A stretch of 64,000 bases of DNA, from contig OZ244065.1 in the NCBI GenBank assembly GCA_965215505.1, forward strand, positions 1,440,001 to 1,504,000, read 5' to 3'. Each line of letters opens with the position of its first letter. Position 1 is the first letter of the stretch. The notes beneath the pieces are model-generated. The model saw only the letters and a program-made list of their open reading frames with translations, had not been told where the DNA came from and ran no database searches. The DNA is from Capsulimonadaceae bacterium (GTDB lineage Bacteria > Armatimonadota > Armatimonadia > Armatimonadales > Capsulimonadaceae). Shown one piece after another: positions 1 through 64,000 of this stretch. The translations under genes were made by a program, and so were the position numbers.

Positions 1-563
1 TTTTCGCGCTGGTCCGCGTGCCTGCCCTCGGCGAACTCCTCGATGATCTTCTCGTTGAAGGCGGGGATGTCGTCGGGCTTGCGGCTCGTCACCAGGCCGT
101 TGTCCGTCACGACCTCCTGATCCACCCAGTTCGCCCCCGCATTGCGGAGGTCAGTCTGGAGCGAGGGCCAGGAGGTCAGCGTGACGCCCTTCACGACGCC
201 CGCCTCGATCAGCGTCCACGGGCCGTGGCAGATGGCGGCGACCGGCTTGCCGGCCTCGAAGAACGCCTTGACGAACGCGACGGCCTCGGGGATGACCCGC
301 AGGTTGTCCGGGTTGGCGACGCCGCCCGGCAGCAGCAGGGCGTCGTAGTTCGCCGGGTCCGCCCCCGATAGCGGGAGGTCCACGGGCAGCTTGTCGCCGG
401 GCTTGTCGTGGTTGAATCCCTGCACCCTGCCCTCGACGGGCGAGATCAGGTGGGTGAGCGCGCCTGCCGCGTCCAGCGCCTTACGCGGCTCGGTCAGCTC
501 CACCTGCTCGAAGCCGTCGGCGACCAGGATCGCCACTTTCTTTCCGTCTAGCTGTGCCATCAT
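1..563 (-). CDS. PfpI/DJ-1 family (type 1 glutamine amidotransferase-like) protein, 3' end runs off the window
   Basis: Not in the ORF track; translated by hand from ATG 563/560: MMAQLDGKKVAILVADGFEQVELTEPRKAL...LLPGGVANPD...AICHGPW; RBS-like CAGGAAGG upstream. Confidence 0.9.
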   Translation of the reverse strand, partial: MMAQLDGKKVAILVADGFEQVELTEPRKALDAAGALTHLISPVEGRVQGFNHDKPGDKLPVDLPLSGADPANYDALLLPGGVANPDNLRVIPEAVAFVKAFFEAGKPVAAICHGPWTLIEAGVVKGVTLTSWPSLQTDLRNAGANWVDQEVVTDNGLVTSRKPDDIPAFNEKIIEEFAEGRHADQRE

Positions 564-778
564 TGGTTTCCCTTCCTGTTCACATGTTCCGGACTGCGTC
601 CGCTGACACCGTGTTACCCGATGGGCGATAAGGCGAAAACCGAACGGGCGCGAAAATCCCCCTGTTTATTAACCTAATGTCAATACGTTAAGGTAGGATT
701 TTCCGCATCACGAGGTGTATACTAAGACCGTTCATTTTGCCCAACGAGGCATCGCTTTGTGAAAGGACCTCTCAGACC

Positions 779-1591
779 ATGGTCGAAACCCCTGATTTCC
801 TCAAAGACGCGGTCAGTCGGCGCACGTTCCTGGCCCGCATGACGGCGGCCGGACTGGGCACCGCCGCTGCCGCCCTCATCGCCGGCTGCGGCGGCAGCAG
901 CAGCAACAGCGGCGGCACCATCAACACCGGCACCGGCACCACCTTCGGCGACTCGGCGAACTTCCCCGGCATCCCCGGCGGCAGTGAGGACGTGGTCGTC
1001 CTGAACTACGCCCTGACCCTGGAAACCCTGGAAGCGGACCTGTACCGCCAGGCCCTCAACATCGCCGCAGGCCTGCCCATCGGCACCGCCCTCCCCGCCG
1101 ACACTTCCGCCTACACGCAGGCGGTCGGCAACGGCGGCCTCGACCCCACCCTGGCGGCCGTCGGCTTCCTGTACCTGAAGCAGTACGCCGCTGTCGAAGC
1201 CGCCCACCGCGACTTCCTGCGCGCGGCCATCTCCGGCGCGGGCGCGACTCCAGTCCCGGCCAACCCCAAGGGCTACAGCATCGGCCTGGCGGCGGGGACG
1301 GACCTCAAGACCATCCTGACGCTGATCCGCACGGTGGAGGAGACCGGCGTTACCGCCTACCTCGGCGCGGCGGGCTTCCTGACCAACACGGCCTACGTCC
1401 AGATCGCGGCCAGCATCTACACCACCGAGGCGCGGCACTCGGCGGGCGTCAACTACGTCCTCGGCCTGCCCACCGGGCCGACCGGTAATGTCGGCGGCAA
1501 GCAGCCCGCGGCAGGTGCCGTAGACGAGTTCGAGTACGCCCAGTCGCCCTCGGCGGTCTTGGCCGGCGTCAAGCCCTTCTTCATCATGTAG
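779..1591 (+). CDS. Ferritin-like domain (Ferritin_2-type) Tat lipoprotein
   Basis: SRRTFL twin-arginine motif, lipobox LIAGC; LNYALTLETLEADLY, EAAH, EETGVTAY and EARH diiron-type motifs; ATG 779 preferred over TTG 737. Confidence 0.85.
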   Translation: MVETPDFLKDAVSRRTFLARMTAAGLGTAAAALIAGCGGSSSNSGGTINTGTGTTFGDSANFPGIPGGSEDVVVLNYALTLETLEADLYRQALNIAAGLPIGTALPADTSAYTQAVGNGGLDPTLAAVGFLYLKQYAAVEAAHRDFLRAAISGAGATPVPANPKGYSIGLAAGTDLKTILTLIRTVEETGVTAYLGAAGFLTNTAYVQIAASIYTTEARHSAGVNYVLGLPTGPTGNVGGKQPAAGAVDEFEYAQSPSAVLAGVKPFFIM

Positions 1592-1649
1592 GCTCTTCCA
1601 GGCTCTTCATCCTGTCGGCCACGCGCGCCACAGAAAGGTCTTTTCATTC

Positions 1650-2423
1650 ATGGCTACGCATCTCACACTGTTCTACTCCGTTGACCCGAAGCTCACCGGT
1701 GCTACTTCCGTCCCGATCCCCGGCACCACCCCGGACACCAAGGCCCTGAACTTCGCTCTGGCCCTGGAGACGCTCGAAGCCGAGCTGTACCGCCAGGCCC
1801 TCCTGCGCCTGACGACCGGCGGCACCGACATGTTCGGCAGTGCAATCGCCGGCCTGGGCCTCGCCTCCACCCAGCTCGACGTGCAGTACCTGACCACCTT
1901 CGGCAAGGTCGAGGCCGAACACCGCGACTTCCTCACCACGGCCCTGGGCGGCAACTGGGTGACGACCGCCAAGGCCCTGTTCGACTTCGGGTTCGCCACG
2001 ACGAACAACTTCGGCACCGCTCCGCTGTCCCGGCTTCAGACTATGCAGCTCATCTATGCCGCCGAGCAGACCGGCATCTCCGCCTATCTGGGCGGCATCA
2101 CGGCCGGCGGCCTGGTGGCGGGCAGCCAGTATCTGGGGATCGCGGCCAGCATCCTCGGCACCGAAGCGCGCCACACTACGGCGGTCGCCATCCTGCTGAA
2201 CAGCGGACTGTTCAACGAGACGCCGAAGCTCGCGACCGCGCCGCTGGTCACCCCAACCGTCAAGGACCTGGGCACGGCCAATGGGCCGGGCCTGGACACC
2301 GCCCTCCCCCCCGACGCCATCCTGTACGGCGGCGGCACGGTCGCGGCGGACACGACGGTCGCGGGTGACGGCAAGATCAACGGCGTCTCCGGTCCCAGGG
2401 GCTTCGTCTTCAGCAACCCGTAG
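1650..2423 (+). CDS. Ferritin-like domain protein, paralogue of the upstream gene, no signal peptide
   Basis: LNFALALETLEAELY, EAEHRDFL, EQTGISAY, EARH motifs. Confidence 0.85.
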   Translation: MATHLTLFYSVDPKLTGATSVPIPGTTPDTKALNFALALETLEAELYRQALLRLTTGGTDMFGSAIAGLGLASTQLDVQYLTTFGKVEAEHRDFLTTALGGNWVTTAKALFDFGFATTNNFGTAPLSRLQTMQLIYAAEQTGISAYLGGITAGGLVAGSQYLGIAASILGTEARHTTAVAILLNSGLFNETPKLATAPLVTPTVKDLGTANGPGLDTALPPDAILYGGGTVAADTTVAGDGKINGVSGPRGFVFSNP

Positions 2424-2465
2424 GCCGGCCCGCCGCCCGGTCGAACGAAGCCGGGCGGAAGAACC

Positions 2466-2501
2466 AAAAATGGCCCCGGAACGCACGAGCGTTCCGGGGC
2501 C
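2466..2501 (-). terminator. Intrinsic terminator, possibly bidirectional
   Basis: 13-bp stem GGCCCCGGAACGC/GCGTTCCGGGGCC, 4-nt loop, T-tract on the minus strand; lies between convergent genes. Confidence 0.65.
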
Positions 2502-2746
2502 TCTTCGTGTCCGGTTCCCCCAGGGTTGAAGGCTTTGTTGGGGTGGGGCCAGGGGGCAGTCTTTTTCCACCGTGCCCGCCCCGCCGTTCGTGTCCGCGTC
2601 GAGGCCGCCATTCGTGCCGTTCGTATCAGAGGGGCCGGCTAGGGCGTTGGCGGCAGGCACGCCCAGGGAAAGAAGCCCAGCGGCGAGGCCGCGCAGGGCT
2701 GCGCCGTGGCACAGGTGATGGTGCGGGCGGCAATTTTCCCGGCCCG

Positions 2747-3013
2747 TCACAGGGCGAGCCGCGCCCGCAGCATCTCGGTGATCGTCCGCCCGATGATGTC
2801 CCCTTGGGCCTGCCCCCGGAGCAGCGCCTGATGCACCTCCAGGATGAGGAGGGGCGTAATGCCCGTGTAGCCCAGGCCCCGCATCTCCACAGCGATGTCC
2901 CGGTAGACGCCGGCGGCATCCGGTTCCCTGGCTTCAAATTCCGCGGCTTCAACGCCTCGGGTTTGGGTGTCCCGCTGGGGGGACTGAGGGCAGGGCTGTT
3001 CGGGTCGTTGCAA
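2747..3013 (-). CDS. Hypothetical protein (88 aa)
   Basis: TTG start preceded by AGGAGG; protein-like composition. Confidence 0.55.
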   Translation of the reverse strand: MQRPEQPCPQSPQRDTQTRGVEAAEFEAREPDAAGVYRDIAVEMRGLGYTGITPLLILEVHQALLRGQAQGDIIGRTITEMLRARLAL

Positions 3014-3109
3014 GCGTGCGGTCCTCCTGGGGCGAAAGTCCCCCGAAGTCTAGCAAAGGAAGATGAAAACGCGATGAAGAGGAGGCTCACATTGACGACG
3101 GATGACAAC

Positions 3110-3145
3110 AAAACGGCCCCGCCCCGGTTCTCCGGGGCGGGGCCG
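3110..3145 (-). terminator. Intrinsic terminator of the GH5 gene
   Basis: 14-bp perfect stem CGGCCCCGCCCCGG/CCGGGGCGGGGCCG followed by a T-run on the minus strand, just past the stop. Confidence 0.75.
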
Positions 3146-3162
3146 CTGAGTGTCTCCGCTCG

Positions 3163-5355
<2,193 letters not shown>

Positions 5356-5433
5356 TCAATCGTAACGGATCACACTATGGTTTTACCCACATTCTCACGA
5401 TAGCGGGTATGCTCTTGGTGGAGGCGAGTAGCC

Positions 5434-6525
5434 ATGGATGAGATACAGACGGGTTTGCATGCTGTCGGCCAGACGCCGGACTATGAGGCGGTACTGAGCG
5501 AGGTGGCGACCCTGCTGGAAGCCGCACGACGGGCGGCGGCCCGGTCGGTCAACGCCGTGATGACGGCGACCTACTGGCAGATCGGGCGGCGGCTGGTCGA
5601 GGTGGAGCAGGAGGGGCAGGAGCGCGCAGGTTATGGGACGCAGCTCCTGAAGCGACTTTCCGTTGATCTGGCGGCCCGGTTCGGGCGCGGCTTTTCGGAA
5701 CGTAATCTGGAACAGATGCGGCTCTTTTATCGGGCTTGGCCAATTTCGCAGACAGTGTCTGCGAAATTCGGGGAGGATGTCCAGTTCCCGCTGCCATGGT
5801 CCCACTACGTCCAACTATTGTCGGTCCAGTCGGACAAGGCCCGCAGCTTTTACGAAACCGAGGCCCTGCGCGGTGGGTGGTCGGGACGTCAGCTGAGTCG
5901 CCAGATCGGCACCCAGTTTTATGAGCGGACCGCTCTTTCTCGGAACAAAGCCGCCATGCTGACGAAGGGCGGCGTCCCCAAGCCGGAGGACGCCGTGACG
6001 GCAGAAGGCGAGATCAAGGACCCATTCGTACTGGAATTCCTGGGCCTGCGGGATGAGTATTCCGAACACGACCTGGAAGAAGCTTTGATCCGCCACTTGG
6101 AGTCGTTCCTGCTCGAACTCGGCCCCGACTTCACATTCGTAGCCCGCCAGAAGCGGCTCCGCGTTGGCGACTCCTGGTTTCGGATGGATCTGCTGCTGTA
6201 TCACCGCCGCCTGCGCTGCCTCGTCATCATTGACCTCAAAATAGGGGAATTCAGCCCTGCGGATGCAGGACAAATGAATCTGTACGTCAACTATGCCGCC
6301 GAACACCTGACCCTGGATGGCGAGAACCGGCCCGTCGGGCTGATCCTCTGCTCCAAGCCGAACGCCGCCGTCGCCCACTATGCGCTTGAAGGTTTAGGGA
6401 ACAACATCCTGGCTGGGGAATACCGGCTGATCCTCCCCGATCCCGCGCGTCTCGAAGCTGAACTTGCCCGCACGCGCCGCCTTTTGGAAGGCCCGGTACT
6501 GGACGAACACGGCGGCGCTCCTTGA
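5434..6525 (+). CDS. YhcG/DUF1016 family PD-(D/E)XK nuclease-domain protein
   Basis: TYWQIGRRLVE, GRGFSERNL, LPWSHY, KDPFVLEFL, FVARQKR, DLLLYHRRLRCLVIIDLK, GQMNLY. Confidence 0.92.
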   Translation: MDEIQTGLHAVGQTPDYEAVLSEVATLLEAARRAAARSVNAVMTATYWQIGRRLVEVEQEGQERAGYGTQLLKRLSVDLAARFGRGFSERNLEQMRLFYRAWPISQTVSAKFGEDVQFPLPWSHYVQLLSVQSDKARSFYETEALRGGWSGRQLSRQIGTQFYERTALSRNKAAMLTKGGVPKPEDAVTAEGEIKDPFVLEFLGLRDEYSEHDLEEALIRHLESFLLELGPDFTFVARQKRLRVGDSWFRMDLLLYHRRLRCLVIIDLKIGEFSPADAGQMNLYVNYAAEHLTLDGENRPVGLILCSKPNAAVAHYALEGLGNNILAGEYRLILPDPARLEAELARTRRLLEGPVLDEHGGAP

Positions 6526-6551
6526 CTTCCACCCCCATTTTGTGCTATTCT
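6522..6551 (+). promoter_or_regulatory. Putative sigma70 promoter of der
   Basis: TTGACT-N18-TATTCT with extended TG; the -35 overlaps the YhcG stop codon. Confidence 0.5.
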
Positions 6552-6624
6552 AATGGCTGTTTTGACCGCCCGGAGACACGCATCTTCCCCGAGAGTGCCC
6601 CAGCGGCAGGAGGAAGAAAACGCC

Positions 6625-8121
6625 ATGACCGACGCCCCCGCGCCTCAACCGGAAGACCATTCCGAGAGCCAATCTGTTAATCAGTCCGGTAATCAACTCG
6701 AAGCCGAGTATGATCCCGAATACCAGCCCAAAGCACGCCCCGAGTACCAGCCCAAGCCCCTCGTCGCCATCGTCGGGCGGCCCAATGTCGGCAAGTCCAC
6801 GCTCTTCAACCGGCTCGTCGGCCGGCGCATCGCCATCGTGGAGGACACGCCCGGCATCACGCGCGACCGGCTGTACGCCGAGGGCGACTGGAACGGCCGC
6901 GAGTACAGCCTCGTGGACACCGGCGGCATCCAGATGTTTGACCCGGACCCCCTGAAGGCCCAGATCCGGGCGCAGGCCGAGATCGCCATGGAGGAGGCCG
7001 ACGTCATCGTCCTCGTCGTGGACACGACCGTCGGGCTGACCTCGGACGACATGGAACTCGCCAACGCCCTGCGCCGCTCGCCCAAGCCCCTCATCGTAAT
7101 CGCCAACAAGGTGGACAACGGCGACCAGGAGAACCGCAACGTCGCCGAGGTGTACGGGCTGGGCCTGCCGAACGTCTTCCCCGTCTCCGCCCTGGGTGGG
7201 CGCGGCGTCGCGGACGCTCTGGATGCCATCGTCGAGCGCTTCCCGCCTGCGCTGCCCAAGGCCGGCGAGGAGATCGAAGACGACCGGATCAAGATCGCCA
7301 TTATCGGGCGGCCCAACGTCGGCAAGTCGTCGCTCCTGAACTCGATTCTGGGCGAGGAGCGCGCCATCGTCTCCCCCATCGCCGGCACGACGCGCGACTC
7401 GATTGACACCGCCTTCACCTTCCACGCCGCCGGGGGCGACCGCGAAGTCGTCCTGATTGACACGGCTGGCATCCGGCGGGCGGGCAAGATCCAGGGCAGC
7501 GTCGAGTACTACACCGTCCTGCGCGCCATGCGGGCCATCGAGCGGGCCGACGTGGTCATGCTGGTCGTGGACGGACACGACGGCGTCACCGACGGTGACA
7601 AGCGCGTCGGCGGCTACGCCCACGAGGCGGGCCGGGCGGGCATCATCGTCGTCAACAAGTGGGACGTCGGCCGCAAGGACGTGCTGGAGGAGATGCCGGG
7701 CCAGAACCCGATGACCGTCTTCTCCGCCGAGCTGCGCGACGCCATGCACTTCATGGCCTACGCGCCGCTGGCCTTCACGAGTGCCCTCACCGGCAAGGGC
7801 GTCACGGCGGCCGTCGAGGCCGCCCTGGACGCCGCCGAGGCGCACTCCATGCGTATCCCGACGGGCGAGCTGAACCGCATCGTCCGGGACGCCGTGGACG
7901 CCCACCCCTACAACGATAAGGGCAAGTCGCTTAAGGTCAAGTACGCGACCATGCCGACCGTCAAGCCCCCGACCATCGTCCTGTTCGTCAACGACCCCGA
8001 GCTGATGCACTTTTCCTACCTGCGCTATTTGGAGAACCGCATCCGCGAATCCTATGCCTTCGAGGGGACGCCGCTGCGGCTTCAGGTCCGCAAGGCGGCG
8101 AAAGACAAGGAGAAAGAGTGA
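6625..8121 (+). CDS. der: Ribosome biogenesis GTPase Der (EngA)
   Basis: Two GRPNVGKS P-loops, DTGG/DTAG, NKVD/NKWD, C-terminal KH-like domain; AGGAGG before ATG 6625. Confidence 0.97.
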   Translation: MTDAPAPQPEDHSESQSVNQSGNQLEAEYDPEYQPKARPEYQPKPLVAIVGRPNVGKSTLFNRLVGRRIAIVEDTPGITRDRLYAEGDWNGREYSLVDTGGIQMFDPDPLKAQIRAQAEIAMEEADVIVLVVDTTVGLTSDDMELANALRRSPKPLIVIANKVDNGDQENRNVAEVYGLGLPNVFPVSALGGRGVADALDAIVERFPPALPKAGEEIEDDRIKIAIIGRPNVGKSSLLNSILGEERAIVSPIAGTTRDSIDTAFTFHAAGGDREVVLIDTAGIRRAGKIQGSVEYYTVLRAMRAIERADVVMLVVDGHDGVTDGDKRVGGYAHEAGRAGIIVVNKWDVGRKDVLEEMPGQNPMTVFSAELRDAMHFMAYAPLAFTSALTGKGVTAAVEAALDAAEAHSMRIPTGELNRIVRDAVDAHPYNDKGKSLKVKYATMPTVKPPTIVLFVNDPELMHFSYLRYLENRIRESYAFEGTPLRLQVRKAAKDKEKE

Positions 8122-8122
8122 T

Positions 8123-8572
8123 TTGACCGAGATCGCGCGGATGCGCTTCATGAGCAGCCAGAAACCGTCCGAGCGCGGGATGCTCCTCCTGAACGACGAC
8201 GGCACGCTCCAAATAAAGCCCACCGAGGAGCTGCGTGACGAGATGGCGCGGCTGGAAGAGGTCGCCCTGGACCGGGCGCGGACGTTCGGGACGCGGCTCG
8301 GCGTCAGCCTCCTTGTCCTCGGGACACTCGCCGTGGGGGTCGGCTGGGCCGTCGGGCGCGTCTTCGGCAAGATGGGCTACAACCTGAGCCTGCCGCGCCC
8401 CGTGGATGCCGTCTCGCTGACGCACGAGGAGGGCGGCGGCGTCCGCCTGACACTGCGCGGGGCGAACCGCTTGCAGGTCATCCAGATGGCCTGGAACCCT
8501 GACGAGGTGCTGCAAGGCGAGACGGAGAACTTCGTGGCGAAGTTCGACGCGCTGCGCCGGAAGCCGGAGTAG
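8123..8572 (+). CDS. Hypothetical single-pass membrane protein
   Basis: One hydrophobic helix (LGVSLLVLGTLAVGVGWAV); start TTG 8123 or ATG 8141; tightly packed after der. Confidence 0.65.
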   Translation: MTEIARMRFMSSQKPSERGMLLLNDDGTLQIKPTEELRDEMARLEEVALDRARTFGTRLGVSLLVLGTLAVGVGWAVGRVFGKMGYNLSLPRPVDAVSLTHEEGGGVRLTLRGANRLQVIQMAWNPDEVLQGETENFVAKFDALRRKPE

Positions 8573-8575
8573 CCC

Positions 8576-9880
8576 ATGCGGCGACTGTTTCATCGGGCTG
8601 CCTTTTCCGCCCTCTTGTTTGCCCTTCTGCTCCCCGCCCATGCCGACGGCCCCGGCTCCTTTTTCCTGCGCGACGGCGACACCGTGGTCTTCTACGGTGA
8701 CTCGATCACCGAGCAGCAGAACTACGGGCGCGACATCGAGACGTATGTACTCACGCGCTACCCAGACCTTCACATCAAGTTCATCAACTCCGGCTGGACG
8801 AGCGACCTGGTTTCCGGGGGCAAGGGCGGTTCGGTGGAGACGCGGGTCAAGCGCGACGTCCTGCCCTACCACCCCACCGTTGTCACGATCCTGCTGGGCA
8901 TGAACGACGGCGAATACACCCACTTCAAGCAGTCCAACTACGACGCCTACACGGACGGGCTGACGCTGCTGGTGGACCGGCTGACGCGGGAACTCCCCGG
9001 CGTCCGGCTGACGCTGCTGACGCCGACCTTCTACGACGAGGGGGCGCCCGGCTCGCGCCACATCCACGGCTACAACGACGTCCTGCTGAAGTTCCGGGAC
9101 TTCGTCAAGACCCTGGGCGGCAAGCGGGACATCCTCGCCGTGGACCTGAACGCGCCGCTGGCTGAGGCCACCCGGCGGGGTCGTGCGCTCGACCCGCGGT
9201 TCACCCTGATCGCGGACGGCGTCCACCCGAACGAAGCGGGGCAGGCAATCATGGCGGCGGCCATCCTGAAAGCCTGGCACGCGAAGGCCGCCCCGACCGA
9301 GGTCCTGCTGGACCCGGCCGCCCCGACTCCCGTGACCGATTCCCTCCCGTGGCCCCTGCCCGAGAAAGCCGCCCCGGCCTTCGCCGTCTCGCCGCTGCCC
9401 GGCATGTTCGACGCCTTCCGCGCGCGGGCCTCGGGCCTGACTTCCGACCAGTATGACCTGCTGGTGGACGGCCGGCCCGTTAAGACCGTGACCCGCCGGG
9501 AGCTTGCGGCGGGGCTGGACCTGACGCGGCTGCCGGGCCTCCCCCAGAGCAAGCAGGCGGCCCAGGTCCGGGACCTCGTCCAGTCCCGGCTGGACGCCTG
9601 GCGCTACCTGTGGAACACCGGCCCGAACGCCATCGCGCACAAGGGCGACGCGCCTTCCAGCACCGAGGTCGCCGCGCTGACCGCCATTGACCACTGGCTG
9701 GACGACCGGCGCGACCGCGCGCACGATGCCGCCCAGCCGCAGCCGCACACCTTCTCACTACGCCCGGCCGCGCCATCCCGCGTGGCGACGACGGCCCCTC
9801 CCGCCGCGAATTCGCCCGCTGCCAGGCGTCAGGCACTCACCATCAGCAAACACCAGGCCCCCAGGAGACTCCAACGATGA
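8576..9880 (+). CDS. Secreted SGNH/GDSL hydrolase
   Basis: Signal peptide; FYGDSITE, LGMND, ADGVHPN. Confidence 0.9.
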   Translation: MRRLFHRAAFSALLFALLLPAHADGPGSFFLRDGDTVVFYGDSITEQQNYGRDIETYVLTRYPDLHIKFINSGWTSDLVSGGKGGSVETRVKRDVLPYHPTVVTILLGMNDGEYTHFKQSNYDAYTDGLTLLVDRLTRELPGVRLTLLTPTFYDEGAPGSRHIHGYNDVLLKFRDFVKTLGGKRDILAVDLNAPLAEATRRGRALDPRFTLIADGVHPNEAGQAIMAAAILKAWHAKAAPTEVLLDPAAPTPVTDSLPWPLPEKAAPAFAVSPLPGMFDAFRARASGLTSDQYDLLVDGRPVKTVTRRELAAGLDLTRLPGLPQSKQAAQVRDLVQSRLDAWRYLWNTGPNAIAHKGDAPSSTEVAALTAIDHWLDDRRDRAHDAAQPQPHTFSLRPAAPSRVATTAPPAANSPAARRQALTISKHQAPRRLQR

Positions 9881-10920
9881 CACCCTTACGCTTCGGCATT
9901 GTCGGCTGCGGCATCATCTCGGGAACGCACGGCGACGCGCTCGCCAAACTCAAACAGGAAGGCCTGGCCGAGTTCGTGGCGACCACGGACGTAGACCCCG
10001 AGCGCGCCCAGGCGTTCGCCGCCCGCTACGGCGGCGAGTCAGTGAAATCCTTTGAGACGTTGCTGGCGCGGCCCGATATTGACGCCGTGACCCTCTGCAC
10101 GCCCTCGGGCCTGCACGGGCGCATGGCAGTCCAGGCCGCCCACGCGGGCAAGCACGTCCTGTCCGAGAAACCCCTGGATGTCTGGATCGGGGCCGTGGAC
10201 GAAGCCATCGCCGCCGCGAAGGAGGCCGGAGTCGTCTACGGCGGCGTCTTCCAGGAGCGCTTCTCGCCCGCCGCCCGCAAGGTGAAGCGGGCGATTGACG
10301 CGGGCGCGTTCGGGGAGATCGTGCTGGCCTGCGCCGAGACCAAATGGTATCGCGGCCAGGGCTACTACGACAGCGGGGACTGGCGGGGGACGTGGGATTT
10401 GGACGCCGGGGTCTTCTCGAATCAGGGCATCCACAGCCTGGACAAAGTCCAGTGGCTGGCCGGCCCCGTCGCCGAGGTACTTTCCGCCACCCTCACGCCC
10501 GGCTTCCACCGCGACATCGAGGGCGAGACGTTGGGCGTCGTCACCGTCCGCTTCGAGAGCGGGGCGCTGGGCACCCTGACCATGACGACCCTGGCCTATG
10601 ACGGCTTCCCGGAGCGCGTGGACGTGTCCGGGACGAAGGGCTGCGCCATGCTGGTCGGCGACCATCTGGCCCACTTCAAGACGTCGGAGCCTTACGAGGA
10701 CAGTGAGGCCGGCCCCGAGGTTTCCAACGGTCCCACCGGCAACACCGCCAGCGACCCCGCCGCCATCGGCGGCGACGGCCATCTGGGCAACGTCCGCGAC
10801 TTCGTCCTCGCCATCCGCGACGGCCGCGCGCCGATGGTTTCCGCCCAGAGCGCCCGCCCCGCCGTCAAGCTCCTGAACATGATCTATGAGAAGGCCGGAG
10901 TCGGGCCGTATGCGACCTAA
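9877..10920 (+). CDS. Gfo/Idh/MocA family oxidoreductase
   Basis: GIVGCGII, GKHVLSEKP, WRGTW..D.G...NQGIH..D; ATGA overlap with the upstream gene. Confidence 0.92.
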   Translation: MTPLRFGIVGCGIISGTHGDALAKLKQEGLAEFVATTDVDPERAQAFAARYGGESVKSFETLLARPDIDAVTLCTPSGLHGRMAVQAAHAGKHVLSEKPLDVWIGAVDEAIAAAKEAGVVYGGVFQERFSPAARKVKRAIDAGAFGEIVLACAETKWYRGQGYYDSGDWRGTWDLDAGVFSNQGIHSLDKVQWLAGPVAEVLSATLTPGFHRDIEGETLGVVTVRFESGALGTLTMTTLAYDGFPERVDVSGTKGCAMLVGDHLAHFKTSEPYEDSEAGPEVSNGPTGNTASDPAAIGGDGHLGNVRDFVLAIRDGRAPMVSAQSARPAVKLLNMIYEKAGVGPYAT

Positions 10921-10980
10921 CCCCGGCGCGAGCGCCGACCCTTCCCTGTTAAGGAAGGGGAAGGTCAGACAATCTTGAGG

Positions 10981-11508
10981 CTAGTAATGCATGTCGTGGT
11001 ATTTGCCCCCGCTGATTTCCACCCGCAGTTGTGAGAGGGTGAGCGGCTGGCGTGTCCCCGTGAGGATTCCCGACCAGACTCGCGTAGCCTGTCCGCCGGA
11101 AAGCTGGAAAAGTTCAGCCCGCTGTCCCGAGGCGTAGCCACCGAATTCGCAGTACACAAGGCAGTAGCCCTGAGAGATGCCCGCGAAGATCAGCCGCCGG
11201 AAGGGCCGGAGTTTGGGGCCGAGAACATCCGTGGTTTGGTAGGCTTGGCCAGGATCAACCATGCCGTTCAGGACGTCTTTACCGTCGGGGATGAGTTGCT
11301 TCCGCACAGGCTCGGGGATTTCCCGCACGGTCTTGACGATTGCGAAATCGTCATGGAGTAGGTGCTGTTTGTCCTGCTCGGACAGGGTATGCCGGGCTGG
11401 AATGGCGGCGGGTGTTGCTACCGGCTTCGGCTGTGGTTTGGCGTGAGCCACCTGAGCGGTCATTGTTGCTGAAGCGATTAGGACGAGAACTGTTTGCTGC
11501 CTCATCAT
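10981..11508 (-). CDS. Secreted hypothetical protein (paralogue A)
   Basis: Signal peptide ending AHA; aligns by eye with 11872..12432. Confidence 0.75.
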   Translation of the reverse strand: MMRQQTVLVLIASATMTAQVAHAKPQPKPVATPAAIPARHTLSEQDKQHLLHDDFAIVKTVREIPEPVRKQLIPDGKDVLNGMVDPGQAYQTTDVLGPKLRPFRRLIFAGISQGYCLVYCEFGGYASGQRAELFQLSGGQATRVWSGILTGTRQPLTLSQLRVEISGGKYHDMHY

Positions 11509-11762
11509 CGGCTCCCTCCTTCGTGGTGATACTGCCCAATTAGTCCCTGCCCGAGCGCCCCGGCTTCATTTCATCTCATCGCGGTGTATAGGCAGCATTT
11601 TGTGCCACAATGAAATCAAATCGCCCTGTTTCCAAATAGTTACCTCCTCGTAAAAACGGGGCACCCGCTTGTTCCCCGTGGGACAAGATCAGAATGGCGT
11701 GTGCGTGGGACATGAATTTCTCTAGGCAGCAGGGACACTCTATAACGCGGTTGTAGCGGAAA

Positions 11763-11834
11763 GAGGGCAGGGACAAGCCCCGCCCCTACGCCGATGGCTT
11801 CCCGAACGTAGGGGCGGGGCTTGTCCCCGCCCTC
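11763..11834. repeat. GTAG-type REP doublet (family A, REPIN-like)
   Basis: GAGGGCAGGGACAAGCCCCGCCCCTAC-spacer-GTAGGGGCGGGGCTTGTCCCCGCCCTC, two inverted REPs. Confidence 0.85.
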
Positions 11835-11871
11835 CTCATTTCCTCTTCCTCCGCTGCTCAGAGAGCCGTAC

Positions 11872-12432
11872 ATGCTCAGATTACACCTTCTGCTCATTCT
11901 CCTCCCTTTGTCTTTGCTGAACACTCTCGGCGCAGAAGCGGGGAGCCACAAAACGCCACCACGAACGACGTTTTATGGCAATGCACCTCTGAATGCCGAT
12001 GACGCAAGGCACATCCAGAACGACACTTTCACCATCGTTAAGACTGTTAGGGAAATGCCAACCCCTATCCAGGCTCTCCTCACACCCAATAGGAAACACC
12101 CCTTTAGTGGTATGGCCAATCCCGGCCAGGACTTTGAGCGAACGGATGCCATAAGAGGAAGGCGTTTGCCTTTCCAGAGGCTGATCTTTGCGGCGATGAA
12201 TGCCCACTATTGCCTGGTCTATTTCGAGCAGGGCGGCTTCGGCTACAGCGAGCGCGTCATCCTGTCCCGCCTTGAGAACGGGCGGGCGACGATGCGGTGG
12301 AGTGCGAACCTGTCAGACGGCAGGCGGTTCAGAACATTCCCCGAGCTGCGCGCGGCGATTAGAAACGGCAGACGTCATATATTCGCCGCTTCCTCATACC
12401 GCGCCAGCTTCTCCCGCCGGAACTCCGCGTAA
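11872..12432 (+). CDS. Secreted hypothetical protein (paralogue B)
   Basis: Signal peptide; shares IVKTVRE, GM..PGQ...TD, F.RLIFA, YCLVY.E.GG with paralogue A; 3' end overlaps tgt. Confidence 0.75.
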   Translation: MLRLHLLLILLPLSLLNTLGAEAGSHKTPPRTTFYGNAPLNADDARHIQNDTFTIVKTVREMPTPIQALLTPNRKHPFSGMANPGQDFERTDAIRGRRLPFQRLIFAAMNAHYCLVYFEQGGFGYSERVILSRLENGRATMRWSANLSDGRRFRTFPELRAAIRNGRRHIFAASSYRASFSRRNSA

Positions 12433-13505
12433 CGGTCGGCGGCGATGGCCTCCCGTATCCCCTCCATGAGAAATGCGTAGTGGGCGAGGTTGTGGTACGT
12501 CGCCAGGCGCGACGCCAGTATCTCGTCGCACTTGTACAGGTGCCGGAGATACGCCGCCGAGTAGCGGCGGCAGACGTTGCAGGAGCAGTCCGGGTCTACG
12601 GGGCCGAAGTCGTCGGTGTAGCGGCTCCCCTTGATGTTGATGCGCCCGCGCGTCGTGTAGAGCGTCCCGTTGCGGCCCAGGCGGGTCGGCAGGACGCAGT
12701 CGAACATGTCTATCCCCTGCGCGACGGCATCCAGGATGTCGCGCGGCATCCCGACCCCCATCAAGTAGCGCGGCTTGTGCGGCGGCAGAAATGGAACGCT
12801 CCAGCCGACGGCGGCCTGCATCATGTCCGGCGGCTCCCCCACCGAGACGCCGCCGACCGCGATGCCCGGCGTGTCCTGGGCCGCCACGAACTGCGCGCTC
12901 TCCGCCCGCAGGTGTTCATATGTCCCCCCCTGCGCGATGCCGAACAGTAGCGGACCCGTCTGCTGCGCGTCGTGGTAGGTCTTGCAGCGTTCCAGCCACC
13001 GGTGCGTCCGCTCGGTCGCTCCCCGCGTCGCCTCTTCGGCGCAGGGGTACGGCGGGCACTCGTCGAAGGCCATGATGATGTCCGCGCCCAGGGCGTGCTG
13101 CACCTCGATGGACCGCTCCGGGCTGAAAAAGTGTTCGCTCCCATCTAAATGGGATTTGAACTTGACGCCCTCCTCGGTGATCTTGCGAAGCTCTTCCAGG
13201 GAGAACACCTGGAAGCCGCCGCTGTCGGTCAGCATCGCGCCGTCCCAGGCGATGAACTCGTGCAGGCCGCCCGCCTTTCGCACCAGCTCATGGCCGGGCC
13301 GCAGGTACAGGTGATAGGTGTTGCCGAGGATGAGCCGGTAGCCAAGCTCCCACACCTCCTCCTGCGTCATGGCCTTGACCGTGCCGCGCGTGCCGACGGG
13401 CATGAAGACGGGGGTTTGGATGGGTCCGGGGGCGTGGGGCAGGGTCAGAAGCCCGCACCGTGCGCCGGTCTGCGACGAGCGGTGGGTGATGGAGAAGACG
13501 GTCAT
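12375..13505 (-). CDS. tgt: tRNA-guanine transglycosylase
   Basis: TPVFMPVGT, LGNTYHL, TDSGGFQV, DMFDCVLPTR, CxCxxC...H zinc site; ATG 13505. Confidence 0.97.
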   Translation of the reverse strand: MTVFSITHRSSQTGARCGLLTLPHAPGPIQTPVFMPVGTRGTVKAMTQEEVWELGYRLILGNTYHLYLRPGHELVRKAGGLHEFIAWDGAMLTDSGGFQVFSLEELRKITEEGVKFKSHLDGSEHFFSPERSIEVQHALGADIIMAFDECPPYPCAEEATRGATERTHRWLERCKTYHDAQQTGPLLFGIAQGGTYEHLRAESAQFVAAQDTPGIAVGGVSVGEPPDMMQAAVGWSVPFLPPHKPRYLMGVGMPRDILDAVAQGIDMFDCVLPTRLGRNGTLYTTRGRINIKGSRYTDDFGPVDPDCSCNVCRRYSAAYLRHLYKCDEILASRLATYHNLAHYAFLMEGIREAIAADRYAEFRREKLARYEEAANI

Positions 13506-13562
13506 GCCAGGGATTATACCCGAGGCCGTCTTGTCGGGGGGTGAGCGCACGGAGCATGGGGG

Positions 13563-13589
13563 GGGCGCAGCATCAGGCCGCGCCTCTAC
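13563..13589. repeat. Single GTAG-type REP (variant)
   Basis: GGGCGCAGCATCAGGCCGCGCCTCTAC, imperfect palindrome ending in CTAC. Confidence 0.5.
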
Positions 13590-13596
13590 CGACAGA

Positions 13597-13815
13597 TTAA
13601 ATGTCTTCCGGCTGGATGATGACGACTTTGCCGTCTCGCCAGGTGGAAGTGGTCACGCCTGTTTTCTTATGGTCAAGAACCGCCTCATGTCCAGCCTGCT
13701 GAATCAGTTCTGTCAGAAGATCAGTATCGGAGAAGAGGCGCTTCAATTCTGCGCGGGCGGCCAGCTTTTTCGTGTCTGGTTGCACATCAGGCTCTTGCGT
13801 GGACACACTACCCAT
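13597..13815 (-). CDS. Small partner protein of the zeta-toxin-like ATPase (putative antitoxin)
   Basis: 72 aa, overlaps the upstream stop; ...HKKTG...WRDGKVVII pattern typical of such partners. Confidence 0.7.
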   Translation of the reverse strand: MGSVSTQEPDVQPDTKKLAARAELKRLFSDTDLLTELIQQAGHEAVLDHKKTGVTTSTWRDGKVVIIQPEDI

Positions 13816-14389
13816 TGTCGGCGATTCCTTTCATCTGCTGCCAGGTTTCTAGCCTGTGAACGACTTCCGCCTGTCCCAGCCGCTGCTCTGCGACAAGCAA
13901 AGTTTTCCCACTCTCCGTGTTGTTGTAAGCGCGCCAGTCGTTGGCAAGTGGCTTATAGAGGTTGAAGAAGTTTTTCAGGCCAGCCACATAACGTCTGCGG
14001 ATCACGTCTTCGGGGATGTGGTGACCACCCCGCTGTACACGCTCGGCAACACGCTGGATGTTCAGTTCCGGGCTTGCGAGCCAGAAGAACAGCAGTTGAA
14101 ATTCATAGCCTGCTTCCTGTAGTCGCCTGACGCGGGGAGCGAGAGAACGGCTGGCGAGCGTCGTCTCGATGGCGAAATCCTCCCGCCGCCCCTCATGTTC
14201 GCCCATCGCGTTGATGAGTATACGGCTGGCCCGCGCGTCTTTGTTCTCACCTTCCACCTCCGGTAAGCCTTTGGCGATCTCGTCCGCGTTGATGTACGGG
14301 ACTTGATCTCCCAAGATGAGCGCGGCACTGGTGGACTTGCCGGAGCCGTTCCCGCCGCCGATAATGATGAACTGTGGGGGCAATGCCAT
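13808..14389 (-). CDS. Zeta-toxin-like P-loop kinase/ATPase
   Basis: IIGGGNGSGKST, INADEIA, FAIETTL, RVAERVQRGGHHIPEDVIRRRY; GGAG RBS before ATG 14389. Confidence 0.88.
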   Translation of the reverse strand: MALPPQFIIIGGGNGSGKSTSAALILGDQVPYINADEIAKGLPEVEGENKDARASRILINAMGEHEGRREDFAIETTLASRSLAPRVRRLQEAGYEFQLLFFWLASPELNIQRVAERVQRGGHHIPEDVIRRRYVAGLKNFFNLYKPLANDWRAYNNTESGKTLLVAEQRLGQAEVVHRLETWQQMKGIADNG

Positions 14390-14439
14390 TCCATGGTCTC
14401 CTCTGCGGCATTGTACCACGGGTGCAGCCCAAAAGAATA

Positions 14440-14464
14440 GGGCGAACACAAGGTTCACCCCCAC
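14440..14464. repeat. Single degenerate GTAG-type REP
   Basis: GGGCGAACACAAGGTTCACCCCCAC, palindrome with CTAC decayed to CCAC. Confidence 0.55.
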
Positions 14465-14481
14465 GGTCGGAGACAAACGGC

Positions 14482-14985
14482 CTACAGCGTGACCTTCTCG
14501 TTCTCGCCGGGCTGGGCTGGCTTGCCGGTGACGGCGACTTTCGCCAGGCTGACCAGATGGGCGATGGGGCTGGAAGGCGCGTCCCAGTATTCGGCCTGGT
14601 CGGCGTTTATCTTCAGCAGCGCGATGTCCGGCTCGTCCACGCCCTTCGGGAACCAGGCTTTCAGGGCAGGCTCCCATAGCTCCTCGATCTTGGCCTTGTC
14701 CCGGACCAGTTCGGCGCGGCCCGACAGGGAAACGTAGGTCTGCGTCTTGGGGTCCGAGAAGGCGACGTTGACGTGCGGCTTGTCCTCGATCTGGTGGACC
14801 TTGACCGACTCGCCGTAGGTGAAGAACCAGACGTCGCCGTCGAACTCCACCTTCTTGTTCGAGGACATCGGGCGCGAGTTCAGCCGGCCCTCCGCGTCTA
14901 TCGTCGTCAGCATTCCGAAGTCTATCTCTTTGATCAGCGCGGCGATCTTCTTCACCTCGTCCTGATGCTGGGCATGATCCGCCAT
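14482..14985 (-). CDS. General stress protein, pyridoxamine 5'-phosphate oxidase-like FMN-binding family
   Basis: MLTT....L.SRPM, VWFFT, YVSLSG.A, LW...KAWFP.G, AEYWD. Confidence 0.88.
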   Translation of the reverse strand: MADHAQHQDEVKKIAALIKEIDFGMLTTIDAEGRLNSRPMSSNKKVEFDGDVWFFTYGESVKVHQIEDKPHVNVAFSDPKTQTYVSLSGRAELVRDKAKIEELWEPALKAWFPKGVDEPDIALLKINADQAEYWDAPSSPIAHLVSLAKVAVTGKPAQPGENEKVTL

Positions 14986-15114
14986 TTTGGGTAAATCCTC
15001 TCTGAAAACGTACTCCTTCGGAAGTACCCACAAACGCGGACGGGGACAACATGGCCCGCCGCGACAGAACGAGGCACCCCCATTAACACCCACTGGTTAC
15101 GGACAGGGGCGGCC

Positions 15115-16368
15115 TTGGCCGTCTTCTGCCTGCTGCTCGCGTTGCGCGTCGCCAATGCCGACGCGCCGCCGACCACTTCCCCGCCGCCCGCCGTGGACCC
15201 GGCCTTTTACGACTACGACGCCGCCGCGCCGTTCCCCGTGACCGAGAAGCCGTTTGAAGTCCAGGACGGCATCCCCATCACCCGGCTGACTTATCCCAGC
15301 CCGTTCGTCTCGCCCTATGCCGTCAACAACACCGTCACGGCCTACTTCTTCCAGCCTCCGGGGCTGGGTCCCCACCCCGCCATGGTGGTGCTGCACGAGT
15401 GGAACGCCGGCTCGACGGTGGGCGCGTTCAAGCTGGCGCAGGCCGCTGTCAGCGCCGGGGTGGCCGCGCTCGTGGTCGTCGAGCCGTACAGCCTGAACCG
15501 CAAGCCGCGTGGGCCGCAGTACGATGGTCGGGATGACACGGAGATATTGTCGGGGAACGTGCCGCACATGGTCAGCGCATTGCGGCAGGCCGTTCTGGAC
15601 TCGCGCCGGGGGCTGGACTACCTGGCGCGACGGCCGGACATTGACCCGAACCGGCTGGGCATCGCGGGCATCAGCCTGGGCGGCATCCTCAGCGGCCTGA
15701 CGGCGGGCGTGGACCCGCGCATCAAGGTAGTCATCACGATCGTCGGCGGCGCGGACTTCGCCAAGGGCTTCTGGGACGGCATCGCGACGCGCCAGTACCG
15801 GCGCGAGATTCTCCGCAGCGGCTACACCTATGAGACTTATCAGGCTGCGATGGCCCCAGTGGACGCCGCGAGTTGGCTTCCCAAGCGGCACTTCAACCCC
15901 GAAGACGTGTTGATGATCAACGGGCGCTATGATCTGGTCGTCCTGCCGGACGGCGCGAAGGCGCTGGCCAAAGACTTCAGCGGGACGAAGATCGTCTGGC
16001 TCAACACGGGCCACTATGGGGCCGCCTCGGCGGCGGACGCGGCGGCGGAGTTGGGTCGGCAGTTCCTGCGCGCCCGCTTCTTCGGCGAGACGGCGGGCTT
16101 CCGCCGCCCCGACGGCCTGCCCGCCCGGACGATCAAGCTGGGCCTGCTGCTCGGCGGCCACGAAGGAGTCAGCCCGGTCATCGCCGCCCCGCTCATTAAC
16201 CTCGACGGGCCGGGCCGCTACACTGTTGACGGACAGGTCACACTGCACGGGCTGTCGCTTGCGGCCTCGGCGCGCATCGGCCTGATCTCCTCCGTCGGCG
16301 TCGAGTTCCCCCTGCTTCACGGGCAGGTCAGGCCGCGCCCGTTCGTGATGTTCAGCATCACGCTTTAG
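15115..16368 (+). CDS. Secreted alpha/beta hydrolase with a C-terminal beta-rich extension
   Basis: GISLGG nucleophile elbow, GRYDLVV (Asp), TGHY (His); start uncertain. Confidence 0.82.
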   Translation: MAVFCLLLALRVANADAPPTTSPPPAVDPAFYDYDAAAPFPVTEKPFEVQDGIPITRLTYPSPFVSPYAVNNTVTAYFFQPPGLGPHPAMVVLHEWNAGSTVGAFKLAQAAVSAGVAALVVVEPYSLNRKPRGPQYDGRDDTEILSGNVPHMVSALRQAVLDSRRGLDYLARRPDIDPNRLGIAGISLGGILSGLTAGVDPRIKVVITIVGGADFAKGFWDGIATRQYRREILRSGYTYETYQAAMAPVDAASWLPKRHFNPEDVLMINGRYDLVVLPDGAKALAKDFSGTKIVWLNTGHYGAASAADAAAELGRQFLRARFFGETAGFRRPDGLPARTIKLGLLLGGHEGVSPVIAAPLINLDGPGRYTVDGQVTLHGLSLAASARIGLISSVGVEFPLLHGQVRPRPFVMFSITL

Positions 16369-16687
16369 CGCCAGGTGCCAGCCGTCGCCGAATCTCCTGG
16401 ACGGCGTGTGTTCCGCCGACGGCGATGACGAACACGGCCAGGGCGTAGACCCACCAGGGCAGGCCGCGTCCGAAGGCGAAGACGTAGGTGTAGGGAAGGA
16501 ACCAGAAGAAAACGCCCAGCGCGACCACGCCCGCCGCCGGCTGCTTCCGGCGGACGCGGGCGGCCAGCCACGCCATCGTCCCCCAGAACAGCGGGTGGTG
16601 GGCCAGGTACAGCACGGCGAACAGAACGGGATTAACCCCGTAGTGCCCGCCGATTTCAGTGATATGCCGCCAGAGTGTTTGTGTCAT
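16358..16687 (-). CDS. Small membrane protein
   Basis: 109 aa with about three hydrophobic helices, high GC3. Confidence 0.7.
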   Translation of the reverse strand: MTQTLWRHITEIGGHYGVNPVLFAVLYLAHHPLFWGTMAWLAARVRRKQPAAGVVALGVFFWFLPYTYVFAFGRGLPWWVYALAVFVIAVGGTHAVQEIRRRLAPGAKA

Positions 16688-16756
16688 GTCACTGATGTCA
16701 TGGGCCGGCTGCTGAGGGTGCGAGAACAGGCCAGGCGAGCAGGCCAAAGGGGATGA

Positions 16757-16905
16757 GGACGAGTGAATGAATTCACTCGCTCCAGTCGGATTTGTCCAGG
16801 GGACAACAGAACGGAACAATCCCGAACGTCCGCCTGTCCTCGGTGTTCTTCTCTTCCGTCCCCTGGACGGGTCCGGCGGAAGCGAGTGAATTCATTCACT
16901 CGTCC
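16757..16905. repeat. Family-B palindromic element, complete doublet
   Basis: Two inverted arms of about 48 bp (GTCCCCTGGAC...GCGAGTGAATTCATTCACTCGTCC) around a spacer of about 53 bp. Confidence 0.85.
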
Positions 16906-16967
16906 GGCACCCCGCCCGCTCCGGTGCCCCGGCTCACTTGCCGCAGTCGCGGCTGGCATCAATTGTC

Positions 16968-17624
16968 TCAATCAAACGGGATCGCGGGTGGCGGCAGGAG
17001 TGAGCCGGCGGCGCGGCAGGCGTCGAAGTAAGCCGTAACCTGTTCGCCCGTGGTCGCGGCATACTCGCCAGAGCCGGGGAACAGCTCGGGGGCCACGACG
17101 AGCGGCGCGGGGAACGACAGGGCCAGTGCGCCGAGCAGGCCGGTGACCAGCGCGCACTCCTGCTCCGTCGCAAAGGCCACCCGCACCAGGTGGGTCAGGT
17201 CGAGGCCATATTGGACCAGCACTTCCAGACTCGGGAAGCGGCCGGTGTCCGCATGACGCCGCAGCAGCGCCTCCTTCTCCGCCGGGTCCGTCACAGGCTG
17301 GCATGCGGCGCGCGGGCGCCAGGCTTTCGTGTTGTACGGGAGGAGCGCCACCTGGGGCAGCGCCAGGACGGCCCTGCGGTCAAAAAGCAGCAGCGCGTGC
17401 GGGTAGCCCCGCCGCAGCTTGTCCCGCAGCAGCGGCGTGTCGGGAGCCAGAGACAGATGCACCCAGTCCGCCAGGCCGAGCATCCGGTCGCGCCGCGCCG
17501 CCGTCGCGCGGGGCGTGATGCCGGACGCGGCGAGGACACTTTGGGCGTACAAGGCACCGTCCTGCACAATGTGCGGGATGTAATGCAGCGGCGTCGTGTG
17601 GTAAAGGAGCGGGCCGCCGTCCAT
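16968..17624 (-). CDS. DarT-like (DUF4433) ADP-ribosyltransferase-fold protein
   Basis: LYHTT..Y...I..DG.L, LADWVHLSL...TPLL and SLEVLV line up with the DarT motifs YHIT..NL..I...G.L, DYVPFYF...PML and QAEFLV; GGAGG RBS. Confidence 0.7.
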   Translation of the reverse strand: MDGGPLLYHTTPLHYIPHIVQDGALYAQSVLAASGITPRATAARRDRMLGLADWVHLSLAPDTPLLRDKLRRGYPHALLLFDRRAVLALPQVALLPYNTKAWRPRAACQPVTDPAEKEALLRRHADTGRFPSLEVLVQYGLDLTHLVRVAFATEQECALVTGLLGALALSFPAPLVVAPELFPGSGEYAATTGEQVTAYFDACRAAGSLLPPPAIPFD

Positions 17625-17628
17625 GCCG

Positions 17629-19245
17629 TCAAGCCTCCCCGAGCATGCCGTCCTGTTCGCGGCGCGCGGCGGCGAAGGCGGCGACGCAGGCCGGGTCCCA
17701 CTGTATCCCCGCGCCTTCCTCCAGGATCTGGAGGGCACGGGGGACATCCATCCCCTTGCGGTAGGGCCGGTCCGTGGTCATGGCGGAGAAGGCATCGGCC
17801 ACGGCCATGATCCGGGCCGGGAGGGGCGTCTGGTCCCCCGCCAGCCCGAAGGGGTAGCCCAGCCCGTCCCAGCGCTCGTGGTGGTGGCGGACGGCGTCCA
17901 GGGCCGCCTCGAATCCCGGCACGGCCCCGACGATGATCGCCCCCATCATCGGGTGCTGTTTGATCGCCTCAAACTCTTCTTCCGTCAGCCTCCCTGGCTT
18001 CCGCAGGATGTGGTCGGGGACGCCGATCTTGCCCACGTCGTGCAGCAGGGCGGCCAGGAGCATTTCCCCCTGCTCCTTCCCCCCCAGGCCCATCTCCTGG
18101 GCGATCTGGAGGCTGTAGGCCATGACGTCTTCGGAATGACGGCGCGTGTAGCGGTCCTTGGCGTCCACCGCCGTCACCAGCGCGTTCAGCATTGAGAGGT
18201 CAGCCGGGGCGCACGGGAGCAGTGCGCGCAGCCGGTCGGTCAGGTCCCCGCGCCCGGTCCCGCCGGTCTTGACGCGGGCAAGCCGCGCGTCCGCCGCCGC
18301 CAGGGCGTCCAGCCGCTTGGGGCCGTCGTCGGGGAACACGGCGATGCCGATGGAGAGGGTCAGCGGGATGACCGCGTCGTAGCCGTCAGGCCTATAGCCC
18401 GTCCCGGCGAGACTCGCCACCAGGCGGTCCGCCAGCCGCACCGCCCCCTCGGCCCCCAAGCCCGGCAGCAGCAGGGCGAACTCGTCGCCGCCATAGCGGG
18501 CCAGAGTGTCGCCCGGCCGGCAGGCGGCGCTCAAAGCCTGGCCGACCTGCCGCAGAAGGTCGTCGCCCACGGAATGGCCGTAGCCGTCGTTGAAGAACCG
18601 GAAGTTATCCAGGTCCATCATGGCAATGGCGAGCGGCAGCCCGCTCCGGCGGGCCGCCTCGGCCTCCTGCTCCAGACGCTTGTGGAATGCCCGGTGGTTC
18701 AGCAGGCCCGTGAGCGGGTCCCGATCGGCCCGCTCGACGGCCTCGGTGAGCAGGCGCCTGGTCTGCGCCAGGAGCAGGTGGGTGTGGTCAATCGGGGCGG
18801 CGTCACGCAGCGTGACGAGCCAGAGCGGGGGGGTGTGGGAAGGAGGGGAGACGGGCAGCGGGCTGATGTCGAGCAGGACGAGGAGGGGCCGGCCAGCGCA
18901 TTCGCCGGCCAGCGCCTCGCCTCGCACCGGCAGCCCGGCCGCAAGGCAGGAGCGCACGCGCTCTGCCAGTGCAGGCTGGGTCAGCGCGTCCCGGAAAGCA
19001 TCCAGCGCCTGGGCGAGTGTCCGGCCGCAGGCGGGATCGCAGAGGCCCATCCGCAGGCAGGCAGGGTTGGCGTAGACGATACGCAGGGCACCGAACTCGG
19101 GGGCGGACGCCTCGACCACCAGCGTCGCGTCCCGTGCCTGACTCAGCAGCGTTTCCAGCAGGCCCGCCTGCGCGTCGGGGCCGCCGGGGATGCCAATCGC
19201 CGGGGGAGTGCGCGCAGTCGTCTCGGGTGTGGCACCGCTGAACAT
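17629..19245 (-). CDS. PAS-like + GGDEF + HD-GYP c-di-GMP metabolism protein
   Basis: DPLTGLLN, DLDNF, RPGD I-site, GGDEF; LHDVGK, HHERWDGLGYP. Confidence 0.93.
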   Translation of the reverse strand: MFSGATPETTARTPPAIGIPGGPDAQAGLLETLLSQARDATLVVEASAPEFGALRIVYANPACLRMGLCDPACGRTLAQALDAFRDALTQPALAERVRSCLAAGLPVRGEALAGECAGRPLLVLLDISPLPVSPPSHTPPLWLVTLRDAAPIDHTHLLLAQTRRLLTEAVERADRDPLTGLLNHRAFHKRLEQEAEAARRSGLPLAIAMMDLDNFRFFNDGYGHSVGDDLLRQVGQALSAACRPGDTLARYGGDEFALLLPGLGAEGAVRLADRLVASLAGTGYRPDGYDAVIPLTLSIGIAVFPDDGPKRLDALAAADARLARVKTGGTGRGDLTDRLRALLPCAPADLSMLNALVTAVDAKDRYTRRHSEDVMAYSLQIAQEMGLGGKEQGEMLLAALLHDVGKIGVPDHILRKPGRLTEEEFEAIKQHPMMGAIIVGAVPGFEAALDAVRHHHERWDGLGYPFGLAGDQTPLPARIMAVADAFSAMTTDRPYRKGMDVPRALQILEEGAGIQWDPACVAAFAAARREQDGMLGEA

Positions 19246-19389
19246 GGATTAGCCCCAACATCAGGCCGTCAAAGTCTTGCGTGTCCAGCAAGACACGGGC
19301 GCCTGGGCCGAACAAGAACGCCACTGCCATTGTCGGCTGTTACGGCGCAATACTTCAGCCCCGGCGCAGAACGCCGGGGCGGCTCACCG

Positions 19390-21000
19390 TCACCAGCCGC
19401 CCTTCTTGGCCCGCTCCGGCAGCGGGTGCGCTTCCAAGTACTCGTCGTAGGTGCCGCGGAAGTCCAGCAGGCCATCTTCCGTGAACGACAGGATGCGCGT
19501 CGCCATCTCGGAGATCAGGTCCCGGTCGTGCGAAACGACGAAGGCCGTCCCGGCGAACTGCGACAGCCCTTCGGCCAGTGCCGAGACCGCCTCCAGATCG
19601 AGGTGGTTGGTCGGCTCGTCAAAGATCAACACCGGACTCTTCTCCAGCATCAGCTTCGCCATCAGCAGCCGAGCCGCCTCGCCCCCGGATAGCGCCTCGG
19701 TCAGCTTCAGACTCTCGTCGCCCTTAAACAACATCTGGCCGAGCAGGCCGCGCACGAACTGCTGCCCCTGGTTCTCCTCGTCAAAGCCCATCACCCAATC
19801 CAGGGCAAGGACGCCCGAAGGGATGCCGCTGCGGTAGTCCTGCGGGTAGTAGCCCCAGGTCATGCCCGTCCCCCACTTGACCGTGCCGGCGTCCGGCATC
19901 AGGTCCCCGACCAGGCAGCGGATGAGCGTCGTCTTGCCCACGCCGTTCGGGCCGATAATTGCCACTTTCTCGCCCCGCGAAACCTCAAAACTAATGTCCT
20001 TTAGAACGCACTGCCCGTCGAACGACTTGGACAGCCCCGCGACAGTGACGACCTCGCGGCCCGACGGCTTCCGCTGCTCGAACCGGATGTAGGGGCGCGA
20101 GATGTTGGACTTCTTCATCTCGGTCGGCGCGAGCCGGGCCATCTCCTTGCGGCGCGACTGCACCTGGGACGACCGCTGGCCGGCCGCGAAGCGGTTAACG
20201 AACTCCTGGAGTTGGGCGATCTTCTTGCCCTTGTCCTTGTTGTCGTTCTCGATCCTTTGCCGCGCCTGCATCTTGTGTTCCACCATGTCGTCGTAGGAGC
20301 CGGGGTAGTTGATGATGGTGTCGTAATCAATGTCGGCGATGTGGGTGCAGACCGCATTCAGAAAGTGCCGGTCGTGCGAGATGACGATCAAGGTGCCTTT
20401 ATAATCCAGCAGGAATTCTTCCAGCCAGTGGATCGTCTCCAGGTCCATGTAGTTGGTCGGCTCATCCAGCAGCAGGGCGTCGGACCCGCCGAACAGGGCC
20501 TGGGCCAGCAGGACGCGGAACTTGTAGTCGTTGGGCAGGCTCGCCATCAGGTCGGAATGCTTGTCATCGGGGATGCCGATGCCGCGCAGCATCTCGGCTG
20601 CCTCCATCTCGGCCTCGTAGCCGTTCTCATCCGCGATCATCGTTTCCAGGTCCCCCAGACGCTCCATCATGGCGTCGGTGAACTCCTCCGCCTCGCAGAG
20701 CGCGTTGCGCTCCTTCAAGGCGTTCCAGAGGGTCGGGTTGCCCATCATGACCGTGTCGATGATGCGCTCGCCGTCGAAGGCGTTCTGGTTCTGGCTCAGG
20801 ACGCCGACCTTGCGCGGGCGGCTGACCGTCCCCCGGTTGGTCGGGTCAATCTCGCCGGTCAGGATTTTCATGAATGTGGACTTGCCCGCCCCGTTGGGGC
20901 CGGTCAGGCCGTAACGGTTGCCGGGCGTGAATTTGACGGAAACCTGGTCGAAAAGGGTGCGCGTTCCGTATGACTTGGAAACGTCCTGGACGGTGATCAT
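19390..21000 (-). CDS. ABC-F family ATPase (YbiT-like)
   Basis: Two ABC cassettes (GPNGAGKST, LLLDEPTN; GPNGVGKTT, LSGGE, FDEPTNHLD), no transmembrane segments. Confidence 0.93.
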   Translation of the reverse strand: MITVQDVSKSYGTRTLFDQVSVKFTPGNRYGLTGPNGAGKSTFMKILTGEIDPTNRGTVSRPRKVGVLSQNQNAFDGERIIDTVMMGNPTLWNALKERNALCEAEEFTDAMMERLGDLETMIADENGYEAEMEAAEMLRGIGIPDDKHSDLMASLPNDYKFRVLLAQALFGGSDALLLDEPTNYMDLETIHWLEEFLLDYKGTLIVISHDRHFLNAVCTHIADIDYDTIINYPGSYDDMVEHKMQARQRIENDNKDKGKKIAQLQEFVNRFAAGQRSSQVQSRRKEMARLAPTEMKKSNISRPYIRFEQRKPSGREVVTVAGLSKSFDGQCVLKDISFEVSRGEKVAIIGPNGVGKTTLIRCLVGDLMPDAGTVKWGTGMTWGYYPQDYRSGIPSGVLALDWVMGFDEENQGQQFVRGLLGQMLFKGDESLKLTEALSGGEAARLLMAKLMLEKSPVLIFDEPTNHLDLEAVSALAEGLSQFAGTAFVVSHDRDLISEMATRILSFTEDGLLDFRGTYDEYLEAHPLPERAKKGGW

Positions 21001-21078
21001 GACAATATATTCCCTGTAAAACGTACTTGGTGAGTTCGCGTTGATTATACCCCAGCTTTTTCGCGGCAGCGGGGCGGA

Positions 21079-21100
21079 CTCGTGTTATAATAACACCGAG
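21079..21100 (+). promoter_or_regulatory. Extended -10 promoter inside an inverted repeat
   Basis: TGTTATAAT within GTGTTAT-A-ATAACAC; GAGG RBS and ATG 21110 follow. Confidence 0.55.
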
Positions 21101-21109
21101 GCGACAAAG

Positions 21110-22393
21110 ATGGTTTCTTCGGTCATGGAAGCGGATGAAGTGGACTCAGGCGGGGACGGTGTGGCGGCGGCGGCCTACCGGCTGACTAGCGACGGCGCGC
21201 TCCTGCGGGCGTATCCCTGGCAGGCAAGCCTCTACGAGAGGCTGTCCGACCCGGCGGGCGAACTGGGAGGCCTTTTGCCCGCCCCCACCGGCGCGGGCAA
21301 GGTCGAGGCGGTCGTCATCCCGGCCCTGGGCCTGCATCGGGGCGGCGCACCGCGCCGCCTGTTCCTGATCGGGCCGGACGGCTCGCCCCTGGACGATTAT
21401 CTGTACCGACTCGTGCCGTACCTGAAGGCGTTCGTCCAGGCCGACGAGACGCCCCGGACGGTGTGCCTTGACCTGAACGAAGATGAGGCGCAGGGGAACG
21501 AGTGCCGCCGCTTCTTCCCCGACGGGTCGGAGGACCCGCACGTCGTCACCAATCCCCTGGAAACCGACGTGGACCTGATCCTGACCACGTTCTCGCGGTT
21601 CGGGGAACTGTTCTTCGGCAGCGGCGGCGTCCACGCCCTGCCCACCGCCCTCCTCGGCCCCCAGGAGGACCAGCCGCGCCGCGACCTATTCTTCTTCGAC
21701 GAGGCGCACGGCTACGGCGACGCCTTCGCCCGCTTCCACCGGCTGGTCGAGTTCCTGTTCGCGCAGGATTTAGACGTCCTGGTCGCCACCAGCACCATGC
21801 CGGCCGCCCTCCGGGAAGAACTCGGCTTCCTGGACCTCCTGCCCGGCGGCGACGGCCGCCCCGCGCCCGTCCGCACCCTCGCGTACAAATCTTCTTCGGA
21901 CCCGCTGGCCCTCATCGAGTCCGAGATCCGCCGCGCCTACTACCAGAACTCGCGCGTCTTCGGCGTCTTCGAGACGCCCGAGGACGCCGAAACCCTGCTC
22001 GCCCGCCTCGCCCCCGCCTACCCGCACTCCGTCTACGCCTACCACCCGAGCCAGCCCGCCGAGACGCGCCGCCGCACCTACGCCCAGCTCCGCGAACTCG
22101 AAAAGGAGGGCGAGGGCTACCTGCTGCTGACGACCGGGGCGGCACTGGAGTCGAGCGACCTGGACGCCACGGTCCTGCTGTCCACCCTCTGCCCCCCCGA
22201 GAACCTGATCCGCCGCGCGGGCCGCGTCAACCGCCGGGGCGACCTCCCCTCCGCCCAGATCGTCCTCGTCGGCGACGACTTCGCGCCCGATTCGCGCCCC
22301 CTGGACCCCTCCCAGGCCGCCGACTACCTCAGCGCCCTGCGCGCCCAGGCCGAACTGCCCTTCGACGCCGAGTTCTGGAAGGCGTTCATCTAA
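21110..22393 (+). CDS. Stand-alone Cas3'-like SF2 helicase (no HD domain, altered motifs)
   Basis: YPWQ, APTGAGKVEA, LILTT, FFFDEAHGY, ATSTMP, YH, LLTT...DLDA, LCPPENLIRRAGRVNRRG. Confidence 0.78.
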   Translation: MVSSVMEADEVDSGGDGVAAAAYRLTSDGALLRAYPWQASLYERLSDPAGELGGLLPAPTGAGKVEAVVIPALGLHRGGAPRRLFLIGPDGSPLDDYLYRLVPYLKAFVQADETPRTVCLDLNEDEAQGNECRRFFPDGSEDPHVVTNPLETDVDLILTTFSRFGELFFGSGGVHALPTALLGPQEDQPRRDLFFFDEAHGYGDAFARFHRLVEFLFAQDLDVLVATSTMPAALREELGFLDLLPGGDGRPAPVRTLAYKSSSDPLALIESEIRRAYYQNSRVFGVFETPEDAETLLARLAPAYPHSVYAYHPSQPAETRRRTYAQLRELEKEGEGYLLLTTGAALESSDLDATVLLSTLCPPENLIRRAGRVNRRGDLPSAQIVLVGDDFAPDSRPLDPSQAADYLSALRAQAELPFDAEFWKAFI

Positions 22394-22398
22394 AACAC

Positions 22399-22827
22399 AT
22401 GGAAGACCTGATCTATCAGTCTGAAGTCCCTTACGACCTTGCCGCCGTGGAGGACGCCGCGCGCTCCTGCGGCTACGCCCCGCACCGCCACGAGGTCGCG
22501 GGCGTGGCATTCCTCGACATCGCCGTCACACCCCCGCCCTACCCGAAGACCTGGCAGTGGGTGAAGGCCAGCCGGGAAACCGTCAACACCCTCGTCCGCC
22601 GCGACCCCGAAGCGATGGTGCAGCACGCCTCCGGGACTGCCTACGTCGTTGACTTCCCCACCTCCACCCTGCCCGAACTCGCCGCATTCCTGAAACGCCT
22701 CCTGCTCGCCTACGGCGGCTGGGTCGGCCTGGAAGACGACGCGGCGGAAGACGAGCCGGTGGCCGTGTACAGCGCGGCGGACGTAGAAACGATAGTAGAA
22801 CACCCGCTGTTTGCTCTGGCCTCGTAG
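22399..22827 (+). CDS. Hypothetical protein (142 aa) directly after the Cas3-like gene
   Basis: ATG 5 nt after the upstream stop; high GC3. Confidence 0.7.
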   Translation: MEDLIYQSEVPYDLAAVEDAARSCGYAPHRHEVAGVAFLDIAVTPPPYPKTWQWVKASRETVNTLVRRDPEAMVQHASGTAYVVDFPTSTLPELAAFLKRLLLAYGGWVGLEDDAAEDEPVAVYSAADVETIVEHPLFALAS

Positions 22828-22870
22828 ACCTCCCAGGGGCACTTGTCGGGGACGGCTAGGACACAGAGAA

Positions 22871-22950
22871 GAGGGCGGGGACAAGCCCCGCCCCTACACA
22901 GATGGCTTTCCATGGCGTCCCGTAGGGGTAGGGCTTGTCCCTACCCCCTT
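22871..22950. repeat. GTAG-type REP doublet (family A)
   Basis: GAGGGCGGGGACAAGCCCCGCCCCTAC...GTAGGGGTAGGGCTTGTCCCTACCCC; spacer shares GATGGCTT with the 11763 copy. Confidence 0.85.
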
Positions 22951-22955
22951 CTTCT

Positions 22956-23010
22956 GTCCCCTGGACAGGTCCGGCGACAGCGAGTGATTTCAATCACTCG
23001 TCCTCGTCCC
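22956..23010 (+). repeat. Family-B palindromic element, single arm
   Basis: GTCCCCTGGACAGGTCCGGCGACAGCGAGTGATTTCAATCACTCGTCC. Confidence 0.8.
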
Positions 23011-23253
23011 TCACGGCGGCTGCCTTCAGAGTTCGCTTCCCACATCCCTCACCAGCAGACCTATTCGCAGCGTGACGATGCCGCCGTCCGGGTGACGGAC
23101 GCGCATGGCATGACCGGCATGGGTCGGCGTGTCCGCGACGACCCATTCGCCGAAATCAGGATGGATCGCCAGGCCGCGCCCGACCTGCTCCGGCCATTGT
23201 ACCACACCCCCACATTCCGGGTATAAACGCCCTCAGAAAGAGAGAGTTTCTGA

Positions 23254-24255
23254 ATGCGTTTAGGGTTTGCGGTCAAAGTCATCGGGCACGGCGGGAACCT
23301 CGCCACGATTCCCGCCGAGGCGGGGATGCCGTCCAACGACGCGCGGCGGTGGCAGAGCGGGCCGCATGTGCGTCAATCCATCGAGTACGTCCGGGAGATC
23401 TTCCACTATCTGCACAAGGCGGACATCCACATGTACCGGATGTCCTCGGACTTCGCCCCCTACCTCACCCACCCGGACATGCCGCAGTTCCACAACCAGT
23501 TAGAGGAGGCGAAGGACGAGCTGGCCGACCTCGGGGCGCTGGCGCGCGACTACGACATCCGCCTCAGCCTGCACCCGTCGCAATACATCCTGCTCAACGC
23601 CCAGGACGACGAGGTGGCCCGCAAGAGCATCGTGGACCTGAACGCGCAGGCGAAGCTGCTGGACGCGATGGGCTGCGGGCCGGAGGCCGTCGTCGTCACC
23701 CATGTCGGCGGGGTCTACGGCGAGCGCGAGGAGAGCCTGGCGCGCTTCATCCGGCGCTACAAAGAGCTGCCCGAGGAGACGAAGCGGCGGCTCGTCGTGG
23801 AGAACGACGACGTTTCTTACGCCGTCACGGACACCCTGCGCGTCCACGAGGCGACCGGCTGCCCACTCGTCTTCGACAACCTGCACCACTTCTGCTTTAA
23901 CCCGGAGGGCCTGCCGATGCGCGACGCGCTGGCATCGGCCCTGGCGACATGGCCCGAGGGCGTCACCCCGAAGATCCATTATTCGTCGCCCTCCACCGAC
24001 TTTGAAACCAGCGTGGAGAAGGAGAAGGGCGCGACCGGGCGCGACCGGACCGTCACAAAGCTGCACTCGCCCAGGCTCAAGGCGCACGCGGACTTCATCA
24101 ACCCGATGGAGTTCGTTCAGTTCTGGGAGGCGGTTGGGGCGGACGGCCTGCGACCCTTCGACATCATGCTGGAGGCGAAGGCGAAAGACGTGGCCCTCCT
24201 GCGCCTGCGGCGGGAACTCGCGCGCCAGAAAGAGCGTCCTATCAACGCCGGATGA
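23254..24255 (+). CDS. uvsE: UV DNA damage repair endonuclease UvsE
   Basis: MRLGFA, YRMSSD, RLSLHP.QY, HVGG, LVVENDD, FDNLHH, PKIHYSS, HADF, DIMLEAKAKD. Confidence 0.95.
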   Translation: MRLGFAVKVIGHGGNLATIPAEAGMPSNDARRWQSGPHVRQSIEYVREIFHYLHKADIHMYRMSSDFAPYLTHPDMPQFHNQLEEAKDELADLGALARDYDIRLSLHPSQYILLNAQDDEVARKSIVDLNAQAKLLDAMGCGPEAVVVTHVGGVYGEREESLARFIRRYKELPEETKRRLVVENDDVSYAVTDTLRVHEATGCPLVFDNLHHFCFNPEGLPMRDALASALATWPEGVTPKIHYSSPSTDFETSVEKEKGATGRDRTVTKLHSPRLKAHADFINPMEFVQFWEAVGADGLRPFDIMLEAKAKDVALLRLRRELARQKERPINAG

Positions 24256-24299
24256 CGGGCGAAGAAAAAATTACAGGCGGCGGCGGAAGACGCCATAAT

Positions 24300-24310
24300 G
24301 TGTTATAATA
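24300..24310 (+). promoter_or_regulatory. Extended -10 promoter element
   Basis: GTGTTATAATA about 125 nt upstream of ATG 24436. Confidence 0.45.
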
Positions 24311-24435
24311 GCGGTGTACATCATGCATACGAGATGCCTCCAAACAGCCCCGCACGGTCTTCGCTTATCATTCCCGCCGGTGCGCCCCGTCTCCGTTGGC
24401 ACGGGCACCGGCAATACTACCGGGAGGTGGACACT

Positions 24436-24801
24436 ATGAGTAACATGCGGACGTCGATCAAGTGCAACTGCGGCCAGCGCGTCATCGCCAAGGACGTGGT
24501 CCAGCACGGGTACTATCTGCGCCTCTTCGGTCCGAGCTTCGTCTACGTCAAGTTCCGCTGCTCGCGCTGCAAGAAGCTCGGCGAGCAGTTCATCAAGCAG
24601 GAGGAATGGGAAGAGGGCATCCTCAAGGACACCGCCGTGGAGGTTTCGCACGGCGAGAGCGAGCAGTTCATCGTTCAAGGCCCGATTGACATCAACGAAG
24701 TCATCAATTTCCACTTTGAACTGGAGAAGATGCCCGATCTGAAATCATTGGGGGCGCCGCTGCCGCCCAAGAAGCAGAAGTCCCGTTCCACGCCGCACTA
24801 G
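24436..24801 (+). CDS. Small zinc-ribbon protein of unknown function
   Basis: GGAGGT RBS; CNCG and CSRC cysteine pairs; high GC3. Confidence 0.8.
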   Translation: MSNMRTSIKCNCGQRVIAKDVVQHGYYLRLFGPSFVYVKFRCSRCKKLGEQFIKQEEWEEGILKDTAVEVSHGESEQFIVQGPIDINEVINFHFELEKMPDLKSLGAPLPPKKQKSRSTPH

Positions 24802-24852
24802 CGGCCTTTTCCATCATCAGGTCTATTGTCAGGTCCATCGTCAGACATCTAC

Positions 24853-24887
24853 GCCGGAGCCGGGGGTTCGCCCCGCTCCGGCCTTTT
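24853..24887 (+). terminator. Intrinsic terminator
   Basis: GCCGGAGC...GCTCCGGC stem followed by CTTTT. Confidence 0.55.
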
Positions 24888-24919
24888 CGTGTCATTAGGG
24901 GTACACCATGACGGGGGTA

Positions 24920-24949
24920 TTGCAAAAAAGGCCCCGGAAAGCGTAAACT
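24920..24949 (+). promoter_or_regulatory. sigma70 promoter of gatC, probably giving a leaderless mRNA
   Basis: TTGCAA-N18-TAAACT, 6 nt before the ATG, no SD. Confidence 0.55.
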
Positions 24950-24955
24950 GTCTCC

Positions 24956-25252
24956 ATGGCTGATCAACTGACACTCGACGAAGTCTCCCGCGTCGCCTTC
25001 CTCGCCCGCCTGGAGCTTTCCGGGGACGAGAAAGCGCGGCTGACCACGGACCTGAACGGCATCCTGAGCCAGTTCGCCCGCTTGCAGGAACTGGACACCG
25101 AGGGCGTGCCACCGACCTCGCACTCGCTCCCCTTGCAGAACGTCTTCCGCGAAGACGAAGTGCGCCCCTCGTTGCCGCGCGAGGCGGCGACCGCGAACGC
25201 CCCCGAGAAGCGCGACGGCAACTTCATCGTGCCCCAGATCATGGAAGAGTAG
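24956..25252 (+). CDS. gatC: Asp/Glu-tRNA amidotransferase subunit C
   Basis: [27 protein letters not shown]. Confidence 0.95.
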
Positions 25253-25263
25253 GAAAGATCAGC

Positions 25264-26745
25264 ATGGAACTCTACGAACTGACCGCCCATGAGCTAGCCG
25301 CAAAGCTTGCTTCCCGCGACGTTTCCGCCCGCGAGGTCACCGACGCCGTTTTAGACCGCATCGGCGAGGTCGAGGGCCACGTCAAGGCTTACGTCACCGT
25401 CACCGAGGCTGTCGCCCAGGCGCAGGCCGACGCCGTAGATTCCGCCCGCGCGCGCGGCGAGGCGCTGTCGCCCCTGGCAGGCATCCCCATCGCTTTGAAG
25501 GACAACCTCTGCACCCTGGGGACCGAGACGACCTGCTCGTCGCGCATCCTCAAAGGCTTCGTGCCGCCCTACAGCGCCACCGTCGTGGACAGGCTGCAAG
25601 CATCGGGCGGCGTCTTCGTCGGCAAGGCCAACCTCGACGAGTTCGCGATGGGGTCCAGCACCGAGAACTCCGCTTTCGGGGCCTCGCACAACCCGTGGGA
25701 CCTTCGCACCGTGCCGGGCGGCTCGTCCGGCGGCTCCACCGCCGCTGTCGCGGCAGGCGAAGCGGTCTGGGCGCTCGGCTCGGACACCGGTGGCAGCATC
25801 CGGCAGCCCGCCGCCTTCTGCGGCGTCGTCGGCCTGAAGCCCACCTATGGCCGCGTCTCCCGCTACGGCCTGATCGCCTTCGCCTCGTCGCTCGACCAGA
25901 TCGGCCCGATCACCCGCGATGTCCGCGACGCCGCCCTGCTGCTTACTGCCATCAGCGGCCATGACCCGCTGGACAGCACCAGCATCATCCGCGACGTGCC
26001 CGACTACACGAAGTCCCTGACCGGCGACGTCAAGGGCATGAAGCTCGGCGTCCCCAAAGAATACTTCGCCCAGGGTGTCCAGCCCGCCGTCGCCGAGGCG
26101 GTCCGCGCCGCCATCGACGTGCTGGTGTCCCACGGGGCGGTCGCCGAGGAGATCAGCCTGCCCCACTCCGAGTACGCCCTGCCGACCTACTACATCCTGG
26201 CCCCCGCCGAAGCCTCCTCCAACCTGGCCCGCTACGACGGCGTCCGCTTCGGCCACCGGACGGCCCGCGCGACCAGCCATGTGGACCTATTCGAAAAGTC
26301 GCGCGAGGAGGGCTTCGGGCCGGAAGTCAAGCAGCGCATCATGATCGGCACCTACGCCCTGTCGGCGGGCTACTATGACGCCTTCTACCTCAAGGCCCAG
26401 CAGGTCCGCACCCTCATCAAACGCGACTTCGACCGGGCCTTCGAAAAGTACGACGCCATCATCGCCCCGACCGCCCCGACCGTCGCCTTCAAGCTGGGCG
26501 AGGTGTCCGACCCGCTGGCGATGAAGCTCAACGACGTCCTGACCATCCCCGCCAACATGGCCGGCATCCCGGCGATCTCGCTCCCCTGCGGCTTCTCGCA
26601 CGGCCTACCCATCGGCCTCCAGCTCATGGCCCCCGCCTTCGGCGAGGAGACGCTTTTCCGCGTCGCCCACGCCTACGAGCAGGCGACCGAATGGCACCGA
26701 CAGCGGCCCATCATCGAGCGGGCCAACCACCTGCACGTCGAGTAG
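25264..26745 (+). CDS. gatA: Asp/Glu-tRNA amidotransferase subunit A
   Basis: Amidase signature [42 protein letters not shown]. Confidence 0.97.
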
Positions 26746-26825
26746 CATCGTGGTGTGCTGGAAGCAGCCAGAACCGTCAGCGGCGTGGAGATGGATTGGC
26801 TGTGAGCAGAGGAGGAGAGTAACAG

Positions 26826-27242
26826 GTGCCTTCAAAGAAAGACTTAGATCGCTACCGTGGTGAGATCGGGGAATCGATTGTTGCTTATGAACTCCTAAAA
26901 CGCAACTGGAACGTCATGAAGAACTTGGGCGGTCACGGCTATGACCTGCTGGCAATCAGCAATGATGCCCGTATCACACGACGCATTGAGGTGAAGACAA
27001 CCGACCCGGAACTAAAGACCGGTGCCTTCAGAGGCCAGCTAACAGTTCTCCTTACTGAGTCGGAGCTTGCGGCAGCCGACTTTTTTGTCTTCTACATCCA
27101 CGGGCATGAAGCATTTTTTGTCATCCCCAGGTCGGCTTACCCAGCAAGCCGCTCCGTTACCGTCAATGTAGGTAGGGATCGCAAGATAGCAGCGGGCACC
27201 GCGTATCAACCTTACCGCAACAAGTGGGATGAGCTGGACTAG
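26826..27242 (+). CDS. Small PD-(D/E)XK nuclease-fold protein
   Basis: GEIGE...L...W.V, GYDLLA, IEVKT; strong GAGGAGG RBS; lower GC than the flanks. Confidence 0.72.
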   Translation: MPSKKDLDRYRGEIGESIVAYELLKRNWNVMKNLGGHGYDLLAISNDARITRRIEVKTTDPELKTGAFRGQLTVLLTESELAAADFFVFYIHGHEAFFVIPRSAYPASRSVTVNVGRDRKIAAGTAYQPYRNKWDELD

Positions 27243-27266
27243 ACCTTCTTTAGTTGGGCAACCACG

Positions 27267-27554
27267 ATGACACTCACACTAGAACTCACGCCTGAACAAG
27301 AGCAGCGTATAGAGGCGGGAGCCAAACGCCGGAACATGGATGCGGCGAGCTACGCCAAAGCTTTGCTCTTTGAAGAAGAGCAAGGCTATAGGAGCCAAGT
27401 TCCCGCGCAGGCCGCCGAAGAACAGTGGAGCGGGGCGGATTTAGTCGCATATTGGGAGCGGGAGGGTCTGATCGGCACCCGCCCCTACATCCAGGACAGC
27501 CTGGAACACGCATGGGCGATCCGCCGCAGGGCCGAGAGGCGTACCCGCGCATAA
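27267..27554 (+). CDS. Orphan antitoxin-like protein
   Basis: MTLTLELTPEQEQRI...A...Y N-terminus resembling RHH-type antitoxins; no toxin follows. Confidence 0.6.
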   Translation: MTLTLELTPEQEQRIEAGAKRRNMDAASYAKALLFEEEQGYRSQVPAQAAEEQWSGADLVAYWEREGLIGTRPYIQDSLEHAWAIRRRAERRTRA

Positions 27555-27621
27555 CGTCGAGCACTACAGAAGCGTCGCGGGGCTGGTCACGGAGCAGCCG
27601 TACAAACGATAGACCGGTTCT

Positions 27622-28584
27622 ATGACCGACGAAACGACAGCCTTCTCGGCGGCGGGGATGCCTCGCCCCCCCCTCGGGCGGCGGCTCCGGAACGCCCCCG
27701 TGACCCACATCCTGGCCTTCATGGGCCTGGCGCTCCTGTTCCTGCTCGGGACCGGCCTTCTGGCGAAGGCCGCGCTGATGCTCGTGGCCCGGCACTCGCC
27801 CCTGTCCGGCGAGGCCGCGACGGCGCTAGGGTATGCCTGCGCGGCGGCGGCGACCCTCCTGGCCTACGTCGTCATGGTGCGGCGGGTTGACCGCCGCTCG
27901 CTCGGCTCGGCGGGGCTGACCGCGCGCGGGCTGTTCTCCGAGACGGGGATCGGGCTGCTGCTCGGCGGCGGCGTCTTCTCCGCCGTCATGGGCATGATGC
28001 GGGCCGTCGGCCTCTACCACGTCGCCGGCATCAACCCGCATTTCCGCCCCGTCGTCCCGCTGCTGCTGTTTCTCTTCATGGCCGTCTTCCAGGAGGTGGC
28101 CGTGCGCGGGTACATTTTCCAGACCCTGGAGCGGCGCTGGGGGACGGGCATCGCAGTGGCCGGCTCGGCGGCCTTCTTCGGGCTGGCCCACCTGGGCAGC
28201 CCCGTGGAGGGGCTGACGACCGTGCAGTGGCTGGTCGGCCCGGCCTTCATCGGGGTCGAGACGGGCCTGCTGTTCACTGCGGCCTACCTGCTGACCCGCC
28301 GCTTGTGGCTGCCCATCGGCATCCATTGGGGCTGGAACTTCTTTGAAAGCTCCATCTACGGGGCCGCCAACACCGGCTCCTGGGGCGACAATCCGAACAC
28401 GCTGTTCGCGGACCGCTTCACCGGGCCGTTCCTCCTGACCGGCGGCCCGTTCGGGCCGGAGGCCAGCCTGGTCTGCCTGGCCATCGGCGGCTACGCCGGC
28501 CTGCTCCTGCTGCGCCTCGCCATCCGCAAGGGCCAGTGGCGGGCGGCAGGTCAGCCGCCCGAAACCGCAGGGGGACTAAGATGA
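27622..28584 (+). CDS. CPBP (CAAX/Abi) family intramembrane metalloprotease
   Basis: QE...RGY (EE variant), FGLAH, IGIH.GWN, GG.FGPEAS; multiple TM helices. Confidence 0.88.
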   Translation: MTDETTAFSAAGMPRPPLGRRLRNAPVTHILAFMGLALLFLLGTGLLAKAALMLVARHSPLSGEAATALGYACAAAATLLAYVVMVRRVDRRSLGSAGLTARGLFSETGIGLLLGGGVFSAVMGMMRAVGLYHVAGINPHFRPVVPLLLFLFMAVFQEVAVRGYIFQTLERRWGTGIAVAGSAAFFGLAHLGSPVEGLTTVQWLVGPAFIGVETGLLFTAAYLLTRRLWLPIGIHWGWNFFESSIYGAANTGSWGDNPNTLFADRFTGPFLLTGGPFGPEASLVCLAIGGYAGLLLLRLAIRKGQWRAAGQPPETAGGLR

Positions 28585-29378
28585 AGACACTCATTGTTGC
28601 CCTGGCCGTTCTCGCCTCCTTCCCGGCGGCCCACGCGCAGGCACCGGCGGAGGGGCGGATGGTGCAAGTCACGGCCCCATCCTGGCACACGGGCCAATCT
28701 TGGAGTGTTCAGACGCCGCTGCTGCAAGGCGGGGTGCAGATGGGGCGGCCAGAAGGCGGGGTGCAGTCACCGCCGCGCGACTCCCCGACGGCGTTCACGA
28801 CCTACAAGTTTCAAGTCGTGGGACGGCGGACCTTGCGCTATGAGGAGCAGGACGGCAGCGCGCACATCGGTCAGGCCGTGCCGCCCGAGGACTGCTGGCT
28901 AGTCGGCGTCACGGCCGGCCCTCAGTCCTCTGCTTACCCTGTTACTTCATACCACCTCTATTTCCGTGGTGACGACCTCTCCTTGCGCGAGGTCCACCTC
29001 ATCCTCCGCAACGGTCGCGGCGGCTATTTCATGTACAGCGGTACGCGCGTCAGCAACGACGATGAGGCGAAAGCGGCCCTCGTGGTGGACCGCGCGCCTT
29101 ACTGCAACTCGATGGAACCATTCTTGATGGACTGGCCCCGCTTCCCGCTCACCGTCGGCAGCGACGGCGCGGGAGAAAAGAGGGTGTCACATGAGACCGT
29201 CACTCAGACCGGGACGGCAGAGGGAGCGGGCATCAGGGTGGTCCTCCAAACCAGCCGGGAGACCGCGACCCAGACTTGGCTGCCCGGCGACCCCTGGTGG
29301 CGCTCTGCGGAACGGGACGGGCTGAGAAAGTCACGCCTGATTTTAGGCGAGCAACGGCCCGCACATCAGGTAGAATGA
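28581..29378 (+). CDS. Secreted hypothetical protein
   Basis: MKTLIVALAVLASFPAAHA signal peptide; ATGA overlap. Confidence 0.72.
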   Translation: MKTLIVALAVLASFPAAHAQAPAEGRMVQVTAPSWHTGQSWSVQTPLLQGGVQMGRPEGGVQSPPRDSPTAFTTYKFQVVGRRTLRYEEQDGSAHIGQAVPPEDCWLVGVTAGPQSSAYPVTSYHLYFRGDDLSLREVHLILRNGRGGYFMYSGTRVSNDDEAKAALVVDRAPYCNSMEPFLMDWPRFPLTVGSDGAGEKRVSHETVTQTGTAEGAGIRVVLQTSRETATQTWLPGDPWWRSAERDGLRKSRLILGEQRPAHQVE

Positions 29379-29383
29379 AGGCC

Positions 29384-29821
29384 ATGAGTACCAAGACGGC
29401 AGCGCGAACAGAAGTAGACCCGGCACTCCGACAGGAATGGCTCGACACAATGACGGGGCTGAAAAATCAGATTAAGGCATGGGCGGATCAGGAGCCTGAC
29501 TGGACCTTCACGGCTCAGGAAGAGCATAAGATCGAAGAAGCCGCATTGGGTGAATACCCCATCACCGTGTGGAAGCTACAGACGCCCGACGGGGAGGTCC
29601 GCCTGGAGCCTATCGCCCGCAACTATCCTGGGCGCGGCATCGTGGAGCTTTACGCTTGGCCCTCCCTGCGGCGCGTTCACCTGCTGCATGGCGGGAGCGA
29701 GGATGACTGGCGGGTGCGCGTGGACTCTGGCTTTAACCTGCGTCAGCCCTGGGACCGTGAGCATTTCATCACGCTGGTACGGGACCTCATCGGCGCGGAA
29801 GATCTGCTCACCATCGGATGA
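29384..29821 (+). CDS. Hypothetical protein coupled to a HEPN gene
   Basis: Start ATG 29384 or 29375; ATGA overlap with the next gene. Confidence 0.72.
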   Translation: MSTKTAARTEVDPALRQEWLDTMTGLKNQIKAWADQEPDWTFTAQEEHKIEEAALGEYPITVWKLQTPDGEVRLEPIARNYPGRGIVELYAWPSLRRVHLLHGGSEDDWRVRVDSGFNLRQPWDREHFITLVRDLIGAEDLLTIG

Positions 29822-30282
29822 GTGATCTTTACATCCAGCGCCTCCGGAGTGTGCAGACGGAACTGGCCGCAGTGCGTGCGGCTCTGGCCTGCGTCGAGCG
29901 CAACTGGCAGAGGCAAGGTATTTACCTGGACATCAGGGTGCTGACGCCGGCCGACTTCATTCAAGCCGCCCGCCGCGCGGAGGCGGCGTACTTCATCCGG
30001 CTTTACGCCGAGTTTGAGGGCATACTGAAGGACCATCTTGCGACAAACCATCCGCAGGTCCCTGTACCCGACAAGCCGAAGGTAGACTGGCTGATTACTC
30101 GAATGATACAGGTGGAAGGGCTGGCTGTCGGGCCGCCGCTGCGCCGGAAGATGGACGCCGTGCGTGACTACCGCAACCTGATCGCTCATCGCCAGGCGCG
30201 CTCTACGGCGTTCGTCCTGTTCGATGACGCCCTTTCCGTCCTGAACACGTTCCTCGCGAAACTGCCGGAGCCTTATGTGTGA
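29818..30282 (+). CDS. HEPN-domain putative RNase
   Basis: IRLYAEFE and RNLIAH (Rx4H); all-helical character. Confidence 0.7.
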   Translation: MSDLYIQRLRSVQTELAAVRAALACVERNWQRQGIYLDIRVLTPADFIQAARRAEAAYFIRLYAEFEGILKDHLATNHPQVPVPDKPKVDWLITRMIQVEGLAVGPPLRRKMDAVRDYRNLIAHRQARSTAFVLFDDALSVLNTFLAKLPEPYV

Positions 30283-30318
30283 ACTGCCAGAATGAACCCT
30301 ACTCACGAGAAGCAACCT

Positions 30319-31770
30319 ATGACCCAGCATGAAACCGAGTATGAACCCGTCGTCGGCATGGAGTGCCATGCCGAGCTTTTGACCCGCAGCAAGATGTTCT
30401 GCGGCTGCGCCAACGAGTTCGGCGGGGCGCCCAACACGCGGACCTGCCCCGTCTGCCTCGGCCTGCCCGGCTCCCTGCCCGTGATGAACCGGCAGGCAGT
30501 CCTCCTCGTCCTGCGGACCGCCCTGGCCCTGCACTGCGAGGTGTCGCGCGACTGCCTGTTCGCGCGCAAGAACTACTTCTACCCCGACCTGCCCAAAGGC
30601 TACCAGATCTCGCAGTATGAGGACCCCATCGGCAAGTCCGGCTACCTCGACATCACCCTGGAAGACGGGTCCAGCAAGCGCATCCACATCCGGCGCGTCC
30701 ACCTGGAAGAAGACACCGGCAAGCTGATCCACGCGGGCGGCAACGAGAGCGAGGTGGACTACAACCGCAGCGGGGTCCCGCTGATGGAGATCGTCACCGA
30801 GTTCCCGCCCGACCTCATCTCCGCCGACGAGGCCCGCGCCTACCTCGAAAAGCTGCGCTCCATCCTCGTGTATTTGGGCGTCTCCGACGGCAAGATGGAG
30901 GAGGGCCACCTGCGGGCGGAGCCGAACCTGAGCATCCGGCCTGTCGGCACGGACGGGGTCGGCACCAAGACCGAAATCAAGAACCTGAACTCGTTCAAGT
31001 CCGTCTACAAGGGCATCGGCTACGAGGTCGAGCGCCAGTCCGAACTGCTGAACACCGGCGGCGTCGTCCGGCAGGAGACACTGGGCTGGAACGACCTGCG
31101 CGGCGAAACCTACCACATGCGCTTCAAGGAGGAAGAGCAGGAGTACCGCTACTTCCCCGAGCCGGACCTGGTGCCCCTGCACTTTGAGAACGCCGACGTG
31201 GAGGCCGCCCGCGCCGCCCTGCCCGAGCTGCCCGACGCCAAGCGCGAGCGGTTCACGACGCAGTACGGCCTCCGCCCCTACGACGCGGCCATCCTCACCG
31301 CCTCCCGCCCCCTCGCCGACTACTTCGAGGGCGCGGCGGCGGGCGCGGACGCTCGGGCCATCGCGAACTACGTCACCGGCGACCTTGCCCGCCTCCTGAA
31401 CGCCTCGGGGCAGGAGATCGGCGACTGCAAGGTTACGGCCCCCAACCTGCGCGCGCTGATTGCCCTGCGCGACGGCGGCAAAATCACCAACAGCACGGCC
31501 AAGGCGGTCCTGGAAGAGATGTTCCAGACCGGCGAAACGGCGCAATCCATCGTGGACGCCAAGGGCCTCGCCGCCGTCTCCGACGACGGCCCCATCCTCG
31601 CCGAGGTGGACCGCGCCATAGCCGCCAACCCGGACATCGTCGCCAAGTTCAAGGGCGGCAACGAGAAGAGCAAGAACGCCCTGACCGGCCAGGTGATGAA
31701 GGCATTGAAGGGCCAGGCCCGGCCCGACGTGGTGAACCGGCTGATTGACGAGCGCCTGGCGGCCCTCTGA
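30319..31770 (+). CDS. gatB: Asp/Glu-tRNA amidotransferase subunit B
   Basis: [47 protein letters not shown]. Confidence 0.97.
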
Positions 31771-32300
31771 TGCGCCCCGAGTTCCAGCGCCGTGTCGACG
31801 CCATCGAGATCCAGCGCGCGTACCTCCAGAGTGCCGCGCTGGCCCTCACCGATGCCCAGCTAAACTGGTCGCCCCAGGTCGGCGCTTGGAGCATCCGGCA
31901 CATCATCGAACACCTCGTCCTCAGCGACGAGAGCGTCGGGCGGGCGCAGGACGCGGGCGCGATGGAAACCGAAGCCCTGATGTTCCGCGTCCTGCCGCGC
32001 GCCCTGCGCCGCGCCCTGGTCCTGCGCGCCTTCAGCCGCGATGCCGTCCTGCCCCTGCCCTCCCCCGCCGTGGAGCCGCTCGGGAACGTGCCGCTGTCCG
32101 AACTCCTATCCCGCTGGGACGCTTCCCGTGCCGAGATGTGCCGCGTCCTGGACTCCATGCGGCGCGACGAAGCCCGCTACTCCCACCCCGTCTTGGGGCC
32201 GCTGACGGCTACGCAGATGCTGGACCTGGCACGGACTCACACGGCTTACCACGGGCGGCAGATCGAGGCGTTGCAAGGCGACACGGCGCTCCCGTCTTGA
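31770..32300 (+). CDS. DinB family protein
   Basis: WSI..IIEHL, HPVLGPL, H..YH..QI. Confidence 0.85.
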   Translation: MRPEFQRRVDAIEIQRAYLQSAALALTDAQLNWSPQVGAWSIRHIIEHLVLSDESVGRAQDAGAMETEALMFRVLPRALRRALVLRAFSRDAVLPLPSPAVEPLGNVPLSELLSRWDASRAEMCRVLDSMRRDEARYSHPVLGPLTATQMLDLARTHTAYHGRQIEALQGDTALPS

Positions 32301-32319
32301 TGTAGGTCACCTCCTGCCC

Positions 32320-33753
32320 ATGCTGGACATGACAGTCACGCTCCTCAACAAACTCCGCTGGCCCCTCTTCGCGCCCGGTGACCGTGTGCTGGTCGCAGTC
32401 TCGGGCGGGCCGGACTCGCTTAGTCTTCTGCACGTCCTGTGGTCCGAGCGCGAGGCGCGGGGCCTGGCCTCCGTAGAGACGGCCCACCTGGACCACGGCC
32501 TGCGCGGGGAGGAGTCGGCCCAAGAGGCGGCGTGGGTGTCCGCGTGGTGCGAGGGGCGTGGCATCCCCTGCCATGTCGGGCTGGCCGATGTGGCGGCCTT
32601 AGCAGCAGAGCGCAAGATCAGCAAGCAGGAGGCGGCGCGGGCCGCGCGCTATGCGTTTCTAGAAGAGACTGCGGCTCGGGTCGGCGCGACCAAAATTGCG
32701 ACGGGCCACACGCAAGGCGATCAAGTCGAGACGGTTCTGATGAACGTCCTGCGCGGGACGGGATTGGACGGCCTGCGCGGCATCCCCGAACGTCGCGGCC
32801 TATGTGTGAGGCCCCTGCTTGATGTGTCTCGTGCCGAGATCGAGGAGTACTGCGCGGCCCACGGATTGGAACCCCGGCGCGACCCCTCCAACCTCTCACC
32901 TGACGGCTACACCCGCAACCGTGTCCGGCTAGAGCTGCTGCCCTTGCTGGCGCGGGACTATAACCCGGCGGTGGCCGACGCCCTGCTGCGGCTGTCCGAG
33001 ATCGCCGCGCGTGACCTGGACTATCTTCAAGCGCAAGCGGACGCGGCACTTGTAGCGGCAATGGCCGTACAAAGACCGGACAAACTGGTGTTGGACGGTG
33101 CGCGCCTTCTGAAAATGCATCCTGCCCTCCTCCGCCGCGTCCTGCGCGCCGCCGTGGCGGAGGTTCGGGGGTCGGCCGAGGGCATCGCGCAACACCACAT
33201 CGAGCGGATGTGTCAGCTTCTCCTGCGTGCAGGGAACTCCGGCGGCGTCCGGATTGAGGGCCTTTTTCCAGACCCTTTTTGCGATGTCGCGCTCGTCTTT
33301 GATACCCTGACGCTGACGCCGGGGGCCGCGCCACTCCGTACAACCTCCCCCACCCTTGGCGTATCTTCCTCTCTTGCCGTTCCCGGAACGGCGGCGATTG
33401 TAGACTGGACCATACGCGCGAGTTTCGACGCCCTCCCCGGCGCGGTCGTGCTGGACGCCGATGCCGTTTCCACAGGCGATCTGACGCTCCGCAACTGGCG
33501 GCAGGGGGACCGCGTTGACCCGCTCGGCATGAGCGGACGGCACAAGAAAGTCGGCGACATCTTCACCGACGCCAAAGTGCCGCGCGCCGAGCGGCACCAT
33601 GTTCCCATCATCGCGGACGCGCGGGGGATCGTCTGGATCGTGGGGCACTGCCTGGCCGACCGGGTGAAGATCACATCGGTCACGCGGCGGCGACTGTACC
33701 TGACGGCCCACCGGGCGGGCGAGGCAGGAAACCAGGCGGGCGGCGGCGAATAG
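32320..33753 (+). CDS. tilS: tRNA(Ile)-lysidine synthetase
   Basis: [41 protein letters not shown]; alternative start 32329. Confidence 0.95.
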
Positions 33754-33773
33754 GCAGGCGAGAAACCCTCGCC

Positions 33774-34538
33774 ATGCTTCATCTTTACCATAAGGACCGC
33801 AGGCGGCAGGCGGCGCGGGGCTTCACCCTGATCGAGCTGCTTGTCGTCATCGCCGTGATCGCCATCCTTGCCGCGTTCCTGTTCCCGGTCTTCCAGAAGG
33901 CGCGCGAGAGCGCCCGCCGGACGGCCTGCCTCAGCAATCTGAGGCAGATCGGGCTGGCGCTTGCCCAATACACACAGGACAGCGACGACACCATGCCGCC
34001 CATCGCCTATGCCGGCGGCGGCGACACGACCACCTGGCGTCAGCTCACCTGCCTCTACGCGAAGAGCGCGCGGGTCTATTCCTGCCCTTCCAATGCCTAC
34101 GGCGACGTGGCCCCCCTGGGCGACGGGGACCGGTTTTTCGTCTCCTATGGCGCGAACGACAGCGCGTTCTCGTCGGACGCCGCCGTCGTCGGGCTGGGGC
34201 AGATCGAGAACCCCGCCGGCGTCTTCCTCATCGGGGAGAGCGACGGCGGCGGGTGGAAGCTCAACAACCCGCCGAACCCGCCGCTGACGTTCCCCGACTG
34301 CGCCGAGTGCGACGTGCCGCAGGAAGGGTCACACACGGACCTGTTCGCCGGCCACTTCACCCGCAGCAACTGGCTGTTCGCGGACGGACACACCCGCGCG
34401 CTGCGCCCCACGCAGACCTGTACCGGCGAAGACATCTGGGACTTGGGCAGCAGCAACGCCGACCTGGCTTGTTCCCCCGCTTTGGTGGTGTCGCTGCGGG
34501 ACAACGAGGAGTATTGGAGCCGAGGAAACGCGCCATGA
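33774..34538 (+). CDS. Prepilin-type N-terminal cleavage/methylation protein (DUF1559, H-X9-DG)
   Basis: [47 protein letters not shown]. Confidence 0.93.
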
Positions 34539-35587
34539 GCATGATCTACGAGTGCCCGAACTGCCACACGCCGCAGGCATCGGGCCGGACGGCCTGCCGC
34601 TACTGCGGGGCGGAGTTCGACAGCGCCGTCCCAGACGACGCCTTCGTGCCCGATGGAACCGCTTCCGAGCCGCTTCCGGCGGAGCCGGCCATTGCCGCCG
34701 CGCTTGAACCCGGTCCTGTTGAATCGGCCGCCGCAGAAACCGGAGGGCCTGGGGCGGTTGTCTACGAGGCTCCGAGCGCCGAGGAGGCGGAACCCGTGGC
34801 GGCGGAACCCGTGGCGGCGGAACCCGTGGCGGCGGAACCCGTGGCGGCGGAACCCGTGGCGGCGGAACCCGTGGCGGCGGAACCCGTGGTGCAGGAAGCC
34901 GCAGTGGAAGAGGCCGAACCCCTCCCGCCCCAGGCCGAAATACCCGCGCCGCCTCTGGACGTTCCCCCGGCACCCGCCGAGACGCTGCCCTACCAGTCCT
35001 CCCCGTATCCGCCCCCCGCGTACCAGGCCGCCCCCACTGATGCCGATCCAGCCGACCCGCCCGCGCCGCAGCGACCGCCATTCGAAAAGACACTGACGCG
35101 TGCCCTGCTGGTCGCCTTCCCCATCGTCCTCGTCGTGGTGCTGGGGGCGGTCTTCTTCGCGCACAGCCTGGAATCGGGGCAGGACACGGCCCCTGCACCA
35201 CTGCCCGCCATCGTGCCTACGGCAGCCTCAACGTCTGCGGGGACGCCCGCCCCGCCGCCCTACGTCCTGAACGGGTCGGGGGCGACGACCGGGACCGAGG
35301 CAGACCCTCGGGCCAGGCAGATGGTGGGGCGCTGGGAATCCAAGAAACTCGACTTCTACGTCTTCAACGCGAACAAGACGGGGACGCGCGGCAGCCTCAC
35401 CGGCAAAGGGCCGCAGGGGACATTCCTTTGGGCTTTGGTCCAGAACCATCTGATCCTTTATGCCGACAAGCAGGAACAACTGACTTACAGCAAAGGGCCG
35501 GACGAAGACACCATGTTCCTGCGCGGCCCACGCGGCGGCAAGTACGTCCAGTACGCGCGGACCAAGGCACAGCCCGAAAGGCCCTGA
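34535..35587 (+). CDS. Zinc-ribbon / Pro-Ala-Glu-rich linker / TM / extracytoplasmic domain protein
   Basis: CPNC...CRYCG at the N-terminus, AEPVA repeats, one TM helix; ATGA overlap with the pilin gene. Confidence 0.8.
34787..34891 (+). repeat. 15-bp coding tandem repeat x7
   Basis: GCGGAACCCGTGGCG encoding AEPVA (last unit AEPVV). Confidence 0.95.
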
Positions 35588-35589
35588 CC

Positions 35590-37158
35590 TTACCAGCCGT
35601 CTTGCCACTTCTTCACGTCGTAGCCCTTGAAGCCGTAACAGCGGACGACCTGGATGGTGCGGATGGGGGCCGCATAGGGCGGGTTGCGGGAAACCAGCAG
35701 GGGCGGCTGCGGCTCGACGCGGGTGAAGACGGCGCGCAGGTCATCGAAGTGGTCCTGGTTGTCCGTGTCGTTCAGGAAGACGGCGTCGCGGCCTTTGAGC
35801 GCGTCGGGGTCTTCCCAGAACATGTACTCGCTGGCTTTGTAGTTCAGGAACAGGGAATACGTCTGCGGCCGGCCCGGCAGATAGAAAGCCGCCTCGGACG
35901 GCATCCGGTAGTTGATGCCGAAGACGAACGGATCGCCCCCGATCGCCGCCCGTTCCTGACGGACGCGCTGCCCCAGCGCCCGCCAGCCGTACAGCTCGTT
36001 CGTGCGGTCGTCAGTCGCCTTGGGGAACTTGACGCCGACGCCGTAGAGGAGGCCGGGAAAGAGCGCGACCAGGGCCAGGACGGCGGCCAGGCCGACGCTC
36101 AGGCCGACCCACGCCCCCCCCGCCGCCGACCGCCGCTCCCAGACCCGGACGAAGACGGCGGCGACGAGGATGACGCCGGTGACATAGGCGTCTACCGCCC
36201 AGTTCCCCTCCACCTTGCTCCGCAGGGCCGTCACGAGGGTGGCCGAGAAGGCGATCAGGCTCGGGCACCACAAATACAAATAAGCGTCGTCCTGCTCTTT
36301 AACGCCGCGCCGCGCCCCGTCGTATAGGGTATAGAGGTAGGCCAGAAAGACGGACGGCGAAAGCAGCAGGGCCTGATCCCCCAGAAACCGCAGCACCCAC
36401 TTCGGCCCGTCATGCCCCGACCCGCGCGAGGCCATCGCGTGCGCGTGTATCCAGAAGGCGTTCTGGTGCGTGTGGTTCCACCAGACGAAGGGCGCGAAGA
36501 CGAGCAATGCGACCAGACCAGCCACATACGGCTCCGGGCGGCGCAGCCACCGGGCGCGCGCCATCGGGGACAGCAGCACATAGAGGAAGACGCCCGGCAG
36601 GAGGGCCAGCGCGTTCAGCTTGGCCTGCGCCGCCAGCCCGGCCAGCACGCCCGCCCCGAGCCACCAGGACCAGTGTGGCCGGTCCGTCAGCGCGCGCCGG
36701 ACGACGTACAGGGCGGCGGCCCAGAAGGCGATCTGGACGGGGTCCTGAGTCATGATGACCGACCCGGCGGCGAACAGCGGGATGACGTTGGCGAGGACGA
36801 CCGAGACGACCGCAACGGCCGGCCCGAACAAACGCCTCGCCAGCAGATAGACGAAGACGGAAATCAGCAGCGCGCAGACGCTCGCGCCCGCCCGGACTCC
36901 GAGTTCCGTCTGCCCGAACAAGCCCGTGAAGAGACGGATGACCGGGGCCATCAGCGGTGTGTTGTCGTAGTAGCCCCAGTCGAGGTGCCGCGACCACTGC
37001 CAGTAGTACGCCTCGTCCTGAAGCAGCTCGTGCTGCGCGTCGTACCAGAAGCGGAACAGGGTCAGAACGGCCAGCAAGCCACCCGTCGCGTAGTCGATGC
37101 GGCGGGTGGCTTGTGGAGCCGGGACATGGTTATCGGGTTGCGGTTCGGTGATGTTCAA
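35590..37158 (-). CDS. GT-C glycosyltransferase (ArnT/PMT-like)
   Basis: DEAYYWQWSRHLDWGYYD..P, many TM helices; TTG start overlapping the upstream TGA. Confidence 0.88.
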   Translation of the reverse strand: MNITEPQPDNHVPAPQATRRIDYATGGLLAVLTLFRFWYDAQHELLQDEAYYWQWSRHLDWGYYDNTPLMAPVIRLFTGLFGQTELGVRAGASVCALLISVFVYLLARRLFGPAVAVVSVVLANVIPLFAAGSVIMTQDPVQIAFWAAALYVVRRALTDRPHWSWWLGAGVLAGLAAQAKLNALALLPGVFLYVLLSPMARARWLRRPEPYVAGLVALLVFAPFVWWNHTHQNAFWIHAHAMASRGSGHDGPKWVLRFLGDQALLLSPSVFLAYLYTLYDGARRGVKEQDDAYLYLWCPSLIAFSATLVTALRSKVEGNWAVDAYVTGVILVAAVFVRVWERRSAAGGAWVGLSVGLAAVLALVALFPGLLYGVGVKFPKATDDRTNELYGWRALGQRVRQERAAIGGDPFVFGINYRMPSEAAFYLPGRPQTYSLFLNYKASEYMFWEDPDALKGRDAVFLNDTDNQDHFDDLRAVFTRVEPQPPLLVSRNPPYAAPIRTIQVVRCYGFKGYDVKKWQDGW

Positions 37159-37877
37159 ATCTTGAAAAGCGCGTCGCTCACGGGCTGGTTCACCCGGACG
37201 TTCTGGTACACCGTCGCGCCGGCCAGCTTGTTCGCCGTGTTGTACAGTTCGACGCGGGTGGGGACGTAGATGCCGGGGGCCACCAGGACCGGGTTCTTGT
37301 AAAGGAACCACTTCACCAGCTTGCCGTCCCGGTCGTAATTATACCTCTGGGCGGTGATGTGCGTCTTGGGGTCGATCCAGACCAGGTCCTTTTCGGTTTC
37401 CCCCGCCTGCTTCGGCTGGAGCTGGAAGCATAACAGGCCGTTCTCGGTCCGCAGGAACGTGGCGTTGTAGTCGGTCAGCAGTTCGGGCGGGACCAGCCCG
37501 AAGTCCAGAAGCGTCTGGCGCTTGCCGGGTGCCCCGGTCGTGTCCTGCTTCTTGTGGACGAACGGGGCGACGGTCAGCTTCATGTTGCCGTTGATCACAT
37601 AGTACCCCGTCGCGAGGTGCGGGATGCTCGCCTCGATCCGCAGCTTGCCGGGCTGCTCGTAGACCATCGAGCCGCGGTGCAGGCGGTAGGCGAGCGAGAT
37701 GTCGCCGCTGATCTTCTTCAGCTCGTCCTGGTTCTCGGTGACGATCTCGCTGCTCGCCTGGAGCGTCTTGACGTTATCGGACGTCAGCGTCCGGATGTCC
37801 GGGGCGGCCTGCGCGGCGGCGGCGGTGGTCAGGGCGAGCGCAGCGGAGAGAATATATTGTGTGAGGCGGGAGGCCAT
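37155..37877 (-). CDS. LolA-like / outer-membrane lipoprotein-sorting family protein
   Basis: Signal peptide; Y.QP.KLRIE, VWIDPKT, Y.NV.VN..VSD.LF; start could be 37895. Confidence 0.75.
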   Translation of the reverse strand: MASRLTQYILSAALALTTAAAAQAAPDIRTLTSDNVKTLQASSEIVTENQDELKKISGDISLAYRLHRGSMVYEQPGKLRIEASIPHLATGYYVINGNMKLTVAPFVHKKQDTTGAPGKRQTLLDFGLVPPELLTDYNATFLRTENGLLCFQLQPKQAGETEKDLVWIDPKTHITAQRYNYDRDGKLVKWFLYKNPVLVAPGIYVPTRVELYNTANKLAGATVYQNVRVNQPVSDALFKI

Positions 37878-38012
37878 CGGGAGTTTTCTCCTCATGTTCG
37901 GTGTTTACATTGTATACGACACGCGAGGGGGCGGATTGGTTCCCGGACGGGTCTGGCCGGCGTCGGCGCAGGCGCCGACACTCAATCTTTTCAGGGACTT
38001 TCACAGCAAATC

Positions 38013-40439
38013 ATGATGGATACACACGCACTGCGCGTCTTGGAATTCGACGCGATCCGAAAACAACTGAGCGACCAGACCGCCTGCTCGCTGGGCCGCG
38101 AGCGGGCCGAGGCGATGATGCCCTCGGACTGGCTGCCGCAGGCGCAGGCGCGGCTCGACGAGACGACCGAGTGCCGGACGCTCATCGCCGCCAAGGGCAA
38201 CCTGCCACTCGGCGGCGTCTCCGACATCCGGCCCCTGCTGAAGTCGGCGGAGATCGGCGCGACTCTGGAGCCGCACGGTCTGCTCGACGTGCTGAACGTC
38301 GCCGCCGCCTCCCGCTCGCTCAAGCTGTTCCTGCAAAAGCTGGCCCAGGACTATCCCATCATGGCCGACCGGGCGGGCGGGCTGGGGCAGTTCCCCTCAC
38401 TCGAGTCCGAGATCAACGCCAGCATCGGCATCAACGGCCTCGTGCTGGACTCGGCCTCGCCGGAACTCGCCCGCATCCGCAGCCAGCGCAAGGTGTCCTC
38501 GGCGCGGATGATGGACCGGCTGAACGGCATCCTCAGCTCCATGCGGACGATGCTGCAAGACCCCGTCATCGTCCAGCGCGGCGACCGCTACTGCGTCCCC
38601 GTCAAGGCCGACCACCGGGGGGCGTTCGGCGGCATCGTCCACGACACCTCCGCCTCGGGCGCGACTCTGTTCATGGAGCCGCAGGTCGTCGTTGACCTGG
38701 GCAACGAGATCAAGGAGCTGACCATCAAGGAGGAGCAGGAGGTCCAGCGCATCCTGCGCCGCCTGACCGAGAGCGTCGCCCGCGTCGCGACCGCCCTTCA
38801 AGTGACCATCGAGACATTGGGCGAGATTGACTACATCGCCGCCCGCGCCAAACTCGCCGTCGTGCATGACTCCATCGAGCCGACCTTGAACAAGGACGGC
38901 CTGACGCGCCTGCTGTCCGCCCGGCACCCCTTAATTGACCCCAAGAAGGTCGTCGCCATTGACATCGAGTTGGGGACGCCGACGAACCACGTCCTGCTGA
39001 TCACCGGCCCGAACACGGGTGGCAAGACGGTCAGCCTCAAGACGACCGGCCTGCTGACATTGATGGCCCAATGCGGCCTGCACGTCCCCGCCGCGCGGGC
39101 CGAGGTGAACGTCTTCGATCAGGTCTTCGCCGACATCGGCGACGAGCAGAGCCTCCAGCAGTCCTTGTCCACGTTCTCCGGCCACGTCAGCAACATCGTC
39201 CGCATTCTCAGAGACCTGCGGCGCAATGCCCTCGTCCTGCTGGATGAGGTCGGTGCCGGCACCGATCCCGGCGAGGGCGCTTCGCTGGCCCGCGCCCTGC
39301 TGGACCACCTGCGCGCGAAAGAGGCCCGCGTCATCGCGACCAGCCACTACGGTGAGCTGAAGACCTACGCCTTCGTCACCGAGGGCGTCCAGAACGCCTC
39401 CGTCGAGTTCGATGAGCAGACGCTTTCGCCGACCTACCGCCTGCTGCAAGGCATCCCCGGCTCCTCCAACGCCTTCGCCATCGCGGGCCGTTTGGGGATG
39501 CCCGAGAGCGTCCTGGACGACGCCCGCGCGGCCCTGACCGGCACCGATGAGACGGCGGACTTATTGCGCGAACTGGAAGAAGGGCGGCGTCAGGCCGTGT
39601 CCGAGGGGCGCGGGGCGGAGCAGGCGCGCGTCGAGGCGCAGATGATCAAGCGCCGCTACGCCGAGGAACTTTCCAATCTGGAAGCCCTGCGCCGCGAGGC
39701 CCGGCAGAAAGCCCAGGAAGAAGCGCGCGTCCTGCTGAAGCGCGCGCAGGACAAGCTGGACAACACCCTGTCCGAGCTGCGCCGCGTCAACGCCGAGGGC
39801 CGGCAGACCGAGCGCGCCCGGCAGAAGATCAAGGACATCGGCAGCGACCTCCAGGCCGCCATCCAGGACCGCCTGACCGCCGACCAGCCCACCCTCATCG
39901 AGTCCGTCCCCGACCGGCCCCTGCGCCGGGGCGACAAGGTCCGCATCACGACGTTGGGCATGGCCGGGGAGCTTCTGGAAGACGCCGACGGTGACTCGAC
40001 CGTCCCCGTCCAAGTCGGGGCCATGCGCGTCTCCGTCCCGCCCTCCACGCTGCTGCTGCTGGGCAAAGAGGACATCCCCAAGCCGTCCGCCCCGAAGACC
40101 AGCACTGCCCCACCGCGTGACCGGCCCAAGGACGAGGGCAACGGCAAGGACGGCGACACGCCCTCCTTCTCCATGCAGAAGACATTAGCGATCACGCCCC
40201 AGCTCACCCTGCTCGGCCAGCGCGCCGATGAGGCCGTCCAGAACGTCGAGAAGTATTTGGATGACGCCTACGCCGCCGGCCTCAGCCGCGCCCGTCTGGT
40301 GCATGGCAAGGGGACGGGTGCTTTGCGCCGCGCCGTGCAGGAGTACCTGTCGGGGCATCCCCTGGTGGACGACTTCGCCACCGCCGACCCCGAAGAGGGC
40401 GGCGCAGGCGCGACCGTGGTGACGCTGCGGGCGACGTGA
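38013..40439 (+). CDS. mutS2: Endonuclease MutS2
   Basis: LRVLEF, HDTSASGATLFMEP, ITGPNTGGKT, DIGDEQS.QQSLSTFS, DE.GAGTDP.EG, Smr domain HGKGTG. Confidence 0.96.
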   Translation: MMDTHALRVLEFDAIRKQLSDQTACSLGRERAEAMMPSDWLPQAQARLDETTECRTLIAAKGNLPLGGVSDIRPLLKSAEIGATLEPHGLLDVLNVAAASRSLKLFLQKLAQDYPIMADRAGGLGQFPSLESEINASIGINGLVLDSASPELARIRSQRKVSSARMMDRLNGILSSMRTMLQDPVIVQRGDRYCVPVKADHRGAFGGIVHDTSASGATLFMEPQVVVDLGNEIKELTIKEEQEVQRILRRLTESVARVATALQVTIETLGEIDYIAARAKLAVVHDSIEPTLNKDGLTRLLSARHPLIDPKKVVAIDIELGTPTNHVLLITGPNTGGKTVSLKTTGLLTLMAQCGLHVPAARAEVNVFDQVFADIGDEQSLQQSLSTFSGHVSNIVRILRDLRRNALVLLDEVGAGTDPGEGASLARALLDHLRAKEARVIATSHYGELKTYAFVTEGVQNASVEFDEQTLSPTYRLLQGIPGSSNAFAIAGRLGMPESVLDDARAALTGTDETADLLRELEEGRRQAVSEGRGAEQARVEAQMIKRRYAEELSNLEALRREARQKAQEEARVLLKRAQDKLDNTLSELRRVNAEGRQTERARQKIKDIGSDLQAAIQDRLTADQPTLIESVPDRPLRRGDKVRITTLGMAGELLEDADGDSTVPVQVGAMRVSVPPSTLLLLGKEDIPKPSAPKTSTAPPRDRPKDEGNGKDGDTPSFSMQKTLAITPQLTLLGQRADEAVQNVEKYLDDAYAAGLSRARLVHGKGTGALRRAVQEYLSGHPLVDDFATADPEEGGAGATVVTLRAT

Positions 40440-40625
40440 GGCTCTCGGGTATAATGGCCGCAGGTCCGAAACGTCAAGGGCGTATTGGCGGGGGACTTCC
40501 AGAACCTTTTAGGGTTAGGAAGGTACATCTGGCGTCGAACATACAACCCCATAAACGCCAACCGTCTCAGGGTTGTCGTGCGGCTTTGGAGCAGGTAGCA
40601 CTTCTACCCCATCCAATATGTAGCA

Positions 40626-41237
40626 TCATCCTTTCACCAAATCTTTGATTATTATCCGTGAAGCTATCAGATACTGTTTAACCAAGATAGGGTGACGACG
40701 GTTGGATAACAGAAGCACAGATGGAGTAATGGAGCTAGCAAAAGCTCCATAATGCCGCTGAACTACTGGCTTGTATTTTCGCGCTGTATCCGGGGTATTA
40801 TGCGCGATGTGGTTTCGGACACGGCGCATGTCGTCAATCAATGTCGCATGGCGATCAAAAACGGTAATCAAATTTTCAGTCGTTGGTAGCAGATATCTGA
40901 CGTTGTTTCTAATTTCAACCGCTTGGTTCCACTTAATTTTGTACGCTTGTAGGGGAGTAGCACGACCGTAGTTAGCTATGTTGGTGGACGCCATTCGCAT
41001 GCTGCGACAACGCACAGCTATAGTTGGAATGGTATTGTCCAAATACATGGCACCGCATAAGACCTTCAGCGTTATTGACTGAAAGTGTTCTTCCAGCAGT
41101 GAGAACAATCTTATCATGACTAATTCAGCTGCCATTTTTTGATAGCGTGGATCAAGAGAAGTCATGTTATCTACTAAATCCATGAGCCGTTCGCTTTCCG
41201 CCCGCTGCTGGCGGACGTTGACGTCCAGACGATGCAT
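40626..41237 (-). CDS. HEPN-domain protein
   Basis: IRLFSLLE and RNHIAH (Rx4H); AT-rich. Confidence 0.72.
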   Translation of the reverse strand: MHRLDVNVRQQRAESERLMDLVDNMTSLDPRYQKMAAELVMIRLFSLLEEHFQSITLKVLCGAMYLDNTIPTIAVRCRSMRMASTNIANYGRATPLQAYKIKWNQAVEIRNNVRYLLPTTENLITVFDRHATLIDDMRRVRNHIAHNTPDTARKYKPVVQRHYGAFASSITPSVLLLSNRRHPILVKQYLIASRIIIKDLVKG

Positions 41238-41244
41238 ATGGCGT

Positions 41245-42246
41245 TCAGATACCTAAATAAGATCTCAGATAAGCGTCGCGTAAACTCCTTGACTTAATCC
41301 GGTGAGGATTAGAGCTGCAAGCTACATAGAAATCTGCATCATCTTTTGGCCTTTCTGATATAGGCGTGTCAGATTCAAATATTTCATCGACAATAAACAA
41401 AGCATCTTCGATCTGACTTGTTCCTAGCCGCGCTTTGGCTAGAATCAAAAAGAGACTGAAAAAGATAGGTGAACGTGAGAATATTGTATCGCGGATAGCC
41501 CCAATGGGTAATGAGACGATTTTGTTAAACGTCTCGTTGAGTACAGTCTGAATAGCTTGCCGTTCAGCAAAGTCTTCGTCATACTTCTTGTATGTATCAT
41601 CAATTTGTTTCGCGCTATAATCTTGCAGGCCGTATAGAAGATTTACCACAAGTTCTGACGTGAACTGAACCTCGGTCATTCGAGCAATATCATTGGCGGA
41701 GAACAAGTTGAAGTCCCTCCACAATTGGAGACGAACGGATGACTCCTTCAAGCAAAATTGTTTGAATTCTCCACTATAAGCTGCATTCCTTTTCTCCTGT
41801 GGATTTAGAGTTTTGCTTACAGAGTTCAGCCGTCCGAACATTTCTATAACATCACTGTCGGACGCACCAATTAGGTAGCCCACCGACAAAGATGTCATCA
41901 GAAAGTTTCTCTTTTCAGAAGATGTTAAATGTTCATACTTCACCGGGCGCTCATGGTTCGGATGTCGAGCCGCGTAGTGTCCCTCAGAGTATTCGATGAT
42001 GGATCTGAGACGTTGTTGTCCATCAACAACTTCTTTGATACTTTTTTCGTTTTCCAAATCCAAGAAATGTCTGATGTACAACGAGGGTACAGGCTGCTTT
42101 TCTAAGATTGTATTAATGAGGTAGGCCTTTTGGGGACGATTCCACACAGAACGCCGCTGATACCAAGGACTAAGATTCAATTCATCAAGTCTAGCAAGGT
42201 TAAGAATGTCTTGAATTACATGTGTTTGGTAATCAACTCGGTCCAT
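41245..42246 (-). CDS. DUF262 (GmrS/ParB-like) protein
   Basis: YQRRSVW, LI.TIL...PVP, VVDGQQRL, F.RLNS, L..QE.RNA; AT-rich. Confidence 0.9.
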   Translation of the reverse strand: MDRVDYQTHVIQDILNLARLDELNLSPWYQRRSVWNRPQKAYLINTILEKQPVPSLYIRHFLDLENEKSIKEVVDGQQRLRSIIEYSEGHYAARHPNHERPVKYEHLTSSEKRNFLMTSLSVGYLIGASDSDVIEMFGRLNSVSKTLNPQEKRNAAYSGEFKQFCLKESSVRLQLWRDFNLFSANDIARMTEVQFTSELVVNLLYGLQDYSAKQIDDTYKKYDEDFAERQAIQTVLNETFNKIVSLPIGAIRDTIFSRSPIFFSLFLILAKARLGTSQIEDALFIVDEIFESDTPISERPKDDADFYVACSSNPHRIKSRSLRDAYLRSYLGI

Positions 42247-42417
42247 AAGGAATGCCTTTCAGTGTTATAATAGAACGTATTCTGCATCTGTTGTGATGCA
42301 TGTTGAAGAAGATTCGCCACGACAGCGTTACAATCCTGTGCTTTCGCAACATAATTGTCAACATTCTCTCGGCATCGTCATATATCACCGGTTGCGGATA
42401 ATCATTCCACAAGAAAT

Positions 42418-42774
42418 TCAACTGGGTGGCGCTCTGACGCATACTGCAACACTGGCCGCGATGCGATCCACGGCGTCCGCTGGCAGTACGCCCACTCTGT
42501 CCCGAAACCGCAGGAGTGACACGGTCCGTATCTGGAGCGCATCCGCCGCCGATAGCTTTGTCAAACCATTCTGCGGGGTGGGCGTCAGACGAGTCATCCA
42601 GACATAACCCCTGTAGGACTCGTTCCAGCCCGTGATCGGTATCATAACCCTTACCTGCAAGCGCCCCAACTGCTCATCGCCTATGACGACGGCTGGACGT
42701 GTTTTGCCTGTTTCTGATCCTTCCGTGGGATCGAAGTCCACCCGCCAGATTTCGCCGCGTAGCGGGCTATCCAT
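42418..42774 (-). CDS. PemK/MazF family toxin
   Basis: RGEIWRVDFDPT.GSE..KTRPAVVI, NGLTK.S.AD..QIR.VS..R. Confidence 0.93.
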   Translation of the reverse strand: MDSPLRGEIWRVDFDPTEGSETGKTRPAVVIGDEQLGRLQVRVMIPITGWNESYRGYVWMTRLTPTPQNGLTKLSAADALQIRTVSLLRFRDRVGVLPADAVDRIAASVAVCVRAPPS

Positions 42775-43084
42775 GCAGATCGTCCGTGTATTCGTGGAAG
42801 TCGCCTGTCTCCAGATCTGCCGTAAGTTGTCGCTCCGCTTCCGGCAAAGCCCTATCCGCTTCGTAGGCCGGTATGGCCCTATCCACGGACGCCTTTAAAA
42901 ACGGTTCGCGCTCCTCCGGCGATAGCGTCATTAGATACCTGGGGTCAACTTCTTCTGACTGGTAGCTCACGCTTCGCTCGAACCGGGCCAAATGATCCAT
43001 AACCTTCGAGTAGCCGTGAGTGGCGACGAGAGACTGCAACGACTGGTCCAAGATTTGTTCGTCGTGATTCAGCGTTGTGTTCAT
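42767..43084 (-). CDS. Putative antitoxin of the MazF-type toxin
   Basis: Small acidic protein overlapping both the polA stop (TAATG) and the toxin start. Confidence 0.7.
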   Translation of the reverse strand: MNTTLNHDEQILDQSLQSLVATHGYSKVMDHLARFERSVSYQSEEVDPRYLMTLSPEEREPFLKASVDRAIPAYEADRALPEAERQLTADLETGDFHEYTDDLHG

Positions 43085-45906
43085 TAGTCCTCCTCCGCAA
43101 AAAGCCCCTCTGCTATGGTATTCGCCACTAGACCGTCTGCTTCCTCCCCGTCATCATCCCCCACCGGCGTCACGTCCCACCAATTATGGCCGGACTTGAC
43201 TTCCGCCCGCAGCGGCACGTCCAGCGGATAGGCGTTCTGCATGGCGTCGCGCACCAGATCAGCCAGCGGGCGAACCTCATCCTCGGGACACTCGAACAGC
43301 AGCTCATCATGGACCTGGAGGACCATCTGCGCGCCGAGGCCGCTCGCGGACAGCGCCTTGTCAACGTGCAGCATCGCCAGCTTGATGATGTCGGCGCTCG
43401 TCCCCTGCACGGGCATGTTGGCGGCCTCGCGCTCCGCCGCCTGGCGGAACTGGAAGACGCGGGAGTTGATGTCGGGGACGTAGCGGCGGCGGCCCGAGAG
43501 CGTCTGGACGTATCCCTTCTCGCGCGCCCCGTCCAGCACGGTTTCCAAATAGGCGCGGACGCCGGGGTACAGCGCGAGGTACGCCTTGATGAGTTCCGCA
43601 GCGCGCACCTGGGTGATGCCAAGCTCGATAGCGACCCGGAAGGGGCTGGCCCCGTAGATGACGGCGAAGTTGATAGTCTTGGCCTGCCGCCGCTGGTCGT
43701 GCGTGACAGGCTGGTCTTCGGGGACCTCGAAGATGCGGCGGGCGGTCTGGGCGTGGATGTCGCCGTCGGTCTGGAAGGCTTCCACCAGGCCGGGGTCCTT
43801 GGTGATATGCGCGAACAGCCGCAGCTCGATCTGCGAGTAATCGGCGGAGACCAGGACGCGGCCCTTGGAGGCGACGAAGCCCTTGCGAATCTCGCGCCCG
43901 ATCTCGGTGCGGACGGGGATGTTTTGCAGGTTGGGGTTGGACGACGACAGCCGCCCCGTACTGGCGACAGTCTGGTTCAGCGACGTATGCACCTTGCCGG
44001 TCGCCGGATTAATAAGCGCGGGCAGTGCGTCGGCGTAGGTGCTCTTGAGCTTAGACACTTCGCGCCACCGGACGATCTTGCCGGCGATCTCGTGGCCCTT
44101 CGCGGCGAGGTCTTCCAGCACTTCGGCCCCGGTCGAGTAGCCGGTCTTGGTTTTCTTGCCGATGGGCAGTTTCAGCTTGTCGAACAGGACCTCTTGAAGC
44201 TGCTTGGTCGAGCCGACCGAGAACTTCTGCCCGGCCAGCTCGAATATCTCGGCTTCGAGCGAGGCCACCTGCTCCCCGAGGTTCCGCCCCGCCTCGCGCA
44301 GCAGGTCGGCGTCCACGGACACCCCCGCCCGCTCCATGCCGGCGATGATCGGCGCGAGCGGCATCTCGATGTCGGTGAAGATGCCTTGCAGGCCGTCCCG
44401 CTCCAGACGGGGCGCGAGGGTGGCCTCCAGCGCTTGGACGGCCCGCGCCTCGTCCATGGCCCCCGCCTCTGGGTGTTCAGGATCGGTTACAAGTTCCATG
44501 CCGACGTTGTCGGCGGCGAGGTCGGCCAGCGGGTAGCCCGACCGGCCCGCGTTCAGCAGGTAGGCCGCCAGCAGGATGTCAAAGGCAACGCCGCGCAGTG
44601 TGACCCCGTTCCGGCCCAAAACGCCGGTCGCGAGTTTCAGATCATGCACGGACTTGGCGCGGGCCACGTCTTCTAAATACGGCGTCAGGGCCTCGCCCCA
44701 ATCGGCCCAGGCCGCGTAAAAGGCACTATCCGGCAGGCCAAAGGCCACGCCCTGCAATTCCGCGTTCATCAGCGATATGGCGGCGAGCTTGACCCCGTCG
44801 GGCGGCGTCATGTGAAGTTGGACGCCGACCGGCGCGTCGGCCTCGGCGAGCCGGGCCAGCAGCGCGTCTAGCTGCCCCTGCGTTGTGATGATCTGGCCCT
44901 CGACGTTGGAGGAAGGGTCGGGGGACCCGACCCCTACGGCGCGTAGGGGCGGGGTCCCCCCGCCCTCTCTCCCTTCCCCGTTCTGCTCTATCGCCTTCGC
45001 CCGCTGGTCCCGCTCCAAGCCCGGCAGGCGCTTGACCAGGGTGCGGAACTCCAATCGCTCGAACAACTCTTTGACGGCCTCGAAGTCCGGCCCTTCCGCC
45101 TGGTAATCGGGCGACAGCTTCACCCACTCCGGCAGGGGCACGTCGCGGACGATGGTCGCCAGCCGCTTGCACTGGAGGGCGATGTCGGTGTGGGTGATGA
45201 GCGCGGCCTTGATCTTCTCGGGCTGCTCGTCCACATGAAACAGCAGGTTTTCCAGCGTCCCATAATCTTTAAGCAGCTTGGAGGCCCCCTTCTCCCCAAT
45301 GCCGGGGACGCCGGGCAGGTTGTCCGAGCTGTCCCCTTTAAGCCCCTTGAAGTCGGGGATCTGGGCGGGGGTCAGCCCGTAGCGGGTGCGGACGGCGGCC
45401 TCGTCATAGACGACCGTATCGGTCACGCCCTTGACCGTGATCATGGCCTGGACCTGACCCCGCCCTTCCAGGGGGCTGCCATCATCCACCAGTTGCAAGG
45501 CGTCACCGTCCCCGGTGACGATCAGCACGTCATAGCCCTGGTGCTTGGCGATCTCCGCCAATGTCCCGCACACGTCGTCGGCCTCGTAGCCCTCCACCTC
45601 GACATTCGGCACCCGAAAAGCTGCTGCCACCTCGCGGGCTAAAGCGCGCTGCGGCTTCAAGTCGTCCGGCATGGACTTCCGAGTCCCCTTGTACGATTCC
45701 AATTCTTTGTGCCGGAACGTCGCGACGGGGGGGTCAAAGGCGGCAAAGATGGCGTCCGGCTTCTCGCGCTCCAATATCGTCAGCAGCATCAGGACGAACG
45801 AGTAGACGGCGTTGGTGGGCAGCCGGTCCGACGTGGACAGGGCGCGCATGGCGAAGAAGCCCCGGTAGAGGAGGCTGTTGCCGTCGAGGATGACGAGTTT
45901 TGGCAT
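43084..45906 (-). CDS. polA: DNA polymerase I
   Basis: LDGNSLLYR, GYEADD, GDSSDNLPG; TGRLSSSNPNLQNIP, ADYSQIELR, AK.INF..IYG, QVHDELLFE. Confidence 0.97.
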   Translation of the reverse strand: MPKLVILDGNSLLYRGFFAMRALSTSDRLPTNAVYSFVLMLLTILEREKPDAIFAAFDPPVATFRHKELESYKGTRKSMPDDLKPQRALAREVAAAFRVPNVEVEGYEADDVCGTLAEIAKHQGYDVLIVTGDGDALQLVDDGSPLEGRGQVQAMITVKGVTDTVVYDEAAVRTRYGLTPAQIPDFKGLKGDSSDNLPGVPGIGEKGASKLLKDYGTLENLLFHVDEQPEKIKAALITHTDIALQCKRLATIVRDVPLPEWVKLSPDYQAEGPDFEAVKELFERLEFRTLVKRLPGLERDQRAKAIEQNGEGREGGGTPPLRAVGVGSPDPSSNVEGQIITTQGQLDALLARLAEADAPVGVQLHMTPPDGVKLAAISLMNAELQGVAFGLPDSAFYAAWADWGEALTPYLEDVARAKSVHDLKLATGVLGRNGVTLRGVAFDILLAAYLLNAGRSGYPLADLAADNVGMELVTDPEHPEAGAMDEARAVQALEATLAPRLERDGLQGIFTDIEMPLAPIIAGMERAGVSVDADLLREAGRNLGEQVASLEAEIFELAGQKFSVGSTKQLQEVLFDKLKLPIGKKTKTGYSTGAEVLEDLAAKGHEIAGKIVRWREVSKLKSTYADALPALINPATGKVHTSLNQTVASTGRLSSSNPNLQNIPVRTEIGREIRKGFVASKGRVLVSADYSQIELRLFAHITKDPGLVEAFQTDGDIHAQTARRIFEVPEDQPVTHDQRRQAKTINFAVIYGASPFRVAIELGITQVRAAELIKAYLALYPGVRAYLETVLDGAREKGYVQTLSGRRRYVPDINSRVFQFRQAAEREAANMPVQGTSADIIKLAMLHVDKALSASGLGAQMVLQVHDELLFECPEDEVRPLADLVRDAMQNAYPLDVPLRAEVKSGHNWWDVTPVGDDDGEEADGLVANTIAEGLFAEED
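44912..44967. repeat. GTAG-type REP doublet inside the polA coding sequence
   Basis: GAAGGGTCGGGGGACCCGACCCCTAC-GGCGC-GTAGGGGCGGGGTCCCCCCGCCCTC; same architecture as the intergenic copies. Confidence 0.8.
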
Positions 45907-45950
45907 GATGCCTAGAGTATACCCGGCAGGAGTCGAACGCAAAAGAAAAA

Positions 45951-45974
45951 GGGCGGGATGAACCCCGCCCCTAC
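45951..45974. repeat. Single GTAG-type REP, may act as a terminator
   Basis: GGGCGGGATGAACCCCGCCCCTAC preceded by an A-run (T-run on the minus strand). Confidence 0.7.
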
Positions 45975-46009
45975 CCTCTTTATCCCTTCCTGCTCCTGTC
46001 CGTTCTCGC

Positions 46010-47329
46010 CTACACCACTGACCGCTTCCGGTACTCCCGCAGCCCGTACCGGCCCACCAGCAAAGCCGGTATCCAGAGCGGGGCGTAGGCCAGCAGCCAG
46101 ATCGCCAGGGCGATCAAGGCGGTGGTCGAGGAGACCAGCGACCCGAGGGAGTCATGAGTGTTGGACTTCAGGCCGTTCAGGAACCCGCCCGTCGACGGGG
46201 CCGCCGCCTGCGGCTTGGGCGTCTGGCTCAGGTCAATCGTGACCGTGGAGAGTGCGGCCATGCGCTTCAGCAGGACCAACCGGGCGCGCGCCTCGGCGAG
46301 CTGTGTCCGCAGGTCGCGCGTGGCCTGCTCGTCGTGCCACTTCGCCCGTGACCCCAGCGCCTTCAGACGGGCCTCAGAATTCTGCACGTCGCCTTCCAGG
46401 ACGTTCTCCGTCTGGTCGGCGTCGCTGGCCTTCTCAGTGATGTCTTCGCCGGTGATGTTCTTGGACTGGACGTTGCCGAGGTGCGCGACCTGACCCAGAA
46501 ACGTCTCGAACTGTGTGACGGGGACCTTGACGGTCAACTCCGCCGTTTTGAGGCCGTCCTCGCCGGTGCTAAGGTTGTTGGCGGCGACAAAGCCGCCGGT
46601 CTCCTTGACCATGTCCGCCACCTTGTCGCTAGTGGCCTCGGGGTTCGCCACCTGGACGCCGATGGTCGCCTCTTTGTGTACCTGCCTCTGGGTGGCATTG
46701 AAAGCCGCTGGCGGCTTGAAGGCCGAGGGATAACCCGCGCCCCCGCCACCTGGGTAGCTCCCATTGACGGTGATGCTGCCATCTGCGGACCGTGATGGCG
46801 CGGATGCCGCTGCCGGTGGCGACATGGGTGCGATACGACGCAGGTAAGCCATAGGCGGCGGTGGCGCGGCAGACGGCGGCGCGGCTCCCAGCGTGGTTGG
46901 TCCAGATGCCCCCCCCGATGAAGTGATCCTTCTGGCGTCCTCGTGGACGTGCTGGAACACAGGGAAGAACACGAACCAGGCGACCAAAGCCGCCCCGGCC
47001 AGAGTCCAGCCCAGGGCAAGGCGGTTCCGCCCCCGCGCCCCCAGCCTTGCGGGCGGGGGAGAGGAGGGCGCGGCAAGCGGTGCCCCTGCGGCGTCGGCAC
47101 CGTCAGGGTTAGGGGCGATCCCCAGTATCTTCGCCCGCAGGGCGGGGTCGAGCGCGCCTTCGGGTTCGGACGCGCGGAGGTCTTCGGCGATCTGTGTCAT
47201 TTGGGTCAACTCCTCTCGGCAGGACGCGCAGCGCGTCAGGTGGCGGCGGACGGCGAGGCGGAGGGGCCACGACAATTCGCCGTCGGCGTAGGCTTTCAGG
47301 TCATCTTGGAAGCGGGCGTGGTCGGTCAT
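46010..47329 (-). CDS. Anti-sigma factor (zf-HC2) fused to DUF4349
   Basis: HLTRCASC zinc motif, TM helix, DUF4349-like C-terminus (LTVKVP, ITGEDIT, STVTIDL, terminal TM). Confidence 0.85.
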   Translation of the reverse strand: MTDHARFQDDLKAYADGELSWPLRLAVRRHLTRCASCREELTQMTQIAEDLRASEPEGALDPALRAKILGIAPNPDGADAAGAPLAAPSSPPPARLGARGRNRLALGWTLAGAALVAWFVFFPVFQHVHEDARRITSSGGASGPTTLGAAPPSAAPPPPMAYLRRIAPMSPPAAASAPSRSADGSITVNGSYPGGGGAGYPSAFKPPAAFNATQRQVHKEATIGVQVANPEATSDKVADMVKETGGFVAANNLSTGEDGLKTAELTVKVPVTQFETFLGQVAHLGNVQSKNITGEDITEKASDADQTENVLEGDVQNSEARLKALGSRAKWHDEQATRDLRTQLAEARARLVLLKRMAALSTVTIDLSQTPKPQAAAPSTGGFLNGLKSNTHDSLGSLVSSTTALIALAIWLLAYAPLWIPALLVGRYGLREYRKRSVV

Positions 47330-47898
47330 GGGGCGGCCTCCGGGAGCGGCGCGTCGGCCAGGACGTAGCCGCTCAACGTCCCGCGCAGGCGGCGGAAGGC
47401 GTAGGACAGGCGGGACTTGACGGTCCCCTCCGGCACTCGCAGCACGGCGGCGCATTCGCGGTAGGTCAGCTCCTGCATCTCGTGGAGGATCACCACGTCG
47501 CGCTGCTCGGGCGAAAGTCCGTCCAAAGCCGCGTGGACCTGCTCGGACAGCTCGCGCCGGGCGGCGTGGTGGGCGGGGCCATGCTCCTCCGCCTCGCGCT
47601 CGCCCAGGGTTTCGTCATAGGGGACGGTGACGGCATGGCTACGGCCCGCGTGGCGGCGGCAGTGGTTGAGGGCGACGCGCCACACCCAGGTCGCAAGAGT
47701 CGAGTCGCCGCGAAAGCTCCCCATGCTCCGGTAGAGGTCCACGAAGATCTCCTGCGTCAAGTCCTCGGCATCCGCCTCGCAGGCGGCGTAGCGGCGCACC
47801 AGCCGGTGCAGGCGCGGGCCGTAGTCGTCCACGAAGGCGGCGAATGCGCCCGCGTCCCCTGCCGCTATTCGGTTTGCCAGCCGCCTGTCGTCTCGCAC
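47326..47898 (-). CDS. ECF RNA polymerase sigma factor
   Basis: DAEDLTQE.F, FRG.S...TW..R.A.N, EGTVKSRL; overlaps the anti-sigma start. Confidence 0.93.
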   Translation of the reverse strand: MRDDRRLANRIAAGDAGAFAAFVDDYGPRLHRLVRRYAACEADAEDLTQEIFVDLYRSMGSFRGDSTLATWVWRVALNHCRRHAGRSHAVTVPYDETLGEREAEEHGPAHHAARRELSEQVHAALDGLSPEQRDVVILHEMQELTYRECAAVLRVPEGTVKSRLSYAFRRLRGTLSGYVLADAPLPEAAP

Positions 47899-48001
47899 GG
47901 TTTGCGCCTCTGTGTCCGCTCTCGTTTAGTTTGTTACATTAGGCCGCTAAAAGGTTCAAAGGGAACGGAAATATCGGGAAATATATTTACTAGTTTGTTT
48001 A

Positions 48002-48030
48002 TAGACAATTAGATATAAAGCGGGTATCAT
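48002..48030 (+). promoter_or_regulatory. sigma70 promoter of the sulfate uptake operon
   Basis: TAGACA-N17-TATCAT with an AT-rich upstream tract. Confidence 0.6.
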
Positions 48031-48144
48031 GTCCGCGAACCCGGCAGCCGCGCAAGCCAGCTTCCCACTTGCTTTTGTGGCGGGCCGTTGGGTATCCTTT
48101 GGGCGGCTCGTGTGCCGCCGAACTTTTCCGTATAAGGTGGACCA

Positions 48145-49206
48145 GTGATGAGACTCTTTCCGGCGCGCACGACAGCCATTCTGATTTTGTTCCTGACGGC
48201 GGCGGTCCTCGCGGGCTGCTCTTCGCACAAGCCCACAAGCACAGGCGGCGGGGGTCAGCCGGCCGCTTCCGGGGCCGCCACAATGCTGAACGTCTCGTAT
48301 GACCCGACGCGCGAGTTTTACCAGGACTACAACAAGGCCTTCACGGCCTACTGGCAGAGCAAGAGTGGCCAGGCCGTCACCATCCAGCAGTCCCACGGCG
48401 GGTCGGGCAAGCAGGCCCAGGCCGTCCGCGACGGGCTGGGGGCGGACGTGGTGACGCTGGGCATCGCCTCCGACATTGATGCGCTCGCCGCAGCCGGGCT
48501 GATCAAGACGGACTGGCAGAAGCGGCTGGCGAATAACAGCGCGCCCTACACGTCCACGGTCGTCTTCCTGGTCCGCAAGGGCAACCCGAAGGGCATCAAG
48601 GACTGGCCCGACCTGATCAAGCCGGGCGTTTCGGTCATCACGCCCAACCCGAAGTCATCCAGCGGCGGACGCTGGAGCTATCTCGCCGCCTACGGCTATG
48701 CGCTTCAGCAGCCCGGCGGCACCCAGGACACGGCCAAGGCGTACATCGCGCATCTCTATAAGAACGTGCCCATCCTGGACTCGGGGGCGCGCGGCAGCAC
48801 CGTGACGTTCACCCAGCACCACGTCGGGGATGTCCTGCTGGCCTGGGAGAATGAGGCGTATTTGGCGACCAACAAGATCGGCAAAGGGCAGTACGACATC
48901 GTCTACCCCTCGGTCAGCATCCTCGCCGAGCCGCCGGTCGCCGTCGTGGATAAAAACGTGGACGCGCACAACACGCGGGCCGTGGCCGAAGCGTACCTGA
49001 GCTACCTGTACACCCCCGAGGGGCAGGACATCATCGCGCGGAACTACTACCGGCCCCGATTGGCGGCCGTCGCCCAGAAGTACGCCGCTCAGTTCCCGCC
49101 GATCAAGCTGTTCACCGTGGACCAGGCCTTCGGCGGCGTTGCGGCGGCCCAGAAGACGCACTTCGCCGACGGCGGCGTCTTCGACCAGATCTACGTCAAG
49201 AAGTAA
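48145..49206 (+). CDS. sbp: Sulfate ABC transporter substrate-binding lipoprotein
   Basis: Lipobox LAGC; LNVSYDPTRE, QSHGGSGKQ, TPNPK.S.G.RW, WENEA. Confidence 0.95.
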   Translation: MMRLFPARTTAILILFLTAAVLAGCSSHKPTSTGGGGQPAASGAATMLNVSYDPTREFYQDYNKAFTAYWQSKSGQAVTIQQSHGGSGKQAQAVRDGLGADVVTLGIASDIDALAAAGLIKTDWQKRLANNSAPYTSTVVFLVRKGNPKGIKDWPDLIKPGVSVITPNPKSSSGGRWSYLAAYGYALQQPGGTQDTAKAYIAHLYKNVPILDSGARGSTVTFTQHHVGDVLLAWENEAYLATNKIGKGQYDIVYPSVSILAEPPVAVVDKNVDAHNTRAVAEAYLSYLYTPEGQDIIARNYYRPRLAAVAQKYAAQFPPIKLFTVDQAFGGVAAAQKTHFADGGVFDQIYVKK

Positions 49207-49242
49207 AGCCACGCCTTGAAAGGCGCGGGCGGTTCGTAACTT

Positions 49243-49267
49243 GTAGGGGCGGGGTCGCCCCGCCCTC
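49243..49267. repeat. Single GTAG-type REP
   Basis: GTAGGGGCGGGGTCGCCCCGCCCTC between sbp and cysT. Confidence 0.75.
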
Positions 49268-49300
49268 TTCTGCCCCGAAAGGCCTCGCACAAGAAACCCT

Positions 49301-50155
49301 ATGGCCGTCGCCGTCACACAACTTAAGGCACACAAACCTCGGCGCATCCTGCCCGGCTTCGGCCTGTCGCTCGGCTACACCCTGCTCTATCTGGGCCTGC
49401 TGGTGCTGCTCCCGCTCTCCACGGCCTTCGTCAAGGCGGCGACGGTGGGACACGCCCAGGTCTGGCAGACCATCACCGACCCGCGCACCGTCGCCGCTTT
49501 TCGGCTTACCTTCGGCACGTCCGCCCTTGCCGCCGCCCTGAACGCCGTATTCGGCCTGCTGGTCGCCTGGACACTGGTCCGCTACCCGTTCCCCGGTCGG
49601 CGCGTGATTGACGGGTTGGTTGATCTGCCGTTTGCCCTGCCGACGGCGGTGGCGGGCATCTGCCTGAGTGCCGTCTACGCCGAGAACGGCTGGATCGGGC
49701 GATGGCTGGCCCCACACGGCATCCGCGTCTCGTACACGCCGCTAGGAATATTAGTCGCCCTGGTCTTCATCGGCCTGCCCTTCGTCGTCCGCACCGTCCA
49801 GCCCGTTTTGCAGGACCTGGAGGCCGACGTTGAGGAAGCCGCCGCCAGTTTGGGGGCCAATCGGTTCCAGATATTCACGCGCGTCCTGCTCCCCACCCTG
49901 CTGCCCGCCGTCTTGACCGGGGCGACTCTGGCCTTCGCGCGGGCCTTGGGCGAGTATGGCTCGGTGATCTTCATCTCGGACAACATCCCGCTGAAGGGCG
50001 AGATCGTCCCCAAGCTGATCATGGACAAGCTGGACCAGTTCGACTACGCGGGCGCGACCGTCATCGCCGTCGTCATGCTGCTGATCTCCTTCCTGCTGCT
50101 GCTCCTAGTCAACCTGCTGCAATGGTGGACTCGAAAACGCCTGGGGATGAGCTAG
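49301..50155 (+). CDS. cysT: Sulfate ABC transporter permease CysT (CysU)
   Basis: LPGFGLSLG, DLPFALPTAVAG, LPFVVRTVQPVL, EEAA..LGA. Confidence 0.95.
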   Translation: MAVAVTQLKAHKPRRILPGFGLSLGYTLLYLGLLVLLPLSTAFVKAATVGHAQVWQTITDPRTVAAFRLTFGTSALAAALNAVFGLLVAWTLVRYPFPGRRVIDGLVDLPFALPTAVAGICLSAVYAENGWIGRWLAPHGIRVSYTPLGILVALVFIGLPFVVRTVQPVLQDLEADVEEAAASLGANRFQIFTRVLLPTLLPAVLTGATLAFARALGEYGSVIFISDNIPLKGEIVPKLIMDKLDQFDYAGATVIAVVMLLISFLLLLLVNLLQWWTRKRLGMS

Positions 50156-50156
50156 G

Positions 50157-50816
50157 ATGGAACCTACTGAGCGCCCGCGTGTCAAAATCTGCTGCATCGG
50201 GAGCATCGAAGAGGCATGGATCGCCGTCCGGGCGGGCGCGTCCGCGCTCGGCCTGGTCTCCGAGATGCCGAGCGGGCCGGGCGTCATCCCCGAAAACATC
50301 ATCGCGCATGTGGCGCGCGCCATTCCGCCCGGCGTCACGAGCGTGCTGCTCACCTGCCGGCAGGATGTCAGCAGCATCATCGCCCAGCAGAATCGAACGG
50401 GCGTCGGCGCGATCCAGATATGCGACCGGCTGCTGGAAGGCACTTACGACGATCTGCACCGGGCGATCCCCGGCGTCGGGCTGCTCCAGGTGATCCACGT
50501 CACCGGGCCGGAGTCGGTGGCCGAGGCCCGGCAGATCGCCCCGCACGTCCACGCGCTGCTCCTGGACTCGGGCGACCCGGCCCTGCCGGTCAAGGAACTC
50601 GGCGGCACGGGCCGCGTCCACGATTGGGGCCTCAGCCGGCAGATCCGCGGGCAGGTGGACGTGCCGGTCTACCTCGCGGGCGGTCTGACCCCGGAGAACG
50701 TGGCGGAGGCGGTCGCCGAGGTCGGCCCGTTCGGGCTTGACCTATGCAGCGGCGTCCGCACGGACGGCTGCCTGGATCCGGCGAAACTGTCCCGCTTCTT
50801 CGCGGCATTGGATTGA
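50157..50816 (+). CDS. trpF: Phosphoribosylanthranilate isomerase-like protein
   Basis: VKICCI, LLLDS, GGTG..HDW, LAGGL.PENV, DLCSGV. Confidence 0.85.
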   Translation: MEPTERPRVKICCIGSIEEAWIAVRAGASALGLVSEMPSGPGVIPENIIAHVARAIPPGVTSVLLTCRQDVSSIIAQQNRTGVGAIQICDRLLEGTYDDLHRAIPGVGLLQVIHVTGPESVAEARQIAPHVHALLLDSGDPALPVKELGGTGRVHDWGLSRQIRGQVDVPVYLAGGLTPENVAEAVAEVGPFGLDLCSGVRTDGCLDPAKLSRFFAALD

Positions 50817-50819
50817 CAC

Positions 50820-51695
50820 ATGGCAAACGCGACCGGCCTCGACCTCAGCCCGACGCTCGCAGACGCAAAGCGCCCCCCGCTGGCGACGGAACCCTGGACC
50901 GTCCGTCTGGTGTTCATCCTGGTGACGCTGCTGTTCCTGGGCCTGTTCCTGGGCCTGCCGCTGGCCGCCGTGTTCGCGCAGGCGTTCGCGAGCGGCCGGG
51001 GGGCGTACTTTGAGGCCGTCCGGGACCCGAACACACTCAGCGCGATCCGGCTGACCCTGCTCACGGCGGCCGTCTCGGTCCCGCTGAACGTCCTGTTCGG
51101 GGTCGCCGCCGCCTGGGCCATCGCCAAGTTCGAGTTCTGGGGCAAGAACATCCTGCTGACGCTGATTGACCTGCCGTTCGCGGTCTCGCCCGTCGTCGCC
51201 GGCCTGATCTTCGTGCTGCTGCTCGGCAAGTTCAGCCCGCTCGGGGGGCTGCTGGACGCGCACGGGATCAAGATCATCTTCGCCGTGCCGGGCATCATCG
51301 TGGCGACGACGTTCGTGACCTTCCCGTTCGTCGCCCGCGAACTGCTGCCGGTCATGCAGGCGCAGGGGGTGGAGGAAGAACAGGCCGCCATAGTGCTGGG
51401 CGCGACCGGCTGGCAGACCTTCTGGCGCGTCACCGTCCCGAACATCAAGTGGGGCCTGCTCTACGGCGTCATCCTGTGCAATGCCCGCGCGATGGGCGAG
51501 TTCGGGGCCGTCTCGGTCGTGTCGGGCAAGATCGTGGGCCAGACGAACACCCTGCCCCTGCAGGTGGAGGCGTTCAACGACGACTACAACTTCGTCGGCG
51601 CGTTCGCCGCCGCCTCGCTCCTGGCGATGCTGGGGCTTGTGACTCTGGTCGTGAAGTCGTTTGTCGAGTGGAGGACCGTCCATCGTGACCGTTGA
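50820..51695 (+). CDS. cysW: Sulfate ABC transporter permease CysW
   Basis: DLPFAVSPVVAG, FPFVAREL.P.M, ARAMGEFGAVSVVSG. Confidence 0.95.
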   Translation: MANATGLDLSPTLADAKRPPLATEPWTVRLVFILVTLLFLGLFLGLPLAAVFAQAFASGRGAYFEAVRDPNTLSAIRLTLLTAAVSVPLNVLFGVAAAWAIAKFEFWGKNILLTLIDLPFAVSPVVAGLIFVLLLGKFSPLGGLLDAHGIKIIFAVPGIIVATTFVTFPFVARELLPVMQAQGVEEEQAAIVLGATGWQTFWRVTVPNIKWGLLYGVILCNARAMGEFGAVSVVSGKIVGQTNTLPLQVEAFNDDYNFVGAFAAASLLAMLGLVTLVVKSFVEWRTVHRDR

Positions 51696-51719
51696 GAGAA
51701 ACCATGAGCAACGAAGTCT

Positions 51720-52790
51720 ATGAGCATTGAAGTACGCGACGTGTCAAAGACCTTCGGGAGCTTTGCCGCCCTCAAAGACGTGAGCCTCAAGGTCGAGACT
51801 GGAGAGCTTGTCGCCCTGCTCGGGCCTTCCGGGTCGGGCAAGACGACGCTGCTGCGGATCATCGCTGGGCTGGAGTTCCCGACGCAGGGGTCCATCCTGT
51901 TCGGGGATGAGGACATCGTCCGGCGTGACGCCCGCAGCCGCGAGGTGGGCTTCGTCTTCCAGCACTACGCCCTGTTCCGGCACATGACAGTGTTCGAGAA
52001 CATCGCCTTCGGCCTGCGCGTCCGGCCCCGCGCGACCCGGCCCTCCAAGGCGTTCATCACGGACCGCGTCATGGAGCTGTTGAAGCTGGTCCAACTGGAA
52101 GGGCTTGCCGCCCGCTATCCCTCCCAGCTTTCCGGCGGCCAGCGGCAGCGGGTCGCCCTGGCCCGCGCCCTCGCCGTCGAGCCGAAGGTGCTGCTGCTGG
52201 ACGAGCCGTTCGGCGCGCTCGACGCCCGCGTCCGCCAGGAGCTTCGTACCTGGCTGCGCCGCCTGCACGACGAGCTGCACATCACCAGCGTCTTCGTCAC
52301 CCACGACCAAGAGGAGGCTTTGGAGGTCTCCGACCGCGTGGTCGTGATGAACAAAGGCCAGATCGAGCAGATCGGCACGCCCGACGAGGTCTACGAGCAG
52401 CCCGCCAACCCGTTCGTGATGAACTTCCTGGGCAGCGTCAACCTCTTCCATGGCCGCGTCCACGACGGCGAGGCGCAGCTCGGCCCCCTGGCCGCCCCCG
52501 CACCCGGCCTGGGCGGCGTGCAAGACGCCCAGGCCATCGGCTATGTCCGCCCACATGAACTTGACATCGCCCGGCACCGCAACGGCACCCCCACCGTCGA
52601 GGCAGTCATCCGCCACATCACCGCCGTCGGCCCCACCGTCCGCCTGGAACTCGAACGCAGCGATGGCGGCGGCCAGATAGATGCCGAGCTGACCCGCGAG
52701 AGGTTCGGCGAGCTTGCCCTCAAAACCGGCGAACAGGTGCATGTCACCCCACGCAAGCTGCAAGTGTTCTTGGAAGATTACTCGATCTAG
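51720..52790 (+). CDS. cysA: Sulfate ABC transporter ATP-binding protein CysA
   Basis: [29 protein letters not shown]-terminal TOBE domain. Confidence 0.95.
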
Positions 52791-52834
52791 ACCTGCCTGG
52801 AAGGACGAAAGACAGAAGAGGGCGAGGGGAGAAA

Positions 52835-52893
52835 GAGGGCGAGGGGACCTTGCCCCTACGCACGATGACGTAGGGGCGGGGTTCCCCGCCCTC
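52835..52893. repeat. GTAG-type REP doublet (family A)
   Basis: GAGGGCGAGGGGACCTTGCCCCTAC...GTAGGGGCGGGGTTCCCCGCCCTC between convergent genes. Confidence 0.8.
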
Positions 52894-52923
52894 TTCTCTC
52901 TGCCCCGCCTCTTTTTGCCCCGC

Positions 52924-53718
52924 CTACTCGTGCCAGATGAGCGGGTTCACTGCGTCATTGTCCAGCACGTCGCCGACGGTCAGCGTCTTGAAGTAATCTT
53001 CGGGCAGGATGTTCCGGGTGCCGTTGAATGTCTCGCCGTCGGGCATGTAGGCACAGGTCATCGCGCGGCGCGGCCTGTTGGTCATGTTCGCGCCCGCGCC
53101 GTGGGCGCACAGGCCGTTGTGGAAGACGGCGCTGCCGGCGGGGCACGGGCAGCCGACGGTGCCGATCCCGCGCCACTCCGGGTAGACTTTGAACAGATCA
53201 CCCTGGTTCCGGCCGATGCCCGCGTTCCGCCACGTCGCCGCCTTCTGAGTGCCCGGCAGATAGTACAGGCAGCCGTTGTCGCGCGTGGCGTCGTCAAGGG
53301 CCACCCAGAGGGACAGCGAATTGCGGGACGAGAACGACCAGTACGGGTTGTCCAGGTGCCAGCCGGTCGGGTTGCCGAAGGGCGGCTTGTAAAGCGCCTG
53401 GTCGTGCCAGATGCGGATGCCGTCCACGCCCGCCAATGTCGCGGCGACTTGCCCCAGGCGCGGGTCGAGCATCAGGGAGCGCATCCCCGCGTGCGAGTCG
53501 GCCAGCTTCAGGCATTGCGTGAAGACCTGGGCGTAGTAATCGTCCGGGTCGCCCTGGTTGTTCAGCGCGGAGGAGGCCGAAGCAAGCCGCTCGGCGACGG
53601 CCTCGTCCGTGGTCCGGCTCCAGTGCGCCGTTTCTTCGACGTCGAGGAAGCCCTCGATCACGAGAAAGCCGTTCTCCTGGTAGGAGCGCACCTGCTCCGA
53701 CGTCACTTGGTCCTTCAT
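52924..53718 (-). CDS. Phytanoyl-CoA dioxygenase (PhyH) family Fe/2OG oxygenase
   Basis: WHLD, WVALDD...NGCL...PG, FH....HGAG.N....RRA. Confidence 0.9.
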   Translation of the reverse strand: MKDQVTSEQVRSYQENGFLVIEGFLDVEETAHWSRTTDEAVAERLASASSALNNQGDPDDYYAQVFTQCLKLADSHAGMRSLMLDPRLGQVAATLAGVDGIRIWHDQALYKPPFGNPTGWHLDNPYWSFSSRNSLSLWVALDDATRDNGCLYYLPGTQKAATWRNAGIGRNQGDLFKVYPEWRGIGTVGCPCPAGSAVFHNGLCAHGAGANMTNRPRRAMTCAYMPDGETFNGTRNILPEDYFKTLTVGDVLDNDAVNPLIWHE

Positions 53719-53806
53719 TGGGGTTCTCCTTGACTGGTGTTACGCAGCGGCTGTCACAGCACTTGAGCGGGCATGGAAACTCCGGGTGCCCTCTTCCGGG
53801 CGGCTT

Positions 53807-53893
53807 GTCCCCTGGACAAATCCTGCCGGAGCGAGTGATTTCAATCACTCGTCCCACTCCCCCTTACTCGTCCTTGGCCTGCCTCGACTGGCG
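53807..53893 (+). repeat. Family-B palindromic element, single arm plus conserved flank
   Basis: GTCCCCTGGACAAATCCTGCCGGAGCGAGTGATTTCAATCACTCGTCC...CCTTGGCCTGCCTCGACTGGC. Confidence 0.8.
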
Positions 53894-53912
53894 CGTAACA
53901 TCCGCCAACACT

Positions 53913-54797
53913 TCAGCAGATCTTCTCGCGCCGGGCGGCCTCGCCGTGGCCGATGGGGTGTTCCCCCACCCAGCGCTCGTCTACAGGCTCGGAGGCCAGT
54001 TGGTAGCGCGTGTCGGAAGACAGCCGCACCTGGTCCGAGCCGTTGTCCAGGCTGCAATGGACGGTGAACATGCTGAAGGTCAGCAGGTCGCCCGCCTGGA
54101 AGTCCGCCGTCAGCCAGCGCCCCCCCAGCCGCTCGCGCAGGCGGACGGGGTTGAAGGTGAGCGCGCCGAATCCGCTGTTCCCAGTAGTACGGACGTCGCC
54201 ATGGTTGGTGCAGTAGGCGTCCACGTCTTTGGCCCCGTAGCCCAGCCGCAGGCGGTCGTGCTTGTGGGAGCCTTCCAGCACCAGCAGGCCGCCGATCTCG
54301 CGCGGGATGTCCCCCAGCGGCGTCCAGGCCGTGTACAGGTCGGACGTGCCGCGCCCCATGTAGACGATGTCGCAGTGCGGCGCGGTTCCCTGTCCCGGCG
54401 TCACCGCCCGCAGCCAGGTGTAGTCGAAGTGGCGCACCTCGCCGCCGAGCAGGCGCGCGTAGAAGGCCATCATGCGGCCCTCATAGAGCAGGCGCATCAG
54501 CGCGGGGTTGTCCTGGGTCAGCTCCGGCATGAAGTAGGAGGCACGGTCTTTGCGGGCGAGGGCGGCGGCGGCAGGCGTTCCCGGTTCCAGGCAGCCCGCC
54601 GATGCCAGCCGGTCCAGCAGCGCGGCGCGCGCGTCCAAGACCTCCGCGCGGTCCAGGTAGCCGGGCAAATAGAGGTAGCCGTCTTCGCGTATCCGTTCGC
54701 GCAGTGCCGCGCCATCGTCCACGATGTCCAGCGAGCGGCGCAGCTCGCCGAAGGCGTCGGGCGAAGTGTCCAGTTCCAATTTCTGCGTGGTCAGCAT
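53913..54797 (-). CDS. PhyH family Fe/2OG oxygenase
   Basis: HCD..YMGRG, WTPLGD, EGSH, H.S.DN....RLS.D.RYQ; GGAGG RBS. Confidence 0.88.
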   Translation of the reverse strand: MLTTQKLELDTSPDAFGELRRSLDIVDDGAALRERIREDGYLYLPGYLDRAEVLDARAALLDRLASAGCLEPGTPAAAALARKDRASYFMPELTQDNPALMRLLYEGRMMAFYARLLGGEVRHFDYTWLRAVTPGQGTAPHCDIVYMGRGTSDLYTAWTPLGDIPREIGGLLVLEGSHKHDRLRLGYGAKDVDAYCTNHGDVRTTGNSGFGALTFNPVRLRERLGGRWLTADFQAGDLLTFSMFTVHCSLDNGSDQVRLSSDTRYQLASEPVDERWVGEHPIGHGEAARREKIC

Positions 54798-54912
54798 CGC
54801 ATCCTCCGGCATTTCGGCTGGGGTTAGAGCAAAAGCACCGGCACTGGAAGTGCCGGTGCCTTTCCCACATCATACTGCATTTTCAGGCCATGTGCAAAGA
54901 TGTGGGCGGGCC

Positions 54913-56718
54913 TTAACGGCCCTGCCGGTACTCGGCCCACAGCGCCTCGAACTCGCCCACCAGGCCCGCCAGCACGTCGAAGCCGCCCTGCCAGAAGGCG
55001 GGGTCGTCCAGCGTGACGCCGACCTTGTCCATGAGTTCCTGCGGGGTCAGGCTGCCGCCCGCTTCCAGCATCCGCAGGTACTTCTCGGCGAAGGCAGAAC
55101 CTTCCTTCTTGGCCTGCTGATACAAGGACAGCACCAGAAGCTCGCCGAAGGAGTAGGCGTAGACGTAGAACGGCGACCCGATGAAGTGGCCGATGTAGGA
55201 CCACCACAGGCGGTGTTCATCCCCCAGCTCGACCGAGTCGCCGAACATCATCTGCACCTCGCGCTGCCAGTGTTCGCCGAACTCCTCCGTCGTCAGCTCG
55301 CCCTTCGTCCGCCGGTGCTCGTGGATCGCCCGCTCGAACCGGTACATCGCCGTCTGGCGCGGGATCGTCGCGAACGCGCCCTCGATCTTCTCGGCATACA
55401 GGGCCAGCTTGTCCTTCAGCGATGCCGACCCGGTGACACGCTCGAAAACCAGCATCTCTCCGAACGTGGACGCGAGTTCAGCCAGCGGCAGCGTCCCGTG
55501 GAAGTTCAGGAGCGACTGCGACCGCGAGAGCGAGGCATGAACGCCGTGCCCCAATTCGTGCGCCAGGGTCATCACGTCCTTCATCCGGCCCAAATAGTTC
55601 ATCAGGACATACGGGTGCAGGTCCGGCGTCACATAGGAGCAGAACGCGCCGCCCTCCTTGCCCTTGGCGGCGGGCGCGTCTATCCAGTCCTTGTCGAAGA
55701 ACTCCGAGGCCCGGCGGCGCATCTCAGGCGAGAAGTCGCCGAAGGCGTTCAGCACGATGCCCTGCGCTTCGGGGTAGGTGATGGTGCCCTCGGCCTCGAA
55801 CAGCGGCGCGTAGCGGTCGTAGTGCGTGAGCGTGTCCAGACCCAATATCTCGCGCTTGACATGATAGTAACGGGCGACAAGCGGGTAGTTGCGGACGACG
55901 GTGTCCACGACGAGAGTGACCGTCTCCTCGGTCAGCTCGTTGTCCAGGTGCCGGGACGCCTGCGGGGCCGCGAACCCGCGCAGGCGGTCCTTGACGTTTT
56001 TGTCCTGCATCAAGGTGTTGAAGATGAAGGTCAGCGTCTTGCTGCTCTTTTGCAGGCCCTCGGTGAAGGCCGCCGCCGCCAGTCGGCGCGTCTCGCGGTC
56101 CGGGTCCATGATCTTCGCGATGACCTCGGCCTGGCTCAGTTCCTCGCCGCCCAGGGCGAAGGTCGCCCCCGCCGTAGTCTCGTCGAACAGGCGGTCGAAG
56201 GCGCGGCCGCCGGTGTTCGCCAGCTCCTCCATCAGCCTTTCCTCGGTTTCGGACAGCATGTGTTCGCGCGCCGCCCGCACCGTGCCGATGTAGTGCCTGT
56301 ACGGCGCGACCGGGGCCGCCCCCAAAAGCGGCTCAACAACATCGTCCGGCACGGCGGCCAGTTCCAGGTCGAAGAACAGCAGCGGCAGGGCCAGCCTCGT
56401 CCCCTGCTCGCGCATCCGTTGCAGGAACGCCCCGCGCTCCGGGTCGCCCATGTCGGTCGTGAACAGCAGCGAGGCGAAGATGGCCGGCTTGGACGCCTGC
56501 TGCTGGATGTCCTCATACTCGGCCAGGGCCGCGCCCAGCGTGTCGGCGGTCAGGCCGGGCGCGTTGATCCGGCCCCTGTAATCGCGCTCGAACTTCTCGG
56601 CGCGGGCCTGCGAGGCGGCCAGCGTCTCCTCGATGCGCGGGTCGGCGATGCCGCCATACAGGTCGGCGAGGTTCCAGTGGACGTTTGCGCCCAGATCAGG
56701 AGTAACTTCGATGGTCAA
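54913..56718 (-). CDS. Oligoendopeptidase F (peptidase M3B)
   Basis: WNLADLY, GK.GGAF, HELGH, AE.AS.F.E, FYVYAY; TTG start tentative. Confidence 0.92.
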   Translation of the reverse strand: MTIEVTPDLGANVHWNLADLYGGIADPRIEETLAASQARAEKFERDYRGRINAPGLTADTLGAALAEYEDIQQQASKPAIFASLLFTTDMGDPERGAFLQRMREQGTRLALPLLFFDLELAAVPDDVVEPLLGAAPVAPYRHYIGTVRAAREHMLSETEERLMEELANTGGRAFDRLFDETTAGATFALGGEELSQAEVIAKIMDPDRETRRLAAAAFTEGLQKSSKTLTFIFNTLMQDKNVKDRLRGFAAPQASRHLDNELTEETVTLVVDTVVRNYPLVARYYHVKREILGLDTLTHYDRYAPLFEAEGTITYPEAQGIVLNAFGDFSPEMRRRASEFFDKDWIDAPAAKGKEGGAFCSYVTPDLHPYVLMNYLGRMKDVMTLAHELGHGVHASLSRSQSLLNFHGTLPLAELASTFGEMLVFERVTGSASLKDKLALYAEKIEGAFATIPRQTAMYRFERAIHEHRRTKGELTTEEFGEHWQREVQMMFGDSVELGDEHRLWWSYIGHFIGSPFYVYAYSFGELLVLSLYQQAKKEGSAFAEKYLRMLEAGGSLTPQELMDKVGVTLDDPAFWQGGFDVLAGLVGEFEALWAEYRQGR

Positions 56719-56832
56719 AAGGCATCTCTTTTCTCGATCAAATGGCCTATTATACCCGTATGCCCGACATTGTGAAAAAAGTTGCAATGTCGGGCGAGGC
56801 TGGGTACAATGTTGGCAGGAAAGAGGACATTC

Positions 56833-57738
56833 ATGTCAGTAACCGAGACGAGGCCGCGCCACCCGGTGGCACGCGGGGTGCATCAGACGAAGGTCATCCT
56901 GGAAATGATCAAGTTCGAGCATACCGTCTTCATGCTGCCCTTCGCGCTGATGGCCGCCGTCGTCGCCTCGCGCCACGACTGGCTGATGTTCGCGCACAAG
57001 GTCCTCTGGATACTGCTGGCGATGGTCGGCGCGCGGTCCGCCGCCATGGCCTTCAACCGCGTCGTGGACAGGCGGTACGACGCCCTCAACCCGCGCACCG
57101 CCAAGCGCGCCCTGCCCGCCGGGCTTCTCTCCGTCCCGCAGGTGGTTGCCTTCACGGTCGTCGCAGCGGCCCTGCTCGTCTTCGCATCTTACATGCTGAA
57201 CCCGCTGGCCTTCGCGCTCTCCCCGGTCGCCCTGCTGCTGGCCCTGGGCTACTCCTACACCAAGCGATTCACCGCCTTCTCACACTTCTTTCTGGGGCTT
57301 GCCCTCGCCGTCGCACCGGTCGGCGCATGGATCGCGGTTACGGGCCGGATCGAGCCGCCCACGCTCTGGCTCGGGGGAGCTGTAGTCTGCTGGCTGTTCG
57401 GCTTCGACATCCTGTACGCCTTGCAGGACACCGAGTTCGACCGCGCGAACGGCCTCCACTCCATGCCCGCGCTGCTGGGCAATGCCCGCGCCCTGCTCGT
57501 CTCGCGGCTTTCCCATCTGGTTATGATCGGTCTGCTCGTGATGACCGGCCTGTCGGCGGGCCTGGGCGTGGTCTACTTCCTCGCCGTCGCCCTGGTCGCC
57601 GGGCTGATCGCCTGGGAGCAGTCGCTGGTCAAACACGACGACCTCTCGCGCCTGGACATGGCCTTTTTCACGCTCAACGGCTACATCAGCGCCGGGCTTT
57701 TCCTGCTGACGTTGGTGGATGTTCTGGTACGGAGGTAG
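56833..57738 (+). CDS. UbiA-family prenyltransferase (MqnP-like)
   Basis: MIKFEHTVF.LPFA, ARSAAM.FNR..D...D..NPRT..R, YSYTKRFT, FD..YA.QD; near mqnA. Confidence 0.88.
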   Translation: MSVTETRPRHPVARGVHQTKVILEMIKFEHTVFMLPFALMAAVVASRHDWLMFAHKVLWILLAMVGARSAAMAFNRVVDRRYDALNPRTAKRALPAGLLSVPQVVAFTVVAAALLVFASYMLNPLAFALSPVALLLALGYSYTKRFTAFSHFFLGLALAVAPVGAWIAVTGRIEPPTLWLGGAVVCWLFGFDILYALQDTEFDRANGLHSMPALLGNARALLVSRLSHLVMIGLLVMTGLSAGLGVVYFLAVALVAGLIAWEQSLVKHDDLSRLDMAFFTLNGYISAGLFLLTLVDVLVRR

Positions 57739-57741
57739 GCG

Positions 57742-58692
57742 ATGGCGACACACGAGATCGTGCCCGAACGGGCCACGCTGCATGGGGCGTTTTCAAGGGA
57801 CCGCAAGCCGTGCCTCACCATCGCCTCCGGCGACACGGTGCGCTACAAGACATTAGAAGCGGGCTGGAGCATCGCGCCGCGCCGAACCGGCGACCGGAGC
57901 GAAACTCTTACCATCTTCGAGCCGCGCGATGAGGCCGGGGACCGGGGCCACGCGCTCTGCGGCCCCGTCTTCATTGAGGGCGCCGAGCCGGGCATGACGC
58001 TGGAGGTGCAGATCGGAGACGTGATCCCCGCCGGCTCGGGCTACGTCTACTCCGGCGGGTGGAGGACGCCTCTGAATGAGCGGCTGGGAGTGGCGGAGGG
58101 GGCCGGCACGGTCCATGTGTGGTCCCTGGACGCCGGCACCATGACGGGCCGGAACCAGCACGGTCATGAGGTCGCCCTGCGGCCGTTCATGGGCGTCATG
58201 GGGATGCCCCAGGATGTTCCAGGGCTGCAATCCACCACGCCGCCGCGCGTGACGGGCGGCAACATGGACTGCAAGGAGCTGGTCACGGGCAGCTCGCTGT
58301 TCCTGCCCGTCGCGGTGCCCGGCGGCCTGTTCTCGGTCGGCGACGGCCACGCGACTCAGGCGGACGGCGAGGTCTCGGGGCTGGCCATCGAGTGCCCCAT
58401 GGAGCGCCTAAACCTGACGTTCCGCCTGCACCCGCAGATATCCCTGACCACACCGCGCGCCAACACGCCCGCCGGGTGGCTCACCCTGGGCTTCGACGAG
58501 GACCTGGACAAAGCCATGCAGACCGCCCTGGACGCCATGCTGGACCTGATGGGCGAGCTGCACGGCCTGGGCAGGCGGGACGCGCTGGCCCTGGCAAGCC
58601 TCGTCGTAGACCTCCGCGTCACGCAGGTGGTCAACACCGTGCAGGGAGTCCACGCACTGCTGCCGCACGAGGCGCTCAAGATGCCCGCCTAA
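57742..58692 (+). CDS. Acetamidase/formamidase family protein
   Basis: H.L.GP..IEGAEPG, GGNMD, GDGHA.Q.DGEV.G.AIE. Confidence 0.9.
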   Translation: MATHEIVPERATLHGAFSRDRKPCLTIASGDTVRYKTLEAGWSIAPRRTGDRSETLTIFEPRDEAGDRGHALCGPVFIEGAEPGMTLEVQIGDVIPAGSGYVYSGGWRTPLNERLGVAEGAGTVHVWSLDAGTMTGRNQHGHEVALRPFMGVMGMPQDVPGLQSTTPPRVTGGNMDCKELVTGSSLFLPVAVPGGLFSVGDGHATQADGEVSGLAIECPMERLNLTFRLHPQISLTTPRANTPAGWLTLGFDEDLDKAMQTALDAMLDLMGELHGLGRRDALALASLVVDLRVTQVVNTVQGVHALLPHEALKMPA

Positions 58693-59222
58693 ACGGCGGG
58701 ACTGGCTGCCGCCTCTCCGGTACCGCCCGCCGCCAGATGCACCTCGCCGCCCGTCGCCGCTTCCAGCTCCTCGGCGTCGTCGGCATCGGCGCTCGTTTTG
58801 TAGTGCAGTGCCTTTTCGGCGGAAACCGTCGTTCCGTGGTCGTCCGAGGATTTGAACGTGATATGGTCGGCCATCTGCCGGACCAGTTGCAGGCCGAAGC
58901 CGCCCAGGCGCTCGGACCCGTCCTGGTCAGGCCGGGCCGCACCGACTTCCCGGATGTCTTGGAGCGAGAAGCCGACGCCTTTGTCCTCGACGATGATTGC
59001 CACGCGGTCCGCATGGTACTCTAAGGTGAGCAGGAACCGGCCGTCGCCGACCGCCTGGGCGTGGCGCACGACGTTCGTGCAAAGCTCGCCCACGATGAAC
59101 TCGATGTCGGCGATGTCTCGGTCAATGACGCCCAGGTCGCCCAGTAGGGTGTGCCCGATGCGCCGGGCGATCCGCAGAAAAGTCCCGTCGCCGGGCAGGT
59201 CCAGCGACACCTTGAGTATCAT
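58689..59222 (-). CDS. RsbW-like anti-sigma / HATPase_c Ser kinase
   Basis: EL.TNVVRHA, DKGVGF, GGFGL.L, GTTV; GGAGG RBS. Confidence 0.85.
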   Translation of the reverse strand: MILKVSLDLPGDGTFLRIARRIGHTLLGDLGVIDRDIADIEFIVGELCTNVVRHAQAVGDGRFLLTLEYHADRVAIIVEDKGVGFSLQDIREVGAARPDQDGSERLGGFGLQLVRQMADHITFKSSDDHGTTVSAEKALHYKTSADADDAEELEAATGGEVHLAAGGTGEAAASPAV

Positions 59223-59320
59223 GTTGCCCTCCTGTGGGTAGGCCTCGTGCCATAGGCAGGGTGTTCCCGAAACGGATTGGGCCGAAACGGAACGAACAGA
59301 CTGACGGATTGGAACGAACC

Positions 59321-60130
59321 ATGACAACGAAGATCGGCAGCGTGCCGTACCTGAACGAGAAGCCGCTGACGCGCTGGTTCTCGCACACCGAGGAAGGCCG
59401 GGCGTCCGGCGTGGCGGTCGTCTACGCCGTCCCCTCGCAGCTCGCGCGGATGCTTCAGGCGGGCGAGATCGCCGCCGCGCTCGTCTCCTCGTTCGAGTAC
59501 TTCCGGACGCCGGGCTACGCCGTCGTCCCCGGCATCTCCATCTCCGGGCAGGGCGATATCGAGTCGGTCCGCGCCTTCGCCCGCGCCCCCTGGCGCAAGA
59601 TCGAGACGCTGGCCCTGGACACCTCCTCGCTGACCTCGGCCGCCCTGCTCAAGATCCTGCTGGACGAGCAGCTCGACTCCCACCCTGCCTTCCTCCACGC
59701 CGCCCCAGACCTCGACTCGATGCTGGGCCAGGCGGACGCCTGCCTGCTGATCGGGGACAAAGGGATGCTGGCGGATGGCGACGGCCTGAACGTCCTTGAC
59801 CTCGGCCACGCCTGGCGGCGGCTGACCGGCCTGCCGTTCGTCTACGCCGTCTGGATGGGCAAGGCCGAAAACCTCACCCCGCACCTCGTCGAATCGCTTA
59901 CGGCGGCCAAAGCCTGGGGCGTGACGCAGACCGAGATCATCGCGGAAGAGGAGTCCCGCCGCATCGGTGCCTCGGTCCGCCAGTGCCGGCATTACCTCAC
60001 GGAAGTCATGGACTACGATCTGGGCGAGGAACACCTCCAGGCGCTGGAGACGTTCGGCCGGAAGGCGCGGACGCAGCAGCTACTCCCCGAAGTGCCCGGC
60101 CCGGTCCATGTGGTGGGTGCCGACGATTAG
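59321..60130 (+). CDS. mqnA: Chorismate dehydratase (futalosine pathway)
   Basis: IG.VPYLN..PL, S.TS..L, LLIGD, DLG..W...TGLPFVYAVW. Confidence 0.9.
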   Translation: MTTKIGSVPYLNEKPLTRWFSHTEEGRASGVAVVYAVPSQLARMLQAGEIAAALVSSFEYFRTPGYAVVPGISISGQGDIESVRAFARAPWRKIETLALDTSSLTSAALLKILLDEQLDSHPAFLHAAPDLDSMLGQADACLLIGDKGMLADGDGLNVLDLGHAWRRLTGLPFVYAVWMGKAENLTPHLVESLTAAKAWGVTQTEIIAEEESRRIGASVRQCRHYLTEVMDYDLGEEHLQALETFGRKARTQQLLPEVPGPVHVVGADD

Positions 60131-60170
60131 GCGCGGCGGTCCGGTACAATGCTCTCAGGAGAACACGCCC

Positions 60171-60518
60171 ATGCTGACCGCCCAGGAAGTCTACGCCGCC
60201 GCCCGCACCCTGCCGCTCCCGGAACGTCTGCGCCTCGCGGCATTAATTCCCGATGAGGTGACCCAGCCCACGCGATTGATTTCAGACCCTCAAGACCTGC
60301 CTGGCTATAGTGATGTTTGGACCGAAGAGGATAGGGAAGAGTTTGCGGCGCATTGCGCGCGCCGATCCCATCCCGGTTCATCCGACGATGACGATCTCCT
60401 CTCCCCGGCAGAAGAACTGGAACGTCTCAGACAGACCATGCCGTCGGGTGCAGTTGCTCCGTCGGGTGCAGTTGCTCCGTCGGGTGCAGTTGCTCCGTCG
60501 GGTGCAGTTGCTCCATGA
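60171..60518 (+). CDS. Antitoxin-like small protein, possibly degenerate, with a repeat-derived tail
   Basis: GGTACAAT -10 and AGGAG RBS; LP..ERLRLAALI and YSD.W.EED patterns; ends in PSGAVA x4. Confidence 0.55.
   Translation: MLTAQEVYAAARTLPLPERLRLAALIPDEVTQPTRLISDPQDLPGYSDVWTEEDREEFAAHCARRSHPGSSDDDDLLSPAEELERLRQTMPSGAVAPSGAVAPSGAVAPSGAVAP
60441..60514 (+). repeat. 18-bp perfect tandem repeat x4
   Basis: CCGTCGGGTGCAGTTGCT repeated without spacers. Confidence 0.95.
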
Positions 60519-60805
60519 ATGGCACGGCTAGGGTTTTATTGGGGTATTCAGCCTTCGGTTAGAAAGCACCGCTTCTGCACTGGTCAGCACTGGCTACCCG
60601 GAGGGCAGACCCGCAGGGCGCGGGGCTGGGAGTGCTTTCCGAGTGCCGCGAAGCGGTACTTCTTGGCGTCCTCGCCGTCCAGCCGTGCGTTTCAACGCAT
60701 GGTCTGTCCGGCCATGGCTGGGTCTGACATGCAATCACGCTGGCGAGTAGTAGGGGGACAAGATTCGCATGGCGATTAGGCAGTCAGGTTTGGTATAATA
60801 CCCCC

Positions 60806-61744
60806 ATGGCAGGACACACGCATGGGGCGACGAGCGGGCGCGGGCTTTGGCTTTCACTGGGCCTGACGGTGGCTTTCGTCGGACTGGAAGCTTTCTTCGG
60901 GCTGCGCGCCCACTCGCTGGCACTCCTTTCGGACGCCGGACACAACGCGAGCGACGCGCTGGCGCTGGGCCTGGCGGCCTATGCGATCTGGGTGGCGCGG
61001 CGGCCGGCCACGCCCGGCAAGACGTTCGGCTACCACCGAGTCGCCATCCTGACCGCGCTGGCGAACGCCTCCGCCCTGGTCGTGATCGCGCTGGGCATCC
61101 TGCTGGGGGCTGCCGAAGCCTTCCGGCACCCGCAGCCCGTGTCCGGGAACCTGATGATGGCCGTCGCCGCCGGGGCCGTGTTCATGAACACCGTCATTGC
61201 CTGGAGCCTGCGCGGGGACAGCCACCACAGCCTGAACGCCCGCGCCGCCTATGTCCACATGGCCGGCGACGCGCTCTCCTCCCTGGGCGTCGTGCTGGCC
61301 GGCCTGGTCGTCCGCCTGACTGGGTGGACACTGGCCGACCCGCTCGTCTCCATCCTCATCGCCGGGTTCATCCTGTATTCGTCCTGGGGGATCATCGGCG
61401 ACGCCGCCAACATCCTGATGGAAGGCACGCCGAAGGGCGTAGACATCGCGGAACTCGTCGCCGCCGTCCGCGCCACGCCCCCCGTCTGCGACGTCCACGA
61501 TCTGCACGTCTGGACCGTCAGCGACGGCCTCCACTTCCTCTCCTGTCACGTTGTCCTGCCCGACGACTGCACCATTCTGGAAGGCCAGGCCGTTGTTTCC
61601 AGCCTGAACGCGCGCCTGCACGACGGCTTCGGCATCGGCCACGCCACCATCCAGACCGAAACCGCTGCCGGCGACGCCTGCCGCCACGACACCGACGCCC
61701 TCTACTGCGCCCTCCATCCGCACGAGGCCGGCTGCGGGCATTGA
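60806..61744 (+). CDS. Cation diffusion facilitator (CzcD/ZitB-like)
   Basis: SLALLSDAGH, TFGY.R, N.RAAY.H..GD, HDLHVW, H.TIQ.E. Confidence 0.93.
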   Translation: MAGHTHGATSGRGLWLSLGLTVAFVGLEAFFGLRAHSLALLSDAGHNASDALALGLAAYAIWVARRPATPGKTFGYHRVAILTALANASALVVIALGILLGAAEAFRHPQPVSGNLMMAVAAGAVFMNTVIAWSLRGDSHHSLNARAAYVHMAGDALSSLGVVLAGLVVRLTGWTLADPLVSILIAGFILYSSWGIIGDAANILMEGTPKGVDIAELVAAVRATPPVCDVHDLHVWTVSDGLHFLSCHVVLPDDCTILEGQAVVSSLNARLHDGFGIGHATIQTETAAGDACRHDTDALYCALHPHEAGCGH

Positions 61745-61776
61745 TGGGACGGTGCAAAATATTTATTCGCACCCTA

Positions 61777-61805
61777 TTGTATTTTTGCTCACATCGTCGT
61801 ATAAT
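61777..61805 (+). promoter_or_regulatory. sigma70 promoter
   Basis: TTGTAT-N17-TATAAT about 200 nt upstream of ATG 62009. Confidence 0.65.
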
Positions 61806-62008
61806 GGGATTAGCAGGCTAGAGGCGAAGCGGTAAATCCTCTCAGTGGCAGTCACGCAATCGGCCGGTGACCATTTTCCAGAGGCGTCTGCCAGCAAAAC
61901 ATACCGCGACAGTTGATTCTCTGCCTAGGAACGGACGACACTCCGTTCCACTTGTGCGGGAGACGTTTCCACTTGTGATGCAACTACGATCCACAGGAGA
62001 CGTCTGTC

Positions 62009-62437
62009 ATGAGTTCACTGTTCAAGCGCGCTTCACTCCCTCTGCTGGCGGCCACCGCCGCCTGCGCTCTCACCGCCTTTTCCTGCGTCCCCGCACGGGC
62101 CGCCACCGCCACATGGGACCCGTTCAATCACCCAGTGTCAGCACCATCTACTGTCCAGATGGCCGTGGACTGCAACATCACCGGCCCATACACCATGTTC
62201 AACACGGCGACTTTCTATGCGCAACTGCTTGGGGGCAGTAATTATGCCCTTAATGAGCAACTCAACGTCGACATCCAGGGCGGGATGGGCAACGACTACG
62301 TCGTCCCGCAGGACTACCTGATTGGCTACAGCGCCATCAATCACGGTACTTACAACTTCTGGTGCATTTGCAGCGGCGGGAACTCGGGCGGGGCGTGGTA
62401 TGCCTCCACGGGCGGCACCACTTACGCCTCTCTCTAG
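62009..62437 (+). CDS. Small secreted beta-rich protein
   Basis: AGGAG RBS; signal peptide; Gly/Asn/Tyr-rich mature part with three Cys. Confidence 0.7.
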   Translation: MSSLFKRASLPLLAATAACALTAFSCVPARAATATWDPFNHPVSAPSTVQMAVDCNITGPYTMFNTATFYAQLLGGSNYALNEQLNVDIQGGMGNDYVVPQDYLIGYSAINHGTYNFWCICSGGNSGGAWYASTGGTTYASL

Positions 62438-62564
62438 CGCCAACCCCCCTCGCGAGCGCCCTGCTCATGAAGCAGGGCGCTCCCGCCGCCGCACGGGCCT
62501 CACCCATGCGGCGGCGGTTCTTCTTTCCCAGTCGTGTGTTATCCTTCCTCCCAGGAGGCCCGCC

Positions 62565-64000
62565 ATGAACAGACCGTCAGCCCACATCCCTCGATGGCTC
62601 CGCCCACAGACGGCACTTTTCCTGCTCCTACTTGTCGCTTGTCCCGGCCCCGCCCTTGCCCAGAAGACTGCGGCTCCCCCCGCCATGGTGACGCCCCCGG
62701 CAGCGCCCGCACCACCAGCCCCGGCCACCCTGCCGCCCCCCGCCCTCACGCAGAAGGAGATGCTGGCCCAGGACGCCCGCCTGGACCGGCCCATATCCTT
62801 AGATGTCATCAGCGTCCCGCTCAATGAAGTACTCCAGAAGGAGAGCCTGGACAAGAGTACGGACAAGATGGAGGACGGGCACCGGTTCCTGCTCACCGCC
62901 GCCACCGACTGCGCCGACCTCAAGCTCCAGGTCCGGCTCAACAACCGGCCTCTGCGGACCCTGATGACGGCCCTGGCCGAGATGGTGCCGGGCGTCTGGA
63001 CCCGCACCCCGCACGGCTACCAGCTTGCGATGGCTAAGCAGGCCGCCGACGCCCGCGCCGAGTGGTGGCGTCTGTTCTTGGGGGAGCGCGAGAAGTCGCT
63101 GGCCTTGCAGCGGCAGGCGGTGCTGGCCGCTATGGAGACCAAGGCCCACCGGCGTCAGGCGGGCGACCCGGACCCGGAGCAGTCGGACCGGGCGGTGGAA
63201 GAGGACATGGCGAACCAGCACGACTTCTTCTACTCCTTGCCCGAGTCGCTGAAGCAGCAGATCGCCGCCAACATGGACGAGGGCGGCTTCTACGACATGA
63301 AAGACATGGCATACAGCAACATCGGCGAGCAGAGTGGGACGTTCGGCTGGCTGTCGCAGATGTCGCCGCAGACGCAGGAGCGCTTCAAGCAGGCGATGCA
63401 GGCCGGCGTGGACCGTCTTGCCCAGGCCCCGCCTGACCTCCAGAAGTACGCGGTGCAGGCGCGCAAGGACGTGGCGGCCTTCGACCCGAACCGCGTCTAC
63501 TTCTGGTTCGTCAACGGGGGGATGGGGGTCATCGCCACGCCCATCAACAGCCCGCCGGGGGCCAACCAAGTACTCGGCCTGCAAGCCCCCCGGATCATCG
63601 CCACATCGGTCCTGTCGCTGGACCAGACGCAACTGGTGGATGAGGTGTACGGGAGCGGCGACACCTCGCCGGGGTGGAAGCACGAGGCCAACAAGATACT
63701 AGACATGGGAGACGCGGCGACCCCGGAGCTGATGCTGATGGTCTATCACGTCTACGGGATGGGCCGCGCCGCCGGAGTGGAAGCAGCTTGCGGACTACCA
63801 GCGCTCCCGCGTCTGGCCCAACACCCTGCCCAAACTGATTCCCGAGGACCGGCACGTCTGGCGGCCCAAAATCAGCCGGGCGGCGCAGATTGACTGGCTG
63901 GGCGAGCAGGGGCACATGGAGTACGTCTGCGACTACTACTCGCACGGCGGCTACGAGATGCCCGCCGAGCAGAAGAAGCTGCCGGTGAAGCGCCCCCTAG
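62565..64000 (+). CDS. Large secreted hypothetical protein; apparent frameshift near 63770, continues off the window
   Basis: AGGAGG RBS, signal peptide, Pro-rich linker, DARLDRPISL segment; coding bias moves to the +1 frame after about 63770. Confidence 0.7.

Follow-up and report, generated by a model that had tools for sequence, protein, structure and literature searches.

An SF2 protein can serve as an ATPase-arrested clamp, as eIF4AIII does in the exon junction complex. The SF2 helicase of concern here is Cas3', of which examples are the protein encoded on pTT27 of Thermus thermophilus HB8 (TTH_RS11150) and two solved structures (PDB 8wtk and 7tr8). Reviews of CRISPR biology describe the exaptation of Cas components by transposons, plasmids, derived defence modules and viruses. 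AcrVIA2 and AcrVIA2.1 are described as HD-less Cas3 homologues of phages or prophages that act as anti-CRISPRs (bioRxiv 10.1101/2023.06.24.545427). A host-domesticated, CRISPR-independent Cas3 was not described in the literature searched. The 427-aa helicase presented here is very probably such a protein, i.e., an exapted Cas3' core that functions independently of CRISPR, as judged from its sequence relationships and its distribution.

The gene and the surrounding features lie in a 64-kb stretch of chromosomal DNA, analysed as a whole and called the window below:

19390 to 21000, minus strand: divergent gene for an ABC-F ATPase (Pfam ABC_tran twice, and ABC_tran_Xtn)
21083 to 21091, plus strand: extended -10 element TGTTATAAT, 18 nt 5' of the helicase ATG, without a -35 match
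21110 to 22393, plus strand: helicase core gene (P0001), probably derived from Cas3', 427 aa, ATG at 21110, stop at 22391-22393
21281 to 21307, plus strand: Walker A (motif I), APTGAGKVE, residues 58-66, Mg-binding Thr replaced by Val
21698 to 21709, plus strand: motif II, DEAH, residues 197-200 (FDEAH 196-200), retained
22211 to 22234, plus strand: motif VI, RRAGRVNR, residues 368-375, arginines retained, Q replaced by R at the first position family-wide
22399 to 22827, plus strand: 142-aa orphan gene (P0002), starting 5 nt past the helicase stop
22868 to 22950, no strand assigned: REP-like palindromic element with terminator-like hairpins at 22872-22894 (minus strand) and 22925-22947 (plus strand)
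23254 to 24255, plus strand: gene for the UV-damage endonuclease UvdE (PF03851, E 1.5e-55)

The preliminary description of this DNA had reported an intact 427-aa SF2 frame with a series of Cas3-type motif strings, all of which are present in the translation (YPWQ, APTGAGKVEA, FDEAHGY, LLTTGAALESSDLD and LCPPENLIRRAGRVNRRG). The AF2 model, of moderate confidence (pLDDT 78.6), shows two alpha/beta domains and, together with structure and profile alignments, places RecA1 at about residues 15-250 and RecA2 at about 255-390, with a short helical tail after it. The protein has neither an HD domain nor the Cas3 C-terminal domain; the absence of HD had been noted before and is borne out by Pfam, NCBIfam and PADLOC, whose models match the helicase part only. 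Its codon pattern is host-like, again as described (GC3 0.91). A promoter of its own had also been claimed. The simple scan for consensus -35/-10 pairs returned no site, but the extended -10 element is in place, and all 12 upstream regions of orthologues that were compared have a TGnTATAAT element. The upstream palindrome GTGTTATAATAACAC was considered as an operator and rejected: the genome has no second copy at 0-1 mismatch and 8 occurrences at 2 mismatches, and the sequence is better read as an extended -10 promoter. At the other end of the unit, the REP-like element, whose arms are repeated at about 25 further genomic sites, is likely to mark the end of transcription.

All significant profile matches of the helicase are to Cas3 models, which favours Cas3' in the proposed comparison with other SF2 families. 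It passes the Pfam PF22590 cut-off (38 bits for a cut-off of 27), and its only NCBIfam matches are three cas3 models, among them TIGR01587 (cas3_core; 47.9, below the cut-off of 102.45) and TIGR02621 (60.6, below 400). Twenty of its 21 PADLOC matches are Cas3 models, and a type IV DinG model is matched at E 0.02. In the PDB profile search all eight matches at E < 0.3 are Cas3, with RecQ4 at E 0.38 and UvrB at E 0.55; the Pfam profiles DEAD (14.1 vs 26) and Helicase_C (17.7 vs 23.5) stay below their cut-offs. Thus, neither Pfam, PDB profiles nor PADLOC gave a best match to DEAD-box, RecQ, Lhr or DinG proteins. Structural comparison of the model by VIA-align places three stand-alone Cas3' chains at the top (Z 24.6, 22.4 and 21.1), the closest being 8wtk at Z 24.6, while other SF2 proteins reach at most 20.5. 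By hhalign, the helicase and the nearest Cas3' group align with a probability of 100 (E 7e-76), residues 16-426 corresponding to 5-416 of a 604-aa Cas3'. Since the alignment stops at residue 416, the last ~190 aa are missing from the helicase, and the family as a whole ends at this point.

The nearest Cas3' relatives score above the TIGR01587 cut-off in 10 of 10 cases and belong to genuine cas operons. Of their 80 loci, 79 have the same 234-aa gene upstream and 71 have Cas6 downstream; one annotated locus reads cas8b-cas7b-cas5b-X-cas3'-cas6-cas4/1-cas2, and the identical gene order is found on T. thermophilus HB8 pTT27. The 234-aa gene product is weakly HD-like, with an H..HD motif visible by eye. 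Two stand-alone copies have no Pfam or PADLOC match, and two fused forms match PF01966 at E 0.005 and 3.8e-4; because this likeness is weak, we label the gene only as a “probable Cas3''”. In a quick LG+G4 tree search with SH-aLRT as the only support, for which the helicase cores were excised with the family HMM, 19 of 19 family members group together (SH-aLRT 100) on a stem of length 0.88 and are nested inside this cas-operon Cas3' clade (cas8b-cas7b-cas5b-HD-cas3'-cas6). The sister relation of the family to P0144 (support 94) is not starred, and the long stem branch could distort the placement. The tree that had been called for with type I Cas3' proteins, together with the Cas3-only profiles and the Cas3' chains among the structural neighbours, thus agrees with the earlier idea of a domesticated Cas3' derivative, and a single origin is supported by the grouping of all 19 members in the tree.

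The earlier statement that the gene lacks any CRISPR context is correct for its surroundings but not for the chromosome. Within the window, a tblastn search with 13 Cas proteins matched the helicase gene alone, the repeat search gave short tandem repeats only, and Rfam matches were nil. However, the proposed search of the remaining genome for Cascade and HD genes uncovered a type I-B locus, complete and low in GC, at a distance of about 3.24 Mb; it has an 821-aa HD-helicase Cas3 of its own and an array of about 85 repeats. The helicase shares only 31 % identity over 97 residues with this resident Cas3. Among 39 genomes of the bacterial family, Cas1 is found in 18, cas3_core above its cut-off in 19 and Cas3-HD above its cut-off in 18. 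Twelve genomes contain the helicase while Cas1, cas3_core and Cas3-HD all remain below cut-off, and some of these assemblies have as few as 1 to 5 contigs. The idea of a conserved solo Cas3'' HD protein acting in trans was also examined and discarded: the 18 genomes of 39 with an HD match over the cut-off, all but G256, also have a cas3_core match over its cut-off. Gene content across the family therefore shows the presence of the helicase to be independent of CRISPR-Cas. Since it is inherited family-wide with or without CRISPR, this defence helicase seems to have taken on a cellular job.

The bacterial family in question is the Armatimonadota family that holds Capsulimonas. The gene occurs in 33 of the 34 other family genomes tested (22 of the 23 congeners, and all 11 genomes from other genera), and full-length open frames are found in 21 of 23 and 9 of 11, respectively. 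Two of the copies are split, which may be real or may stem from indel errors. None of the 24 sister-family genomes sampled has the gene, and among 348 genomes sampled from the remainder of the phylum eight have matches, i.e., seven weak ones in frames of 722-898 aa and one 594-aa helicase of a cas locus. Synteny and substitution rates, which had been suggested as a check, show a conserved chromosomal setting in 11 of 11 congeneric loci and a dN/dS of 0.08-0.21 against 11 congeners (0.15-0.16 for the two closest genomes, where the neighbouring ABC-F gene has 0.03-0.07). The helicase is under purifying selection. Searches of 50,697 phage records gave no match, and the plasmid matches are true Cas3' proteins of less than 35 % identity. 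From these comparisons, the gene is not mobile; it is inherited vertically and belongs to the core genes of one Armatimonadota family.

The motif departures reported earlier in Walker A (GKT to GKV) and at the first position of motif VI (Q to R) are both real in the alignment. The helicase lacks the canonical GxGK[T/S] and reads GAGKV. Thr or Ser follows the Lys in 44 of 131 family members versus 14 of 15 proteins of the nearest Cas3' outgroup; Thr is lost in the other 87, and the site has changed at least 12 times on the tree. However, a hydrophobic residue here is by itself no proof of lost function, since one genuine 910-aa outgroup Cas3 has GKM. The Walker A Lys is missing in 12 of 131 members. 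It is replaced by Arg in four of six full-length genes from other genera, namely those of g17 and of two g12 genomes (all GAGRLE) and that of g16 (GAGRTE); a split copy in g14 has CAGRLE at this site. Intact FDEAH occurs in 112 of 131 members, and 10 lack the His of DEAH. At position 368 of motif VI, at least 90 % of the family have R and 93 % of the outgroup have Q, but the GRxNR core and its arginines are the same as in the nearest true Cas3', and the description of this motif as rewired applies to its first residue alone. Motif IV (HGR) and parts of motif V have been lost, while the threonines of motifs Ib/Ic, III and V that contact nucleic acid, the DE of motif II and an arginine-rich motif VI are fixed. 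Overall, nine positions with a conservation of at least 90 % in the outgroup drop to less than 60 % in the family, including T65, G313/R314 and A344/G348; 56 positions are identical in both, and 67 are newly fixed (at least 90 %) in the family. ATP binding is probably still under selection, given GK[T/S] in 44 and FDEAH in 112 of the 131 proteins and the nearly invariant arginines of motif VI, and some members may hydrolyse ATP.

The 142-aa ORF seen 5 nt downstream is indeed there (dN/dS 0.16-0.21, GC3 0.83), and is probably co-transcribed with the helicase. Only 2 of 11 congeneric loci have it, and the other genera lack it; its 23 database relatives (59-100 % identity) are confined to the closest sub-clade, and other congeners hold different genes in this slot. 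The protein belongs to no family in Pfam, NCBIfam or PADLOC, falls into “hypothetical protein” clusters only in Atlas (0.91 or less), and its AF2 model (pLDDT 75.5) has no PDB fold match at E <= 0.001, the best being 0.065. Co-folding with the helicase (score 0.00, mark 0.32) is evidence neither way. By its distribution, it is a young lineage-specific addition to the transcription unit and not a conserved partner.

The other neighbours are the housekeeping genes named in the preliminary description. All 11 congeneric loci have ABC-F next to the helicase, an arrangement that the other genera examined do not share, and uvdE lies 3' of the helicase in three genera (g1, g13 and g15), but not in five deeper-branching loci. 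As a functional partner uvdE was rejected, being missing at these five loci in a slot that is variable; its recurrent proximity is kept as a weak hint of DNA-damage processing. A 121-aa protein with a CxC...CxxC pattern (24436-24801) was likewise dismissed as a conserved partner because it is order-wide (33 of 38 genomes of the family, 22 of 32 of the sister family) and in several genomes is encoded on a different contig. In the deep genera a small zinc-ribbon-like gene follows the helicase; this gene is order-wide, occurring also in the helicase-less sister family.

The history of the gene very probably began with the release of a Cas3' core from a type I CRISPR-Cas operon and the loss of its HD nuclease partner and C-terminal domain. 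After a burst of change, the core was fixed as a vertically inherited chromosomal gene of one family. Because the Walker A Thr varies, motif IV and parts of motif V are lost, and the Lys is lost in deep genera, we infer that the protein is no longer a translocase driven by ATP and supplying a nuclease with DNA. In the mechanism that we consider most likely, both RecA domains would close on single-stranded nucleic acid and/or nucleotide, and the closed form would remain bound with little or no turnover, as a clamp or sensor acting with partners. For the non-motor mechanism taken separately the chances appear evenly balanced; the statement as a whole, of an exapted CRISPR-independent Cas3' core acting as a non-motor binder of nucleic acid or nucleotide, is the one that we moderately favour. 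A bolder version is offered tentatively, namely that this may be the first domestication of a type I effector helicase by a host and not by a virus or transposon, as a hydrolysis-independent clamp or sensor that is a core factor family-wide and whose ATP pocket (Lys/Arg, DE, motif VI) works as a ligand switch.

The non-motor reading has to be weighed against a helicase or translocase that still works with ATP, now for housekeeping (DNA repair or RNA metabolism, for instance), and tolerates the Walker A changes. The retention of DEAH and of the motif VI arginines would fit such an enzyme, as would the 44 members with GK[T/S], the Capsulimonas orthologue included, the dN/dS of about 0.15, uvdE downstream in three genera and the existence of a true Cas3 with GKM. 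In Cas3 structures the C-terminal domain closes the DNA channel. Its absence here, the at least 12 changes at the Thr site, the fixation of Lys to Arg with Thr to Leu in deep genera, the 10 members without the DEAH His and the loss of the motif IV GR speak against an active motor, and we regard it as unlikely, though deserving serious consideration. The repeated loss of Walker A residues also suits the sensor or scaffold part of the original proposal; its other part, a regulator or decoy of a type I system in trans, is disfavoured by the twelve genomes that keep the helicase with Cas1, Cas3 and Cas3-HD all below cut-off. An accessory, regulator or decoy of this kind would resemble the viral HD-less Cas3 proteins, which are described as inhibiting CRISPR (bioRxiv 10.1101/2023.06.24.545427), and a type I-B system does reside in the same genome. 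Yet its Cas3 has only the 31 % identity over 97 residues in common with the helicase, the gene sits in conserved chromosomal synteny and not in a prophage or island, and phage records do not match it, leaving a very slight chance for this explanation.

A two-gene system had been suggested earlier; as a module of the helicase and the 142-aa protein it would be defence-like or toxin-antitoxin-like. The 5-nt spacer, the lack of a separate promoter in the simple -35/-10 scan, purifying selection on both genes and the occurrence of the two families on shared contigs in the closest clade are in its favour. Its chances are nonetheless slim, as the 142-aa gene is restricted to two of the 11 congeneric loci and is missing from other genera, the slot holds different genes elsewhere, and its product has no PADLOC match. 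Finally, the loss of HD, C-terminal domain and neighbouring cas genes and the degenerate Walker A might be expected of the decaying remnant of a lost CRISPR-Cas locus. This is barely credible in view of the full-length frames retained in congeners and other genera, the low dN/dS and the 67 newly fixed positions, and the conservation data effectively refute it. The preliminary description was right in rejecting a pseudogene, and orthologues confined to cas operons, with this copy a drifting remnant, are not what the family-wide distribution of a selected core gene shows. The preferred reading thus remains that of an exapted Cas3' core, probably no longer serving CRISPR, that may act as a non-motor binder.

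If true, a lineage-wide cellular gene can arise from the helicase that is the signature of type I systems, and the family offers a natural series for the passage of an SF2 motor to a non-motor (GKT, GK plus a hydrophobic residue, GRL). In public records some family proteins carry the label “CRISPR-associated endonuclease/helicase Cas3”, and false type I calls in Armatimonadota genomes are therefore possible. Capsulimonas corticalis, a cultured species, encodes a GKT-type orthologue of 60 % identity (CCAX7_27660), so that experiments would be possible.

How, then, does the helicase compare with the systems described so far? With cas-operon Cas3' it shares the SF2 DEAH core, the two RecA domains, the motif order and 31-35 % identity over ~350-410 residues. 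In contrast to these proteins it lacks the C-terminal domain (~190 aa), an adjacent HD gene, Cascade genes, Cas6 and an array; it has lost the Walker A Thr and the motif IV GR, carries Q to R in motif VI and 67 newly fixed positions, and is inherited vertically as a core gene, independently of CRISPR. Like AcrVIA2 and AcrVIA2.1 it is a homologue of the Cas3 helicase domain without HD that appears to have been co-opted beyond target shredding, a likeness drawn by description only. The viral proteins lie in viral or anti-defence loci, act on CRISPR immunity and are longer (AcrVIA2 about the length of Cas3, AcrVIA2.1 1,128 aa) than the 427-aa helicase, which is a chromosomal core gene product; the 50,697 phage records and the conserved synteny place it in no phage, prophage or anti-defence locus, and its presence in CRISPR-less genomes argues against a role in inhibiting CRISPR immunity. 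With eIF4AIII it has in common a minimal SF2 core of two RecA domains without accessory domains, and the clamp mode proposed here would be an analogy of mechanism only. RNA-bound DEAD-box cores align to the helicase model at Z 19-20, but a sequence-family tie to DEAD proteins of the eIF4AIII type is not seen at the Pfam cut-off (14.1 for 26), and the closest relatives of this putative clamp remain the Cas3' helicases of cas operons.

The helicase frame, its 142-aa neighbour and all the motif strings quoted in the preliminary description are real, each string being present in the translation of P0001, the 427-aa solo helicase.

Window 21041-22393, + strand: open frame of the helicase (ORF reading)
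Window 21110-22393, + strand: P0001, 427 aa, from the ATG at 21110 to the frame end (translation)
Window 22399-22827, + strand: P0002, 142 aa, starting 5 nt past the helicase stop
Window 21083-21091, upstream of the helicase: extended -10 element TGTTATAAT

The start codon of P0001 lies at the same point as that used by its orthologues, and the GC3 of both genes (0.91 for the helicase, 0.83 for P0002) is typical of the window. A simple promoter scan found no -35/-10 pair upstream of the helicase; the TGnTATAAT form of the extended -10 is kept in 12/12 orthologous upstream regions. Past the 142-aa gene, a REP-like palindromic element (22868-22950) carries terminator-like hairpins on both strands, and some 25 further genomic sites carry copies of its arms.

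In Pfam, P0001 scores 38 bits against PF22590 (Cas3-like_C_2, cut-off 27) and remains under the cut-offs of both DEAD and Helicase_C. Only cas3 models are listed in NCBIfam, all far under cut-off (cas3_core 47.9 vs 102.45), and 20 of 21 PADLOC matches are Cas3 models. A 26-member family profile searched against PDB sequences recovers eight Cas3 entries (best 8wtk, E 2.6e-11), followed only by RecQ4 (E 0.38) and UvrB (E 0.55). The AF2 model displays a two-RecA SF2 core (pLDDT 78.6, pTM 0.83). With this model, Foldseek by itself cannot tell Cas3 apart from RecQ or DEAD-box proteins; VIA-align places three stand-alone Cas3' chains on top (Z 24.6, 22.4 and 21.1), all other SF2 proteins reaching 20.5 or less. 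Since the best matches in Pfam, NCBIfam, PADLOC, PDB and VIA-align are Cas3 and not non-Cas helicases, P0001 derives from Cas3.

An exhaustive profile search resolves three tiers: the solo family of 410-440 aa (>300 bits), proteins of 590-640 and 860-960 aa covering the whole query (~160-254 bits) and, below these, ordinary Cas3 proteins. Second-tier proteins pass the cas3_core cut-off (10/10), and in PADLOC they match a Cas3 model best, at ~200 bits. In the 80 second-tier loci fetched, from Poribacteria, Chloroflexota, Cyanobacteria, an Armatimonadetes MAG and others, the same 234-aa gene lies directly upstream in 79 and Cas6 downstream in 71. One of them annotates as cas8b-cas7b-cas5b-X-cas3'-cas6-cas4/cas1-cas2, an order also annotated on pTT27 of Thermus thermophilus HB8; the Cas3' encoded there shares 34.7% identity with P0001 across residues 64-413. 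In the 900-aa forms X, the 234-aa product, makes up an N-terminal fusion with the helicase; it is called a probable Cas3'' because its HD likeness is weak. With hhalign, residues 16-426 of the solo family match residues 5-416 of a 604-aa Cas3' from this tier (probability 100, E 7e-76), which leaves the final ~190 aa of that protein without a counterpart in the family. A quick ML tree of 77 helicase cores unites the 19 solo-family members in a single clade (SH-aLRT 100), which is nested inside this genuine cas-operon Cas3' group and has a stem of 0.88 substitutions per site; the sister of the clade, a 588-aa Cas3' (support 94), already has R at the first motif VI position. The solo helicase is a Cas3'-derived core of single origin, whose family has lost both the HD partner and the C-terminal domain.

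On an Armatimonadetes MAG contig (L023/L029), two different Cas3-type helicases follow each other in the order Cas7d, Cas5d, 915-aa type I-D Cas3', 234-aa probable HD protein, 594-aa Cas3' and Cas6. The 594-aa protein falls in the clade closest to the solo family, and the locus may represent a hybrid or tandem I-D/I-B arrangement.

Within the genus, the solo gene is present in 22 of 23 other genomes (70-89% identity), as one open frame in 21 and as two pieces on two contigs in G012; the sole congener without a match is represented by an assembly of 2.6 Mb at 75% completeness. When 400 other genomes from the phylum were scanned with a profile, the gene was found in 28/28 sampled genomes of the same taxonomic family (9 genera) and in 0/24 of the sister family. 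The remaining 348 genomes gave only eight matches: seven weak ones (43-52 bits), in frames of 722-898 aa that presumably encode true Cas3, and a 594-aa Cas3' beside a type I-D module. Genus comparison and phylum scan combined, the helicase occurs in 33 of the 34 family genomes tested. Database names place the protein family in Armatimonadota (e.g., Capsulimonas corticalis CCAX7_27660, 60% identity), and phage records contain no match. Helicase dN/dS is 0.15-0.16 against the two closest genomes (ABC-F, 0.03-0.07; P0002, 0.16-0.21) and 0.08-0.21 across 11 congeners. The solo helicase is a core gene, transmitted vertically and held under purifying selection.

The source record of one member, P0024 (78% identity), assigns its MAG to 'Janthinobacterium lividum'; since all other named members are Armatimonadota, this probably reflects misbinning or mislabelling. 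In two other genera (L022, G024:C4, ~5998-7300; L021, G202:C1, ~5995-7300) the helicase occupies two frames, broken between RecA1 and RecA2 (query residues ~256-276 and ~276-290). The two pieces are conserved open frames, and either genuine gene splits or indel errors in long-read assemblies could explain them.

The absence of CRISPR context, noted in the preliminary description, holds for the 64-kb window, which contains no CRISPR array, no Rfam match and no match to 13 Cas proteins except the helicase itself, but not for the genome. A complete low-GC type I-B locus, probably horizontally acquired, lies 3.24 Mb away (L014, G000:C1 ~4,697,000-4,712,000). It combines an array of ~85 copies of a 30-nt repeat with Cas7/Csh2, Cas5b, an 821-aa HD-helicase Cas3, Cas4, Cas1b and, as large-subunit candidate, a 605-aa protein without family match that is probably Cas8b. 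Among 39 genomes of the taxonomic family, Cas1 was found in 18, cas3_core over cut-off in 19 and Cas3-HD over cut-off in 18. Twelve genomes (G001, G005, G013, G017, G019, G020, G022, G024, G177, G202, G295 and G325), several of them assemblies of 1 to 5 contigs, keep the solo gene with none of these markers over cut-off. The helicase is thus independent of CRISPR-Cas, and a dedicated CRISPR role, be it as the regulator or decoy of a type I system proposed earlier or as a spare helicase, is unlikely.

The divergent gene upstream encodes an ABC-F ATPase, adjacent in 11/11 congeneric loci and not in the other genera examined. Downstream of P0002 follow UvdE, a small CxC...CxxC protein, gatC and gatA. 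In deep genera the order is helicase, small CxC protein, gatC, while uvdE and variable genes are inserted before the small protein in g1, g13 and g15. The small protein occurs throughout the order, also in the sister family, which is devoid of the helicase. P0002 occupies its slot in 2/11 congeneric loci, the others having a LacI-like regulator or other genes there, which does not support the suggested two-gene system. It belongs to no Pfam, NCBIfam or PADLOC family, its Atlas neighbours are uninformative and its AF2 model matches no PDB fold; 23 database relatives share 59-100% identity, several of them on contigs equal in length to those with the closest helicase orthologues. In some congeners (L024 and L025, ~7242-8426), a gene for a 391-394-aa LacI/GntR-like regulator overlaps the helicase stop by ~19 nt; its location in the P0002 slot marks the position just downstream of the helicase as an insertion hot spot. 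Given the variable neighbours and the order-wide small protein, the context shows ordinary chromosomal synteny with a variable insertion slot, not an operon of known function.

Elsewhere in the window, a low-GC island (0.50-0.58; 40626-43084, minus strand) resembles a small insertion of defence and toxin-antitoxin genes; it is flanked by a MutS2 gene (to 40439) and by one that is PolA-like (from 43084). It encodes a 333-aa GmrSD_N/DUF262 protein (PF03235, E 2e-18) with an adjacent 203-aa ORF without family, and a PemK/MazF-type toxin (PF02452, E 2e-20) preceded by a partner ORF of 105 aa. Just after gatA, a 138-aa ORF of the PD-(D/E)XK endonuclease family (26826-27242, +; PF11645, E 7e-9) has a GC3 of 0.59, below its neighbours. 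In-frame tandem repeats occur at 34748-34912 (15-nt unit, ~9-10x) and 60441-60530 (18-nt unit, ~3.5x).

Motif states in 131 family members (>=380 aa) aligned with the 15 nearest Cas3'
Walker A, family: GK-T 42; GR-T 2; GK + I/V/L/M/A 77; GR + L/V/I 9; L 1
Walker A, nearest Cas3': G[ST]GKT 14/15; GKM 1
Motif II: family, FDEAH 112/131; nearest Cas3', DE[AS/V]H 15/15
Motif VI: family, LIRRAGR[CV]NRRG 103/131, the rest near variants; nearest Cas3', QRAGRCNR type

A family tree calculated after removal of the Walker A columns implies at least 12 changes of the T/S state of Walker A, at least two of its Lys state and at least four of the His of DEAH. Deep-branching genera have GAGRLE (g12, two genomes; g17) or GAGRTE (g16) as Walker A, the split copy in g14 has CAGRLE, and motif II reads DEAQ, DEAI or DDAH. 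Nine positions are conserved at >=90% in the outgroup and <60% in the family, among them T65 of Walker A, G313/R314 (motif IV HGR) and A344/G348 (motif V). Fifty-six are identical and conserved in both, including G61, G63, K64, E66, T159/T160, D197-H200, T229, T342, R369, G371, R372, N374 and R375, and 67 are fixed at >=90% in the family and differ from the outgroup consensus, including an inserted RGGAP loop (residues 77-81) and R368. Overall, the family shows a phase of rapid remodelling and, after it, strong constraint, loosened specifically at the residues on which Mg-ATP hydrolysis and coupling depend.

We infer that the selected activity may no longer be ATP hydrolysis or translocation but stable binding of single-stranded nucleic acid and/or nucleotide. 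The retention of the nucleic-acid-contact motifs and of an arginine-rich motif VI suggests a putative clamp or sensor for such ligands. The chief alternative, with which the existence of GKT-type members and the conservation of the DE and arginine residues agree, is a housekeeping helicase that is still active. Of the original proposal, the domesticated Cas3' derivative is supported, the two-gene module is not, and a CRISPR function is unlikely.

The solo helicase bears on CRISPR evolution and on the study of pseudo-enzymes. No description of a host-domesticated Cas3 was found in the literature covered (PMC6452270, PMC8730458, bioRxiv 10.1101/2023.06.24.545427); PMC7145637 and PMC5294841 proved irrelevant to the question. 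Within the same scope, the closest precedent is AcrVIA2, a viral HD-less Cas3 homologue (bioRxiv 10.1101/2023.06.24.545427).
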